DNA of 64,000 nt from a virus (Duplodnaviria; Caudoviricetes). How positions within the stretch are numbered: position 1 is the first letter of the stretch; each line of letters starts with the position of its first letter. The position numbers and the translations under genes were made by a program. The notes beneath the pieces are model-generated. The model did not search any database. It worked only from the letters and a program-made list of their open reading frames with translations, and was not told the origin of the DNA. The stretch lies in the IMG/VR virus record IMGVR_UViG_3300011335_000604, positions 6,320 through 70,319 of that record. One strand, 5' to 3'. Positions 1 through 64,000 of this stretch are shown one piece after another.

Positions 1-1
1 C

Positions 2-3000
2 CACTGTTTGAGCAGATGTAGAGTCCCCTGTAGCAAGGGCCTTCTTCACGGTCAGTCGGTCACCTGTTCCGCCAAAGGCAAAAACAGCCATACCCTTTGT
101 AATTGCAGTTGTTTCTGCGTTGGTCACGTAGGCAAACAAGCTATTGGGAGAGGTTCCGATGCACTGGAATCCTGGGAGAGATGAGTTGTATACACACAGC
201 ATCTGTGCGCCAGCCCAAATGTCCCCGCCGATCAACAGCCCGTCACTACTGCTGTACATATTAGCGGCTCCTATGCCGTTGACGTTCAAAGTTGAGCCGC
301 CTGTGTTTCCGTTTGTAAACCGAACAAGGTATGCGTCACCGTCTGTATAAGTAGAAGCCGTACCTGCGCTTACGGCATAAGTGTCCGTTCCGGTTGCAAC
401 ACCAAATGGAATGCCGCCGCCTCCAGGAGCGTCTTGCCATTCTGCTTCCCCGGTAGTAGCATTTTGTAAGGTCAACACTTGCCCCACAGTCGCTGCTGCG
501 GCTGCTACGTCTGGAGTTTTTACATACAATCCGGTAGCGTTCGCGCCAAACTGAATCGTCTGTGTGGGGGTGAGATAACCAAGCCTTGACTGTGTGTCTG
601 TGAATTCAGCAAATGAAGCAGAGCCACTACCGTTTACTCCACAACCGATATTCGCAATAGTAGGCTGTAGTGCGAAACTAGATGTCGTTGTTCCGTCGTT
701 TACTGCAAACGAAGTTTTAAAACTAGCCGTTCCTCCTATGATATACATACCATCAAAAGCCAACGAATACGTATTACCGTCTCCGTCTATGGTAGTGTCC
801 GTAAGCAAGAGACCTCCGAGTTGGAAGTTGTTTGCTGGGTTTTCGGTAAGGCCGTTGTCTACCGTGTAGGTCGGACCACTGCCGCCCGGATCAAACTCAA
901 CCACATTACCACTTGCGTCTACACCCAAAGCCCACACGGGGGATGCGTCGGGGAAAACAGCAGGAGTTTGGCCGTATTGGTTAAATATAACCTGCCCCAG
1001 CGTGCCGTCAAGTTCTAGTGAGTTAATAGAAGAGCTAACTCCATCTGGTCTTACAGCAAATCTAAGATTAGACTCTCCTGTCGCATTAGTGTAATAGCTT
1101 TCAATTGTGTTCGCCAGCAGGTTTATCTTGACACCATCGCCAGAGGCTGTGTTGCTAGGATTTAAAATCTCTAACGCAAGAGCGATTCCCGGTACGGGAG
1201 CGTTTGTTGTTAATTTAGAGCTGCCAATTTGTTTGATGTCAAATCCAGTCCCAGAACTTGCCACCTCAAGACCAACTCCACTGTTGCTTATTGCTGCATA
1301 AAATGCTGTGGACTTGCTTGAATTAGTGTAGTCCACGTTTACACCTCTTGATACATTTGTTCCTGTAAAACCAACAACATTTATAATGTTTTGGTTGTCG
1401 GGAATACCTTCAAAAGTAAGTGAACTATACTTAGTGTATATATATCTATCAACCGAAAAAGGTATTGCAGTTTGCAATCCAGATGGCGCACCAAGTTGGA
1501 ACGTGTCGTTCGTTAAAGAAGTGTCCTTGTATATACCTTGGTTTGAGTCGTAGGTTGCGCCAGGAGGGGCAGCATCCTCAAACTCTACGCGACCAGCCTC
1601 GGAGCCAGTCATACTTTTTAGAGTAAGGACTTGACCTACAGTTGCTGTTCCATTTGCTACCTTGGGAGTTTTAACACCCAACATATTTGCCGTGTATGGC
1701 AAAATTCCAGGAACAACACCAGCGTAAATTCCAGTCTCGCCAAAAACCGTGGCGGCTCTTAAAAATGCGTTTACGTCAGAAATCCCAGAATCTCCACCCA
1801 CAGAAATTTCCGCTAGTTCTCCTGTTAAATTATTCTCATACCTTGATGAAGCATAGACTTTTGTAAAAATGAATTGCGATTTGTCGTCGCCATTTTCCGA
1901 GATTAAATAACCTTTGTTATTTACATCAAGACTAAATCCATTTAGGTTATCAATGTGTAGGTAATTGGTGAACGGGACTGTGCCTCCAGTAATCGTGGTG
2001 TCTTGAACAAGCGGGCCGCCCAGTTGGAAGTTGTATGGATCACCCGGATCTGGACTCAAACCGTTGTCAACCGTGTAAACAGGAACGCTTCCGTCCGCAG
2101 TTAAAACACCTGCCGCACTCAAGTCAAGACCTGCCCCTACTGTGATTTCTTGGAACACCCCTAAGCCAGAGCTATATCGTCCAACAAGGAACCCGCTGTT
2201 CATCTCTGAAGACACGGTTCCTGTAACGGTTATAGGGTCTGGAGAAGTAGTTAACAAGCCAGTAGCCGAAACCTCTTGAACAGTCCCACCGGTCGTAGCA
2301 AGTTTCCTAAACACCTCCCCGGTGCTGTTTACCGCGAGTACGTAGCTAAGCGTGTTGTCTACAAAAGCGCCCGGCACATAAGTGTTCAACTTTAATTGCC
2401 CAGGCCCCGACATCTCTAGTTTGTTTTGGCGAGACCCGTTATCAAAAAGCTGAAGCGTGAACTTGGTTTGCTCATCGTTAGCAGTAAAGTTTGTAACCTC
2501 TGTGGTCAAGCGACCGCCGATGAAATATATCGGGTTTGGGGAAACGTCATCGTTCTTGAACTGGTAGTCAATAGACATCTTAGCAAGCGCCGGGTCTCCG
2601 TCGTATTTCAAACGTAGCAACGCGATGCGGTCTGCTAAGATAGGGTCCGGATTGGGAAGGTTACCCTCCATTCTCAACTCAAGCAATGGCTCGAACAGGT
2701 CGGCTTCTCCTATAATCTCAACGGAAGGGTTTGGGCGAAAGCCGGACCCAAAGTCCTGGAATGTTGCAACTCCACCGCTACCGAGGTTAGCCACACCAAA
2801 TGGGAACTGACTATCCTGCCCATTGTTAGGCGCGGTCTTGTTAGCCCTTATAGCGAATTGCCACTCGTTATTAGATGCCGGGCCTAGTATTTCATTCGTG
2901 TCAATGATGGTGTCCTCAATAAGCTGTCCGCCTAAATGAAACACAAAAGGATCGAGAGGACTTTCCTTTGGATGCAAACCGTTCTGGACGGTGTACACGG

Positions 3001-4159
3001 GAAAGTCAGCAAGCTCCCCTAAGCCGTTAATGTATTGGTCTTCTGTCCCGTCAACGGTCACGGTAAACGTGCCGTCAGTTGTTAGCGGGTTTGGATCACT
3101 AACGGTAAAGGCGGGAGGCATTATAAGCTCGATCGAACTTATGGTGCCGGTACCAGCTTCGGCATACTCGACATAACCAGCGCCAGTTAGTGTCAAAACC
3201 ATTCCGGTAGTAGCGGATGCATACCCAGGGGTTGTCACCTGTATAAATCCAGTACCCGAAAGGTTAACCCCGCTTGGCTGTATGTCTACAAACCCAACAT
3301 TTCCTGCCCCATCATCAGCCGTGTATGTCTGGTAGTTTGTTGAGTTTAAAATATATCGATTTACATTTTCCCACTCAAAGTCAAATCCGCCGCCATCAAT
3401 CAAATTGTCTTGAGTCAACAGAGAGCTGATGTTCAACGTGTCCTGCCAGTCCTGTACGAGAGAACCGCCAACACTTGTAACGTCCACGCAAAGGGTTGTT
3501 CCCTCTGGAAATTCGCCGGGTCCATTCAACAGCGTGGCATCAAACTGGGCATATACCCCAGGGCCTCCGTCTGAATAGTTGGAAAGTTGGTATACACCAT
3601 ATACGGTCGGGTCAGTCTTGCTGAACACAAAGATCCACGAACCGTCTTGAATGATTGGCCAGAAACCTGTAAAGTCTTGGTTATTTGCCGTGAAGTAGTT
3701 CACCCGGATATTACCACCAGTGTCGTACAGGAACGTGCCTGTATCAACGCCGTTTCCTGCGGTGTACTGGATGGAACACTCTGGCTCGGTGTTGCCACAC
3801 TCGCAGCATCCCTTGAAGATAGACGTGGCGAGGAGGCGATATATTTCAACCGTCTTAGCCTGTACTACGTCTTGCGTGTCCTGGTAGGTTAGTTTTACAA
3901 ATGTTACCCCACCAACCTGCTCTATGTCATATACACGAAACGTGAAAGACTCCCCGGCCACCTGTGAAATTGTAATCGTGTCATACCGGTACGATATGTA
4001 GGCCGGGTTCTGAGGCAAAATTTGACTCATGGCCCTTACGTAGTTCGTTCCGTTTAAGAACGATACAACGTCGTTTCCCTCTACTTGTATGTGGGTAATT
4101 ACAGGCGTGTTACTGGGGGTAATCGCCGAGTTAGTTTTTTGCGGTGGGATTGTGGCCAT
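2..4159 (-). CDS. Long tail fibre / receptor-binding protein, partial (C-terminus runs off the window start)
   Basis: Not in the ORF track. Hand translation from ATG at 4159 (overlapping the upstream stop as TAATG) gives MATIPPQKTNSAITPSNTPV... and stays open to base 2. G/T/S-rich, with three YTVxNGL...LGG repeats and a GCCEC cluster. Last gene of the virion module. Confidence 0.75.
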   Translation of the reverse strand, partial: MATIPPQKTNSAITPSNTPVITHIQVEGNDVVSFLNGTNYVRAMSQILPQNPAYISYRYDTITISQVAGESFTFRVYDIEQVGGVTFVKLTYQDTQDVVQAKTVEIYRLLATSIFKGCCECGNTEPECSIQYTAGNGVDTGTFLYDTGGNIRVNYFTANNQDFTGFWPIIQDGSWIFVFSKTDPTVYGVYQLSNYSDGGPGVYAQFDATLLNGPGEFPEGTTLCVDVTSVGGSLVQDWQDTLNISSLLTQDNLIDGGGFDFEWENVNRYILNSTNYQTYTADDGAGNVGFVDIQPSGVNLSGTGFIQVTTPGYASATTGMVLTLTGAGYVEYAEAGTGTISSIELIMPPAFTVSDPNPLTTDGTFTVTVDGTEDQYINGLGELADFPVYTVQNGLHPKESPLDPFVFHLGGQLIEDTIIDTNEILGPASNNEWQFAIRANKTAPNNGQDSQFPFGVANLGSGGVATFQDFGSGFRPNPSVEIIGEADLFEPLLELRMEGNLPNPDPILADRIALLRLKYDGDPALAKMSIDYQFKNDDVSPNPIYFIGGRLTTEVTNFTANDEQTKFTLQLFDNGSRQNKLEMSGPGQLKLNTYVPGAFVDNTLSYVLAVNSTGEVFRKLATTGGTVQEVSATGLLTTSPDPITVTGTVSSEMNSGFLVGRYSSGLGVFQEITVGAGLDLSAAGVLTADGSVPVYTVDNGLSPDPGDPYNFQLGGPLVQDTTITGGTVPFTNYLHIDNLNGFSLDVNNKGYLISENGDDKSQFIFTKVYASSRYENNLTGELAEISVGGDSGISDVNAFLRAATVFGETGIYAGVVPGILPYTANMLGVKTPKVANGTATVGQVLTLKSMTGSEAGRVEFEDAAPPGATYDSNQGIYKDTSLTNDTFQLGAPSGLQTAIPFSVDRYIYTKYSSLTFEGIPDNQNIINVVGFTGTNVSRGVNVDYTNSSKSTAFYAAISNSGVGLEVASSGTGFDIKQIGSSKLTTNAPVPGIALALEILNPSNTASGDGVKINLLANTIESYYTNATGESNLRFAVRPDGVSSSINSLELDGTLGQVIFNQYGQTPAVFPDASPVWALGVDASGNVVEFDPGGSGPTYTVDNGLTENPANNFQLGGLLLTDTTIDGDGNTYSLAFDGMYIIGGTASFKTSFAVNDGTTTSSFALQPTIANIGCGVNGSGSASFAEFTDTQSRLGYLTPTQTIQFGANATGLYVKTPDVAAAAATVGQVLTLQNATTGEAEWQDAPGGGGIPFGVATGTDTYAVSAGTASTYTDGDAYLVRFTNGNTGGSTLNVNGIGAANMYSSSDGLLIGGDIWAGAQMLCVYNSSLPGFQCIGTSPNSLFAYVTNAETTAITKGMAVFAFGGTGDRLTVKKALATGDSTSAQTV

Positions 4160-4806
4160 TATTTACATTCTTCTTCTGTCGCGAAGGTACAAAATTCGTC
4201 GAGACTTTTGTACATTTTCGCATACTTAGAAGAAGGGAACTTGTCGCGCCATTCCATCTTGACACGCGCCCACTCTGGGCCGGTCCGCACAGGCTGCGCC
4301 CGCTTTTCTTCCTTGGCGCCCGAAAAGATTAAATCGATGACCGACTTCTTGCTAGGACGCCCGCCGTTCTTGCGCTTGCCTTCTATCATCGTCTTTACCT
4401 CCGTCAGCTTCTCGTGGTTGGCATCTTCGAGCAGCTCCACTAGTTGACGCAGGGAAACACAGCCATCGAGCTTGCCACGGGTTATCGTAACCTTTTCACG
4501 AACCGGCGGATCGCTGTCCAAAAACCTAATATCAAACCCAAGTTCGCGCATAGCGAAGGTAAGGGAGAGAATGTCTGCCTTGATTTGGGCGGTTCCCCGG
4601 TTGGGAACTGAGGGGTAAATTGCGGAATGGGTGTTTGTGCGCTTCTCATCGTCTACATAAATCTCGGTATTACTAAAGGCGTAGTCACCATTCCCCCTGT
4701 AAACTACTACTCTTGCGGTAGGGAGTTTGTCTTTTAGCTGCTTAATTAGTTCTCTATACTCTCCTAATTCGTGCGGGGTTGGATCCGCTATCATTAATTC
4801 TATCAT
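4159..4806 (-). CDS. Hypothetical protein (215 aa) with its own promoter
   Basis: ORF track; TATATTTG element just upstream; basic GGRPSKK patch; no family recognised. Confidence 0.7.
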   Translation of the reverse strand: MIELMIADPTPHELGEYRELIKQLKDKLPTARVVVYRGNGDYAFSNTEIYVDDEKRTNTHSAIYPSVPNRGTAQIKADILSLTFAMRELGFDIRFLDSDPPVREKVTITRGKLDGCVSLRQLVELLEDANHEKLTEVKTMIEGKRKNGGRPSKKSVIDLIFSGAKEEKRAQPVRTGPEWARVKMEWRDKFPSSKYAKMYKSLDEFCTFATEEECK

Positions 4807-4823
4807 GTCGTTTTGTTAGGGTG

Positions 4824-4831
4824 CAAATATA
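4824..4831 (-). promoter_or_regulatory. Bacteroidota sigma-A -7 element (TATATTTG)
   Basis: Matches TAnnTTTG, about 18 nt upstream of the ATG at 4806. Confidence 0.65.
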
Positions 4832-4832
4832 C

Positions 4833-4865
4833 AAAAAAGAACTCCCCAAGCCGATGCCCGGGGAG
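4833..4865 (-). terminator. Rho-independent terminator
   Basis: CTCCCC/GGGGAG stem followed by TTCTTTTTT on the minus strand. Confidence 0.7.
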
Positions 4866-4929
4866 ACCACACTAAACACTATATCTATTACACCAAAAAC
4901 CAGGTGACGAAGGTATGTGCAGATTCTGC
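4833..4929 (-). ncRNA. Candidate small RNA (~95 nt)
   Basis: TAATTTTG -7 element (4943-4936) upstream, 5' hairpin TGCAG/CTGCA, GU-rich middle, terminator at the end; only a 19-codon ORF. Confidence 0.4.
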
Positions 4930-4933
4930 ATAT

Positions 4934-4975
4934 TGCAAAATTATTTTGCATTAAATAATAAATGTCATATATTTG
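4934..4975. promoter_or_regulatory. Back-to-back promoters with an operator-like palindrome
   Basis: TGCAAAAT-T-ATTTTGCA (4934-4950); plus-strand TTTG(4945-48)-N19-TATATTTG(4968-75); minus-strand TAATTTTG (4943-4936). Confidence 0.6.
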
Positions 4976-4980
4976 TACCG

Positions 4981-5054
4981 CAAGTTCGCGCACGAATAGT
5001 GCAGTCGGGAGACGAGAACTTTGAGGGCGGGCTGATCACCGCCCTCTTTGTTTT
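4981..5054 (+). ncRNA. Candidate small RNA (three-way junction plus terminator)
   Basis: Consensus promoter upstream; AAGTTC/GAACTT closes hairpins GCAC-GAATA-GTGC and GTC-GGGA-GAC; then GAGGGCGG/CCGCCCTC-TTTGTTTT terminator; no ORF. Confidence 0.55.
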
Positions 5055-5087
5055 ATAGAAGGTACAATCGGGAAAATGTCGTAAGAA

Positions 5088-5297
5088 TTAGACTTTCTTT
5101 TTCTTGGCCTTCTTATAGTGGCCATAGAGGACAACAAGCGAAACAGTGCAAGCAAGCATTAGCGATGATATTCGGAACATCCATTCAGCCTGTTCCTGCC
5201 ATGAAACCACGGCTGCGAAAGTAGTTAACAATATCGAACCCAACCCGTCTACGTATCCCTGCTCTGTCATCTCTGTATGATTGATATCATGCTGCAT
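5088..5297 (-). CDS. Holin-like small membrane protein
   Basis: Two hydrophobic segments and a KKAKKKKV tail. The annotated GTG overlaps a TATATTTG promoter (5313-5306), so the start is probably ATG 5297 or later. Confidence 0.5.
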   Translation of the reverse strand: MQHDINHTEMTEQGYVDGLGSILLTTFAAVVSWQEQAEWMFRISSLMLACTVSLVVLYGHYKKAKKKKV

Positions 5298-5315
5298 TGC
5301 GTTCACAAATATAGG

Positions 5316-8300
5316 TTATTGCTTTACTTCTTTTTGTAGTTCCTTCATCTTTTTTTCGTATTCCTTGACTGAATCTTCGATTGTAGGTGGGATGCGCTTT
5401 CCAAGCCCTTTGAAGTACTCGTAGGCCGCCGCGTCCTTAGCCAACCGGGTCAGATCGCTTATGTTCTCAGATATCCTTTCCTTCTTTTTGTTCTCAAGCG
5501 CGATACGTTCCGACTCCTTGTCGAGATCCGCTTCCGGTACACCCTTCTTGACAGCCTGTGTCCGCGCCTCCTCTAGCTGGTTGTCGGTCAACTTCTTGAA
5601 CTTAGTCGTCTGCATGTCCTTATCTTCTGCCGGCTTAGTGGCCGAATACATGTCGAGGATAGCCGTGGCCTTCTTGCGATAGTTTACGTTCAACTGTATG
5701 AGCTCCTCGTCTGACAGCGGAACTGCAAACGTGTCCTTCTTGATGTCCGGCAATCCCTTAGGCTTGTACTCCTTCATCATGCCCGCAGTCTCTGGGCTGT
5801 CGAACTTAGGAGCGGCCTTCTCGTTCTTGTACACGTTGACACCGGCACCGAGGAACGCATACGCGCCAAGGAATGCCCCTTTTAGATTAGGCTCCTCTTT
5901 GAATATCTCGGACAGTGTACCGCCGATCATAGGAACAACACGCTCCTTTATCTCGTCCTTCCATATGAAGTCGTTACCATACGCGTCTACACGCTTGCCG
6001 TCCTCCTCGTGCGTGGTGAGGTATCCCACCATCAGACTAGCGGTCGGGTGCAGCTTGTTCTTAGCAAACTCAGCGATCAAGCCTCCGCGTGTAGGCGTGT
6101 TGTAGTCTCCAAGTTTCTTTTCCTCGCCACCACGTGCGATAGCCTCGTTATAAAGTCGGGCCTGTAACACGATGTGTTGTATAAAGCCACCCCACGGGTC
6201 CACGTACACGTTGCCTATGCGGATCTTACCAAACCTGGAGCTGAGTGGGTTTAGGTCAACCTCGACGTCATCCTCGTCGTCCTCGTTGGCCTTCATTGCT
6301 ATCAGACTTACAATGCCGGTCGTGGTCGCGAACCAAACCAACCAGTCGCGAACCGCCATCTTCTGTGCTACTGAGGGCTTAAAGGTGCCCTGGTCTTTCA
6401 ACGTCAAAAGAAATATAGGGAAGCCGACGGTAGAGGTCTTTATCTGAGACGCCCAGTTCTTTGGCGAGTAAAATATCTTTGAAAGTAGGCCGGCATTCTT
6501 TTCCAGCGGACCAAGTGACGAACGGCCTGTAAAGGTGTTCACCATGTTGGCAACGGCCTTAAAAGCCTCCGGGTCGGTCTCGAACGTTTTGCTATTCTTT
6601 TGGTTACGCAGCATGTTGCTTCCGTCAAGGTAACGCAGTACGCGCATGGTGTTTAGGTAGCCAATACCGGCACGCTCAAACGCCTTAAATGGGTTTGCTA
6701 ACGCGGCACGTGAGTACGCCTTGTCGCCAAACATCTTGAACGGCAACACGAGGTAGTCCCACATCATGTTACCTACGCCACCCAAGAACCCCTCTTCCTT
6801 CTCAGAAAGCGATGCGTCATATTCAGACAACGACAGGCCCGCCTTCATCATCTCTTCGTAATAATCTTGGGCCTTGATGTATTCCCCCCACTTACGTGCC
6901 TTACTCTCGCTTGTAAAGTGCTGAAAGGTCTTGTAAAACGACCTTGCGGCATACAAGGGGTGAGACACGGTCAACTTCAATCCCTGCACGAGCACCATAG
7001 ACAAGTCAAAGGTTGCCTGTAACAGACGGGAAATTTCCCAAAAGCCTCCCAGTCCGTCCCAAAACTTGGTAGGACTGTTCTGCTTCTTAATCCTGTCGAG
7101 CTCTTTGTCGAACTGGTTCTGCAAGGTCTGGCGTTCTGCACGTAGCTGTGCCAACTCCTCGTCTTCCTTAACCTTCTTGCGCTCCTGCTTGCTGAAGTCA
7201 CCCTCGTCAAGCCTGCGCTCTAGTTCTGCGATACGCTTCTTGGCATTCTCCTTGGCGTTAATCAGACGCTGTGCGTCGCCAATACCCTCAGCCTCGTATG
7301 CGTCCTGGATGTCCAGCTTTAGCTGCTCCTCTTTATCGGTCAGCCTAAACTTCTCTTGTGGAGTCTTGGCCTTAATCTTTCCGGCCTGGATGTCCTCAAG
7401 CCTGGACACCATGCGGGCAATGTTACGGAGCCTTCCGATCTCTTGCTGTATGTCCGTGCGGGTCATTGACCGCTCCCGGCCGTAGCCGCTAATGGCGTCA
7501 CGTATCTGGCGGTCTGTAGCGTTTGGATACTTCTTAGCAACCTCCTGCTTAACCCTGCGTACAAGGTCGTCCATGCTAAACACGCCGCTCTCAACAATCT
7601 CCTTGATGAGGCTTGACGGTATGGAAATCTTTCCGGGGGTTGTGCTCTGGAACTGTGCCTTTATCTGGTCCTCTACAGCCTTCTTGTCTGCGCTACTCAG
7701 CGCCTGGAACCATGGCTCGTTGCGTACAGCGTCGAGTGCGGCGTTCAGTGCGGCGTTGGATGCCGAACCGGACAGGCTTGCCTTGTTGACAAGCGAAGGC
7801 TTGGTCTTTAGGTTCCTTACCGCGTTAGCTGCGGCCTCTACTATCTTCTCCCAAGACGCCTTGGGCACGTTTATGGGCTTTCCGCTTGCGTCCTTGAACG
7901 ACACGGCCTTCCCCTTGTATTTCAAAACTTCTGCGGCAGCGTCGTTGGTGTTGTCCTTGAAGTCAATGTTTGCTATCTTGTCCTCAGCCACAGCACGTTC
8001 AACCTCGGCCAGGTTCCTTGCATCCTCAGCCTCTTTGGTGCGCTTCTCCATCTCGGTGATCCGCTCGTTTAGCGCCTTGATCTCCTCGTCGAGCTTGCGG
8101 TACTTCTCCTCTACCTCCTTCGGGATGTAGCCAAAGTTCGCCTTCTTGTACTCGTTTATCTGGTTGTCCACGCTGTAGTTGAACAGCGAGTTGCGGTAGA
8201 TGTCTCTGAGCGCGTTGATGAACTGACCATAGTTAGTGGCCACCCCAGAGAACTCGTTCATCATCTTTACCTGCAAGTCGTACAGCTCGTTCTGGGCCTC

Positions 8301-8822
8301 AACAAACTCTTCCGGGCCCATGCCGCTGTCCTCCTGCGAGGTCATGCGGGCCTTCTCAAGCCTGTCGATAAGGTTTGCGTACACGTATGCGGCAACCCCA
8401 TCGTTCATGGCCCGGTCTGAAACCGCCTGGTAGGCGGCCTCAAAGCCAACCTTCTCCACAAAGTTCTCTGCCCTAGCCCGGGCATCTGTCAACTTCTGGA
8501 TGTCCCTGTCAAGACCGGTCTCTCGCATAGCTGTCGCCAACCTCTCGCTGTCTGTGCCCATGAACCCACGGGCAAGCAACGTCTTGAGTGCCTTTCCCTT
8601 GCCGACCATTGTCTTGAGGTCCACACGCCTTACCGGCTGTGGCTCGGCCGCAATGAACGGGTTGTCCCCCTTCATGCGCCCCTCGTCTAGTAGGCCTTGG
8701 TTTATAAAGTCCATCAGCCTGTTCTCGTCCTTGAGCATGCTCATGAACTCGTCATAGGTATACTCAGTGGCGGTGCCGCCGGGCTTGTCCTTAAAGAATA
8801 TCTTACAGGGATTTTTTGCCAT
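5316..8822 (-). CDS. Giant virion cargo/ejection protein (1168 aa)
   Basis: Coiled-coil rich with hydrophobic C-terminal helices; position in the post-nozzle cluster. Confidence 0.65.
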   Translation of the reverse strand: MAKNPCKIFFKDKPGGTATEYTYDEFMSMLKDENRLMDFINQGLLDEGRMKGDNPFIAAEPQPVRRVDLKTMVGKGKALKTLLARGFMGTDSERLATAMRETGLDRDIQKLTDARARAENFVEKVGFEAAYQAVSDRAMNDGVAAYVYANLIDRLEKARMTSQEDSGMGPEEFVEAQNELYDLQVKMMNEFSGVATNYGQFINALRDIYRNSLFNYSVDNQINEYKKANFGYIPKEVEEKYRKLDEEIKALNERITEMEKRTKEAEDARNLAEVERAVAEDKIANIDFKDNTNDAAAEVLKYKGKAVSFKDASGKPINVPKASWEKIVEAAANAVRNLKTKPSLVNKASLSGSASNAALNAALDAVRNEPWFQALSSADKKAVEDQIKAQFQSTTPGKISIPSSLIKEIVESGVFSMDDLVRRVKQEVAKKYPNATDRQIRDAISGYGRERSMTRTDIQQEIGRLRNIARMVSRLEDIQAGKIKAKTPQEKFRLTDKEEQLKLDIQDAYEAEGIGDAQRLINAKENAKKRIAELERRLDEGDFSKQERKKVKEDEELAQLRAERQTLQNQFDKELDRIKKQNSPTKFWDGLGGFWEISRLLQATFDLSMVLVQGLKLTVSHPLYAARSFYKTFQHFTSESKARKWGEYIKAQDYYEEMMKAGLSLSEYDASLSEKEEGFLGGVGNMMWDYLVLPFKMFGDKAYSRAALANPFKAFERAGIGYLNTMRVLRYLDGSNMLRNQKNSKTFETDPEAFKAVANMVNTFTGRSSLGPLEKNAGLLSKIFYSPKNWASQIKTSTVGFPIFLLTLKDQGTFKPSVAQKMAVRDWLVWFATTTGIVSLIAMKANEDDEDDVEVDLNPLSSRFGKIRIGNVYVDPWGGFIQHIVLQARLYNEAIARGGEEKKLGDYNTPTRGGLIAEFAKNKLHPTASLMVGYLTTHEEDGKRVDAYGNDFIWKDEIKERVVPMIGGTLSEIFKEEPNLKGAFLGAYAFLGAGVNVYKNEKAAPKFDSPETAGMMKEYKPKGLPDIKKDTFAVPLSDEELIQLNVNYRKKATAILDMYSATKPAEDKDMQTTKFKKLTDNQLEEARTQAVKKGVPEADLDKESERIALENKKKERISENISDLTRLAKDAAAYEYFKGLGKRIPPTIEDSVKEYEKKMKELQKEVKQ

Positions 8823-8826
8823 TCAA

Positions 8827-9318
8827 TTAGAATAACTTTTTCTCTAGCAAAAGTAACTTGAACTTGTCCTTGCCGTCCACGCCCTCGAGCATGTTGAGCT
8901 TGTCGCTATACTCGGCGACTGACTGCTTCTGTAGCATGCGGAACTCCTGTAGGAAGTCAAACACGCACAGGTCCTTCTTGAACATCTCCTTTGAGGTTCC
9001 TTCATAGTCTTCGTACAGTGCGTACTCGATCGTGTAGGCGTTCTCAATGACCTCCATGAGGCCGGAGAACATAATCTGCGGACGCTCCACGGTGGGAAGC
9101 TCCGGGTCCACGTTCCAGTCCACTAGGTACTGCTCGATCTTCTTTGCGTGACCCAGCTCGTCCTCGGACTCCTTTGCGAAGAACTCTGCGGCCTTGAAGT
9201 AACCCACGCCCTGGCACCAGTTGCTGGCTGCGCGGTAAAAATAGAATGCGTTGTACTCGTCCTTGAGGCGAGGCAACAGTAGGTCTACTACGTCTTTGTC
9301 TAACTTGTTTGGTGTCAT
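8827..9318 (-). CDS. Non-heme ferritin-like protein
   Basis: Four-helix ferritin pattern resembling FtnA: E..Y (KDEYNAFYFY), ExxH (EDELGH), E (IEYAL), Q (LQKQSVAE), and the DxxxFxFLQ segment. Confidence 0.8.
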   Translation of the reverse strand: MTPNKLDKDVVDLLLPRLKDEYNAFYFYRAASNWCQGVGYFKAAEFFAKESEDELGHAKKIEQYLVDWNVDPELPTVERPQIMFSGLMEVIENAYTIEYALYEDYEGTSKEMFKKDLCVFDFLQEFRMLQKQSVAEYSDKLNMLEGVDGKDKFKLLLLEKKLF

Positions 9319-12300
9319 GGACAGTTACCGGATTTCGTTAATAGTTTGGCATCCTCGAGCATCTGAGTGATAGCCTTAAAGTTGTTGTAAATGTACGATA
9401 GTTTGGGGTCTTGGTCCAAAATAGCGTTTATTTTTTGGCGCTCAGCCCATCCACCACCCTCGCGCATCTGGGCGTATAGGTCGGCCACTTCCTTGGCGTT
9501 GTTGTCCGCCAGCTGGGGCTTGGTTTTGATTTCTGGTTTTGCCTTTATCTCCGCTAACCTATTATTGAAATCGTCCTCGTTCTGCTTCATGGCCAGGTAC
9601 AAGCCGTCGTGTGTGGTGCGCTCGTTCTTCACGGCGTCCCAAATCATGTGGTGGCCGATGTACTCGGAAATGATTGGTTCCACATTAAACGCGTCGCCTA
9701 CAACCTTCATCCGGCGTAGGATTTCCTTTTGCAGAGGTGTTAGGTTCTTGTTTGACTTGAGCAACTCTTTTTCCAACGCGGCCTCTTTCTCAGTACGCTC
9801 ACCTTGGAAAACCACGCCGCGCATCCATCCTTGTATCTCACGGGCATCAATGACGCCACGGGTTCCAATGCCAAGGAAGTTTGAAACAAAGCCCACCTTG
9901 GCTTGTGATATACCCTTGAGGTTAGCGATTGCGTTGAACAGTTCTTGCTCGTTTTTCACGCCACCCTTGAGCATGTCCGCAAACTCGTTGATGTTTGTTA
10001 AGTTGATCTGTTTGTTACTAGGGGCGCCAAACAGATTGTCAAACTTTGACTCTCCTTCGCCAAACATACCGAACGGCTTCATTGCCTGTGAAATAAACGC
10101 CCTGTCTTTTGCGTCTATCTTACCATTGCTTATGTTGTTGAGCATGCGCTCGCCTTGTGGGGTGGTAAGCAAATAGGCCATAGCACCCTCTGTGCGAATC
10201 TTACCACGCTCCTTTTCCACAAACACTTCGTCTACCTTCTGTCCAATCGCGTTTTCAAACTTGGCTATTCCAAGGTCTCCGGAACGAATTGAAGACACGG
10301 CCATCATATACGCCTTGGCTAGGTCTTTTGGACCGACATTTCCAGAGCGCAGCTTCTCTCCCATGTCCAGGATGTGGTTCATCACGTCTCCCAGGTACGT
10401 CGGATCATTAGCTCCGACAATCTCAATCATGGAGTCTGTAGTGATGAAGCCGGTTTCGTCGTATACTATCTGGGCCTTTGACTTGAGCGTTGGTGTCTCT
10501 CCTTTTAATGCGGCTCCCAAAACCAATTGGTCACTTCTGAGGACATCTTCTGTTGAAGACAGGAGTTTATTCATGCGCTCCTCTTCACTAAGGCCCATAC
10601 GCTTTTGTACGTTCCTAGCCTCTACCTCTCCAGCCGCCTTTACATATAACTCCCTCTGTACGTCTCTATCCTTTAGTGCCAGGTTCACAAAGGCCCTTTG
10701 TTCTTCTGGTCCCTTGATTTCGACGTTCATCCTGGCCATTGCACCCATGATGCTTTCTGATACCTGTTCGTTGAGCTTTTTGCTTTTATTCTCAAGTGCA
10801 GATTGTTTCTCTTGCAACTTGGAAACGTCTGCGCCTGGCTCCTTCATTTCCTTTTTGACCGCGTCTATCTGTTTGTTTATTTTTTGAATCTCAGACAGAA
10901 CCTGGTTAACAACAATGGAAGTGTTTGAGCCTGTCGCAAATCCCTCCACGTACTGTATGTGGTGCTGAACCTCATGCAGCAGGGTAGATAACATATCCAT
11001 CGGCTCATCAAAATTGTTGATAGCCAATTCTATTTGACCTTCCTTTTGATTGTAGGAACCCTTATAGTCATCAGCCTCAACAAAAGATACCCGTAAGTCC
11101 CTTGCGGTTGGATAAGCGTCGTACAGTTCTTTGGAGTCGTATATCTCGTCAAGATATGCCTTTGGAACCCCGCCGTCCTTGTACATGTTGTCAAGGTCAA
11201 TCGGCTTGAGCTGACCGTCTGGGATCTCCAATCTCCACATACCGTCTGCACCCCTCTCCCATCCAGTGGCCAACCTAATCTTTTGAGCGTTTTCAGTCGC
11301 CTTTGATGGGCCGACGTATGTCATTGTGCGCTCCTCCTTCTCAAACTTGGCCTCCATGTCCCTTGCCACCTGTAGGTTGTCGAGCACCTTTTCAGCGTTC
11401 TCCATCCTTGCGGCTCCTGTCTCGCCGAAGATTTGTGCTTTTGACTTAATCTTACCACTAGCGTAAGCGAGCTTGGCGGTCCTGTTGTACTGGGCCTCTA
11501 CATACGTTTGCGTCTTTGCCGCATGTTTTTCAGCGTACTCTTTGTAAGAGAACATGTCGCCGTTTGACTTCTTGAGTTCGGGCAAAACGTCTTGCATGCT
11601 GTATGCGCCGTCTAGGAAGAACACCTCAATCTCTGCCGGGGTTCCGTCTTCGTTTACCGCGTATATTTCGTATGGATAAGACCTGTGATAGAACTCGTCA
11701 GTTGTAGGAGTCTTTTTGTGTTTAAGTGTGCCCTTTGTACGCATCACCATAACGACGTCACCTATCTTTTCAGCCCTGCCAGAAACAGGTTCAGTAAACC
11801 TCTTAGCCGTGTCGGTTATTGACCCGGCCATTGGGAAACGGGGCTCTTTAACCTTAGGGTCTCCTAACAACGTCTGGACTATCGTCAATCGGTCTTCAAA
11901 AGAAAAGACGGGGACTTTGTTCCCCTCCTCCGTGAGCATTAGGTTTCCATTCCTGTCGGCCAGATACTTCTTCTCCTTTTCCTTCTTCTCTCCCTTTGCA
12001 GGCTTTACTGCGTTTGGGTCATCCATGCCCTCTTGGAACAGTATAAACTCAAGCTCTTCAAACATGTCGACGATGTTCTTGGCCTTAAAAAACGACTTGA
12101 ACGCGCCACGCTTTTCGGCAATCTTTTTTCTGTCTAGGGCCTTGTTCATGATCTCCACCACGTCAGCCTTTGTCACCTTAGACTTCTTGTTTTTAACGTC
12201 CTCCTTCATGAGCTCGATGGTGGTAAACATCATGTCCGCGTTGCTCATGTGCTGCTTTTCAGAGCCAATCATTGGGGACGAGTAGATGTAACCGTCCGCG

Positions 12301-14126
12301 TCCCTGTTCTTGTTTGCGTTTTGGGCTATGCCCTTAGCCTTTGAATTCGTACGAGACGCCCACCACTTGCCTGTAATTTCGGGGAACTTTACTCCACCAA
12401 AGAACTTAAATAACGGATTCCCCTCCTTGTCTGCTATGTAGCCGCCAACCATCCTGTCGGACTCTATGAGGTTGGTAACCTTGCCGTTAAACCTTGACAA
12501 AGGAACGTCATCTTCTACCTTGGTGTTTGGGTTTACCTCAAAGCCCATAATCTCCCCGGACGATATTGAAGCCTTAGACTTTACGCCTGTCGCCTTTATT
12601 TCGCCATGGAGACCCATGCTGTTTATGTCGTATTCCTGCCCGGCCTTGATGTTCTGCGCCATCGTGTTGAAGAACTCGAGCGTCTCCTTCTGGTTCTGCA
12701 AGTCCTCAAAAGGCTTGAGACGGCCAAAGGTTATGGTAGACACCATTTTGTTGATGAGCTCCGCAATGCGGCGAATCACGCCATAACTAAGCGGAGCCTC
12801 TTTGTCGGACAGTATACCGGCTAGTTCGGCGAGGTACTCCTCCGCCTGGCCTATGTTGTCGGCTATGTCTTTGTACTTGTCGGCAAAGGCTGACAGTCTC
12901 GCGTTGCCAGACTTTGATATTATCTTCTCGAGGTTGTTACGGAACTCAAGGAAGGCAGGAGAACTGTCGCCAAAGGTCTTGAGCATTATAGCGTGGCTCA
13001 CCTCGTGTACAACAGTACGTGGAACGGCCCTGTTTAGGTTGATGTCGATACGACCAACCACCGTACCGTCAGCGGACGTGGTGTACGTAAAGTTACCTGC
13101 GCTATTCTGCTGGGCCCCTAGGCCGGCCATCGTGTTGTTGTAGTCCGCAGTGTTCTCGTGCAGGTGGATGTCCATCATCGGGAACACAGACTTGAGCGTC
13201 TTGGCTGCCGCACGGGCCATGGCAATGGTCGCCTTCTTAGTAGCGTTGCCTGCATGCTTGCGCTCCAGGTCGGCCATAGACGCCTTGTTGCTGACGCGCA
13301 CTCCGTTAGGAACACCTTCCATCTCCAGGGTCTCTGCCGTCTCGATGTCGTCGGCAAGGCTTGGCTTGGACTTCATCTGCTCCTGCAACGCCACAGCGTT
13401 TTCTACTGCCGCCACCAGTTCTGGCTCCACGCCGTTTTCTACCGCGTTGTGGTATGCCTCGGCCACCTGCTGTGAGACGGGCTTGCCAAGGGTTGTCTTT
13501 ACCTGCTTGGTGATAGACTCGTATACCGTCGGGAGGACCTTTGCCAGGTTCATGATGGCCACCGTGGTGTTGTCTACGCTCTTGAGCGCTGCCTTTACCG
13601 CGTCTGTAATCGGGGCCTTTGGGAACTCTTTCTTGGTTGTTGGCTTTTGGGTTTTTTGCGTTGTCTTAGGAGCGGCCACTCCGCTTTCAACAATTAAATT
13701 ACCATTTTCAACTCTGCTAGTAATATTCCTTTCGGGATATTTATTTTTAAGTTGCTCTATATCAGCGTCTATTTTTTTTCTTTGCTCAGCAGTAGCTTTA
13801 GATATATTAGATACAACAGACTTACCAGCTTTAAGCATATCAGCTTCCATGATTGCTAAATTTTGGTTGCCGATATTGCTGAAGGCAGATATAATATCCT
13901 CACCTGTTGTAGTTGGCTTCTTAGCCTCAGCCTTCAGATAACCGTTGTCGGTCAACCACTTGGTCACATTGCCCACGTCCATGGCACCACCCGCCTGTTG
14001 GTACTTGGCCATCAAGTCGGCCATCGCCGGGGTGTAGTTCATGTGCGCAGCAAGCGACTCCTTAGAGCCAAACACCTTGCCGGCATCTTTGCCTGTCTGT
14101 AGTATGTAAACGCAGCCTTTTGCCAT
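9315..14126 (-). CDS. Polyvalent virion/ejection protein (1603 aa): two HExxH zincin motifs, LPD23-like segment, C-terminal HhH glycosylase-like domain
   Basis: VVHEVSH; TGWERGADGMWRLEIPD followed by LLHEVQHHIQYVEGFATG and GEVEARNVQKR; LKGISQAKVGF...GVIDAREI...HHMIWD. Confidence 0.65.
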   Translation of the reverse strand: MAKGCVYILQTGKDAGKVFGSKESLAAHMNYTPAMADLMAKYQQAGGAMDVGNVTKWLTDNGYLKAEAKKPTTTGEDIISAFSNIGNQNLAIMEADMLKAGKSVVSNISKATAEQRKKIDADIEQLKNKYPERNITSRVENGNLIVESGVAAPKTTQKTQKPTTKKEFPKAPITDAVKAALKSVDNTTVAIMNLAKVLPTVYESITKQVKTTLGKPVSQQVAEAYHNAVENGVEPELVAAVENAVALQEQMKSKPSLADDIETAETLEMEGVPNGVRVSNKASMADLERKHAGNATKKATIAMARAAAKTLKSVFPMMDIHLHENTADYNNTMAGLGAQQNSAGNFTYTTSADGTVVGRIDINLNRAVPRTVVHEVSHAIMLKTFGDSSPAFLEFRNNLEKIISKSGNARLSAFADKYKDIADNIGQAEEYLAELAGILSDKEAPLSYGVIRRIAELINKMVSTITFGRLKPFEDLQNQKETLEFFNTMAQNIKAGQEYDINSMGLHGEIKATGVKSKASISSGEIMGFEVNPNTKVEDDVPLSRFNGKVTNLIESDRMVGGYIADKEGNPLFKFFGGVKFPEITGKWWASRTNSKAKGIAQNANKNRDADGYIYSSPMIGSEKQHMSNADMMFTTIELMKEDVKNKKSKVTKADVVEIMNKALDRKKIAEKRGAFKSFFKAKNIVDMFEELEFILFQEGMDDPNAVKPAKGEKKEKEKKYLADRNGNLMLTEEGNKVPVFSFEDRLTIVQTLLGDPKVKEPRFPMAGSITDTAKRFTEPVSGRAEKIGDVVMVMRTKGTLKHKKTPTTDEFYHRSYPYEIYAVNEDGTPAEIEVFFLDGAYSMQDVLPELKKSNGDMFSYKEYAEKHAAKTQTYVEAQYNRTAKLAYASGKIKSKAQIFGETGAARMENAEKVLDNLQVARDMEAKFEKEERTMTYVGPSKATENAQKIRLATGWERGADGMWRLEIPDGQLKPIDLDNMYKDGGVPKAYLDEIYDSKELYDAYPTARDLRVSFVEADDYKGSYNQKEGQIELAINNFDEPMDMLSTLLHEVQHHIQYVEGFATGSNTSIVVNQVLSEIQKINKQIDAVKKEMKEPGADVSKLQEKQSALENKSKKLNEQVSESIMGAMARMNVEIKGPEEQRAFVNLALKDRDVQRELYVKAAGEVEARNVQKRMGLSEEERMNKLLSSTEDVLRSDQLVLGAALKGETPTLKSKAQIVYDETGFITTDSMIEIVGANDPTYLGDVMNHILDMGEKLRSGNVGPKDLAKAYMMAVSSIRSGDLGIAKFENAIGQKVDEVFVEKERGKIRTEGAMAYLLTTPQGERMLNNISNGKIDAKDRAFISQAMKPFGMFGEGESKFDNLFGAPSNKQINLTNINEFADMLKGGVKNEQELFNAIANLKGISQAKVGFVSNFLGIGTRGVIDAREIQGWMRGVVFQGERTEKEAALEKELLKSNKNLTPLQKEILRRMKVVGDAFNVEPIISEYIGHHMIWDAVKNERTTHDGLYLAMKQNEDDFNNRLAEIKAKPEIKTKPQLADNNAKEVADLYAQMREGGGWAERQKINAILDQDPKLSYIYNNFKAITQMLEDAKLLTKSGNCP

Positions 14127-14132
14127 CGTGGA

Positions 14133-15560
14133 TTACTTCTTTATGTCCTTGTAATAAATTCTGTCGTAAATATTGAACGGCTTCCCAAAGTTAACCGGGG
14201 CTATATCCCAAACGTCATGGTATGAAATGTATGGTTCCCCCGTATCGGGATCAACACCTTTGCCTACGTGATAGTTACCCATAACTCCCGCCCATGTGCC
14301 CGTATCCTCGTAAAGCATTGACTTTGTTTTTACATCATAACTAGACATTACGTCTGCATAGTCTTTAATCTCTTCCAATGTCGCGTAATCTTTTTCGTTT
14401 AGATTACCCTTTTCTAATCTCTTGGCTATTTCTGGCTCCTTCATCATGGTAAGGAAATCCTTTATTGTACTTATTTCTCCGGGAGATATTTTTTTACTCT
14501 TAGGGTCATCGCTAAGGTAGTCTCTCAACGAGTTCACTATAGCCGACGTAGGTTTAACGCCAACAGGCAAAACCCCTTCTTGTTTCACCGACTCTCTAAA
14601 AAGATATTTTTCTTTTAAGTCTTGTATTTCGTCTTCGGTAAAGTTTCTAAACTTTGAATATTCGTTGATGAGGTTAATGTCTTTGTCATACATCTCGGCT
14701 AACTGTCTAGCTATCTTGGGATCCTTAAACGCATTTAGCGAATAATACATTTCATCTTCACCCCCCGCTCTAGTGGGCTTGTATTGTGATATAGAAAACG
14801 TGTCGTACTTCTGTGGCTTGCCTGTGTAAAAATTAAACGCATCTGTTCTTGAGCCCATATAAGCCCTTTTTTGCAGTTCCTCGGGAGCATTTTCTCTTTC
14901 TAATTTCTTTGGATCCGTTTCATTTTCCACAACCGCGCTCCAATATCGAGACGCCATGTCTTCATAACTAAACGGGTTTAAGTTTCTTGACAACCTCTCC
15001 TCTTGGAAACTTCTTTCGTGAATACGCTCGTCTGTTATACCAGACCACCGTAACTGCTCCTGCGCAGTGCCGACCATCTTGGTGTTAAACCTTTCCCCGT
15101 TATACATAAACTCGGGAAGGCCAGCCTGCCTTGCGGCGTTATAGGCCTCGTCTCTTGTGTTGTATCCACTGTAATCGTCTACAAACCAGTTCTTTGGGTT
15201 CATGTTTGAAAGCGCCCTGCGGAACTGACTTAGTTTAGGCTTCTCTGCGGACACGCCAACCTCCGGCAACAAGTACTGCGCCTGGTATGTGTCCGGTATA
15301 GTTTCCGACTCGTAGAACTTCTGGTTAGGATCCCTGCGCTTTGGGGGGTCTGTGTCAAGCATCACTCCGTCCTCGGCCTTTTGGTTGTCTCCATCAAAGC
15401 TAGGAAGGGTCTCTATCAAAGAGTCTATGCACTCATGGCAGCCGTCTTCAAGTTTTTTTCTAACCCAACTAACCTTATTTTTAGGAATGATAGCCATGAT
15501 CCCGTTGGATGAGGATATGGCCATTTCTCCACCTTCTACTTCTAACAGTTTCTTTTCCAT
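14133..15560 (-). CDS. Virion-associated protein (475 aa)
   Basis: EVEGGE and KAEDG motifs, EAYNAARQAG...YNGERFNT motif, C-terminal YISYHDVWD...KPFNIYDRIYY; AT-rich interior. Confidence 0.6.
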   Translation of the reverse strand: MEKKLLEVEGGEMAISSSNGIMAIIPKNKVSWVRKKLEDGCHECIDSLIETLPSFDGDNQKAEDGVMLDTDPPKRRDPNQKFYESETIPDTYQAQYLLPEVGVSAEKPKLSQFRRALSNMNPKNWFVDDYSGYNTRDEAYNAARQAGLPEFMYNGERFNTKMVGTAQEQLRWSGITDERIHERSFQEERLSRNLNPFSYEDMASRYWSAVVENETDPKKLERENAPEELQKRAYMGSRTDAFNFYTGKPQKYDTFSISQYKPTRAGGEDEMYYSLNAFKDPKIARQLAEMYDKDINLINEYSKFRNFTEDEIQDLKEKYLFRESVKQEGVLPVGVKPTSAIVNSLRDYLSDDPKSKKISPGEISTIKDFLTMMKEPEIAKRLEKGNLNEKDYATLEEIKDYADVMSSYDVKTKSMLYEDTGTWAGVMGNYHVGKGVDPDTGEPYISYHDVWDIAPVNFGKPFNIYDRIYYKDIKK

Positions 15561-15607
15561 TGTGTTAACAGGGATAATCCTTTACATCAATTAGGGCGTA
15601 ATTTACA

Positions 15608-18600
15608 TCATTTCTTGTCACTGTCGACACCCCTCATGTTCCAATACATGCCGTTTTTAGCCTTGGCGCTGGCATCCTTGTCGGTGTACTTCAACTTGCC
15701 TCCAACTACTTCGATGTCTATACCCCCATTTTCGTGGCTGTTACCCTTAAAGTTCTTGACAACTTGCCACTTGCCGCCCGGCTTGAACCCGAACGACATG
15801 CCGTCCTTGGCCTTTTTGTATCCAGGGGGACACTTTTCCTTGACCTTCTTTTCGCTAACCATCTTGTCGACGTCGGTCATGGTGACCACCTTTTCGCCAA
15901 GGGCCTTTTTAATAGCAAGCTCGGCCTCAGTAAGTCCACCCTGCTTGTTCTGCTTCTTCATCTCGGCAACCTTTGCCTTCGCCTCGTTAACCTCCTCGAG
16001 GGACATTTCGCTTTCGCCAACGGCACTCTTGAAGATGGCCTCCTCTAGGCTGTTGATTGTGGCAATGCGCTGCTGTCCTTCGGTTGGAACCTCGGGCATC
16101 TTGGGCGCCTCTGCCTTTTTCTTTTTACGAGAGGGCGCGGTAGGCTTTTCTTGACCCACCTTGACTATCTCTTCCTGTAAGGCCGCGTACTTCTTGCCGT
16201 CCTCGGTCAGCTTCCACTCCGCCTCTGTTATGGCGTATGCCTGCTCCGGGGTAGCCCCCTCGGCAATCAGCTGCTTTATCCGAGCCTGGCTTTCCTGCAC
16301 GCCCTTGTCAAGCAACTCAAGCGACTCCTGTTCCTTCTGCGCCATCTTCGCCTCATTGGTCCTAGCCGGTTTCTTACCGCCCTTGGTTGGCTTCTTGCCA
16401 CCCTTGGCCTCTTCAGCTGACAACTTGTTCTTCCAGTAGTCCGCGTCAGAGTCTGCAAACTTTTTGGCTTCCTCGTCGCTCATGCCCTCCACGTCGTATC
16501 CGTTGTCCGCTAGGAACTCCTTAGCCGTCTTCTGTCCGTCCAGGTAGGCATATGCTGACTCGGCCTCTTTGCGTGCCTTTTCGATGGCCTGCTGCTTGGA
16601 CTTGTCATTAGCCCCAATACGTTCAATGTCGGCGGTAGTGATGGCCGGTGCGTTGTCAATAAAGTCCTGCTCCGTGATAGAGTTTAATACCCTCTGACGT
16701 GGATCGGTTACTTCTTCTTCTTGAAGTACTCCACCTGCTGGAGTCGTTTCTGTGCCTGCGCCTTCGACAGGTTTGCCTTCGACAGGTTCTTGCCCGACTC
16801 CGACTTGACCTGGTACCCCTTGGATGTTTTGCGTATCATCTGTTTTTCCATTTAATATTTCATAGACAGCCTTTTCATTGGCGGAAATCCTCTCCCTTGC
16901 CTGTTTGTACTCGTTCGACTCCGAGTCGTTGTCGGTAAGCAGCTGACGATCTTTTTTGGTTTGCTCAGACAGCGACCTAATAGCGTTCCGCTTGTCGTCA
17001 GTTAGCTTGCCCCACAACGGGTTGCTAACGACGGTAGAAAGGAACTGATCGCCTGTCTTCATGGCCATCAGAAGGTCAGCAGTGTTGTTGTAGTTCTGCT
17101 CAACCTGCTTATCTGCCTTGGCCACCTCCTTGTCCGTAGGAGCCTTCCTGTCCTCGATGTCTACACGGGCAGGTTCAAACACGCCTTTGGCCATTTGCGT
17201 TAGCTTTTCAGCCTTAGCCTTCCATGTGTTTGACGTCTTGTGGTTGTTTACACTTGTCTGTATCTCGTCAAGTATCGGCTGAGTCTTGCCATATCCCGCA
17301 ACACTAACCCGGCGCTTAGCCAACAAGTCCAAGAAGTCCTTGTTAGTGCTCAAGCTCTTTGCATCCTCTGGCGTCATCATCATGGACGTGCCGTCCGCAT
17401 AAGTAACGGTTAGCATGTCTGGGGCCTTGCCCTGCAAATATTCCGAGCCGGTGCGCTCGTATTGAGCCTGCTGTTGGCGGTACAACTTCTCTAGGATAGG
17501 ATCGTCAGCGTTCTTGTCGGCATTTCTTCTCGCCTCATCTGCACGGGCTGAGAAGAAGCCATAAACATTTCTCTGTGAGTTGTTTAACTTGGCGTCATCC
17601 GCACTCTTCTTAATCCTGTTGGCGTCAGTTACCTGCTCCTGCATTTCAGCAGCCTCATTCTCGTCAATGTTTCCACTGGCGTAAAGTGAAGAGATTATAG
17701 ACCTCGCGTAGTTCTCGTTCTTGTCAAAGACTAGGCTCTGTACATATTGGCGGCGCTGGTCCTCAAAGCCTCCAAGCAGGGTAGCCTTGTCGTTAAAGGC
17801 GTTTGCCTGGTCTACCCGTTGCTGAGCCAAAGACCCGGTGCGAGCTCCGGCAACAGCCCCTAGGATTCCGACAGGGGCAACTCCAATCAGCGTCTCCTTG
17901 ATTCGCTCCCTTGAATACATGTTACCAAAGTCCGTCCATGGATCACGTTCAAACTTTACAATGTTTTCCTCTGCGATATTTTGTGGTATCTCTTGGGCAA
18001 ATGTTTCAACCAAAACTTCTACCCCGGCACCAACTCCTGCCCTGGCCACCCTTCCGGATATATCGGCACCAAGGCCCTTACCAAATCCAGACACGAGCCT
18101 GTAGCCGCCCTTTGTTAGGGGCAGTCCGTCGAGCGCATACGAAAGGAATATGTCCTTCTGGGCCTCAATGCTTCTAGCAATGGCCTGCTCTGAACGCCTT
18201 ACGTCGCCTGTCTTGGCCAACACGGCGTTACCGTTTTGTCCCGCTATGGACATGGTCTCACTTGCCCAGTTCGCTATCCAGCCAGACATAAACGCGACAG
18301 CTTCTCCGGTCGCAGCTCCGCCAGAAAGGTAGCCCATTAATGCGGCTGTACCCATGGCCGGCGTCATGTTACCGAACATGTTACCGAGCACGTTCTGGCT
18401 GTTGTAGTAAAGGTCATCCGCGTTAAAGCCGAGGTCGCTAACCTTTGGTGCGGCTGAACTCCACTCGTTCTGCATGGTTTCACCCATAACCTTCATGTCC
18501 TGGCTGTCGAGGTAGTTACCCATGTTCTTTATGTACGAGCCAAGGCCGTTCATAAACGATCGACGGGCCATGTACAGCGGGACGACTGACTCCTGCCCGG

Positions 18601-20431
18601 TCATCTTCAGCTGACTGAACAGCTCATTGTTACGGTCGCCAAACGCCTTGTTATAGGCCTCCTGGTATGCTATGTTTATCTTTTCAAGGTCTTCCGCCGG
18701 GATGCCAGACGCTGCCGCTTTCTTTAACTCCTCGTCAGCCATCTTCAACATCGTGGCCTTCCTGTTTTCAAACGTGCTATTGTAGCGAGAGTATATCTTG
18801 TTAGCCTCGGCAAGGAGTTGTCCCTGGTCTGGAAGCAGGCTCTTAAAGTTTTCTGTAAGCCCTGCAAGCTGAGCGTTGTACTTGTTAAACGCGTCAGTAT
18901 ACGCGAGCTCGTCTACCAATCCATTTTGATAGTCTTCGTTGAGCTTTTTTACTTCTTCTTGTATAGCCGCAGCCTGCTCGTTGTACTCTAAGGAAAGTTG
19001 GTTAGCCTGCTTCTTTGCAACCGAAACGATAGCATCAACCTCAGTGTTGGCCTGGTCTTGGTACTGGTTAAACAAGGTCTCCAAATCAGAAACATACTTA
19101 GCGTTAATTTCCTCCTGGAACTTACCACTCTTGTATTTTTCCCTCAAGGAATACTCTTCGGGATGTTCCTCTTTGAAGTTCTCCTCGATGTCGTACCGAG
19201 CAGACTCAAACTGAACGCTTGCAGCCGCCTTGTCATAAAGAATACTAGCAGCCGTCCCTTTAGGGTCAAGGCCGTAGTGTTCTATAATCTTTGCAACCTG
19301 TTCATTTATCTTGCCGGCATCAATCGTGGTCTGGGTGATGTCCTCGTCCGGCTGAGTTATAAAGTGGGCGTATGTCTTCTCATTAAAATTCTCCTCAACG
19401 ATCTTGTCTATGATCTTTGTGTCTAAGGTCTCAGCCACATTATCACTTGCGATCTGCATCTTTTCCTGTATTCGACGCTCCGCTTCCTTTTTAATGTTAG
19501 CCCTCTTCTGTGGGTTTGGTTCATAAACCCCACCCGGCCAGGGTAAATCCTCGCCTACATACTTTTTCCAAAGGGCCTCGTTTTGAATTAACTTGTCGTA
19601 GTCTACGACCACGCCGTCTACGTTTGTCTTGCCAGACTTGTCGGTCACAACGTTTACACTCTTGGTAAAGTCTTCCAGCTCCTTATACTGGTCTGATGCC
19701 TCTTGGTATGCGGCCAGTTTTAATTTCTCGCCAACATAGTCATCCTTCTCCGGCTTGAACATCTCTTCCTGCGGCTTCTGCACGATTTCTCGTAACGCAG
19801 GCACGCCTCTTCCAAACTCCTGTTTTTTAGGAGCCTTTACTCCGGGCAGGCCTTCCTTTGGCTTGTTTACTTGTCGACCACTAAGTACAGCCTCAACTTC
19901 TTTTGTGTTCTTTGCAAACCACTCCCTGTTCCCCTTGTCCTCAGAATACAAGTTCTCTGGGTCACTGAAGTAGCTAAAAAGAGAATCGCGCTGAGCAATT
20001 ACGTTATCCTTGCTGCCGCCTATGGCTGAGCGCATACCCGAGGTCCATTTTTTAACCTCTTCTCCGCCCATGAGGTCTAGCTCATCCAGCATGCCATTGA
20101 TCTGGTCCTGCTTGTCTGAAAAGTGCTTGGTCGTATAGTCTACGTCCCAACCATCGTTCAACGCCTGGTCGGACTCCTTTAGAAAACTGTCGTAAACATT
20201 TTTGACATTGTAAAGAAGGGTCTTCTGGCGGTCTATGGACGCCTGGTCAATCCCGCCACTCTGCGTAGAAGGCTGCCCAGGCTGCTCTGAACCTTGAGTA
20301 GTACCCTCTTTTTTTTTTATAGGCACGCCGTACTCGTCAACCTCGACCTTAGCAGTTGTTGACTTAGCCGGCTTGGGTTTATCATCTAATGGCTTGATCG
20401 GAACCCCGAACTCGTCAAATTCTTCTTCCAT
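15608..20431 (-). CDS. Giant ejection/cargo protein (1607 aa)
   Basis: Coiled coils, Gly/Ala-rich membrane-like segments (PAMGTAALMGYLSGG; VAPVGILGAVAGA), N-terminal DEFGVPIK/DEYGVPIK repeat. Confidence 0.65.
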   Translation of the reverse strand: MEEEFDEFGVPIKPLDDKPKPAKSTTAKVEVDEYGVPIKKKEGTTQGSEQPGQPSTQSGGIDQASIDRQKTLLYNVKNVYDSFLKESDQALNDGWDVDYTTKHFSDKQDQINGMLDELDLMGGEEVKKWTSGMRSAIGGSKDNVIAQRDSLFSYFSDPENLYSEDKGNREWFAKNTKEVEAVLSGRQVNKPKEGLPGVKAPKKQEFGRGVPALREIVQKPQEEMFKPEKDDYVGEKLKLAAYQEASDQYKELEDFTKSVNVVTDKSGKTNVDGVVVDYDKLIQNEALWKKYVGEDLPWPGGVYEPNPQKRANIKKEAERRIQEKMQIASDNVAETLDTKIIDKIVEENFNEKTYAHFITQPDEDITQTTIDAGKINEQVAKIIEHYGLDPKGTAASILYDKAAASVQFESARYDIEENFKEEHPEEYSLREKYKSGKFQEEINAKYVSDLETLFNQYQDQANTEVDAIVSVAKKQANQLSLEYNEQAAAIQEEVKKLNEDYQNGLVDELAYTDAFNKYNAQLAGLTENFKSLLPDQGQLLAEANKIYSRYNSTFENRKATMLKMADEELKKAAASGIPAEDLEKINIAYQEAYNKAFGDRNNELFSQLKMTGQESVVPLYMARRSFMNGLGSYIKNMGNYLDSQDMKVMGETMQNEWSSAAPKVSDLGFNADDLYYNSQNVLGNMFGNMTPAMGTAALMGYLSGGAATGEAVAFMSGWIANWASETMSIAGQNGNAVLAKTGDVRRSEQAIARSIEAQKDIFLSYALDGLPLTKGGYRLVSGFGKGLGADISGRVARAGVGAGVEVLVETFAQEIPQNIAEENIVKFERDPWTDFGNMYSRERIKETLIGVAPVGILGAVAGARTGSLAQQRVDQANAFNDKATLLGGFEDQRRQYVQSLVFDKNENYARSIISSLYASGNIDENEAAEMQEQVTDANRIKKSADDAKLNNSQRNVYGFFSARADEARRNADKNADDPILEKLYRQQQAQYERTGSEYLQGKAPDMLTVTYADGTSMMMTPEDAKSLSTNKDFLDLLAKRRVSVAGYGKTQPILDEIQTSVNNHKTSNTWKAKAEKLTQMAKGVFEPARVDIEDRKAPTDKEVAKADKQVEQNYNNTADLLMAMKTGDQFLSTVVSNPLWGKLTDDKRNAIRSLSEQTKKDRQLLTDNDSESNEYKQARERISANEKAVYEILNGKTDDTQNIQGVPGQVGVGQEPVEGKPVEGAGTETTPAGGVLQEEEVTDPRQRVLNSITEQDFIDNAPAITTADIERIGANDKSKQQAIEKARKEAESAYAYLDGQKTAKEFLADNGYDVEGMSDEEAKKFADSDADYWKNKLSAEEAKGGKKPTKGGKKPARTNEAKMAQKEQESLELLDKGVQESQARIKQLIAEGATPEQAYAITEAEWKLTEDGKKYAALQEEIVKVGQEKPTAPSRKKKKAEAPKMPEVPTEGQQRIATINSLEEAIFKSAVGESEMSLEEVNEAKAKVAEMKKQNKQGGLTEAELAIKKALGEKVVTMTDVDKMVSEKKVKEKCPPGYKKAKDGMSFGFKPGGKWQVVKNFKGNSHENGGIDIEVVGGKLKYTDKDASAKAKNGMYWNMRGVDSDKK

Positions 20432-20435
20432 GCTA

Positions 20436-21749
20436 TTAGTCTTCTGTAATTGTTACACCATTTTTCTTGAGTATAGCCTCGTATTCAGCCACGTTGTTAT
20501 ATCTAGCAGCCGCTGCCTTTGCTGGTATTTCAGACCTTTTAATTGTCTTCTTGGAACCGGCAGCATTTTCAGCGTCCTTAAACGCGGTAAACATGTCTGG
20601 ATATCCTTTAATATCAAACTGGTCTTTATTCTCATTCGTGCCGTAGTCTACTACAACCTCAACAATCGAGTTGTCATCTTCAGCCTTTCCTTCGCCGATA
20701 ACTTCAATGTGACGATCCGGCCTCATCCTAAACCCACCTACAGGCTGGAAGTCTTTAATTCTTCGCCCGTCAGTACTCATTACGTAAACAGAGGGCGTGT
20801 TGTCGAGCAGTATCTTGTTGTATTTAAGCGTTTGATCATACTTAGGATTTCCGTCGTCACCCTTTGTGTCCGTGTCTACACCCTTGACTTTTATACTTGG
20901 TTTTTTACTCGTTGTGGTTCCGCTTCCTCCCGAGGTTGTTTTTGGCTTGTCCTTTGAACTTCTTTCATTCATAGACTTAAAAGCCTTCAGCGCGTCCTCA
21001 ACAAGCGCATCATCCGATGCGTAATCCCCACGCTTCAAGAGTGCGTCATAGTCATCCTTACCGACGTCGCTGTTTAGGTATATATCAAACAGGCTCTTGA
21101 ACTTCTCTTCGTCCTTGGTAGTGATAATTTGCTTGCCGACCGTGTTTGTTTCGAGTGGCATTTTATCATAAATACCCGAAACAATGTCTATCAAGTTTAC
21201 GTTCTTGAGGTATGGATCATTTTCCATTCTATACTTAGCGCGTTCAGTGGCAGACATGCTAGGGTCTGTATATGTCTTGAAAAACTCCGTAGCGTAGCCC
21301 TGGTCAAACTTTTTACCCGCATCGTTGTTGATGTTCAAGGTGTTCTTGTCCCAATACTCTTTGTTTCCCTTAGCCGCGTTTGCCTCTCTTATGAGTTCGG
21401 TCTTCAACTTATTTAACTCTCTCAACTCTTCGGGAGGCAAGTTAAATGGATCATATCCACGCTCTTTTAGTGAAATTACATGGTTGGTATAAGCCAAAGA
21501 CTTTTCGTTTACCTTCTCAAAGTCAATCTCCCAAACATCCGGAGTCTCTTCCATTAAAGAGTTCCATGCGTTTGATTTCTTTTGAGCCTCTAGTTTCCTT
21601 TGTTTTTCTTGTTCTCGGATGTCTTTTAGCCCTTGAGACATCAACTCAAGTGTCTTTGTTGCGTCTGGAACATAAGCCGCCCCCTTCCCATAGCCCGACT
21701 GTTCGCCGGCCATTCCTGTATAAACTCTTGATCCAACTGGTGCTGCCAT
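20436..21749 (-). CDS. Putative ejection protein (437 aa)
   Basis: Position between the pilot-like gene and the giant cargo gene; helical N-terminal half. Confidence 0.55.
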   Translation of the reverse strand: MAAPVGSRVYTGMAGEQSGYGKGAAYVPDATKTLELMSQGLKDIREQEKQRKLEAQKKSNAWNSLMEETPDVWEIDFEKVNEKSLAYTNHVISLKERGYDPFNLPPEELRELNKLKTELIREANAAKGNKEYWDKNTLNINNDAGKKFDQGYATEFFKTYTDPSMSATERAKYRMENDPYLKNVNLIDIVSGIYDKMPLETNTVGKQIITTKDEEKFKSLFDIYLNSDVGKDDYDALLKRGDYASDDALVEDALKAFKSMNERSSKDKPKTTSGGSGTTTSKKPSIKVKGVDTDTKGDDGNPKYDQTLKYNKILLDNTPSVYVMSTDGRRIKDFQPVGGFRMRPDRHIEVIGEGKAEDDNSIVEVVVDYGTNENKDQFDIKGYPDMFTAFKDAENAAGSKKTIKRSEIPAKAAAARYNNVAEYEAILKKNGVTITED

Positions 21750-21764
21750 TTTGCTATCTGTTTG

Positions 21765-22622
21765 TTATTGTGTAACCCAAGTTCCAAGTGTCGGGTCGTA
21801 ATATCCGCCGCCAAAACTATTTCCTAGCTGCCCCTGCCACATGTTTCCCATTCCGGATCCGGTTGTAGGCGTGCCGTAGTTACCAAAACTACCTGCCTGG
21901 GCACCGTAATTACTACCGTAACTTCCGGCCATGTTGCCAAAGTTGCCCATTGCCGAGGCAGCATTTGATGCGGTCGTGCCCGGAACAACACTAGCGGCAC
22001 TAGCAGCGTTAGCGCCAGAAAAACCACCAGCCTGTCCAAAACCTCCAGCCATCATCATGCCCCCTTGTATCAAGGTGTTGTACATGTTTTCTTTGTGTTG
22101 AATCGATGCCTGTTCAAGCGCGGCTGATTCAGCAAGTCCACGTGCATACGGGTTTAATTCGTTTTGCTCATACATGTATCTTCTCTGTGACGCAATTTGA
22201 GGCAACAACGACATCAAGGACCTTTGTTTTAACTGCTTCTGATTCTCTACAAAACTAGCCGTCTGTGAGGCCATGTCCGCTTCACCTGGCAAAATACTTT
22301 TTTCATACAGTCCTTGTAACGCCCCTATCTTAGCGGCAGAACCGCCACCGGCCATGTTTGAAATATCCCCGAGCATCCCAGAGGCTGCCGACATCTGTCT
22401 GTTTCTTAGTCCCGCAAGCTGAGGCATTTCTGTTGCCAAGCCTTGGTTCTCTATATCGGAATACATTTGCAAAAGCTCTGGATCCATTTCAGCCGTAGGC
22501 GTCGTTAGTCCGGAGCGGATTTCTTCGGCTTCTTTTTTAGCCTTGCGTGAAGAAATAGCGCTATCTGCTGTCTTAGCAATCAACGCTCCACCAGCTACAA
22601 GCAAACTAATTGTTATGGGCAT
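21765..22622 (-). CDS. Pilot/ejection protein (285 aa)
   Basis: Hydrophobic N-terminus (LLVAGGALIA) followed by a coiled coil and a Gly/Met-rich tail, typical of podoviral internal proteins. Confidence 0.6.
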   Translation of the reverse strand: MPITISLLVAGGALIAKTADSAISSRKAKKEAEEIRSGLTTPTAEMDPELLQMYSDIENQGLATEMPQLAGLRNRQMSAASGMLGDISNMAGGGSAAKIGALQGLYEKSILPGEADMASQTASFVENQKQLKQRSLMSLLPQIASQRRYMYEQNELNPYARGLAESAALEQASIQHKENMYNTLIQGGMMMAGGFGQAGGFSGANAASAASVVPGTTASNAASAMGNFGNMAGSYGSNYGAQAGSFGNYGTPTTGSGMGNMWQGQLGNSFGGGYYDPTLGTWVTQ

Positions 22623-23056
22623 GACTTATATTTTAGTTTAATAACATTTTTCATATCACATGCTTCCTTTTGCATGCCGTTTTTCTCTAACCACTTTATA
22701 GCTCGAGTGTTTCTTTCCCACATAAATGTAACAAAGTCCCCACCCATTGTTTCTACAATGTCTGCAAAAAAGCTGGATAAAAAGTCTTTGTTTCTGTACG
22801 CCTTGTTTACACCAAAGCTAACAAGTATGTCGTCAAAACAGTAAACAAATCCAGCCTCTTTTCCTTCCACCTTTACCTTTTTAAAGGTGCCGAAACAAAC
22901 ATCTTCCCAATCCATCAACTTCCCGTACACGTCCAGACTAATACCGTCCGGTGTCTTATCTTCCGCGTCGGGGTCGCAATGATTGCAAACATCGTCGTCC
23001 CCAACAAACGCGGCATAAATAGCACTATAGGATATTTTGGTATCCATTAACGGCAA
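22613..23056 (-). CDS. GNAT-fold protein (T7 gp13-like position)
   Basis: WERNTRAIKWLEKNG acetyltransferase motif; lies between the nozzle and ejection genes. Confidence 0.6.
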   Translation of the reverse strand: MPLMDTKISYSAIYAAFVGDDDVCNHCDPDAEDKTPDGISLDVYGKLMDWEDVCFGTFKKVKVEGKEAGFVYCFDDILVSFGVNKAYRNKDFLSSFFADIVETMGGDFVTFMWERNTRAIKWLEKNGMQKEACDMKNVIKLKYKSCP

Positions 23057-23058
23057 AT

Positions 23059-26000
23059 TTATGATAAAACGCCCTTAATTCCAACCGATACAAGCACAGA
23101 ACTTGAGTTATTAATTGCCGGGTTGTATTCCAACGTGTGGGTCAAAGCGTTTGCTCTGATGTCTTCACCATTGACCATGGCCCTTTCGCTCAGATACCAA
23201 CTACCCAAGACACCATTCGTGCCCGGCTCGTGCCCCGACAATGTTACCACGGTCCAGTCGTTTATGTCGTCGTAATTTGCAAACGTTACAACACCCGTAT
23301 AAATGTTGCCGTCGCCACCCGTGGATGTATCCGATTGATTTATTGTGATGTTTTCGTTGAGCAAGTCCTCTTGATTACCTCCAAGTATCCATCCGTTTGT
23401 GGGCTGGAGTGGGGGATCATAAGATGACGTAGACGTGTTGTTGTCGTTAAAGAACCTCGGGTCATACAAGTTCTTGCGATAATTTACCTTGCCATACCCT
23501 TCATAATTGCTTATCAAGTTAGCCGGCATCGTAGTCTTCATTCCTAACGGATAGCTACGGTTCGGCTCAGATTCGGCTGAAACAGAAAACAAGTCATCAG
23601 ATATCAACGTAATGTCTTGGTATCTCTTTATCATGAAAGGCTGCTCATTAGAAACAAACTTTATTTTTTGCACAAACGAGTCGCCATGGAAGTTCCATTG
23701 GTTTGGCTGATTGTGCAGGTACATTTGGTTGTTTGAGCCCCATCCGACGAGTGTCTGACCCAGGTTGCAGTACTGTTGGAAGTTGTAGTCATAAGTTGAC
23801 CTCCATCTCATGTTCACATAGTCAAACACGACATGGTCATAACTCATGTTGTTCGTGGTGTAGTAGTAACCATCCCTAGCATAATCTTGCGTAGACGGGG
23901 TTACTCCGTCGATCGTTATAAACGTGTAGTTAGATGGCTCGATGTATTCTACTTCTGTTATTGTTCCGCTATACGCGTTTCCGCTTTCTGGAAAAACAAT
24001 TACGATGTCATAATTATAAAGATATGTGAAATCTCCATTTAGAATTGTAAACTTGGGATCATTAGCAATAGGTGGAAAATAACGACCCCTAGCAATACCT
24101 GTGTATGGGACATCGAAACGGAATGCAAATCCAACCTCGCCCACGGACTCGTTTACGTAGGTCCTAACCACTGGAGATGAACTTGCGTTGTATGCGGCGG
24201 CCAGCTGTTTAGTTTTAGTCCTAAACTTGTAATCCTTACCGGTGTTCTGGTCTATTTCACTTACCGTAATTTGACCGTTACCGCCAGAATAAATAAATGA
24301 TCCGGAATTGTTGTCAAAATACATTACCGCGCCGTTTGGCAAAATTGCAGTAGCCCCTGGATTTTCACATCCAAACAAACTTTTGAAGTCAAACCATGAA
24401 GCGAATGTCCTGCCGGACACACGAACAGTTGAGTCCGAGCCGACCTCGTTGGGGTAGTACTGGATGTATATCGAGTTCTCTCTTTTTGGCTGTATGCACT
24501 TCAAGGTTTTACCTTCCCTACCAGACATGTATGTTCTAATCACGCCGCCGTAGGTCGGGTTCATCTCTTCTATGTTGCTGCTATCCAGCGAGAAGGAAGA
24601 CAGGTTGTTTACATTCGTGTCTACGATGTATGAACCGGAATGTATTGAAGTCGCGCTTAACAACTTGTTTTTTGCGTCCGGGTCCTGGATCCTAAACCTG
24701 CCCACCTGGTGTATATTACTTGACCAGAAGTCGGAATAATGCGGGTCTTCAATGTAGTAATAATAGTTCCTATCGCCACTCACATTGTATCCTGTTCCAT
24801 ATGGTCGCTGCTTCACATACACGTCACCGTAAGATGGTCTTACAGTACCATTTAATAGTAGCTCATTGTTTATCTCATCCCATTCCTGTGCCCTGTCTCT
24901 AGTTATAAAGAAGCGCATGGTCGGGTCTATAGCGACCAGTCCGGGAACGGTTAGCCTGGTTCTGTTGCCGGCATTTTCATACGTGGCACCCGTAATACTC
25001 CACTCGTCTTCTGCGGTAAGGACATCGTTAATGTATATCTGTACCTTCCATGAGTTTGGCGGATATCCTAACACATCCCAAGTAACGTCGCCGTAAATGT
25101 ATGCCTGGTAGTTTCCGGGAGGTCCACTTGGAAACTCTGCAACAAAGACCTCAAAGTCATTGAAGTTTATACCGTGAACCCTAAACTCAGTATGAGCGTC
25201 AAGTATTGGCATGGCTTCAGTTATGTCTTGCCAAACACCGATAAACAACTGACCGTTATCATCTATCTTGGGAGTAGGCGTGTATATCTCGATAAGCTGC
25301 CCCCACAAATTGCCTACGCCAGTTTGAACTGAAGCAGGGTCAAATGTTGTAGTGTAGATGACATCTCTCTGTGGATCGTCTGGGCTAATTCCAGAAGCAA
25401 AACCAGACGAGCCAGATGCTGGAACGTATTCCAAGACTTCAACTTCTACATAGGTGTTTAAATAGTCAACATCTTCGGCGTCACCAGGAGTAATGCTAGG
25501 CTTTCTTCTTATAAACCTTACCCTGTCACCAACCTTGATTTGATGCTGTATGCTTGCCCCTGTGACAAAGGTTGAATACCAGTTGTCTATTTCTAGCTTG
25601 TATCTTCCACCACCGTCACTCGAAATAGATACCGGGTCTTCACCTGCGGCACATATAACGTATTGGCCAAAGCTCAATATTTCCGTTTGCGGTTTAGTTA
25701 CAATCCAATATCTATCAGCCCAAACTGGGGGTTGATGAAATATATTTATTTGCGGAAAGGCTCTAAACGGGCTCTCTTGATTGTTGAAATTATAGTCATC
25801 CTCCAAATCCAATTCGGTAAACCATGGAATATAAAACTTCATGCTTTCCGAAGTCAGAACCGTGCCGTCTCTATACGCCCTGTCTCCGTATACAATACCA
25901 AACTGATGAGTGGCGCCAACCTTTAAAGATGAACCGGAATTTGTTTGACGCTCTACCCTTACACGCCCACTAGCAAATGGGGCGGTCGTAGCAAAGATAG

Positions 26001-27456
26001 AGCTGCTCCAAGACAACCGATACTCTCCAGTACCAATCGTTGTTATTGTGTAGGCTCCACCCCCACCTGTTTGCTGAGAAAAACTTTGACCTATTAATCC
26101 AAAGATGTATAGGTTTTGATCTAAAACTGTGGGGTATAAAAGGGCTGTGTTTATGTCAGTTAAGTCTAACTGGAATATGTAAGTTCGGCTATTTGTCCCA
26201 GGGCTTTGCAAGACAAACACCATCTTTTCTTGGTACCTAAAGAAATCATTCCAGTCACCGTATGCCAATATCTGTTGGATATAAGCCGTTCCAGGGCCAC
26301 CAAGGGGCCACTGAGATAGAAAATCTTGGGATGCGTAAGGAACCCAATTCAACTCCTTCAGTTCAAAAGATGCATTAGTAGACAGTACACTGCCTGGTGG
26401 TATTTCATTAATGTCTATCTTGTTGTACCCTTCCCGGAAGTTAGTATAAACTATTTGATTTGTAGGAAGGTATTCTTGGCAATTAGCTACAACAGGAAGC
26501 CGGTCGTAGTTCTTAAACGGCTCAATTAAAGGCTTGAGCACAGACTCTCCATAATAGACATATGTATATATCTCGTTGTCTGGAACTGCGTCTATGTTTT
26601 TATCTAACTCCAAAAACACGCCAAACGGAGGCAAAGTCCCAAACGTGTTGGGTGTATACTCCTGCACCGCTACATTTATCTTCCGAACAATCTTGGGTCC
26701 CGTTTCAAACGTGATGTTAATCCCGTTACTATTTGTGACGGCAAGGAAATTACCACCGGAAACAACCTCAGACTCTAACGGCAAAGCCAAATTAGAATAC
26801 ATTGACCATACACCAGGCTCACCATTCTCGTATATTGGCTGGACCATGAACCTAAAAAGTTTCCTGCCTAGCTTGTTGTCGATGCGAGTAGTGTCAGAGA
26901 TATAATTTACTCTGGGCGCATTTAATGGCCACTTGATTGCGTCTATAGTCTGCAAGTCAATAACGGTGTAAAACCCGTCAAGCACCTTGCGCAAACTTAT
27001 CTGATATGGCGGATTGAATAAACGTGTCCCGTCGTCTTCATACATCTGGTCGTCCCATCGTCCGTCAGTCCACTTCAATATGTCCTCTACAACATTTGCG
27101 TGATATATTGGCCAGTCGCGATCAAAATTCAAGACTGAATCCTGTATAAGAACTTGATGAAGTTGGGTGTCAAGATTGTAATACCAAATCTCATGAATTA
27201 AACTCGCCTTGTACACGAAGTACACTATTGAGTTTTCCTTTATCCAAGGAGTTGCGCCAAGTATTTGATCCTGTGGTAGAATTGACGAGTTTTCAACTAA
27301 CAGGGTTCCGTCTGAGGTCTCTACAGCAAAAGCATTACCGCTGTTGTATCCAAGGCGACAGTACGAAAAATCACGGTAGTCCCCCTTAGGCACACCCTGC
27401 GGAGTATCGTCGGTGTTTATGCCACCGCCAAAAGTTATTAACTCGTTGAAATTCAT
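23059..27456 (-). CDS. Tail nozzle / stabilisation protein (1465 aa)
   Basis: N-terminal FGGGINTDDTP...DYRD and ILKWTDG motifs typical of crAss-like/P22 gp10-like stabilisation proteins; beta-rich; follows the ring proteins. Confidence 0.7.
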   Translation of the reverse strand: MNFNELITFGGGINTDDTPQGVPKGDYRDFSYCRLGYNSGNAFAVETSDGTLLVENSSILPQDQILGATPWIKENSIVYFVYKASLIHEIWYYNLDTQLHQVLIQDSVLNFDRDWPIYHANVVEDILKWTDGRWDDQMYEDDGTRLFNPPYQISLRKVLDGFYTVIDLQTIDAIKWPLNAPRVNYISDTTRIDNKLGRKLFRFMVQPIYENGEPGVWSMYSNLALPLESEVVSGGNFLAVTNSNGINITFETGPKIVRKINVAVQEYTPNTFGTLPPFGVFLELDKNIDAVPDNEIYTYVYYGESVLKPLIEPFKNYDRLPVVANCQEYLPTNQIVYTNFREGYNKIDINEIPPGSVLSTNASFELKELNWVPYASQDFLSQWPLGGPGTAYIQQILAYGDWNDFFRYQEKMVFVLQSPGTNSRTYIFQLDLTDINTALLYPTVLDQNLYIFGLIGQSFSQQTGGGGAYTITTIGTGEYRLSWSSSIFATTAPFASGRVRVERQTNSGSSLKVGATHQFGIVYGDRAYRDGTVLTSESMKFYIPWFTELDLEDDYNFNNQESPFRAFPQINIFHQPPVWADRYWIVTKPQTEILSFGQYVICAAGEDPVSISSDGGGRYKLEIDNWYSTFVTGASIQHQIKVGDRVRFIRRKPSITPGDAEDVDYLNTYVEVEVLEYVPASGSSGFASGISPDDPQRDVIYTTTFDPASVQTGVGNLWGQLIEIYTPTPKIDDNGQLFIGVWQDITEAMPILDAHTEFRVHGINFNDFEVFVAEFPSGPPGNYQAYIYGDVTWDVLGYPPNSWKVQIYINDVLTAEDEWSITGATYENAGNRTRLTVPGLVAIDPTMRFFITRDRAQEWDEINNELLLNGTVRPSYGDVYVKQRPYGTGYNVSGDRNYYYYIEDPHYSDFWSSNIHQVGRFRIQDPDAKNKLLSATSIHSGSYIVDTNVNNLSSFSLDSSNIEEMNPTYGGVIRTYMSGREGKTLKCIQPKRENSIYIQYYPNEVGSDSTVRVSGRTFASWFDFKSLFGCENPGATAILPNGAVMYFDNNSGSFIYSGGNGQITVSEIDQNTGKDYKFRTKTKQLAAAYNASSSPVVRTYVNESVGEVGFAFRFDVPYTGIARGRYFPPIANDPKFTILNGDFTYLYNYDIVIVFPESGNAYSGTITEVEYIEPSNYTFITIDGVTPSTQDYARDGYYYTTNNMSYDHVVFDYVNMRWRSTYDYNFQQYCNLGQTLVGWGSNNQMYLHNQPNQWNFHGDSFVQKIKFVSNEQPFMIKRYQDITLISDDLFSVSAESEPNRSYPLGMKTTMPANLISNYEGYGKVNYRKNLYDPRFFNDNNTSTSSYDPPLQPTNGWILGGNQEDLLNENITINQSDTSTGGDGNIYTGVVTFANYDDINDWTVVTLSGHEPGTNGVLGSWYLSERAMVNGEDIRANALTHTLEYNPAINNSSSVLVSVGIKGVLS

Positions 27457-28187
27457 TATCCTAGATTAAATTCTGAACTCTGTGCAAGCGCGTCAATCAT
27501 CTCGCTTAGTCTAGGAGCCTTCACAAGCAAGTTGGCACTCCATTGTGCAGCCTCATACTGAATCTGTAACTCCTTGTATTTAGCCTTGTCGCTACTGTTA
27601 CCCTTATGCAGACAATATTCGCTCATCAAATATAAACGAAATGGCTCTGAATATGCGGTATCAATTAAGGTGTTCTCATCAACAGCGGCGCCGTTTGAGA
27701 AGTACTCAATAATTAACTGTCCGTCCGGTATGTTGTGGCTAAAAATGATGTTGTTGCCATCTATACGATAGTAGTTCTCATTCCGTCCACCGCCCACTGT
27801 GTAGTTAGGGAAGTTGTTAAAATAGCCAAAGTATCCCGTTGGGAAATATCCGTCCAACACCACTTGGTCGTCTTTATCACTCTCGCACTGGAAGAACTCT
27901 TCCGGGTAAGTTAGTGACGTGTCTGGGGTCAACGTCCAGATTCGACGACCAGACTTTAAACCAATTTTAGAGATGCGCATGCAGTCCCCGGGCATGGTAA
28001 ATACTCTCGCCCCATTATCAATCTTAGCGTAAATCGTCTTGAGTGACACGTTCCCGTCTAAAGGAGCCTTTTCACTCAAGTAGTCGATAGCCACCTGCGT
28101 CATCCACGTAAGTTCTCGTCCAACCGGATTTTTACCCAGGCGGTACAGGGCCGACGTGGCGATATATTTTATGTTCTTAATGGTCAT
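27456..28187 (-). CDS. Tail ring / adaptor protein (243 aa)
   Basis: Gene order; YYRIDGNNIIFS...LIIEYFS adaptor-like segment. Confidence 0.55.
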   Translation of the reverse strand: MTIKNIKYIATSALYRLGKNPVGRELTWMTQVAIDYLSEKAPLDGNVSLKTIYAKIDNGARVFTMPGDCMRISKIGLKSGRRIWTLTPDTSLTYPEEFFQCESDKDDQVVLDGYFPTGYFGYFNNFPNYTVGGGRNENYYRIDGNNIIFSHNIPDGQLIIEYFSNGAAVDENTLIDTAYSEPFRLYLMSEYCLHKGNSSDKAKYKELQIQYEAAQWSANLLVKAPRLSEMIDALAQSSEFNLG

Positions 28188-28783
28188 TGTCTAGCCCCCA
28201 TGTTTTGAGCGTCAATAGCATCGTTGTTTAGATCGTCCTGGAACTGCTGCGACATTAGCATCTGAACGCAAGCCTGGAACAAAACAACTTCACCCTTACC
28301 ATTTTCATCTCCGGGTATAATCAAGACGTCGTCGTCTTCCATTTGGTAAACGTTTGGAACCATGGTTACGGTTACATTCCCCTCTGGACGTCTGTTGAAT
28401 CGTAGCTTGTCCTTAAAAAGGATTGCTGCCGATTTGTTTCCGCCGCGCAAAATATTGATTGCCGTAGCCTCAGCCTTGGTCTGTACAATATATCCATTGT
28501 CTGAGGTAGACTCATCCTCTACGGTAAAAATTGCCATAGTCCCCGCAATAGGCTGTGGGAGCAAGGTCACATAGTAACCGCTGGCGTCGTTAGCAGGAGT
28601 AAATGTATACGGAACCGCCATGTCGCTCGCGTCATAAGGATTGCGCGACACGATGTCTGCTAGCGCCAAGTTCAACACCCGTGAAATAATTGAACGTGGA
28701 TACAAGCGACGCAAGTCTTCCGGAGTGTCTCCGCCCGTCAACTTGTGCTGTATTAACTCTATGACTTGGCGTTTTGTTATCAT
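28184..28783 (-). CDS. Tail ring / adaptor protein (199 aa)
   Basis: Gene order; translationally coupled to neighbours. Confidence 0.5.
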   Translation of the reverse strand: MITKRQVIELIQHKLTGGDTPEDLRRLYPRSIISRVLNLALADIVSRNPYDASDMAVPYTFTPANDASGYYVTLLPQPIAGTMAIFTVEDESTSDNGYIVQTKAEATAINILRGGNKSAAILFKDKLRFNRRPEGNVTVTMVPNVYQMEDDDVLIIPGDENGKGEVVLFQACVQMLMSQQFQDDLNNDAIDAQNMGARQ

Positions 28784-29535
28784 ACTTTACTTGGCATTTG
28801 AGTCTGAATGTTCCATTGGTTCTCGTTTCCAATACCAATATATGTCTTGATCATGTCAGTCAAATGATCCAAACAGCTTTCTGGATACTCAAATTCAACA
28901 CTTGCGCTTGGAGTACCTATTGGGGCCGTTGAAACATTGGTGTGGAAAGAGCCTGGAGGTAAATATACGGGAATTCCGTTCTCAATTTGATAGTCAAATA
29001 CAGGCTGAATAGGCTCTCGTATGTAAGTAAAGGTTATCCGTGTCATGTACGGATAGATGAAGTATTTGTCGTTACGTGTAACTAGGATCGGGTCATTCTC
29101 TTCCGGGTTTTCAACCGGGCTCGTGATTGAGTTACGCATCTTGGCGTCGAACTCATGCTGGCTCACAAACTCAACGCTGCGATAGTTTGTATCATACGAG
29201 CAGCTGTTGTTAAGTATTTCAAGAAAACTTGCAGTTGCTTGGTACCAAATATCAGCAGGAATATCCGTGTATCCACCGCGTTCCGGCCGACCCTGCAACA
29301 CAGGTGTAAACGACATGGCTGGATACTGAGGCGACCCCATTGTTTTGATAAACGTCTGTAGGTCACTTGTAATCTCTCGGTTTTTTTCAAAGTTGTCTAC
29401 CAGCGTGTTAAGATAACGCTGGTTAACAATCTTGATAGCCCGATTGAAATCGTCGGGCGTGATGTAGCCGCCCCTCAGATCCTTTCCGGCTCTGAAGAGA
29501 AGCTCATCATATATTTGACCGAGGTTAGTAGTCAT
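28780..29535 (-). CDS. Tail tubular / ring protein (251 aa)
   Basis: GGYITPDDFN...Q and ITFTYIREP motifs typical of crAss-like ring proteins. Confidence 0.6.
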   Translation of the reverse strand: MTTNLGQIYDELLFRAGKDLRGGYITPDDFNRAIKIVNQRYLNTLVDNFEKNREITSDLQTFIKTMGSPQYPAMSFTPVLQGRPERGGYTDIPADIWYQATASFLEILNNSCSYDTNYRSVEFVSQHEFDAKMRNSITSPVENPEENDPILVTRNDKYFIYPYMTRITFTYIREPIQPVFDYQIENGIPVYLPPGSFHTNVSTAPIGTPSASVEFEYPESCLDHLTDMIKTYIGIGNENQWNIQTQMPSKV

Positions 29536-31889
29536 TATGGATAAATTTCAATTTTAACCGTAGCAAACGTCAACATCCCGTCAGTATAAGCTGCCGGTCC
29601 AACCCCAGTTGGTCCCAATCCTGTTGTCAAAAGAAATAACGAATTGGTGGTGTTTACATACGCTTGTATTCCACCCGGATAATCAAGTCCACCCGCTCCA
29701 TAACACACAGTAACAATTGATTTACCAGTTGTAAATGGTGTTCCTGTAGCTAAACATCGATAGTAACCGGTGCCAACTCGATCCCAAGTTAATGTCTGAC
29801 CAGTTGTATTGCTGATAACAGTTGCGGTAGGGTTTCCGGTTCCTATTTGAGTTAAAAGGGCAACGTATACCTTTGGCAAAGTGGTCTCTACAACCTTTCC
29901 GTCAGCCTGTACGGCTAGTCCATATGTTGCCGTAGTGGCTGGAAACACACCTCCACCGTATTGACCAAATTGAATCTGATTGCTTGAATCTAGTACCGCA
30001 AATCTGGCGTCATCTCCCTCACTGTTTATTTTGAAGGTAAATCCCTGTTTGTCAATAACAACATCTCCAGTTTGGTCGCCTCCAAGTTGTACATCCTTTC
30101 CTACCTTCGTAAGTCCATTAGATGCCGTATTCATCAAGTCCGTCTCTACAACTTTTCCGTCAGCCACAACACCCAAGCCATATGTCGCTGTAGTTCCAGG
30201 GAACAGGTTGCCACCATATTGACCAAATTGCACCTGGTTAGTTCCGCCTAACAAAGCAAATCGGTTAGTGTCTCCCTCACTATTCAATCTAAACGTAAAG
30301 CTCTGAGTGTCAATTGTAGTTGCCGCATCAAGACTTCCACCAAGGCCTAGGTTGTTGCCGGTTTTAGTTAAACCGTTTATGCCGTCATAGATAGCATCAA
30401 TCTGGATGTTTTCCAATGCCAAATCTGCTTGGTCTAATTGAACCTGTACGTTAGGACCGGTTAAGATTGCGTGGCTACCACCATTGGCGGGAATGTCTAC
30501 CGCTTCCGGCGCACCGCCTGGCGTGTAGTATTGTTCCCACTCAGCTTCGCCCTCAGTAGCAACCGTACAGCGCCACAAATAACCCGTAGTGACGTCCTGC
30601 CAGATAGCGCCAACTTGAACGCCCGCACTAACATCGTCATTATTGTCTGGAACCCCCGAATTGAGCCGAAATTGAAATGACTGAAGTAAGCTGTCGATGA
30701 CAGATACCGCAGAGTTGTTTGAAACCCAGTAATATAGGTTGTCATCACAACAAGCACACTCGCATCCAGAAGAGTCGAGGTTTTGCTTAATCAATTCAAG
30801 TGTGGCCCTGTAGTTGGCTGTGTCTCCACATGTTCTGTAGTTCTGTGCCTCTGCATAATACAAAAGCACGTTGTCTACAAACACTTGGTATTTTGAAATG
30901 CGATTTCGCTGTAATTCATTTGCGTGAGCTACGCGAAGATTTTCAATACATGGAGTAAGCCCACAAAGACTTCCGGCACAGCTTACAGGATACTCTTCAA
31001 TTGTAGAAGTTGAATACTGAAGTATCAGTCCATCTGTTTGTATTTGATGGATCTGCTCAGACAACGACACCGAATAAGTACCCGTGGCAAGAGGGGTGCT
31101 GTTCTGAATAGTTGGATAAGGAAGCGAGTTAACAACTACGTTTCCTGGGAAGTTAGGATCGAGTGTAGTCCACGACGGGTAGTTGATTGTGCAATTAAGA
31201 CTTGAAACAATCTCATTTGCAGCCAAAACAGTTGTGTTGGCTACAGCCCACGATCCATTGTCGCCGTATTCACAGTCATATGTAAAACTTACATTTGCAG
31301 TTGTTCGAGTACACCCAGCATAGCTATACGAAGCGTCAAGCTGGACATTACCGGGAACTATATCAAACTCAATACCCGTGAAGGTATCGGCCGTAATTGT
31401 TTCTGCAACAGTTATGGTTATGTTTGGGTCGTTGAAAACAGCAGACACGACCGTAACATTTTGGGTTGGACTTGCCCCACCGGTAAGAGTTATTGTGTTG
31501 CCGGCCTCAAGATAGTTTGCTAACCATGCATCTGTAGCCCCTACAACAATTACGTTGCTCTCTAAGTCCTCAACTATTGAGAAATCACTCGCAAGTCTAA
31601 GGCTGTACTCAAGAGTGTAAACCCCGTTTGCAACCTCTCCATTCAAGTCAAGTTCCAGGTCAAACTGAAAAACCTGGGGATTGCTCCCCAGGAATTCTAA
31701 GTCTATCATTGGATCGGCGATACCGCCGTTAGGCACAATTATATCGCCGTTAAAAGTAATCTGCCCCAACCCTTTAGCCTGTGTTGCTAAAAGATCTATG
31801 CCTAAAGCCGAATAGTCGGTCAAATCTGTTACGATCCCTTTGGGAGGAGATGCTGTTAGATCAAGCGTAAGGGTTACGGTGCTAATCAT
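29535..31889 (-). CDS. Structural protein (784 aa) with Cys-rich region and internal duplication
   Basis: CAGSLCGLTPC...GCECACC; two ~83-aa copies of NGLTK..LGG...FTF.NSEGD..RFA.L...Q.QFGQYGG..FP.TTATYGL.V.ADGKVVET. Confidence 0.6.
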   Translation of the reverse strand: MISTVTLTLDLTASPPKGIVTDLTDYSALGIDLLATQAKGLGQITFNGDIIVPNGGIADPMIDLEFLGSNPQVFQFDLELDLNGEVANGVYTLEYSLRLASDFSIVEDLESNVIVVGATDAWLANYLEAGNTITLTGGASPTQNVTVVSAVFNDPNITITVAETITADTFTGIEFDIVPGNVQLDASYSYAGCTRTTANVSFTYDCEYGDNGSWAVANTTVLAANEIVSSLNCTINYPSWTTLDPNFPGNVVVNSLPYPTIQNSTPLATGTYSVSLSEQIHQIQTDGLILQYSTSTIEEYPVSCAGSLCGLTPCIENLRVAHANELQRNRISKYQVFVDNVLLYYAEAQNYRTCGDTANYRATLELIKQNLDSSGCECACCDDNLYYWVSNNSAVSVIDSLLQSFQFRLNSGVPDNNDDVSAGVQVGAIWQDVTTGYLWRCTVATEGEAEWEQYYTPGGAPEAVDIPANGGSHAILTGPNVQVQLDQADLALENIQIDAIYDGINGLTKTGNNLGLGGSLDAATTIDTQSFTFRLNSEGDTNRFALLGGTNQVQFGQYGGNLFPGTTATYGLGVVADGKVVETDLMNTASNGLTKVGKDVQLGGDQTGDVVIDKQGFTFKINSEGDDARFAVLDSSNQIQFGQYGGGVFPATTATYGLAVQADGKVVETTLPKVYVALLTQIGTGNPTATVISNTTGQTLTWDRVGTGYYRCLATGTPFTTGKSIVTVCYGAGGLDYPGGIQAYVNTTNSLFLLTTGLGPTGVGPAAYTDGMLTFATVKIEIYP
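29885..30385 (-). repeat. Tandem duplication of a ~250-bp coding module
   Basis: Two homologous ~83-aa units visible in the translation; boundaries approximate. Confidence 0.75.
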
Positions 31890-31892
31890 CTT

Positions 31893-32822
31893 TTATAGTT
31901 TTCTTAATTTACCTAATAATTCTTCATTTACCTTGAGGTGGTCAATCAACGCAAATGCAGCCTCGCTACCATCTTGCGTTGACTCAAAAAATGGTGACTT
32001 CAACCACTTTGTACCATCGCCTCTACGGTCGCGAATATACCACAAACCGTCTTCATTTTTGATAAAATTCTCACTCAAAAGTCTGTTAACCAGCTCGTGG
32101 ATGGTCTCGCCTTCCGATGACTTAATCTGAGATGGTTTTACTGAGTTAAGAATTTCAAACGCATTCTTTCTGAACGTATCGCTACCGTTCTTGATTGTGT
32201 CGTGAAGCATCACGCGGGTCTCATCCTCTGTGTGAAGAGCATTCATGCCTAAGCCCTCAACGGTCTTCAAGATGGTCTTATAATCAGTGTCGAAGTAGAT
32301 AAGGTTTTCAAGCTCACGAGCTGCCTTAGCCACGCTAATTTTGCTTTTAGCCTCTACATCTTTTTTCTCGTACTCATATCTTAGGTTCGGCGACTTGTGC
32401 ATTGCCTTGTTGCCGTGTATAATAGGACACATGTATTGAAGGAAAAACAACAAGTCTTTTTGATGTGGTTGAACCGTAAAGCCATCACGGATATCTATTC
32501 GTGAGCTTTGATAGTTTACATTACCATTTATATTGGTAGGCGCTAAATTTGTGTAGATTAGGGTGTACTCAGACTCAGTTGACTTGTCGTAAAAATTTGC
32601 TTTCGTCTTAATAGAAGACGCCCCTGGATCTTGAATCATAAGAACCGGTTCAGCATCAGTATTGTTTGTTGGCACCTTGTATTTTCTCAGCTTATACTGG
32701 TCCCTAATTCTCAATACCACAGGTCTTTTTTCGTTAAAAAAATAAGGGAAATCATTTCGTAATTCCTGCTCTGCCCATTCCGGGATGTTTACAGCCTCGT
32801 TGTTGCTTAAATCAAATAACAT
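31893..32822 (-). CDS. Conserved post-capsid protein (309 aa)
   Basis: Directly downstream of the MCP as in crAss-like gene order; DLLFFLQYMCP segment. Confidence 0.5.
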   Translation of the reverse strand: MLFDLSNNEAVNIPEWAEQELRNDFPYFFNEKRPVVLRIRDQYKLRKYKVPTNNTDAEPVLMIQDPGASSIKTKANFYDKSTESEYTLIYTNLAPTNINGNVNYQSSRIDIRDGFTVQPHQKDLLFFLQYMCPIIHGNKAMHKSPNLRYEYEKKDVEAKSKISVAKAARELENLIYFDTDYKTILKTVEGLGMNALHTEDETRVMLHDTIKNGSDTFRKNAFEILNSVKPSQIKSSEGETIHELVNRLLSENFIKNEDGLWYIRDRRGDGTKWLKSPFFESTQDGSEAAFALIDHLKVNEELLGKLRKL

Positions 32823-32847
32823 ATCGTTTTATTTTTTTGTTTGTATG

Positions 32848-32879
32848 AAAACCGGGAGAAGTTTCCCCCTCCCGGTTTT
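32848..32879 (-). terminator. Terminator after the major capsid gene
   Basis: AAAACCGGGAG / CTCCCGGTTTT 11-bp inverted repeat. Confidence 0.75.
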
Positions 32880-32891
32880 AAATTTACTAGA

Positions 32892-34382
32892 TTAAACAGT
32901 GAACATACCGTACTTGTTAGCGTTTACAAACTTGTACGCTACTTCAGATACGATGTGAACACCGAGCTGCCATACGTCAGTCTTGTTAGCTGCCGCACGA
33001 CCACCTGTTTGCCACATGTTCATGAATGCACCTGGCTTGTGACACAGACGGATATACTTACCCATGTTACCAATACCGTCGTCAACACCTCCATTAGTAC
33101 TCAATGGGATGAAGAACGCAAGGTTTTTCCAAGTGTTGTCTGTCTGAGCAGCAGCGTTAGAGCCAACACCAAACATGGTTGGGTTGTCAAAGATGCCCAT
33201 ACGAACAAATCCAAAGTTCTTGTTATTGAAAACAAGGCTGTTGAACGAGAACGTCTTGCTCATCAAGTCAGCGTAAGCGCCTTCTCCCCAGAAGGTTTTC
33301 TCCATCTGAACCTTGTTAACAGTTACGTTAAGGTTGAATGGGCTCGCAGACGCTACTGTTGGAGACGCTGTTCCAAACAAGTTTTGCTCAAGCATTGCTT
33401 GCATGTAACCGCTAGTCCAAACCATGTAGTTCTTTACAGAACCGTCCTGTGAAGACAAAGCAGCTTCCATTGCATAGAAGTCTGTCTGATCGGGACCAGC
33501 AGTTCCAATGCCTGTAATTACGGTGCTTGAACCACCATTAGCTCCAGAGCCGTTGTTGTTAATAGCATCATACAAACCTTGAGTGGTTTGGAATGAGGTT
33601 GCAGAAACACCAGCAGTGTTGTAACCAGTAGCGTTAGAAGGAACACCAGCAAAGAAGGTGTTTACCAACGCAACTTGGTGTTCACGCTGCAAGTAGATGA
33701 TGTCGCGTGAGTTAGAGTATGGAGTCTGAACCCCGTTCTCCAACTGTGAGTACCAAAGCTGGTTGTAAAGCGCCTCTGAGCTAGAAGTAGTGTCGTTACG
33801 GAAAGTCTGCAAAGGAACGGTATTAACCGTGTCGAATGTAAACTTAGAAGCGTAAGAACCACCATTTTCTGGGGCTGAGTTACCAACGTAGAACATCAAT
33901 CCGTCGGGACCAGGTGCGCCAGTAATCAACGGAACCATGGTAACCAATGTAGCAGATGCCTTTACGGTGATTTGGTAAAGATTGCCTGTGCTTGCATCTC
34001 TCCAAATGTCACCAGCTGCTGGGAAAGAGTATTGTACTCCGCCAACAGTCTGAATAGCCGCACCGCTAATTGTTACTGTGTATGGACCGCCAGCAGCACC
34101 AGCAGAAGCTACAGTAATTGGAGCTTCCATACGGGTCATTTCAAACCAACGAACACGTGGGTTTTTCGCGATTTCGCGGTTACCTACAGCGTTCATGATT
34201 TGGTTCATAGCGTCCCAGTATTCGTCACCGAATGGCAGGTAAGCTACAGCGTCAAAGTCTTCCATAAGTGCGTCCCAGTTGTTCTGGATCGCACCATAGG
34301 TCATAGCACCGGTAGGGTTAGTGGTGCTATTGTTACTGGGTGAAAGGGGGAATGTAAAATTCGCCCCAGGAGTATATCCCAT
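32892..34382 (-). CDS. Major capsid protein (496 aa)
   Basis: Portal-scaffold-MCP order, size, strong terminator downstream, RWFEM and TTQGLYDAI segments, inserted beta-rich domain. Confidence 0.75.
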   Translation of the reverse strand: MGYTPGANFTFPLSPSNNSTTNPTGAMTYGAIQNNWDALMEDFDAVAYLPFGDEYWDAMNQIMNAVGNREIAKNPRVRWFEMTRMEAPITVASAGAAGGPYTVTISGAAIQTVGGVQYSFPAAGDIWRDASTGNLYQITVKASATLVTMVPLITGAPGPDGLMFYVGNSAPENGGSYASKFTFDTVNTVPLQTFRNDTTSSSEALYNQLWYSQLENGVQTPYSNSRDIIYLQREHQVALVNTFFAGVPSNATGYNTAGVSATSFQTTQGLYDAINNNGSGANGGSSTVITGIGTAGPDQTDFYAMEAALSSQDGSVKNYMVWTSGYMQAMLEQNLFGTASPTVASASPFNLNVTVNKVQMEKTFWGEGAYADLMSKTFSFNSLVFNNKNFGFVRMGIFDNPTMFGVGSNAAAQTDNTWKNLAFFIPLSTNGGVDDGIGNMGKYIRLCHKPGAFMNMWQTGGRAAANKTDVWQLGVHIVSEVAYKFVNANKYGMFTV

Positions 34383-34405
34383 TTTCTTGTTTTTTTAAGG
34401 GTTAA

Positions 34406-35467
34406 TTATGACTTTAGCGTCTGAGATGGCAAAGGAATACCGCGCTCCATGAGATCTCTTTGAGCAGCAGTAAGACCCTTTTGATCTACAGCCGTTTTGC
34501 CTACACGGTTCGGCGTTTTAGCCTGGCCGTTATAGACTTCGCGCACCACCTTTTTTTCGGTTTGAGCCGTAAGTGACTTGGCTATTTGAACTCCTAGATC
34601 CCCAGACTGAACCTTATGAATGAGGACCTGGTTCGTTAACCATTCACGTACCGCTTGTTTACCTTCCTTTGTGGTAGTATCAAAGGCTTGACCTAAATAA
34701 CCTGCATACTGCGACTTCAAAATCGAATCGACCTCTTCGTTTGAAACTTTTAACGAAACTTCCGTATCGCCGAATTTGTAGGGGACCTCCTTTAGCTGCT
34801 TGAAGTAGGTCTCTGCCTCCGCAAGCGCTAGTGTTTGTCTTTCCGCAATCTGTTTTTGAGTTTGGCTCTTTAGCTCTTTCGCAAAGGTAAAAGGATTTTT
34901 AACGGTTTCAACATCTTTTTTAGTGTTTTCAATGATCTCAATAGCATCAATTGCGTCAGACTTTAAAAGAGCTGTAGCGTAGTATTCCCCGTCACCTAAG
35001 TTATATTTTTCACGAATGGCTTCCTCGATAGTCGACTGGCCAAGACGCTTGAATTTGTCTGGGTTTTTAACAGCCTCTGCAAGCACAAGTGCCTTCAGCG
35101 GATCTTCCATCAATGTGTCCGGAGTAGATGATACGATTTGATTCGCAATGGTCGAATTAATACCCTTCTTTCCAAACGCCACCATGGTACGGGCCTCTTC
35201 AACACCGCCGAATGGATCGTCGGCTTCTTGCAGCAAGGCCAAGCCCTCTTCAACTTCTTTTTGCTTTTGGTTTAGCTGTTCTGCAAGGCCCTTGTAGTTA
35301 CGAAGCTCTTCAAATTCATTCTTAAATGAATCTTCGCTGTCGTAACCATAAGCAGAAAACCACGGCGAATCTACCGGGTTAACCTCTTCGTTTACTTCAT
35401 CGGTTACTTGTTCGTTTACTTGATCGTTCACCTGTTCGTTTTGATTTTCAAATTCGTTTGTTTCCAT
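34406..35467 (-). CDS. Scaffold-like protein (353 aa)
   Basis: Acidic N-terminal repeats (VNDQVNEQVTDEVNEEV), helical, between portal and MCP. Confidence 0.6.
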   Translation of the reverse strand: METNEFENQNEQVNDQVNEQVTDEVNEEVNPVDSPWFSAYGYDSEDSFKNEFEELRNYKGLAEQLNQKQKEVEEGLALLQEADDPFGGVEEARTMVAFGKKGINSTIANQIVSSTPDTLMEDPLKALVLAEAVKNPDKFKRLGQSTIEEAIREKYNLGDGEYYATALLKSDAIDAIEIIENTKKDVETVKNPFTFAKELKSQTQKQIAERQTLALAEAETYFKQLKEVPYKFGDTEVSLKVSNEEVDSILKSQYAGYLGQAFDTTTKEGKQAVREWLTNQVLIHKVQSGDLGVQIAKSLTAQTEKKVVREVYNGQAKTPNRVGKTAVDQKGLTAAQRDLMERGIPLPSQTLKS

Positions 35468-35472
35468 ATGTT

Positions 35473-37869
35473 TTATACTCTACCTGTGATTTCGTTTCCT
35501 AGTTGTGCCTCAAGGTTAGCCTCGAGGTTTATCTCTTCCAAGGCCTGCTGACCCTTTAGTACTTGAACTTGATAGTCGGCGTCTGCCTTTAGCTTAGCAA
35601 GCTGCTGTTCCTTCATTAGGTCAAGGTTTGCCTTCTCTCTGTGTCCAGCTATTTCCATCTGCATCTTCTGCATCATGGTCTGTCTCTTAGCCTCCTCTGT
35701 TACAATTGCTGACTGCTGCTGACCTTGAATAGTCTGCTGCAACATCATCTGAGAATACTGTTGTTCTCTTTGACGAGCCTCAGTTTCTTCGGTTGCCATG
35801 AACCAAAGAGCCTCATCAACGTCGCCATTCTTTAGCAATTGAGCCACACGCTCTACACTTGACGGGCTAAGAAGAACGGCGCCGTCTTTAGTTGGCATCT
35901 GTGACATCTGCATAGCACGCTGAAGTATGGCGCTTTTTTCTTTTTCGTTTGGCAACACCTTGCAGGTTATGGCTAGCTGGTCAAGAGACAAGCCTTCAAT
36001 ATCGTCAAGAGCGCTAATCATTGTCTCACCAATTATAGCCTCGTAAAACTCTCTAATCTTTGGGTCAAACTCAATATCAATGCGTGCCTGGTGGATCATT
36101 CTCTCGCCAAGTTTCTGTTTGAATTGACGCTCTGATTCACGAAGAGGCCAGTTGGCGTGGTTACCGGCAATATAGTCCTGCTCCATTACTCCCACCAAAC
36201 GCTCTGCTGACTGGTCTGGACTAGCCGCCATGGCGTCCGGGATACCCATGAGATCCTTGATCATCATCTGGATATTTGCAATCTGAGAAAGCCACTCCTG
36301 CCCCTGTGGGCCAAGGCCGTTGTCCATTTCTGTCAACGGCTGAGAAATGTATTTACCGGTCGCCGCGTTAAACTTCGTGGCAACAATCTGAATACCGTTC
36401 TGACGGTGGATGTGCATGAGGTCGAACAGGTCGTACTCTACACCCCCAATCTTGATGTTAGCGGCCTCGCCAACATCAATTCTATATCCCTTTGGGGCAG
36501 CAGCCCATACAGCTGCGCGTAACTTCAATACCGCAAACATCAAGTCGTCAAGCAATCCCTTCACGCTACGTGTAGGAGACTGACCGTTGATTCGGTGGAT
36601 AACGTAAGAACTCATGGGAGACAAGCCCTTCTGCATCTGGTTGGGCTTTTTGTTCCATTCGTAAATACGATCCTGGCCAGTGCCGGATATAATGTAAGAG
36701 CCCTCGTACCAGTAGTTACAAGTCACCTCGTCGTAGGTATCGTTTGGATTCTTTTTCTTTTCGTCTACAGGCTTGTTGTTTCGGATGTAGTTGCCATACC
36801 CCTGCTTGTTTACCCGCTCTACATACTGCTTATAGTCTGTGGAAAGGTATTCAAACTTCAACACGTAAACCTTGAAGTCCATCCAAACCCAACGGTTTGT
36901 AGTGGAGTCCTTACGCTCAAAGGCCCACTGAGGGATGGTAGAGATGTTTGTTTGGTACGGAACGTATGACTTAGCCATTGCCTGGATCTGGGCCTCGTTA
37001 AACCCTGCGTCTATGAGCTTGTCATAAATAGACTGAACGGTTTCAGCCTCAATGTGTCCTATGGCAACCGGCTCCTCTTGGTTGTCTTCATTCCAAAGCA
37101 TAACCATACGTGCCGGGTCAATGTATTGAAACTTAACCTGGCCGGTCAGCGGATCGTTATAAACCTTTGCCGCACGGAAATGGAAGTCAATCGCATCGCG
37201 GTTGAACTCCATTCGTTGCCCTGCCCAGTTTGAAGATCGAAAACCAGCCTCAGCTAATTTTTCTAAAGCGACCTCGTACTTTGTCTTGAAGAATCCTAAA
37301 CGATCAGCCATTTCTAGCATGGTGTCGTCTTTGGGGACAAAAGGAACCTTTAACTCCGGAAGACCTAACTGCTTTAAAAGCGGATTCGTAAAATTTGTTT
37401 TAGCAAATATTTCATTCTTACTGCGCTTCTTTTTATTGATGATATTTTTATCAAGAGAAACACAATTAAGTTTGTAATCGTTATCAGAAAGAATTGATAA
37501 AAGAACATTCGATAGTTTTCGCATTGGAGAGAAAATATCGTAGCTGATGTTAGCCATCGCCTTTCTCTGGGCCTTACTTAATCCTTTTGTGGTCGCGGCA
37601 CCATCTCCCTGGCCAAGCCCTCTTGTGCCTATAGGAGACCCGTTGGTAAACCAATTTTTATACTTTTCTTGGGATTGATTTCCGGCACCGTAGTTCCTAG
37701 TCTCCTGCATCTCAGGCAGTTGCGTGTAAGTGAAGTATGCCCCTCCCGCACAAAAACGAGTGTAAAGCGCCCTAGCACAACGCAACCCAAACTCCGGCTT
37801 TAGTTTGTCAGCCTCGGGTATGTTGTCGTTTGGAAACAACATACTGCCAAGTATCTGTGGCAATATCAT
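35473..37869 (-). CDS. Portal protein (798 aa)
   Basis: Position after TerL, size, Q/E-rich coiled-coil C-terminus, LMGIPDAM...AERLVG segment. Confidence 0.75.
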   Translation of the reverse strand: MILPQILGSMLFPNDNIPEADKLKPEFGLRCARALYTRFCAGGAYFTYTQLPEMQETRNYGAGNQSQEKYKNWFTNGSPIGTRGLGQGDGAATTKGLSKAQRKAMANISYDIFSPMRKLSNVLLSILSDNDYKLNCVSLDKNIINKKKRSKNEIFAKTNFTNPLLKQLGLPELKVPFVPKDDTMLEMADRLGFFKTKYEVALEKLAEAGFRSSNWAGQRMEFNRDAIDFHFRAAKVYNDPLTGQVKFQYIDPARMVMLWNEDNQEEPVAIGHIEAETVQSIYDKLIDAGFNEAQIQAMAKSYVPYQTNISTIPQWAFERKDSTTNRWVWMDFKVYVLKFEYLSTDYKQYVERVNKQGYGNYIRNNKPVDEKKKNPNDTYDEVTCNYWYEGSYIISGTGQDRIYEWNKKPNQMQKGLSPMSSYVIHRINGQSPTRSVKGLLDDLMFAVLKLRAAVWAAAPKGYRIDVGEAANIKIGGVEYDLFDLMHIHRQNGIQIVATKFNAATGKYISQPLTEMDNGLGPQGQEWLSQIANIQMMIKDLMGIPDAMAASPDQSAERLVGVMEQDYIAGNHANWPLRESERQFKQKLGERMIHQARIDIEFDPKIREFYEAIIGETMISALDDIEGLSLDQLAITCKVLPNEKEKSAILQRAMQMSQMPTKDGAVLLSPSSVERVAQLLKNGDVDEALWFMATEETEARQREQQYSQMMLQQTIQGQQQSAIVTEEAKRQTMMQKMQMEIAGHREKANLDLMKEQQLAKLKADADYQVQVLKGQQALEEINLEANLEAQLGNEITGRV

Positions 37870-37895
37870 ATCTTACAAAATTTGGTTAACCTTGA

Positions 37896-37903
37896 CAAAT
37901 GTA
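37896..37903 (-). promoter_or_regulatory. -7 promoter element (TACATTTG) upstream of the portal gene
   Basis: Matches TAnnTTTG. Confidence 0.55.
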
Positions 37904-37934
37904 CTACATTTTTTTATTAAATAGTTGAAAACAA

Positions 37935-40397
37935 TCATTCTACGTCAAACATTGCGAAGCCGCCTTTTATCTCTATTGGTTGATAAACTTCCTTGTAAAG
38001 GTCTGGCATTCTGCTCTTTATGGCTCTCATGCACCAACCTGTTGCGGCACACAAGTCATGGTTAGTCAAGTCATCGAGACCCCTCATCTGACTCCACTCC
38101 TCGATTATCTCCCACATTTTCACGTACTTAACATTGTTGTTGAAGTAGGTCATGATGTCTCCAGCCATTTCGTTTTTCTCGGCTTCTCCTGCCCAAACCC
38201 CCGCACGCACGTCTTGCTTTCCATCAGACCCCAAATCCTTCAAAAGGTAACCGTCAAACCCGTTATCCCTAAAGTATTCCACCAAGGCTTCTCCGTCGGG
38301 CCATTCCGGGTAGACATATGCCCCAAGGAATATGGCCGCCTTTAACCACTCCTCGTGATACTCTGACTTATCCTCCGTCTGCCTGTTGTAGATCAGAATC
38401 CAGTCGTTACTTACCCACTCGCTCCTTGGCTTGGTGTCTGGGTCCACCTGGCTGTCTCGTTTGTAAAATACAGCGGCAGCAGCGTTTGACTTCTTCTTAC
38501 CCACCGTGTTTCGTTTGTGGAACTTTACCGGGTCACAGCAAAGGAAGTACTTGTTCATCACCGACGGGTCGGGGGCATAAATTGGTCCCCTTTCTTTTGG
38601 GGGGATGTAACCCTCTTCGGCCGTAACAACTGTTCGCCTGTTTCTTTGTTCTTGTGGCGGAAGGTAGGTCATGGTCCAACTTCCCTTGGGATCGTTGTCC
38701 ACATACACATCCCCACCAAACTTGTCACCCATCCACTTGAAGTTTATCTTGGTGCTGATTGGTGTTCGTGAAAACTTGAGTTCCGATATACGGTCACGCA
38801 TCTTCTCGATAGGCATACCCATGTCTTTTGGAATCACAGCAAATGCCTGTTTCCAGCTCATTGGGAAGTTCTGCTGCAACTTAATCAGCTTCTGCCACTC
38901 ACGCTTACGTTCAAAGTAGTCTGCCTGGTTTAGCAGGTACGACTTGGCGCCCTTGGTGATCCACTTGCCCTCGTTCGACATTACCGGTTCCTTGGGGTCA
39001 TCAATGATGCTTGCGCCGTACTCGTCAATGTATCCCTCCACGGCATAGTACCCGGGCAGGAAGAAGTTGATGAGTCCGGACGGCGTAGTCCCGTTCTCGT
39101 TGCGGTCAGAAAAGTGAGAATCGTTTGCAATGTCAAAGAACTGCGCCCCACCCCCCGTGTCCATGTCACCCACTGTAGACGGCATGATGCAGAACCCTCG
39201 GATGTTCTCCCCACGCTCAATGGCGGGCTTCATCGTGTTGTACCACCACGTCGGAATGTTTTGGTCCGCTGCCTTCGCATCCGTCTTCTTCGCCGGCTCG
39301 TCACGATAAACAAATGCGATTTCCGCCTCACCGTCCGCCGCCTTTTCCGTCGACGGTAGTGGCGTAATGAAGCATTCCATTTGTTCGGGGACGATTCCAG
39401 CCCTTGCTGCTGACGCGATTGCTCCTTCATATTGGAAACGCAAACCCTCCTTTGCCTCTATTCGACCACGATAGTGTGGACGGAAAAAGAAAGGAAGTTT
39501 GCTTACAGGTGTTTGAATTTGCTTGATAAATATCTTGTTGACCGCCTGGTCCTCGTTCATCGCCTGGATGATAAAGGTCTGGTCGGGCATATTGAGCGTC
39601 CCCCACGTGCAGAAGCAACAAGCAATAGCTGTCTTGGCGATACGACGACCGGAAACAAAGTTAATCCCGTGAACGGTTCTCTTTCCCTTGCCAACAGTTA
39701 CGTTTACGTTGGGCTCCATGAAGTACTCAACCCCCATCTCGTTCATATCCTCCACCACGTTTTTCACGTCCTGGTTTGAGTACTTTGTCTTGACCACTCC
39801 GTCCTCACGGTACAATATCTTGTGCTTATAGAACGCGTCCTCTGTGCTGTAGGCGTACATGAACAGGTGGAACATCTTACGTTGGTAGTCCCTGTAGTCT
39901 GGTCGGTTGTTGTTTTTACCAAAGTTCTTTACAGTCCAGAAGTTTAGGAAGAAGTAGTTGGCGCCATTTAAGTATACCGGCTTTCCTTTAATGAAACACC
40001 AGTAGCCCACGTATCTGCGCTTTATTTGGAGCTTGATCCACTCAATCTCCATGGCGTAGTACTTCTGGTTGGACTCAACCTCCTCGTAGATGTCTTCAAG
40101 ACGGACGTCTCCTACCTCCTTGTACTTTGACTTGTTGGTAGCGTGTTTTTTATTGAACACGACCTCGTAAATCAACTTTATCTTCTCCGGAATCTCTTGG
40201 TATTGAAACTTTTGGTCTTTTGGGGCAATCCCATAACCGTCCACGTATGTGAGCGCCTCTTCCCTTGTAACCTCTCGCTTCAGATGGTGGGAGTACCACT
40301 TCTCGAGACGAGGAAGTGGAATACGGATCGTATCCAACTCGTCGTCATCCTCGTGAAAGGAAACGAACTCATCTTCCTCTAAATATTCGTACTTCAT
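37935..40397 (-). CDS. terL: Terminase large subunit (820 aa)
   Basis: ATPase motifs SGRRIAKT and FVYRDEPAK, nuclease LCCDP and late D residues; YLNGANYFFLNF and RDYQRKMFH segments typical of crAss-like TerL. Confidence 0.85.
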   Translation of the reverse strand: MKYEYLEEDEFVSFHEDDDELDTIRIPLPRLEKWYSHHLKREVTREEALTYVDGYGIAPKDQKFQYQEIPEKIKLIYEVVFNKKHATNKSKYKEVGDVRLEDIYEEVESNQKYYAMEIEWIKLQIKRRYVGYWCFIKGKPVYLNGANYFFLNFWTVKNFGKNNNRPDYRDYQRKMFHLFMYAYSTEDAFYKHKILYREDGVVKTKYSNQDVKNVVEDMNEMGVEYFMEPNVNVTVGKGKRTVHGINFVSGRRIAKTAIACCFCTWGTLNMPDQTFIIQAMNEDQAVNKIFIKQIQTPVSKLPFFFRPHYRGRIEAKEGLRFQYEGAIASAARAGIVPEQMECFITPLPSTEKAADGEAEIAFVYRDEPAKKTDAKAADQNIPTWWYNTMKPAIERGENIRGFCIMPSTVGDMDTGGGAQFFDIANDSHFSDRNENGTTPSGLINFFLPGYYAVEGYIDEYGASIIDDPKEPVMSNEGKWITKGAKSYLLNQADYFERKREWQKLIKLQQNFPMSWKQAFAVIPKDMGMPIEKMRDRISELKFSRTPISTKINFKWMGDKFGGDVYVDNDPKGSWTMTYLPPQEQRNRRTVVTAEEGYIPPKERGPIYAPDPSVMNKYFLCCDPVKFHKRNTVGKKKSNAAAAVFYKRDSQVDPDTKPRSEWVSNDWILIYNRQTEDKSEYHEEWLKAAIFLGAYVYPEWPDGEALVEYFRDNGFDGYLLKDLGSDGKQDVRAGVWAGEAEKNEMAGDIMTYFNNNVKYVKMWEIIEEWSQMRGLDDLTNHDLCAATGWCMRAIKSRMPDLYKEVYQPIEIKGGFAMFDVE

Positions 40398-40408
40398 GGT
40401 ATAATACT

Positions 40409-41062
40409 TTATGGTATAACCTCCGGGAATATTTCCTTCTTCTCACGCCACACCCGCGCATAGTGTTCGGGTTGGATGCCAAGGTTCTCAGCACGTACAG
40501 AGAAGGTAATTGCCTTCTGTAGCGTGATGCTAACCTCGTCGTTCATTATCCTGCTACGGGCATCCACAAGGGTCTGCCTCCAACTCTCAAGTCCCGCTTG
40601 AAAGTTCTTGTCGTCATTGGACCTGTCCACAGGCTGGGTCAACAGCGCACGTTGCAGGGCGGCTATCCGGATGTCGGCCGTACACATAATCGAGTAGTCC
40701 TCCGAGCATTGAAGGCGCGTGAACGTGATGTAACGCTCCACCGCCCAGTCCACATTCATCATGCAGAGCTGGGCGTACCCATTGTCTGGATCCGTGTCAT
40801 CAACCATAATGTTCAGCTTGTTCAAAGTGTATCGTTTGCGCTGGTTGATGTCCGGATACGCATCCTTAACGGGTGTACCTGGAGCGAACATATATATGAG
40901 ATATCGAACAACCTTGTCGGCGCTAACCCCCTCTGGAAGGTCGTCAGACCTGTCAAGAATATGGGCTTGGCTGGCCAGGTCCGAGAAACGGTAAGCTACC
41001 GCCTCGTCATCCGGGATGCCTTCAATGTTGTAGGATATTTTACTAAAGTCTAATTTTATCAT
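40409..41062 (-). CDS. Terminase small subunit candidate (217 aa)
   Basis: Immediately upstream of TerL, helical; no motif recognised. Confidence 0.4.
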   Translation of the reverse strand: MIKLDFSKISYNIEGIPDDEAVAYRFSDLASQAHILDRSDDLPEGVSADKVVRYLIYMFAPGTPVKDAYPDINQRKRYTLNKLNIMVDDTDPDNGYAQLCMMNVDWAVERYITFTRLQCSEDYSIMCTADIRIAALQRALLTQPVDRSNDDKNFQAGLESWRQTLVDARSRIMNDEVSITLQKAITFSVRAENLGIQPEHYARVWREKKEIFPEVIP

Positions 41063-41862
41063 CTTTCGTAAGCCATTATAACCCGTGGCTGGAAACGGAC
41101 ATACTCTGTTGTCTTAGCAAGCGTAGGGTCTAGCTTGGTGGCAAATATGTTTCTGACACAAACAACATCTCCCTTCTTAACCTCGGTATTGGTCCACACC
41201 TCTGGGCTTGCGTATTTAGGCACCCTTGCGTTTGGGACAACTACTTCGACCCTACATATGTCGTTGTCTGGAATATAAACGGAGCCATATTTTCTCTCGT
41301 TTCCAAGCAGTTTGCCTATAATGTATCCATTCAGACTAAAGATCTCATCACCACGCTTGGCCGCATAAATAGACTTCTTTGAAATTGTCAAATAAACCTT
41401 ACCGTCAATAATGCACCCTCCCTCTCCTTCTGTAATCATCTCGCGTGTAAACGTGGCATCAAACCAAACGTCATCCCCTTCTACGGCATCGAACTCGCAA
41501 TCGTAATCCCATCCTTGATAAGACAGATCTTTTACGGCTATTCTTACAATCTTGCCACGCCTTACCGCCTGCTTGTCTTGTATGTTTTCTTTGTCTGGGT
41601 CATGCTCTCTTTTTGCTTCGTTGCCCATCACCTCATACTCCTTTAAAAGCTGCTTGTCCTTGTATCCGGATTTTTTCAATGCCTTTACAATGCCAACCAT
41701 TTCATCGTCATCCACCTCGGAAATATAGTTTTTAATCTTGTTTACGATCTTCAGCTTGCCCCCATTAAAGTCAATCTCGTCCTCGGTCAAGGAATGAAGT
41801 TCAATAATACACTCGCCGTTAATTAAACGAATTTTGTTTAGGTCTATTCCGCTCAGATTCAT
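41059..41862 (-). CDS. Tandem GroES-like co-chaperonin (267 aa)
   Basis: Two GroES-like units: RRGKIVRI...AVEGDDVWF and LNGYIIGK...GSVYIP...VKKGDVV...RVIMAYE. Confidence 0.55.
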   Translation of the reverse strand: MNLSGIDLNKIRLINGECIIELHSLTEDEIDFNGGKLKIVNKIKNYISEVDDDEMVGIVKALKKSGYKDKQLLKEYEVMGNEAKREHDPDKENIQDKQAVRRGKIVRIAVKDLSYQGWDYDCEFDAVEGDDVWFDATFTREMITEGEGGCIIDGKVYLTISKKSIYAAKRGDEIFSLNGYIIGKLLGNERKYGSVYIPDNDICRVEVVVPNARVPKYASPEVWTNTEVKKGDVVCVRNIFATKLDPTLAKTTEYVRFQPRVIMAYER

Positions 41863-42116
41863 TGTGATAGCATTTTGTTTTTGTAGATCTCAAACAATTT
41901 CTTTTGGGTCTCAAAATTCTTTTTACCCACAGGCATCTTCCTTTTTATCTTGTTTACACCGCGACGCAAAGAGGAGTATGTCCCAAACAGATTTACGGCG
42001 TCCCAGTCTCCCATCAGTCGCTCAATCTGTTTCATATCCGTTTCCTCTCTATCGATGTAGTATTCATACACCTCTATGATTTTGAGGTAGTTATTTTTTG
42101 TCTTTGTCCTTATCAT
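41859..42116 (-). CDS. Hypothetical protein (85 aa)
   Basis: Coupled ORF in the operon. Confidence 0.55.
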   Translation of the reverse strand: MIRTKTKNNYLKIIEVYEYYIDREETDMKQIERLMGDWDAVNLFGTYSSLRRGVNKIKRKMPVGKKNFETQKKLFEIYKNKMLSQ

Positions 42117-42393
42117 AGTGCTCCTTCAGTTTTTGAAAGTATACAGAGCGACGTATCCTAGTCTCGACCTGCGTCTTGGTCATGTCACTTAAAGTTTCCT
42201 TGTACCTAAATATCGCCTTCTCAACCTGGTCCAACTCGTCAGAGGTTATGGCCGGGTTGCAATACAGCAGACTTCGGCGAGCAGAGGTGGCCATGGGTGT
42301 AAATATCTTCATCACCTCATAGATCTCGATCTTGTCTTCTATCATCTGGTTAAGCATGGCTACCGCCCTCTTCCAGTTCTGTACGTTACTCAT
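42091..42393 (-). CDS. Hypothetical protein (100 aa)
   Basis: Coupled ORF in the operon. Confidence 0.6.
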   Translation of the reverse strand: MSNVQNWKRAVAMLNQMIEDKIEIYEVMKIFTPMATSARRSLLYCNPAITSDELDQVEKAIFRYKETLSDMTKTQVETRIRRSVYFQKLKEHYDKDKDKK

Positions 42394-42601
42394 ACACCAT
42401 CACGATATATCGCTGATGCACAGAGTATTCTGTAACATCTTGCAGTTCAACCTTGTCTATCTTTCCAACAATGCAAACGCGTTGGCCAACTTGAAAATCA
42501 CAAAAGTTTCCAACGCTGGTTATCACGGCGTCAATTTGATTGTTTTTTCTGTCTTGTATTTCAACAAATACCCGGTGGTCGGGAGGAAATAACTTACTCA
42601 T
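42386..42601 (-). CDS. Minimal GroES-like protein (71 aa)
   Basis: PPDHRVFVE / AVITSVG / FQVGQRV / YIVMVYE align to GroES PLHDRVIVK / GEVLAVG / VKVGDIV / ILAIVE; mobile loop absent. Confidence 0.55.
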   Translation of the reverse strand: MSKLFPPDHRVFVEIQDRKNNQIDAVITSVGNFCDFQVGQRVCIVGKIDKVELQDVTEYSVHQRYIVMVYE

Positions 42602-42605
42602 GCCG

Positions 42606-42673
42606 CAAATATACTCAAAAACAACACAGTGTCAAGTTCTTGCTTGGAAATAAGACTAAACAGCGTAAATTTG
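42606..42673. promoter_or_regulatory. Divergent promoter pair separating late (minus) and replication (plus) arms
   Basis: Minus TTG(42635-33)-N19-TATATTTG(42613-06); plus TTG(42644-46)-N19-TAAATTTG(42666-73). Confidence 0.7.
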
Positions 42674-42677
42674 CTCT

Positions 42678-42869
42678 ATGTTTATCGTTTCAATCCTGTT
42701 GGTTATATCATCCCTTGCGTTCATGATCAAGAACTCCATATACGGCTGTGGCAAAAGATGTTACAAGACTCGAAAGGAGGCACAGGAACACTGTGACTAC
42801 GACCAGCAGGTCTATATGTGCTGGGACTGTGAAACCTGGCACATAAAAAATAACGAAGAAAATACTTGA
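42678..42869 (+). CDS. Small membrane-anchored Zn-ribbon-like protein
   Basis: N-terminal TM segment, then CGKRCY...YMCWDCETWH. Confidence 0.55.
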   Translation: MFIVSILLVISSLAFMIKNSIYGCGKRCYKTRKEAQEHCDYDQQVYMCWDCETWHIKNNEENT

Positions 42870-43010
42870 CAACCTCGCGTGGTTGTTTTATGTTTGCCCA
42901 ATATTTCACTCCTCGTTTGCTAAAGAACCACAGTAAACGAGGGTTGGAAGGTAATGAATTGCTCTTACCAACCCAAAGGCTCGCAAAGTGGTTCTTGCGA
43001 GCTTTTTTTA
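42866..43010 (+). promoter_or_regulatory. Promoter plus three-hairpin attenuator-like leader of the initiator gene
   Basis: TTG-N20-TATGTTTG (42889-96); hairpins 42911-42942, 42941-42974, 42979-43002 plus T7; loop1/loop3 complementarity. Confidence 0.65.
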
Positions 43011-43014
43011 TTTT

Positions 43015-43671
43015 ATGAACACAGGACAGATAGTTAAAACGAGGAACGTCCCATACGCGATGGTTCCCTCGGAATTTCTTAGAAGCAAGTCTGTAAGCCT
43101 AAAGGCTAAAGGACTTTTATCGTTTTTGTTATCCCTGCCCACGGACTGGGTGATATACAAAAGTAAACTTACCGATTATTTTTTAGACGGAAAGGATTCA
43201 ATATCAAGCGCTTGGGATGAGTTGGAGGCCTTGGGTTACATACACTCTGTCCGCATTGTCGAAGGAAACGGCTTGTCAAGGGGTTTCAATTACGTCGTGT
43301 ATTACGAGCCTACGGAAAGCGGGTTACCGGAAAGCGGATTAACGGAAAGCGGAAAACCCGATATCCGAAAACCCGCCACTACATATATAGATAATACAAA
43401 GAAAGAAATAACATACAAATACTCTTTCGAGCTTTTTTGGTTGGGGTATGACAAAAAAGTAGACAAGAAACAAGCCCTTGCTGTTTGGAACAAACTATCT
43501 GAAGAGGACCGGATATTAGCCGTGGAAGGCATGGGTAACCACAAGAATGGGCGCGAGCGAAAATATTGGAAGGACCCGGTAAGATACCTTCGCGACAGGA
43601 GATGGGAAGACGAAACACAAACGAAAACAACAAAACAAACACCTATTCAAGATGACAGCAATACATGGTAA
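43015..43671 (+). CDS. Replication initiator (lambda-O-like architecture: N-terminal HTH, C-terminal DnaD-like domain)
   Basis: YAMVPSEFLRSKSVSLKAKGLLSFLLSLPTDW; FELFWLGYDKKVDKKQA...YLRDRRWEDE. ATG 43015 preferred over GTG 42988, which lies inside the leader hairpin. Confidence 0.75.
   Translation: MNTGQIVKTRNVPYAMVPSEFLRSKSVSLKAKGLLSFLLSLPTDWVIYKSKLTDYFLDGKDSISSAWDELEALGYIHSVRIVEGNGLSRGFNYVVYYEPTESGLPESGLTESGKPDIRKPATTYIDNTKKEITYKYSFELFWLGYDKKVDKKQALAVWNKLSEEDRILAVEGMGNHKNGRERKYWKDPVRYLRDRRWEDETQTKTTKQTPIQDDSNTW
43311..43420 (+). repeat. Intragenic iterons plus AT-rich tract (putative origin)
   Basis: CGGAAAGCGG three times at 15-bp spacing, then two AAAACCCG, then an AT-rich run; the arrangement of lambdoid ori inside O. 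Confidence 0.65.
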
Positions 43672-45592
43672 GGTATCAATCTACAAAGACTTCAACGACC
43701 TGCAAGGACACCAGGTTACTGTGCTGGGCGCACTTGAACGAATTCGGACTGGAAAGTCAAAGGTACTTGTCCAGCAGGCGCGGGAAGCCAAGACCAAGAA
43801 AGAGGCCGACGAGTTAAAAAAGAAATTACCTGCGGTTTGTTTCAGTGGCGTTTTCAATAAGCGCAAGGACTCTGAGCTTGTTGAACACTCCGGGTACATC
43901 GTGCTTGATTTCGATAATGTCCCAAATATCACCCAAAAGAGAAACGAATTGTCACTTATAAGTTACATTACAGCTGTTTGGGTATCGCCTTCCGGAAAGG
44001 GGCTGAAGGCTTTGGTCGAAATTGAGTGGAAAACCAAACATAAAGAGCATTTTGATGCCTTAATGGTGGAATTTCCAGACATCGACAAGACGGGTAGGAA
44101 CGTTTCTCGTCTCTGCTTTGAGTCGTATGATTCCGACCTGTACTACAATCCAAGCGCGGATGTTTATTCCAAATTACCGGTGAAAAAGGAGGACCGCAGG
44201 TTGCCACAAAGCACAACCACGGAAACCATTAACGACGACGACAAGATTTTTAACAACCTCTTGACATGGATGACGTCCAAGGGTGACGCGTTCCGCGAGG
44301 GTGAAAGGAACCACTTCGTCTTCAAGTTGGCCGCAAGCTGCTGCCGGTTTGGGATGCTTGAGGAGACCTGCTACAACATGATGATGACATACGTTGTCCC
44401 CGACGCTAGTTTCAGTCAACGAGAGTGCAGACAGGCTATTCGTAGCGCGTATAGGGCCAACATGAACCAGTGGAACACAGCCGAGTTCACCAAGGACCAG
44501 TTGGTTAGCAAGAGTAACCGACTGGAGGTTGACATCGTAATCTCCGCAGAAGATGCGGCGAATATTGCGGCGAATGACGTGATTTATGCGGAGGAGGTTA
44601 TAGAACAGGCGTCCGACATTTACCTCCACGGGTACAGGGCAGCTCAACCGTTAGGGGTCCCACAACTTGACAAACACTTCAAACGCGTCAAGGGTGACTT
44701 AACAATTGTTTCCGGAATTGGAAACTATGGCAAGTCCTCGTTTATGAAGTGGGAGATGATATTCCGCATAGTCAGATTTGGAGAGAAGGTCGCCATCTTT
44801 ACTCCAGAGGAATTACCTGCTGAGCAGTTCTACCATGACCTTGTGGAGATCTACTTTGGGAAGGACTGTACACCCAATAACCCCAATCGTCCGTCATACG
44901 ACACGTACATGAAGGTGTACAAGATGGTTGGGGAACACATCTTCATGGTGTACCCCAAGAGTGTAAGCCCTACCCCCGAATACGTCAAGGAGGTGTTCCT
45001 TACCCTCATCGTCAAGCACGGAGTGGAACGAGTTGTCATCGACCCGTTCAACCAGATGGCCAACGACTACACCAAGGGCGGTGGACGCAGCGACAAGTAT
45101 TTGGAGACGTTCCTGTCCGACTGCACCCGGTTCGCACGAAAGAACAACGTATACTTCGACATCGTGGTCCACCCGCACAAGATGCGAAAGGGGGACGACG
45201 GAAACTACCCGTGCCCGGAGGTGTTTGACCTTGCAGACGGTGCGATGTGGAACAACAAGGCCGACAACATCCTCATATACCACCGCCCGTTTGCTCAGAC
45301 CGCCCCAGAAAGCCCTATCTGTGAGTTTCACAGTAAGAAGATCCGCCGGCAAAAGATCGTGGGCATAAAGGGCTTCTTTGAGTTCCAGCTACAGAGGAAC
45401 ACTCGTAGGTTTACCTTTGACAACGTTGACTACCTGCAACAGGCCATTGACGGCAGGTACGTACAGGCCACAATGGAGGAACCAAAGCCGTCGGTTATTA
45501 AGCCAAACAGGAGTTGGACGGATTCCAAAGAGGTGAAGGAATGGAACGAAGACGTCGGGCACCCTAACGGGTATAAGGAGGCTTGGGAATGA
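43652..45592 (+). CDS. Primase-helicase: BT4734/VirE-N-like primase, PriCT-like domain, SF4 (Twinkle/DnaB-like) helicase
   Basis: KKKLPAVCFSG, GYIVLDFD, VSPSGKGLK, SRLCFESYD; EGERNHFVFKLA; SGIGNYGKSS (Walker A), VVIDPFN, VVHPHK, WNNKADN. Confidence 0.8.
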   Translation: MTAIHGKVSIYKDFNDLQGHQVTVLGALERIRTGKSKVLVQQAREAKTKKEADELKKKLPAVCFSGVFNKRKDSELVEHSGYIVLDFDNVPNITQKRNELSLISYITAVWVSPSGKGLKALVEIEWKTKHKEHFDALMVEFPDIDKTGRNVSRLCFESYDSDLYYNPSADVYSKLPVKKEDRRLPQSTTTETINDDDKIFNNLLTWMTSKGDAFREGERNHFVFKLAASCCRFGMLEETCYNMMMTYVVPDASFSQRECRQAIRSAYRANMNQWNTAEFTKDQLVSKSNRLEVDIVISAEDAANIAANDVIYAEEVIEQASDIYLHGYRAAQPLGVPQLDKHFKRVKGDLTIVSGIGNYGKSSFMKWEMIFRIVRFGEKVAIFTPEELPAEQFYHDLVEIYFGKDCTPNNPNRPSYDTYMKVYKMVGEHIFMVYPKSVSPTPEYVKEVFLTLIVKHGVERVVIDPFNQMANDYTKGGGRSDKYLETFLSDCTRFARKNNVYFDIVVHPHKMRKGDDGNYPCPEVFDLADGAMWNNKADNILIYHRPFAQTAPESPICEFHSKKIRRQKIVGIKGFFEFQLQRNTRRFTFDNVDYLQQAIDGRYVQATMEEPKPSVIKPNRSWTDSKEVKEWNEDVGHPNGYKEAWE

Positions 45593-45633
45593 CGAAAAAT
45601 GACAACTAGGGTATAATTTTAACTATTTTTTTC

Positions 45634-45664
45634 TTGCACTAAAGCAACACATATGCTACATTTG
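45634..45664 (+). promoter_or_regulatory. Bacteroidota promoter
   Basis: TTG-N20-TACATTTG. Confidence 0.7.
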
Positions 45665-45697
45665 CAGATATAACCAATTAATTAATCAAAAAAATCT

Positions 45698-46330
45698 ATG
45701 GGATTAAATCAAGGTGGTTCATCAAACCGTACTTACCTTAGTATTTCTAACGGTAAGATTGCCAAGCGTGTCGCAGAAGGCACAGCCGGCTCAATCAAGT
45801 GTAACAGTAAAGACGGCACCAAGGTTTGGTTCGAGGAGCGCTACACGTCTCTTTCGGGCTACATCACGGACGTGTTCAAGCGCGTGTCCGAACAGGGTTA
45901 CGGCGACCAGCTGTGCGTTGTTCTAAAGGACGGCGACAACGAGTACCAGATCCAGATGCCGTGGAGTTCACGCTACTCTTCTGGATTCTTTTTGTCAATG
46001 CCTAACATCGACGCCGGCAAGGAGATTACCCTTACCCCGTGGTCAAAAGAAATTGACGGCAAGACTCGCACAATGTTGTATCTCCGCCATGGGCAGGAGG
46101 ACATCAAGTGGGGCTGGACCAAGGACAACCCCGGCAACATGCCGGAAATGAAGCAGATCAAGGTAAAGGGACAGGTTGTGTGGGACGACTCAGAGCGCCA
46201 AGAGTTCTTTGAGAAGCACCTCAACGACATCTTCCTGCCACAAATTAAGTTGGTGGGGGCTGTAAAAAAACTAGACTCTCACGCTCCGTCTTTGCCAAAC
46301 GATTTTGACGACGACGGTTTACCATTCTAA
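45698..46330 (+). CDS. Single-stranded DNA-binding protein
   Basis: OB-like beta pattern and acidic C-terminal DDDGLPF tail. Confidence 0.7.
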   Translation: MGLNQGGSSNRTYLSISNGKIAKRVAEGTAGSIKCNSKDGTKVWFEERYTSLSGYITDVFKRVSEQGYGDQLCVVLKDGDNEYQIQMPWSSRYSSGFFLSMPNIDAGKEITLTPWSKEIDGKTRTMLYLRHGQEDIKWGWTKDNPGNMPEMKQIKVKGQVVWDDSERQEFFEKHLNDIFLPQIKLVGAVKKLDSHAPSLPNDFDDDGLPF

Positions 46331-46396
46331 CCTTAACCAGAAGTCGTGGCGGTGGATAAATGCAAGCGAAGCCGCCACGGCTTTAACCTAAACGAA

Positions 46397-46882
46397 ATGA
46401 GATACACATTCAAAGACCTGGTAGACATGGTGCCCACATCCCGTAGGGCTGAGTTTACCAAAATATACGAGTACCTACACAAGGTAGACGACGCACAAGA
46501 AAACGAGCTACTTGAAAAGGTGGGCAGGCACTTTAGCGTTCCCGTGGCGTCAATAAAGGGAGACAAAAAGATTAGAGACGTTGTACTCGCCCGGCAGATG
46601 TTTATGACCACTGTAAAGGTGTGCAGCACAAAAAGCCTTGCCGAGGTTGCTAGGCTTATTGACAAGGACCACGCAACGGTATGTCACGCGCTGAAGACCA
46701 TGAAGGCCGACTACGAATACAACGCCGTACGTCGCAACCAGATACGTCACTTTATTGCCGACCTACAGCCATCACAACAAGAACTATTATTAGACTTTTT
46801 CAATGAACGGAATCCCAATATCCTTGCCGCCTACGCCGTCCAACCGGAGCGAGTTACAGCACCTGCGCAAGCTGAGGCATAA
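46397..46882 (+). CDS. DnaA domain-IV (C-terminal HTH) protein
   Basis: KVGRHFSV...RDVVLARQMFM...SLAEVARLIDKDHATVCHA matches the Bac_DnaA_C pattern; ATG 46397 has the typical leader. Confidence 0.75.
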   Translation: MRYTFKDLVDMVPTSRRAEFTKIYEYLHKVDDAQENELLEKVGRHFSVPVASIKGDKKIRDVVLARQMFMTTVKVCSTKSLAEVARLIDKDHATVCHALKTMKADYEYNAVRRNQIRHFIADLQPSQQELLLDFFNERNPNILAAYAVQPERVTAPAQAEA

Positions 46883-47072
46883 GATACTTAAAGAGGATGC
46901 CAAGTACCCCAAAAAAAAGGGTGTGTACAAACCCCCGGGTAAGTACAGGAGAGATTATTTCCTTATGAGGCTAGTAAACAAAAGATTATACGAAATAACG
47001 GGTAACGATATGTACCTTTGGCTTAGTGGAGATTACAACGAACTTAAAAAAATAGAAGATGGGCAGAATTGA
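46803..47072 (+). CDS. Hypothetical basic protein (start uncertain)
   Basis: ORF track; coupled to the next gene. Confidence 0.45.
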   Translation: MNGIPISLPPTPSNRSELQHLRKLRHKILKEDAKYPKKKGVYKPPGKYRRDYFLMRLVNKRLYEITGNDMYLWLSGDYNELKKIEDGQN

Positions 47073-47334
47073 GATAAGAGACGCAAAGCGCACAATTGAC
47101 GGTAGAAAGATTAACGCATACCGAGTTAAGACAATCGCAGAGAATGACGAAACCTTGCAGATATCTGAGGTGTTAAACACCCCGGAAGCAGTGCAGGTTC
47201 ACATAAAGGCAATGGCATACGCATGGAAAAGCGAAGGTGATTGCGAAGTAGTGGACTGTACGTATCGAGGTAAGTTTGCAGGTAAAACAATAATCTTGAC
47301 CCTAATTGACAGGATAAAGTTTAATGTAGTTTGA
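47059..47334 (+). CDS. DUF1508/YegP-like protein
   Basis: IEIRD...YRVKTIAENDETLQISE...AVQVHIKAM resembles the DUF1508 pattern. Confidence 0.45.
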   Translation: MGRIEIRDAKRTIDGRKINAYRVKTIAENDETLQISEVLNTPEAVQVHIKAMAYAWKSEGDCEVVDCTYRGKFAGKTIILTLIDRIKFNVV

Positions 47335-47513
47335 CGCTGTTTTACGATGAACGTAATAGAGGCATACAGGTACGAATGTTACAAGTGGGATAGCCATGGG
47401 ATAGAGATGTGTAAGTATATTTGCGTCCCTGTAACCCTGCTTGTGGTTCGTTACAAAAAAGAAACCCAAACACATCTAATATTTTGGAATTAAAAAAGTC
47501 ATTTATCCGTCAC

Positions 47514-47723
47514 ATGTTGGAGTTTCCCAACATCACGCTCACCTCATTCCTAATCGCATTTTTTATTGCCTTTGCACTTTCTATTGTGCAGAAAAACTAT
47601 GCAAGTGCGTTGGGATGTTTCCTAACGATCGCTGCGATCCTGCCTATAAAGTACATGGCATGGAAGAGACAGCCGGTGCAAGAAAATAAAAAGCAAAAAG
47701 TCATCGTAATCAAAAGAAAATGA
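47514..47723 (+). CDS. Small two-TM membrane protein
   Basis: Two hydrophobic helices and a basic tail; TATATTTG at 47416-23 upstream. Confidence 0.6.
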   Translation: MLEFPNITLTSFLIAFFIAFALSIVQKNYASALGCFLTIAAILPIKYMAWKRQPVQENKKQKVIVIKRK

Positions 47724-47757
47724 GCAAACTAAAATGTTTGTCGATACATTTGCGAAG

Positions 47758-47838
47758 TTGCGTTGTTGTGGCGCAAGTTCAGTTTGTTTTAATCATTTCG
47801 TTTGTGTGAACCGCTCCTAACAAGGGGCGGTTTTTTTT
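47758..47838 (+). ncRNA. Candidate trans-acting antisense sRNA (~80 nt)
   Basis: TACATTTG (47745-52), hairpin TTGCG/CGCAA, stem GTTCA/TGAAC with a 25-nt U-rich loop, terminator CCGCTCC/GGGGCGG-T8. Confidence 0.6.
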
Positions 47839-47874
47839 CGGTGATAGTGATTATATTTGTAACATATCAACTGA

Positions 47875-48894
47875 ATGAAAAATAATGTACAAAGCTATCT
47901 GAAGATTCTCAACGACACTCGAGACATCAGTCAAAACAAGAAAATTGATTTAGAGTGGGAGAATATAAGTACCGGGGCTACGTTAGAGTCTTTCAAACGA
48001 GCATTCCTTGCATGGAAGAAAAAGAACGGCTCAAAGATGGTCAAGAAGGCCAAGGTTAATCCAGGAACAGTAATGGGTGCGTTTCAGCAGATCGTTAAAG
48101 AGCTGGTTCCGGACAACAACCCGCTAGCGCTTCCCGAATCAAAAGAAAGGGAATGGAAACCATATAAATTACCTGTAAACCACAATGATATCCTTTTTCT
48201 TACCGACATTCACGTACCATACCACAACATTCCTGCGCTCACAGCGGCGCTCAAGTACGGGCTCGAAAACGAGGTCAACACCGTCTACATCAACGGGGAC
48301 CTCATTGATTTCTATGCCATTAGCCGTTTTCAAAAGGATCCTCGCAAGCGCGACCTTGCGTCTGAGATCTACATGGCGCGGGAGTTCCTCTACACGCTGC
48401 GGAAACTGTTCCCTACACAGGCAATATACTTCAAGGCAGGAAACCACGACATCCGATGGGACCACTACCTAATCAACAACGCGTCTGACCTTGTAGGTAT
48501 TGAGGAGTTTTCGCTGGAGTCCATCCTGCACCTCAAGCAGCTCAACATCACGTTCATCCCAGACAAGCAGCTTGTTCAAATGGGTAAGTTAATTGCCGTA
48601 CACGGCCACGAGTTTGGACAAAGTATGTTCAGCCCGGTAAACATCGCTCGCGGTCTTTATCTACGCGCTAAGGACAACGCGATCTGCGGACATCACCACC
48701 AGACATCGGAGCATACGGAACCCAACATCAACGGCAAAGTGACAACCTGCTGGTCGGTAGCTTGCCTGTGCGAACTACACCCAGACTACATGCCAATCAA
48801 CAAGTTTACACACGGGTTCGCACACATCAAAGCGTTTGATAATGATGAGTTTGAGGTTATGAACTACCGCATAGTAAACGGTAAGATTAAGTAA
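47875..48894 (+). CDS. Calcineurin-like metallophosphoesterase
   Basis: TDIH, GDLID, GNHD, HGH, GHHH motifs; promoter TATATTTG at 47852-59. Confidence 0.85.
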   Translation: MKNNVQSYLKILNDTRDISQNKKIDLEWENISTGATLESFKRAFLAWKKKNGSKMVKKAKVNPGTVMGAFQQIVKELVPDNNPLALPESKEREWKPYKLPVNHNDILFLTDIHVPYHNIPALTAALKYGLENEVNTVYINGDLIDFYAISRFQKDPRKRDLASEIYMAREFLYTLRKLFPTQAIYFKAGNHDIRWDHYLINNASDLVGIEEFSLESILHLKQLNITFIPDKQLVQMGKLIAVHGHEFGQSMFSPVNIARGLYLRAKDNAICGHHHQTSEHTEPNINGKVTTCWSVACLCELHPDYMPINKFTHGFAHIKAFDNDEFEVMNYRIVNGKIK

Positions 48895-48961
48895 CCACTC
48901 GTAACATTTTTGTGCCCGTTTTTGTTACAACGGGTGTCAAAATTTTTCTGTATTTTGCAGT

Positions 48962-49204
48962 ATGGAGAACCCGAGGATCAGATACAGGAAGTTGGGCAGG
49001 GAAAAGGCTAGGGGCCTTTACCATGAGGACGGATTGATTGAGATTGATCCTCGGCTCCCTGCAAAGGAGCACCTGGAGGTCATTATCCACGAATATCTTC
49101 ACCACGAGTTCAAGCACTGGGACGAGGAGTATGTTCAAGAATACGGGGTAAAAATATCCGAGTTCCTTTGGGCGTTGGGTTACAGACGAGTAAATTTGGA
49201 CTGA
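48962..49204 (+). CDS. Mini zincin-like metallopeptidase (80 aa)
   Basis: GLIEIDPRL...IIHEYLH (HExxH). Confidence 0.65.
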   Translation: MENPRIRYRKLGREKARGLYHEDGLIEIDPRLPAKEHLEVIIHEYLHHEFKHWDEEYVQEYGVKISEFLWALGYRRVNLD

Positions 49205-49205
49205 T

Positions 49206-49460
49206 ATGTTGAGAGTCGTGCTTCCCATAGTTGTTGACACCGACGAGAAGAGGGTCGCGGATCTGGTGGGTGTAACGCCGGACAAGTACGAGTGTGAGCC
49301 GGCTATATTCTACAGGATAGACAACGTGCGTCCGTACCAGAACTACAAGAACCTTTGCATGGTTAGTTCCGGGGGAGACGACTTTATCGTAGGGCTTTCA
49401 ATGGAACAGGTGGACGACATCATCATGAGCGACGTGAGTTTCATGTTTAGCGCAAATTAA
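49206..49460 (+). CDS. Hypothetical protein
   Basis: Coupled ORF. Confidence 0.6.
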   Translation: MLRVVLPIVVDTDEKRVADLVGVTPDKYECEPAIFYRIDNVRPYQNYKNLCMVSSGGDDFIVGLSMEQVDDIIMSDVSFMFSAN

Positions 49461-49518
49461 AGTTAAATTTCTTGCTATTTGCCATGCGTGTTGTATTTTA
49501 GCCACCTAAATAAACGAA

Positions 49519-50001
49519 ATGAACGATCTCGAAAGAAAGAAACGGCTGATTGTGACTGCCTTGGCCTCACAACAGATCTACGCGCAGTGTCACGACGAGT
49601 GTGTGGACCTAAACTTCTTCAAGCACGACTTGAGGATGTTCTCAAAGAACCTTATCACCAAGCTGGAACGTGAGCTTATGCCCATGTTCAAGGTCATGGG
49701 GGACGTGGAGGGCGGAGACGCCTACCTAAACGCGGTTGATCTGATGGAGGTCACCCTCCAGAACCTAGCAACGCTGCCCGTGGAGTACTGGGCACTGGTA
49801 AACATTGGAATACACGACATAAAACGACAAATTGATGAAAAAAACCAAGCAGGGGCTGATGGAATACCTAGCGGAACAGCTCCAGACAACGAATCAAGCG
49901 ACGAAGGAGAGGGTGATGGAGGTGGTGTTGAAGCACCTGCCGACGTTAAAGAAGATGAGGCAGGAGGAGATTCAAAGCCTTCTAAAAAAGTGCGAAAATG
50001 A
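49519..50001 (+). CDS. Hypothetical protein (3' part overlaps a second ORF at 49832-50044)
   Basis: ORF track; AAACGAAATG leader. Confidence 0.55.
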   Translation: MNDLERKKRLIVTALASQQIYAQCHDECVDLNFFKHDLRMFSKNLITKLERELMPMFKVMGDVEGGDAYLNAVDLMEVTLQNLATLPVEYWALVNIGIHDIKRQIDEKNQAGADGIPSGTAPDNESSDEGEGDGGGVEAPADVKEDEAGGDSKPSKKVRK

Positions 50002-50219
50002 CCTTCGCTCCACACCCGATACCGGTAGTAACCCCGCTGGGTGACGGATACATCCTTTACATTACCCCCGGGGGCATGCTGGAGAATGACGAGATAACCG
50101 TTGTCCTCTTAAAGGGAGGGGAAATCAAGCACTTTACTAGCGACCAAGTCCGAGTTTGGAAAAATTCAACCTACGAGATACATGAACAACTACGTAATAA
50201 CGGTTTGGGACGGCGATAA
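49998..50219 (+). CDS. Hypothetical protein (73 aa)
   Basis: ORF track. Confidence 0.55.
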   Translation: MTFAPHPIPVVTPLGDGYILYITPGGMLENDEITVVLLKGGEIKHFTSDQVRVWKNSTYEIHEQLRNNGLGRR

Positions 50220-50339
50220 GCTGGTCCACAACGCAAAGGCAAAGGCCAAGACCCCCGATCTGGCCAAGTCTAAGGCACTCAACGACTGCTGGAAGCTGGA
50301 TAAAATGATGGGAACTGAACGAGACTGGTACAAATACAG

Positions 50340-50645
50340 ATGGGACATACAAGCGACAATAAGCCGATAAAACACGCATCAGACCTGCTCAACGAGGTGG
50401 TCATGGACATGATCATGCGTGAGAAGAGGGGTTACTCCGAGTACAAGCATACGATGGACCGGAATGACTTAACTCAGAAGGAGTGGCTCCAACACGCATA
50501 CGAGGAGGCGCTTGACCTTGCGTTGTATCTGAAAAAGATTATGAAGGTTCAAGAGGTCCCTGCAACCCCGGCAACTAGTGTCACGTTTACTGGAACCTCA
50601 TCCGCAGGAGTTACTACAGTCACAAATATTTGTGACAAGCTGTGA
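50340..50645 (+). CDS. MazG-like / all-alpha nucleotide pyrophosphatase
   Basis: REKRGYSEYKHTMDRNDL...WLQHAYEEALDLALYL. Confidence 0.6.
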   Translation: MGHTSDNKPIKHASDLLNEVVMDMIMREKRGYSEYKHTMDRNDLTQKEWLQHAYEEALDLALYLKKIMKVQEVPATPATSVTFTGTSSAGVTTVTNICDKL

Positions 50646-50666
50646 CAAATGTTTTATATTTGTTGC

Positions 50667-51071
50667 ATGAAAAAATGTAGCAAATGCAAAACAGAAAAAC
50701 CGCTATCAGAATTTTACAATTCAAAAAGCGGGGAACACGGAAAACATCATTATTGTAAAGTTTGCCATTCAAAACTTGCCAAACGATGCTATAGTCATGA
50801 AAAATCATCGAAAAGACAAGTTTTTAGGAGATACGGTTTGTCATTGGAAGATGTAGACAAAATGTTTTTATCGCAAGATAAAAAATGCAAAATATGTCAA
50901 ACTCAAAATACAAAAATACTGGTTCATGGAGGACTATATGTAGATCATTGCCATGAATCTGGAAAAGTTAGAGGATTGCTTTGCAGAGATTGTAATATGA
51001 TGCTAGGTCTTTGTAAAGACAAAACGGATATTTTATATAATGCGATTGTTTATTTAAATAAAAACAACTAG
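50667..51071 (+). CDS. Endonuclease VII-family (His-Me) nuclease, probably a free-standing homing endonuclease
   Basis: KKCSKC..CKVC Zn finger; YGLSLE...QDKKCKIC...YVDHCHESGKVRGLLCRDCN; AT-rich versus flanks; own TATATTTG promoter (50655-62). Confidence 0.8.
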   Translation: MKKCSKCKTEKPLSEFYNSKSGEHGKHHYCKVCHSKLAKRCYSHEKSSKRQVFRRYGLSLEDVDKMFLSQDKKCKICQTQNTKILVHGGLYVDHCHESGKVRGLLCRDCNMMLGLCKDKTDILYNAIVYLNKNN

Positions 51072-51171
51072 GTGGCGAAATTGGTAAACGCGGATACGGT
51101 CAGCACCGTAAAGAATAGCCTTAAAGACCGTGTATACAGGTGCTATGCAAGTTCGAATCTTGCCCTAGTTG
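51066..51171 (+). ncRNA. tRNA-like RNA 1 (106 nt, non-canonical anticodon domain)
   Basis: AACTAGG/CCTAGTT acceptor, Leu-like D arm GCG-AAATTGGTAAA-CGC, T arm GCAAG-TTCGAAT-CTTGC; 55 nt between arms with no 7-nt anticodon loop; no encoded CCA. Confidence 0.75.
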
Positions 51172-51175
51172 CCGT

Positions 51176-51310
51176 TCCAGACGCAGCAATAAGAATGACG
51201 GACGTGTTGCGTTAGTTGGATGTCCGTACCTACACGTTATGGGTCGAACTGGGTAAAACAATTACTCGAAGAAACGTAAAAAATCGTGACGGCTCGGAAA
51301 GACGAGCAAC
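51176..51310 (+). ncRNA. Structured spacer: H-type pseudoknot plus hairpins
   Basis: ACGCAGCA/TGTTGCGT and ACGGAC/GTCCGT interleaved; GGGTAA/TTACTC; GCTCG-GAAAGA-CGAGC. Confidence 0.5.
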
Positions 51311-51312
51311 AT

Positions 51313-51437
51313 AGTCAGGTAATGCGTAATGTGGAAACGGCTATCACATCCTGAAAACACCACGGTCCATAACCATTTGGACGCGAGAAGTAATAGGGTT
51401 GCATCGTTGTGAGTTCGAGTCTCACCCTGACTACTAA
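51313..51437 (+). ncRNA. tRNA-like RNA 2 (~121 nt, expanded middle domain)
   Basis: AGTCAGG/CCTGACT acceptor, CGT-AATGTGGAA-ACG D-like arm, GTGAG-TTCGAGT-CTCAC T arm, ends A-CTAA. Confidence 0.7.
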
Positions 51438-51455
51438 ACAAACGAAATAAACGAA

Positions 51456-51746
51456 ATGAAAAAGAAAACAAGCTACACAATCTTTGCCTTTGAACCCGGC
51501 ACAGAGGTCTACGCCATATCGATATGGTACGACAACTCACGTCCTACCGACCACCTAGCAATCTACAAGGCCAAGGTAGCCTCGTGGAGCTACGATGCGG
51601 AGGAGAATGACGTTTTATACTACCTTGAGAGTCCAAGAGACGGCAAATGGTGGGGAGATTCAATTAAGGGGGAGTATGTATCCGACAACTTCAACGATCT
51701 TCTTACTTACGCTAAAGAACTCTGGAGAAATGAAACGGAAATATAA
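51456..51746 (+). CDS. Hypothetical protein (96 aa)
   Basis: ORF track; AAACGAAATG leader. Confidence 0.65.
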   Translation: MKKKTSYTIFAFEPGTEVYAISIWYDNSRPTDHLAIYKAKVASWSYDAEENDVLYYLESPRDGKWWGDSIKGEYVSDNFNDLLTYAKELWRNETEI

Positions 51747-51836
51747 CTTCTTCAACAGCCTGGAGTTTGAACGCCTCGTGCCGTACCTGGTGCTCCTACT
51801 AATCTACGCAGCAATAATCGCAATACTATACGCAAT

Positions 51837-52115
51837 ATGATCGAGCCAAAGGAATACAAGAACTACCTAGAGCTACTGCTTGACCTGTACCCAGAGGACG
51901 AGTTCCTCATCGCGGACGGTTTTGACGACGCCGTGATCGGTGTCGACTACGGCTCTTCCCGCCTAATCTACTCGTGCAAGAAGTGCCTGGAGATCCTCAT
52001 CGACGTGGAGGGCATGGACCCGCAAGACGCCATCGAGCACTTCCAGTACAACGTAGCCGGTGGTTACGTGGGCGAGAAGACACCAATCTGGTGCGAAGAC
52101 AGCTACGAGCTATAA
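51837..52115 (+). CDS. Conserved hypothetical phage protein (92 aa)
   Basis: ADGFDDAVIGVD...DAIEHFQYN..GGYVGEKTP, a pattern I recall from aquatic phages. Confidence 0.65.
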   Translation: MIEPKEYKNYLELLLDLYPEDEFLIADGFDDAVIGVDYGSSRLIYSCKKCLEILIDVEGMDPQDAIEHFQYNVAGGYVGEKTPIWCEDSYEL

Positions 52116-52140
52116 AAAAAGCCGGCTATCACCCCGGCTT
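52113..52140 (-). terminator. Terminator between convergent arms
   Basis: AAGCCGG/CCGGCTT stem with a T7 run on the minus strand. Confidence 0.65.
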
Positions 52141-52181
52141 AATCGTAACACAACGGTTGCCACTACACAACCCGTGCATCC

Positions 52182-52442
52182 TTAGCAGTCCCACTTGCGA
52201 AGAGCTAACGCCTTCCGGGTGGGCTTGCCATTTCTTTCCATAGGACCAGGCATGCCGCCCATCCTTGCACAGAACGACTTGCGCCGTGCAGCAGACTTGG
52301 GAGACTTCTTGGCCTGCTTAGCAGACACCGGTGGCTTCAACGTGCCTCCAGTCTCTCGCTTATACGAGGCCCGGCCCTTAGCGTTCAAGCCTCCCTTAGG
52401 GTTCTTACCCTCCTTCCTTTGCCATGCAGGTGACTTTGCCAT
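52182..52442 (-). CDS. Small basic protein (MAKSPAWQRKEGKNPKGGLNAKGRASY family)
   Basis: Recognisable conserved aquatic-phage family; start at ATG 52442. Confidence 0.75.
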   Translation of the reverse strand: MAKSPAWQRKEGKNPKGGLNAKGRASYKRETGGTLKPPVSAKQAKKSPKSAARRKSFCARMGGMPGPMERNGKPTRKALALRKWDC

Positions 52443-52443
52443 G

Positions 52444-52596
52444 TTATTTCTTTTTAGCGGTCTTTTTTGACTTGATGAAGTCACTCTTCTTAGGCGCACC
52501 AGGTGACCCCGGCTTCCTCATAGACTCACCAGATCCAGCAGCAATCCTCTTGCGCTTGGCGTTGATGTTTGCGTATAGTCCTGCCTTTGCTTTCAT
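52444..52596 (-). CDS. Small basic protein (50 aa, MKAKAGLYANINAKRKRIAAGSGESMRKPG...)
   Basis: Hand translation; below the ORF-track cutoff; coupled to neighbours. Confidence 0.7.
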   Translation of the reverse strand: MKAKAGLYANINAKRKRIAAGSGESMRKPGSPGAPKKSDFIKSKKTAKKK

Positions 52597-52712
52597 CCCT
52601 GTCCCCTTGTTGGTTTCACGTTCTTATCTTTTGGCGACCGGCGCTTCAACGCCTTGCCGTCCCTTCTCTTTCCAAAGGTCTGCTTGACCCCGTTTCCTAG
52701 CGACTTTGCCAT
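52593..52712 (-). CDS. Small basic protein (39 aa, MAKSLGNGVKQTFGKRR...)
   Basis: Hand translation; ATGA overlap with the next ORF. Confidence 0.6.
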   Translation of the reverse strand: MAKSLGNGVKQTFGKRRDGKALKRRSPKDKNVKPTRGQG

Positions 52713-52713
52713 G

Positions 52714-53076
52714 TTACTTTCCTAAATATTCTGGTCTAGGTGGACCAACAAACGTCTTCTTCGTCGAGGGTACAAACGCCTTGCTGCGCTTCTTCTCAAA
52801 GTCCTTGGCACGTTCGTCAGCCTGCTTCTTAGTCATCACCTCGTTCTTTTCGCCCTTAGCGCCCTTGTTACGACCTGTAGACCCGCTACCCTCGCCAGAC
52901 TGACGGGTAGGACCGTCTCCTCCAGCTGTAGCGGCACACTCCTTACCCTTCTCACAGCCAACCTCCACGTTGTCCGGGTTCTTGGAAGCCTCGTCCTTAC
53001 GTCTCTTTCCCTTTAAAAACTGACTAACGCCACTCATCCCGTATGCGTTGTCTCTATAGTCCTGTGATGCGTACAT
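52714..53076 (-). CDS. Basic low-complexity protein (120 aa)
   Basis: ATG 53076 downstream of promoter TTG(53120-18)-N19-TATATTTG(53098-91). Confidence 0.6.
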   Translation of the reverse strand: MYASQDYRDNAYGMSGVSQFLKGKRRKDEASKNPDNVEVGCEKGKECAATAGGDGPTRQSGEGSGSTGRNKGAKGEKNEVMTKKQADERAKDFEKKRSKAFVPSTKKTFVGPPRPEYLGK

Positions 53077-53120
53077 GTGCCTTTTTTTTACAAATATATG
53101 CAAGTTCGTCTATTATCCAA

Positions 53121-53160
53121 ATTCTAGACATTCCTAGACATTTTTAGACATTTCGTTGAC
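53121..53160. repeat. 10-bp-period tandem repeat (TAGACATT x3 plus one degenerate unit)
   Basis: attctagaca ttcctagaca tttttagaca tttcgttgac. Confidence 0.75.
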
Positions 53161-53245
53161 CGGTTAGGGTTGGGGTCCCCCCCTAGTCCCCCCCGCCGCA
53201 AAAATTTTCCCGAAGTCGATATGGCAAAGGGGGTGGGGTCGATAT

Positions 53246-53261
53246 TGTTCCACGTGGAACA
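53246..53261. promoter_or_regulatory. parS: parS centromere site
   Basis: Perfect 16-bp palindrome TGTTCCACGTGGAACA matching the chromosomal ParB/Spo0J binding consensus. Confidence 0.75.
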
Positions 53262-53370
53262 TTGGCTGCCTGTCTCGCCCGCCTGCCCGCCTAGGCTAGA
53301 GAGACAGCAAAGTATTACGCACATACATACTACAGCCTGTATTGGTCTCCGCTCGGTGGACAAAGTAGAC

Positions 53371-53395
53371 TAACACATTGATAGTCAGTGCGTTA
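53371..53395. promoter_or_regulatory. Symmetric IHF-like site 1 (TAA-N5-TGA-N3-TCA-N5-TTA)
   Basis: Reverse strand TATCAAtgtgTTA fits WATCARnnnnTTR. Confidence 0.5.
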
Positions 53396-53555
53396 ACGTA
53401 AGAACATCTAGTGTGTGCTGTATTTGCGTCGGTTATCTATACGAATTGCCCCTGCTCGGGCTGTATTTAACTTATCATTAACACCCTCCTCCGCGTCTAG
53501 CCTGTAGCCCTCGGGCAGGCCTACTCTTGCACTCCTACAGGCTGCGGTGAATGCG

Positions 53556-53580
53556 TAACGTGCTGCATGTCAGTGCATTA
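53556..53580. promoter_or_regulatory. Symmetric IHF-like site 2
   Basis: TAAcgtgcTGCatgTCAgtgcaTTA; same spacing, degenerate. Confidence 0.4.
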
Positions 53581-53989
53581 GAGACCATTTGCCTTGGATT
53601 ATACCCTTATTTAGAACCATTCTGAATAGCATTTTGAGGGGGCATAGAGGCATTATCTCGGGCTCGGATGTATGTAGATACCACCACAGGCGAGAAAGTC
53701 GATTTAAAGCATTTTCCGTGTGTTTTCGGGGCATGCAGGAGGCGTGCTCTTCTTGGTTGGGGTAACCCGAGGTTTGTAGGCTCAATGTGCGGGCGTGCAC
53801 GAGGTGTTTATGTGCTCCCCTACCTATTGGCGCTGTATGTCCCCTACCTAGTATCCTATGTGGATCTATAGAGGCAGCGAGGCATTCCGGCGCTGAGCCC
53901 ATGTAACACGATGAAAACCAATAAGTTGTGGGGGACTTCCCCAAATATAGGGTATAACAGCCACATATACAAGAATTCCCTTAACTTTT

Positions 53990-54014
53990 TTGTCCACTGA
54001 TTATCAACACGTTA
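53990..54014. promoter_or_regulatory. Symmetric IHF-like site 3
   Basis: TTGtccacTGAttaTCAacacgTTA; contains a perfect TATCAAcacgTTA. Confidence 0.5.
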
Positions 54015-54049
54015 CATTAAAAACATTGTGTATTGACATATAAATTGTT

Positions 54050-54444
54050 AACGACTTGTTAAAGTCGAGAATGCAGCACAACGACCCCCCCATATTTGCA
54101 GTGTCAAAAGGGAACAGCGGTTCCTGCCGAGTGTGAAACAAAGTGTTCCACGAAGCATTGAAGGTGTGAAAAGCACCAACAACAGGAAATGAGGTTAAGC
54201 GGGTGGTAGTTCTCATATCCGCGCTCTAAACTAACTGAGAAGGTAAGCGCAAGCCTACTGAGTGCAAGGGTGTCTAGAGTCAATAGGACTCGAGTCGCGG
54301 CTCGTTAAATCACAAGTTCTTTGTTTACTGCAACCGATGTCGACCGCATGTGAAGGTGCATGTGGGTCGAATGGCAACTATAGCAACGGCAGGCGCTACG
54401 CTCCGCAAGGTGTGTACGGGGTTCGAGTCCCCGCGTTGTTCTAA
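54050..54444 (+). ncRNA. Large structured RNA (~390 nt) ending in a tRNA-like module
   Basis: Long-range helix TTGCAGTG/TACTGCAA (54096-103 / 54326-333), multibranch junctions, GNRA-type loops, candidate pseudoknot, terminal acceptor plus T arm; no credible ORF. Confidence 0.65.
54382..54444 (+). ncRNA. tRNA-like module D
   Basis: AGCAACG/CGTTGTT; GCAA-capped hairpin; CGGGG-TTCGAGT-CCCCG; ends CTAA. Confidence 0.75.
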
Positions 54445-54463
54445 ACTTAATACACAACACAAC

Positions 54464-63895: not shown

Positions 63896-64000
63896 TCGAA
63901 TCACCAACCTGGGAAGACCTAGGTTACGCTAACTTTGAATAACATGGACAAAACCAAAAACATCTACACAATCATCGGCATCGCGCTGTCCGTGGTAATA

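Follow-up and report, generated by a model that had tools for sequence, protein, structure and literature searches.

The 151-nt gap between a 69-aa ORF (47514-47723) and a metallophosphatase gene (47875-48894) of an uncultured freshwater Bacteroidota-type phage holds a unit that is probably a clade-specific phage sRNA gene, read from the plus strand as an RNA of about 82 nt. On the sequence data we give this reading a probability of roughly three in four. The unit is conserved in sequence and in structure, its strand can be assigned, and an unpaired stretch of it is complementary to start regions of phage genes. That the unit is transcribed, where its RNA starts and stops, that it pairs in vivo and in which direction it regulates we infer from these observations. 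Positions are those of the window, i.e. the whole stretch of 64,000 nucleotides analysed, which spans bases 6320-70319 of an IMG/VR virus record that is 70,319 bp long and has been rated complete.

In the mechanism that we favour, a sigma-A-type promoter (-7 box 47745-47752) would start transcription at about 47757. The RNA would fold a 5' hairpin, leave about 30 nt unpaired and stop at the terminator 47808-47838, which would also close the upstream early operon, as in 3'-UTR-type sRNAs with their own promoter. The invariant U/G-rich linker is most likely an extended seed; by pairing with A/C-rich start regions devoid of a Shine-Dalgarno sequence it would control translation or stability. The best candidate targets would be the 160-aa gene (49519), the 96-aa gene (51456) and the primase leader (43615-43640). 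For the sRNA gene and the control of start regions by linker pairing, taken together, we see odds only somewhat better than even: the sequence data are suggestive of pairing through the linker as the best mechanism, and the particular targets are candidates.

Setting, predicted promoter and fold of the unit

Sequences of this phage are present in 20 public runs, all DNA (riverine, lake, sediment, marine and viral metagenomes, and a coded 'organism A'), chiefly riverine and lake metagenomes. No GenBank phage matches it at blastn sensitivity. A long structural module on the minus strand (5.3-42.6 kb) opposes a plus-strand early/replication module that begins at 42.7 kb. According to Pfam and PHROG the latter encodes a replication initiator, a BT4734/PriCT primase, a DnaA domain IV protein (the ORF at 46397, with a Bac_DnaA_C domain in Pfam), the metallophosphatase and an endonuclease VII. 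ARAGORN found no tRNA or tmRNA gene in the window (1-64000). The features of the unit and its candidate target regions are listed in Table 1.

Table 1. Location of the unit's features and of the start regions complementary to its linker.
Feature	Position	Strand	Observation
Near-invariant block closing the 69-aa ORF, at about -60 to -35 relative to the predicted RNA start	47698-47723	+	98.5% column identity, 30 relatives
Inverted repeat/small hairpin CAAAC-N6-GTTTG	47724-47742	+	just 5' of the -7 box; 88% of cells paired
Putative sigma-A -7 box TACATTTG, Bacteroidota type	47745-47752	+	unchanged in 29 sequences
5' hairpin, 6-7 bp stem, variable 3-6 nt loop	47758-47776	+	folds in 29/29 relatives
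U/G-rich unpaired linker, candidate extended seed	47777-47807	+	0.99 column identity; unpaired in the folds of 29/29 relatives
Intrinsic terminator: 11-bp G+C-rich stem, 4-nt loop, T8 (47831-47838)	47808-47838	+	11 pairs, 6 G-C
Separate -7 box TATATTTG of the metallophosphatase gene (ATG 47875)	47852-47859	+	kept in all relatives
Candidate target 1: start region ATAAACGAAATGA of the 160-aa ORF	49510-49522	+	AACGAAATG in almost all relatives
Candidate target 2: start region of the 96-aa ORF, tandem AAACGAAAT units, downstream AAAACAAGC	51438-51476	+	complementarity to the linker
Candidate target 3: primase leader ACACAAACGAAA-N5-AAAACAAAC	43615-43640	+	12-37 nt 5' of ATG 43652
AAACGAAATGA at the start of the DnaA-domain-IV gene	46390-46400	+	exact here; relatives read AAACAAACATGA or AAACGAACATGA

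The promoters of this phage are of the Bacteroidota type (TAnnTTTG). The -7 box of the unit at 47745 reads TACATTTGC, identical to the box at 45657; the intergenic boxes at 47416 and 60067 read TATATTTGC and that at 47852 reads TATATTTGT. The unit's box fits the TAYATTTGC boxes at 45657, 47416 and 60067. Since the sigma-A box of Flavobacterium occupies -12 to -5 (PMC9723704), the RNA is predicted to start at 47757, one base before the hairpin, and to extend to about 47838 (~82 nt), ending in the T-run 47831-47838. Only the unit's box and that of the long leader at 42889 have no ORF start within 120 nt. The latter (TATGTTTG, 119 nt before the replication-initiator ATG 43015; stretch 42889-43014) is the only other plus-strand intergenic box that precedes a long untranslated stretch.

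The box of the phosphatase gene sits 14 nt past the T-run in all relatives. Because this gene keeps its own conserved -7 box, the unit is not merely the phosphatase leader but stands alone. The terminator of the unit must also end the upstream operon. In the inverted repeat just 5' of the unit's box one pair is altered on both sides, and relatives show AACC/GGTT-type variants; the repeat might serve as an operator or form a small hairpin in the RNA transcribed from upstream.

The -7 element, the hairpin and the intrinsic terminator had been recognised in an earlier sequence-only reading; they lie where it placed them and are kept among relatives. Its 'stem with 25-nt loop' has to be abandoned: this stem forms only when promoter bases are included in the fold, and from the predicted start the stretch is unpaired in 29/29 relatives. 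Folded singly from that start, all 29 sequences give a 6-7 bp hairpin, 29-31 unpaired bases and an 11-12 bp terminator; the fold of the window's own sequence adds just two weak pairs (47799-47800) within the linker. Paired positions are complementary in 88.6% of cells, versus 37-55% when the partners are slid, with compensatory UA/CG and CG/UA changes. In the stem of the 5' hairpin U-A, U-G and C-G pairs are exchanged among relatives and the loop sequence varies freely. In the terminator stem 96% of cells are paired, with CG/UA/UG exchange, and 47808-47833 followed by T8 is the top-listed terminator-like site of a 20-kb scan. The fold energy is -24.6 kcal/mol for the plus strand versus -16.5 for the minus strand; this advantage of 8 kcal/mol, the many G-U pairs and the one-sided T-run assign the unit to the plus strand.

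Two features of trans-acting sRNAs are present, a conserved accessible seed (the linker 47777-47807) and a rho-independent terminator. A promoter that would yield a discrete short transcript is predicted from the -7 box, which is unchanged, of consensus grade and like the other promoters of the phage.

Conservation of the unit and of the block upstream

Conservation in related phages had been named as a check of the sequence-only reading, and the unit passes it. We gathered 38 related viral loci via the neighbouring phosphatase, at 79-95% protein identity, and aligned the 29 distinct sequences. In 20-nt bins the column identity reaches 0.985 (47698-47717), 0.965 (47738-47757) and 0.99 (47778-47797), for 0.65-0.7 in the upstream genes and 0.8-0.95 in the phosphatase gene. 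Conservation of the unit, which peaks at the promoter and in the linker, exceeds that of the flanking genes. The -7 box, hairpin, linker and terminator are all retained in these ~29 distinct viral-contig relatives and in 36 metagenome contigs. The 30-nt linker, GTTCAGTTTGTTTTA(A/T)TCATTTCGTTTGTG, is nearly invariant in the alignment of 29 distinct sequences; it contains GTTTGTTTTA at 47782-47791 and TCATTTCGTTT at 47793-47803.

With a covariance model, six complete genomes each gave a single copy, and metagenome contigs gave 36 more. For the latter, the metagenomes were scanned with the 5' half of the linker as query; 88 stretches matched and 80 loci were searched with the model. The full element was present in 36/80 of these loci and the linker was identical in all 36, i.e. 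no new seed variant appeared among copies found by a scan with the linker's 5' half. New hairpin variants with a U-A to C-G exchange accompany the same linker in these copies.

The unit is absent from phages at ~60-65% phosphatase identity (one at 72%), where the phosphatase gene abuts its upstream neighbour, so the unit is a clade-specific module. In these loci (L096-L138, ~60-72% phosphatase identity) the phosphatase gene directly follows a gene ending ...LAELTGYIKAKQ*, without intergenic unit, and a terminator then an A-rich leader stand immediately 3' of the phosphatase gene instead. Weak minus-strand matches of the covariance model in the ~60-65% relatives were rejected: they are reverse complements of an ordinary terminator-plus-leader, and we read them as composition artefacts. 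In 185,579 bacterial species genomes the element was absent by exact pattern, which gives no lead to a host.

Conservation extends upstream, to a block formed by the last 8 codons of the 69-aa ORF, the remainder of which is only ~65-70% identical. At 47711-47723 this block reads CAAAAGAAAATGA, complementary to the linker (an 'anti-seed'), and its pairing with 47793-47804 is predicted by RNAalifold as well as by a fold of the single sequence. Its few variants are mostly synonymous, and pairing with the linker is kept or improved. AAAAAGTCAT recurs at 47493 and 47695. The block may mask the seed in long transcripts, or be a further target, or a promoter-upstream element. Sequestration of the linker by 47711-47723 in read-through transcripts could occur, and fits a cis-acting structure as well.

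In such a cis-acting reading the unit would be no more than a structured 3' terminus of the early operon upstream, the linker pairing with 47711-47730 and no separate small RNA being made; the terminator would end or insulate the operon and the long-range helix would serve stability, processing or protein binding. We consider this rather unlikely, with real points on its side. The terminator is the only strong one on the plus strand between 44 and 53 kb, in a 147-nt read-through fold most of the linker is paired with 47711-47730 (-41.3 kcal/mol, z -3.7), and RNAalifold gives the same helix, whose partners are the region's most conserved blocks. But the invariant, promoter-grade -7 box is left unexplained; the part of the helix at 47724-47730 varies without change in the linker and covaries with the local hairpin instead; and RNAalifold reveals no two-sided compensatory change in the block-linker helix.

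The interval could also be a promoter-proximal terminator cassette that controls read-through, the linker being the recognition site of a phage or host factor. It would then recall PR'-tR' of lambda, which yields a short RNA except when an antiterminator is at work. A strong terminator within ~80 nt of a promoter and directly 5' of the next operon suits such a device, and the invariance of the linker far exceeds the typical length of a seed. However, a conserved -7 box belonging to the downstream gene itself lies 14 nt past the T-run, so that expression of this gene does not need read-through. Nor was an antiterminator found: by Pfam and PHROG the neighbours are only of replication type, nuclease or phosphoesterase, or match nothing. 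This reading appears improbable to us.

Linker complementarity to start regions and the level at which the bases act

The sequence-only reading had the RNA masking start codons. The matches on which it relied are present: TCATTTCGTTT at 47793-47803 has its complement AAACGAAATGA at 46390, 49512 and 51449, each time over an ORF-opening ATG (46397, 49519 and 51456), and CACAAACCAAATGA at 61300-61313 covers the ATG at 61310. What followed from them stood in part. Masking is plausible for 49519 and 51456, whose sites are kept in most relatives, while the duplex energies in this genome are no better than those of shuffles. The DnaA-IV site, exact here, is absent from relatives and specific to the genome of the window, and we rejected that gene as a conserved target. 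At 61310 only one-mismatch variants occur, in 2/5 relatives.

At the starts 49519 and 51456 the linker complement AAACGAAATG(A) is kept in most relatives; its core AACGAAATG is retained at both and the flanks are variable. The duplex of candidate target 1 reaches about -18 kcal/mol in four genomes (orthologue mean -15.2). Most relatives retain AAACGAAATGA where the 96-aa gene, or its counterpart, begins. Candidate target 2 is the best duplex of this genome at -24.8 kcal/mol (interval -30..+30), and is not the top one in other genomes. AAACGAAAT is duplicated in tandem before the ATG of the 96-aa ORF (51438-51459), a duplication present in several relatives and missing in others. Searches of Pfam, PHROGs and the ESM Atlas returned no function for the 160-aa and 96-aa proteins.

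In this genome the primase leader matches both linker halves, by 12 + 9 complementary nt, and is the best start-region duplex for the interval -35..+15 (-19.6 kcal/mol). TAAAACAAAC, whose complement lies in the half of the linker other than that holding TCATTTCGTTT, is found in the primase leaders of 11/14 relatives, and an overlapping AAAACAAACT in a twelfth. A 215-aa gene on the minus strand (4159-4806) carries a TATATTTGC box of its own, and its short leader, which reads CACAAACGAAGTTATG in relatives, complements the linker's 3' end. With -17.0 kcal/mol this gene displays the best duplex energy averaged over orthologues, although its site is weak in this genome.

The exact 11-nt complement occurs in three start regions against a shuffled-linker mean of 0.13 (P about 0.001). 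This mean also caps the probability of seeing one or more exact hits, and the three hits are one repeated motif. The shuffled-control check on duplex energies went against the proposal in this genome: for 82 start regions and 300 shuffled linkers, P was 0.48 for the minimum and 0.23 for the top five, and start regions gave no better energies than gene interiors. Averaged over orthologues in six genomes, the energies marginally beat the shuffles (P 0.02-0.05; top-4 sum P 0.04), and four orthologue groups lie at or below -14.9 kcal/mol for 0.86 expected (P 0.02). The top-ranked candidate target changes between genomes, and some non-complementary start regions are equally conserved. No covariation of seed and target was seen: the seed variants (a 1-base deletion in L022 and L038, GTTCG in L034) are uncompensated in the targets. 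The repeated 11-nt motif could simply be a favoured initiation sequence.

A second class of targets had been assigned to hairpin 1. GTTGTTGTG does lie at 47762-47770 and its complement CACAACAAC at 57221, 58044 and 58529. We nevertheless rejected this class: about half of the 9-mer is within the hairpin stem, the loop being only 5 nt, and the matches are low-complexity CAA/CAC leaders. As the loop varies among relatives, the class is unsupported; of relatives sharing the same loop, one has four CACAACAACATG sites and another (G004) none.

The conserved bases could instead act as DNA, i.e. as sites of a regulator or replication protein (AAACGAAAT-like repeats in either orientation) or as part of an origin. 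AAACGAAAT-like motifs do occur in both orientations over 43-52 kb, including the tandem pair 51438-51456, and the unit lies among replication genes (initiator, primase, DnaA domain IV protein). Yet plus-strand copies of the motif are in register with start codons, which a DNA site does not need, the structure is kept by G-U pairs that are possible solely in a plus-strand RNA, and the T-run is on one strand only. We judge a DNA role quite improbable.

Slightly less probable again is that the product is a 29-aa hydrophobic peptide (MSKLKCLSIHLRSCVVVAQVQFVLIISFV) translated from ATG 47720, which overlaps the upstream stop (ATGA). The ORF is open in 29/29 relatives, its ATGA overlap stands behind an initiation motif typical of the phage, and the C-terminal QVQFVLFISFV frame is kept in 24/29. 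An open frame says little here, because two of three frames are stop-free in this A-poor stretch. Against a peptide, 17 relatives read the bases of the -7 box in frame 0 and 12 in frame 1, and the linker is read in three frames; reading the same invariant bases in different frames places the constraint on nucleotides, not on protein. The peptides differ over half their length and the 30-nt linker lacks the synonymous variation of true genes nearby. Conservation of both frame and peptide among relatives, the mark of a small protein gene, is not found.

A functional minus strand, i.e. a start-region-like CACAAACGAAATGA with a 5-codon micro-ORF (MIKTN or MNKTN), is very improbable: it resembles the phage's typical leader plus ATG, the micro-ORF is kept in relatives and the covariance model weakly matches reverse complements of 'terminator + leader + ATG' at ~60-65% phosphatase identity, but no minus-strand TAnnTTTG box is seen right of the unit, and on this strand the G-U pairs become A-C mismatches, with a fold 8 kcal/mol weaker and no T-run.

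Comparison with known RNAs and significance

To our knowledge, nearly all phage-encoded regulatory RNAs described so far come from phages of Proteobacteria, and our literature search found no sRNA for phages of Bacteroidota. In architecture the unit resembles the enterobacterial sRNAs MicL and DapZ, which are of the 3'-UTR type and have an internal promoter. The promoter (a predicted one in the unit) occupies the extreme end of the upstream coding region, the terminator is shared with the mRNA and the unpaired seed is conserved. The likeness is architectural only, since MicL and DapZ are Hfq-dependent RNAs of Proteobacteria. Bacteroidota, as far as we know, have neither Hfq nor Shine-Dalgarno-led initiation.

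In the host phylum GibS of Bacteroides thetaiotaomicron offers a precedent, its extended unpaired seed pairing across start codons (PMC7366714). Like GibS and other intergenic sRNAs of B. thetaiotaomicron, the unit combines a TAnnTTTG promoter, an intrinsic terminator, an AU-rich composition and a long conserved unpaired seed, here opposed, from sequence alone, to start codons of mRNAs without Shine-Dalgarno (PMC7366714). GibS differs in being chromosomal, longer and endowed with a seed at its extreme 5' end (PMC7366714), and the phage unit has no sequence similarity to it.

No Rfam family reaches its gathering score on the unit, and the Bacteroides families are far below threshold (BTnc201: 16.8 bits versus 105). 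The only Rfam model that spans the whole unit, and that likewise ends in a terminator, is DUF3800-I (RF02969; PMC5737381). We rejected membership in it, the score being 25.5 bits for a gathering threshold of 44.2, with many non-canonical pairs. A search for the DUF3800 gene (PF12686) came up empty in the phage's 70-kb genome and was positive in the control genomes.

Among phage RNAs, the c4 antisense RNA of P1/P7 (~77 nt) blocks in trans the ribosome-binding region of a phage mRNA through exposed segments (PMC12197685). The unit would be alike as a phage small RNA whose exposed segments face the initiation region of the phage's own genes; its complementarity is 11-14 nt across the ATGs 49519 and 51456, of marginal significance. 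In contrast, c4 is processed from the transcript of its own target and controls antirepressor and immunity in a temperate enterobacterial phage (PMC12197685). The unit would not be processed from a target transcript upstream of an antirepressor gene: it has a putative promoter and a terminator of its own, its candidate targets are 1.7-4 kb away in other transcription units, and no lysogeny module is seen. OOP of lambda is another short (~77 nt) terminated transcript with its own promoter in a phage replication region, as predicted here; it is cis-antisense to the 3' end of cII (PMC12197685), whereas the unit overlaps no opposite-strand gene.

A bolder form of the sRNA reading is tentative, and on balance we doubt it: an 'anti-initiation-region' RNA, the two halves of whose linker would pair with the starts of the primase and of two genes of unknown function, possibly also with host mRNAs, read-through copies being held inactive by the anti-seed 47711-47723. 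If true, it would be the first trans-acting sRNA described for a Bacteroidota phage. As a conserved candidate whose seed is defined and whose possible targets are few, the unit offers a test case for control of initiation by RNA pairing on A-rich leaders, and the candidate sRNA also bears on the timing of replication genes in a lytic-type phage.

Follow-up and report, generated by a model that had tools for sequence, protein, structure and literature searches.

A conserved structured RNA with a tRNA-like 3' module at the head of the early genes in a clade of uncultured freshwater phages

We know of only a few large structured RNAs in phages, and of no function for any of them. GOLLD (RF01998) and ROOL (RF03087) are multi-helix non-coding RNAs that are borne by phages, carry GNRA-capped hairpins and adjoin tRNA or tRNA-like genes. 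The put RNAs, such as putL and putR of HK022, are about 70 nt long, consist of two stem-loops and act on terminators. Hammerhead ribozymes have been found flanking phage genes, and the cutting of polycistronic RNA by them has been proposed and shown in vitro (PMC3088659). In plant mitochondria, the tRNA-like folds termed t-elements, which carry the same T-arm motif as the module described below, direct cuts by RNase Z and RNase P, including the detachment of the 5' leader RNA of cox1 (PMC1920247). A published catalogue drawn from IMG/VR lists about 8,500 candidates for structured RNAs (PMC10690425), and the RNA considered here may be among them. It lies in a window of 64,000 nucleotides (W, bases 6320-70319 of a 70,319-bp IMG/VR record), in a stretch that proves, on comparison with its homologues, to encode a genuine + strand RNA, which is structured, conserved and non-coding.

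The IMG/VR record is complete by its CheckV rating. The left 42 kb of W contain minus-strand structural genes, including those for the portal, the large terminase and several proteins of 1,100-1,600 aa, and the right part contains plus-strand replication genes and small early-type genes. Coding capacity is low between 52,500 and 54,455, where the plus-strand early block opens with a 110-aa ORF (start at 54455). The genes of W lack Shine-Dalgarno sequences, their leaders are rich in A and C, and TAnnTTTG boxes are over-represented (58 observed versus 43 expected); we therefore infer a host of the Bacteroidota type. Among GenBank phages there was no DNA-level match to the RNA region. Twenty sequencing-run holders of the sequence were found, almost all of them DNA, and what was found in these runs was contigs; the sole contig from an RNA library (181 nt, at 54472-54652) lies inside the downstream ORF and bears on the RNA neither way.

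A sequence-only reading of W had proposed a densely paired non-coding RNA at 54050-54444. A conserved multi-helix element does head the plus-strand early block in W and in the homologues, and occupies about 285-345 nt behind the predicted early promoter and ahead of the first early gene, but it starts right after the -7 box at about 54100, not at 54050, and a hairpin at 54052-54069 is upstream of the box and is not conserved. On the right the RNA is limited by the tRNA-like module and the UAA behind it, 10 nt before the first early ORF. The limits and the adjoining features are as follows.

54091-54098, + strand: predicted -7 promoter box of the Bacteroidota type, with one mismatch to TAnnTTTG
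54099-54381, + strand: RNA body up to the predicted RNase P site at 54381/54382, delimited by homologues, alignments and covariation
54382-54441, + strand: tRNA-like module (7-bp acceptor stem, T arm, discriminator C), with covariation in the T stem and arm
54442-54454, + strand: UAA trailer and short A/C-rich leader; RNase Z is predicted to cut after 54441, and the ATG is at 54455
54455-54787, + strand: first early ORF (110 aa), with no family match, which differs among relatives that share the RNA

The promoter role of 54091-54098 is probable from its one-mismatch match to the known Bacteroidota consensus, and transcription is predicted to start at about 54102-54106. A box of the form nAT[ACT]TTTG is found at a fixed distance in 12 of 12 homologues, and the DNA further upstream is mosaic between phages.

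The homologues were collected from the neighbouring 307-aa gene (phrog_1221), which led to ten related IMG/VR loci, and by motif scans of IMG/VR and JGI metagenomes; after deduplication 12 distinct versions remained, so that the homologue search proposed in the sequence-only reading did return covarying relatives. All 12 are in contigs of related uncultured phages and end in the tRNA-like module and CUAA, 10-25 nt before an ATG. When the pattern of the conserved core was scanned against IMG/VR, JGI metagenomes and 185,579 prokaryote genomes, the matches belonged to the same clade or were due to chance, as the remaining ones were called by nhmmer and by eye; in the three collections searched, the RNA is thus confined to one clade of freshwater phages. 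L010, which has gene 2 in common with W in another genomic context, is without the RNA. The first ORF behind the RNA differs from phage to phage among its carriers, and therefore the RNA is not a gene-specific leader. On the + strand the stretch has only two frames, one of 60 aa that opens with GTG and one that extends the first gene at its N-terminus. Because W and its closest relatives are separated by a 25-nt insertion and 1-nt indels, and have no reading frame in common, the RNA is regarded as non-coding, and the description of the stretch as poor in ORFs holds in that no ORF is conserved in it. A tag peptide or micro-ORF in 54199-54238 was considered and rejected, as frames and peptides differ in every relative.

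Six of the 12 sequences (W, L003, L008, L110, L002 and L011) form type A and five (L006, L088, L013, L097 and L015) form type B; L056 is a short, distant form of the RNA. GAGGUUA (GUGGUAA in L056), helix Px, hairpin S6, AGUUC(U/A)UUG and the tRNA-like end are common to all 12. The elements of the body are, from 5' to 3':

54111-54124, + strand: 5'-proximal hairpin S2 (5 bp, tetraloop), in all type A sequences, with one-sided changes only
54163-54177, + strand: hairpin S3 (5 bp, 5-nt loop), with five versions in 11 homologues, all fully paired, and two compensatory positions
54191-54222, + strand: GAGGUUA motif, then hairpin S4 (6 bp, 12-nt loop), with 97% of cells paired
54224-54279, + strand: helix Px closing a junction, with nine distinct versions and compensatory change in three of the four innermost pairs
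54291-54304, + strand: hairpin S6, with three versions and two compensatory positions, paired in 12 of 12 sequences
54315-54323, + strand: single-stranded-looking motif AGUUC(U/A)UUG, invariant in all 12 sequences (types A, B and L056)
54340-54370, + strand: hairpin S7 (12 bp, one bulge), in which one pair occurs as G-C, U-A or A-U

Within type A, five of the eight pairs of Px change on both sides, and one pair of S4 occurs as G-C, G-U and A-U. Px closes a junction or large loop that displays the near-invariant strings CUAACUGA and UG(A/C)AAGGGUG, and a GCAA-capped hairpin (54243-54258) inserted inside this junction is present in some homologues and absent from others. In type B the loop of S6 forms a pseudoknot with the 3' tail, in which one compensatory change is seen, and an analogous hairpin occupies the place of S2 in type B and in the type C loci described below. 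In seven sequences (L002, L006, L011, L013, L088, L097 and L015) the 31 nt of S7 are replaced by a multi-hairpin insert of about 110-200 nt with its own covarying hairpin and, in five of the seven, a conserved 10-nt hairpin loop; a 25-nt insertion near the 5' end is found in W and L011 only. Whole hairpins are therefore seen as gained, lost or swapped between relatives, GNRA-capped hairpins are frequent, and the loop motifs are invariant despite an overall identity of 70-80%. No single global fold was obtained, and long-range pairings are ambiguous. A K-turn or K-loop reading was considered and dropped, as was a kissing pair between the loop of the long insert and an upstream hairpin, which occurs only in L006 and L088. 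A search for antisense targets of the conserved motifs gave none in the phage's own genes.

The strands of nine helices (S1, S3, S4, Px, S6, the type B pseudoknot, S7, the long-insert hairpin and the T stem) were extracted by pattern, and compensatory double changes were found at 19 of the 46 positions of these curated helices, in a sample of only 12 related sequences and with helices partly picked by eye. Standard pairs were formed in 93.8% of cases with a strand's own partner versus 76.4% with the partner from another version, figures which include an unreliable acceptor row with wrong partners in five sequences. With a W-derived structure of 61 pairs placed on the six type A sequences as aligned by MAFFT, 90.6% of cells were paired, versus 31-49% with partners slid by 1-3 columns; 10 pairs changed on both sides, versus 0-3 with slid partners, and none of 500 column shuffles reached the observed pairing values. 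Because the MAFFT alignments of the core are inconsistent in places, pairs were counted only on type A and on the pattern-extracted strands. RNAalifold applied to all 12 sequences recovered only the tRNA-like end, since MAFFT misaligns the swapped modules.

Several of the helices proposed in the sequence-only reading, whose quoted strings all stand in W at the positions given, belong to this covarying set. The pairings GGTG/CACC (54163-54177) and GCGGGT/ATCCGC (54199-54222) show compensatory change in homologues, the GCAA-capped hairpin recurs in type B with its internal mismatch and with compensatory change at two pairs, the hairpin at 54340-54370 varies at one pair in three relatives, and the terminal tRNA-like module that had been described is present with its covarying T stem and arm. 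The long-range architecture fared differently. The proposed closing helix 54096/54326 has its first three bases within the -7 box, its 5'-strand change in L003 is uncompensated, and in L003, L002, L008 and L110 this strand covaries with a nearer partner about 25 nt away (S1); the ~240-nt closed domain is not conserved. TTCCTG/CAGGAA, TG-TGAAA-CA and AGTGTT/AGCATT lie in, or depend on, the insertion found only in W and L011, and GAGTC/GACTC cannot form in L008, L002 and L110. For AGGGAAC/GTTCTTT, in which neither partner varies, a local hairpin is a competing fold. The candidate pseudoknot TTCTCA/TGAGAA is possible in five of the six type A sequences, unvaried and intact in W, L003 and L008 and with a single mismatch in L110 and L002, and is absent from L011; covariation was seen in none.

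Several helices rely on G-U pairs, which would be A-C on the opposite strand, and therefore selection acts on the + strand RNA. This bears on the idea of an element that works at the DNA level or in replication, such as a primer transcript like ColE1 RNA II or a packaging or partition site in the non-coding junction. The RNA borders a junction of about 1.3-2 kb that is poor in genes and contains both divergent promoter boxes and a parS-like palindrome, perfect over 16 bp (53246-53261), and the contigs of several relatives begin nearby, as might be expected of such an element; the G-U-dependent helices point to RNA instead of duplex DNA, however, and the RNA has a predicted processing module at its end, with genes behind it. 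We consider an element of this kind highly improbable.

The minimum free energy for 54050-54444 gave z-scores of -1.43 (+ strand) and -1.64 (- strand), which are not significant, and the 12 homologues with corrected ends ranged from -2.2 to +1.0, with a mean of about -0.9. A folding energy no better than that of shuffled controls had been named in the sequence-only reading as an outcome against a structured RNA, and it is what was found; the case for the RNA therefore rests on the comparative evidence, and in our view the covariation outweighs the unremarkable folding energy. The energies, together with the extreme turnover of modules and the narrow distribution (one phage clade in three collections), would also suit a stretch that has no function of its own, that is, a decaying tRNA or ncRNA remnant or a recombination-prone spacer whose hairpins are tolerated and in which only the promoter and the cut site matter. 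Such a stretch would hardly be expected to keep at least nine helices paired across versions by compensatory changes, to hold loop motifs invariant amid the overall divergence, or to be retained at 240-480 nt in every relative despite the compactness of phage genomes, and we regard this explanation as quite unlikely. The RNA has compensatory helices on one strand and no conserved ORF, which are the generic marks of a structured ncRNA, and we are confident that it is a genuinely selected structured RNA.

A search of W with 4227 Rfam models at gathering thresholds gave no match, and the homologues likewise gave none, so that the check for a known family assigned the RNA to none. When matches with E<=10 were considered across 53300-54900, the only own-strand overlap with the RNA was at the tRNA-like end, to mascRNA-menRNA (RF01684), where the scores of 24.8 (W), 30.7 (L011) and 24.7 bits (L139) are below the cut-off of 42.5; this likeness is therefore taken as one of shape, not homology. 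ARAGORN found no tRNA or tmRNA in W or in the homologues. The 3' module has a 2-bp D-like stem with GG in its loop and a GCAA-tetraloop arm in place of the anticodon loop, and a tRNA identity was rejected, as neither ARAGORN nor RF00005 detected it. Group I and II introns, hammerheads and other ribozymes had no + strand Rfam match in 54099-54444. A hammerhead core at the CUGAUGA of some relatives was set aside because the string is not conserved across the RNA family, and an RNase P-like P4 was considered and dropped.

These results also bear on whether the body and its tRNA-like end might work as one molecule, cut on the 3' side only, given CCA and engaging the tRNA-binding machinery of the host as a tRNA-linked mimic. 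The 3' module would suit this with its acceptor stem, the GG of its D-like loop, a canonical T loop and a trailer that is not CCA, and the type B pseudoknot recalls tmRNA and the pseudoknot-plus-tRNA-like 3' ends of plant viruses. A loop string, UGAAAGGGUG, may resemble a tRNA-elbow-binding segment of bacterial RNase P RNA, a likeness that we take as a lead only and that would favour the same idea. However, the tmRNA model (RF00023) matches only a 17-nt T loop elsewhere in W (55815-55831, 16.6 bits versus a cut-off of 47), and bacterial RNase P RNA (RF00010) has no match at E<=10, whereas 11 of 14 control genomes do match. The 3' strand of the acceptor stem pairs immediately alongside, not with the 5' end of the RNA; candidate tag frames differ in every relative, with no conserved tag-like reading frame among them, and the module has no G3:U70 pair. 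Furthermore, most homologues have a U at position -1, as would suit RNase P. Neither tmRNA nor RNase P RNA is therefore retained as an identity of the RNA, and a joined molecule of this sort seems very unlikely.

That the module serves as a cut site is suggested by its counterparts at the following junctions of the early block.

54789-54837, + strand: degenerate tRNA-like minihelix with the family layout, at the junction of early genes 1 and 2
55796-55843, + strand: tRNA-like minihelix at the junction of early genes 2 and 3, where relative L006 has a hammerhead ribozyme

These short modules, in which a CAUGGUG linker joins an acceptor stem to a T arm and CUAA comes next, are also found in many other phage contigs and always precede a short leader and ATG. 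The layout of CUAA plus leader stands behind every tRNA-like module in W and its relatives. At the junction of genes 2 and 3, where W, L008 and L011 have the minihelix, L006 has a hammerhead with an intact CUGAUGA / GAAAC / GUC core and all three stems, scoring 34.1 bits with the RAGATH-1 hammerhead model, below the cut-off, and the leader behind it is homologous to that of L011 and L008, where the minihelix precedes it. The early blocks of L010, L015, L126 and L160 contain additional hammerhead cores. Because a hammerhead replaces the minihelix at a sister junction, the tRNA-like modules are probably cut sites, and this exchange of ribozyme and tRNA mimic is the best available evidence for that role. 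We judge cutting at the tRNA-like module somewhat more probable than the alternative, and with the modules as cut sites the RNA would probably be released from the early message.

At the same slot, five further loci (L139, L127, L126, L160 and L141), designated type C, have the same promoter box, 5' hairpin and 3' end as W, the latter consisting of ACAACUAUA, the tRNA-like module and CUAA. Their middle of about 400 nt is unrelated to types A and B and has none of their conserved core motifs, and no Rfam family matched these loci. This middle is also folded, with 89 predicted pairs of which 16 are compensatory, and exists in two sub-versions. Three body architectures are thus found at the slot, types A and B with a common core and type C unrelated to them. 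The constant ends and the fast-changing, always structured interior suggest that the interval from promoter to tRNA-like module may be an expression-and-processing cassette for stand-alone RNAs.

The type C loci, being without the core motifs, could alternatively mean that the slot needs only some folded RNA, which favours a generic role in cis. The RNA would then be a leader acting on its own transcript, either by antitermination of the put type known from HK022 or as a 5' stabiliser or insulator and entry platform for processing enzymes. Its place directly behind the early promoter and before all early genes fits such a leader, as does its independence of which gene comes next, and a generic folded spacer may be all that is needed, to judge by the exchangeable and unrelated middle of type C. 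In contrast, a consensus scan, whose rules may not be those of the host, found no terminator-like sites on the + strand of 54000-57000 apart from the T arm; the predicted cut-site module between the RNA and the first gene speaks for their separation; and the loop strings, near-invariant in types A, B and L056, imply a specific partner and not a generic structure. The RNAs of the slot are also 280-480 nt long, far above the size of the known put RNAs. On balance a cis-acting leader is unlikely, while deserving more weight than the other alternatives considered above.

The reading that we prefer, and to which we give about an even chance, is that of a stand-alone structured ncRNA in a conserved RNA slot, which is cut free from the early message and acts early in infection. 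The host RNA polymerase would start a few bases past the -7 box, and the nascent RNA would fold into the 5' hairpin, the chain of covarying hairpins and the junction with its near-invariant loop strings while the polymerase continues into the tRNA-like module. Host RNase Z would then cut after the discriminator C, giving an mRNA with a short leader, and host RNase P would cut at 54381/54382, leaving a small tRNA-like piece and an RNA of about 280 nt whose 3' end is defined. The freed RNA would act in the first minutes of infection on a partner for which the invariant junction loop and AGUUCUUUG would be the obvious contact surfaces. We infer the promoter, both cleavages, the release and the action in trans, the cleavages by analogy with MALAT1 and the cox1 t-element. 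Action in trans, taken by itself, we offer tentatively and at less than even chances. Because the interior turns over fast among relatives, a role at the phage-host interface, such as takeover or counter-defence, fits better than a housekeeping role. A broader proposal, which is more doubtful still, is that the slot holds interchangeable ornate RNAs which would be the first products of infection, would be freed by host tRNA enzymes and would act in trans on host targets, with modules that change fast in an arms race. Such products might be, for example, RNAs for counter-defence or takeover, or self-assembling particles like those of ROOL and GOLLD, and the slot might then be a phage counterpart of MALAT1-type 3'-end formation.

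We regard the RNA as an uncatalogued family of a general kind, the large structured phage RNAs beside tRNA-like genes, with two unusual traits, a built-in 3' module predicted to direct processing and modular turnover inside fixed ends. Its boundaries are unusually clear, with a predicted promoter on one side and a predicted tRNA-like cut site on the other; natural module swaps show which parts stay constant, and the neighbouring exchange of ribozyme and tRNA mimic hints at how the 3' end is made. Should the RNA be released and act in trans, a phage RNA product would precede any phage protein, and phages would use host tRNA-processing enzymes to mature ncRNAs and not messages alone. At about 280 nt, the RNA of W is compact enough to serve as a test case, both in cleavage assays with RNase P and RNase Z and in structural work by chemical probing or cryo-EM.

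In comparison with the systems described to date, the RNA of W resembles GOLLD and ROOL as a phage-borne ncRNA of many helices with GNRA-capped hairpins and a tRNA-like neighbour, but the likeness suggested in the sequence-only reading did not extend to membership, since the RNA is two to three times smaller than either, matches neither covariance model and belongs to one freshwater phage clade, with an interior swapped in modules. The phi29 pRNA is likewise a phage RNA driven by an early promoter in which the sequence diverges fast and helices are retained; it belongs to small protein-primed podoviruses, however, and multimerises through complementary loops, whereas neither a conserved complementary loop pair nor a link to the portal was found for the RNA of W. 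The putL and putR RNAs of HK022 are also folded RNAs directly downstream of phage early promoters, and differ in that the RNA of W has a predicted cut-site module behind it and no terminators seen there. The hammerheads of phages and prophages (PMC3088659) are RNA devices between phage genes, one of which occupies the sister slot in L006; the RNA of W is itself without a ribozyme core, and the relevance of that hammerhead is limited to what the tRNA-like modules do. Plant mitochondrial t-elements (PMC1920247) are tRNA-like folds within long transcripts, but they belong to an organelle, and their leaders are not conserved ornate RNAs. A similar arrangement to the one proposed here is that of MALAT1 and MEN-beta with mascRNA, in which a long ncRNA stands directly before an anticodon-less tRNA-like fold and RNase P forms its 3' end; that system is eukaryotic and nuclear, whereas in W an mRNA comes after the module.

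The third type of the RNA was found at five loci on other contigs.

Loci of the third RNA type (each with the common promoter box and ends, and a different middle)
L139:928-1390, minus strand
L127:1788-2246, minus strand
L126:12525-13006, minus strand
L160:12283-12662, minus strand
L141:5917-6298, minus strand

At all five, the promoter box, the 5' hairpin and the 3' tRNA-like end were retained around a folded middle of ~400 nt that is unrelated to the middle of the window RNA. When the third type was compared with Rfam, no family was matched; 16 compensatory predicted pairs were found in it.

The junctions between early genes contained tRNA-like minihelices in the window and hammerhead ribozymes in related phages.

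Window 54789-54837, after the first early ORF: minihelix with a degenerate T loop
L006:4901-4982, plus strand, early-gene junction of a related phage: hammerhead ribozyme, catalytic core intact

In the minihelix both stems are intact, and its T loop is CUCGUUU, not UUCGAnU. The L006 hammerhead occupies exactly the slot of another minihelix of the window (55796-55843), and the leaders 3' of the two are homologous. Hammerheads with intact catalytic cores were also found in early-gene junctions of the related phages L010, L015, L126, L160 and L065. The window phage was traced only once in an RNA library: one freshwater metatranscriptome yielded a contig of 181 nt that is identical to window 54472-54652, within the first early ORF.

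Upstream of the RNA, ~850 nt (53100-53950) hold few ORFs on either strand and keep 71-79% identity in relatives.

Window 53949-53942, minus strand: TATATTTG box, edge of the ORF-poor stretch
Window 53098-53091, minus strand: TATATTTG box, edge of the ORF-poor stretch
Window 53246-53261: perfect 16-bp parS-type palindrome
Window 51066-51171, plus strand: over-long tRNA or tRNA-like gene

The two boxes are candidate promoters that could drive a leftward non-coding transcript. The palindrome occurs once in the window and never in shuffles; its half-site within the RNA (54144-54152) lacks conservation in relatives. The 106-nt stretch at 51066-51171, which scored 38.8 bits against a cut-off of 29 with the Rfam tRNA model under permissive filters, and which was not detected by ARAGORN or by the whole-window Rfam gathering scan, is an over-long tRNA or tRNA-like gene with a large mid-gene insertion.

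The distribution of the half-tRNA module is far wider than the phage clade of the window, because the linker and T arm, GGCATGGTG...GGTTCGAnTCC, recur across many unrelated IMG/VR contigs (for example L130, L132, L133, L140, L128 and L148), sometimes immediately 3' of another T arm.
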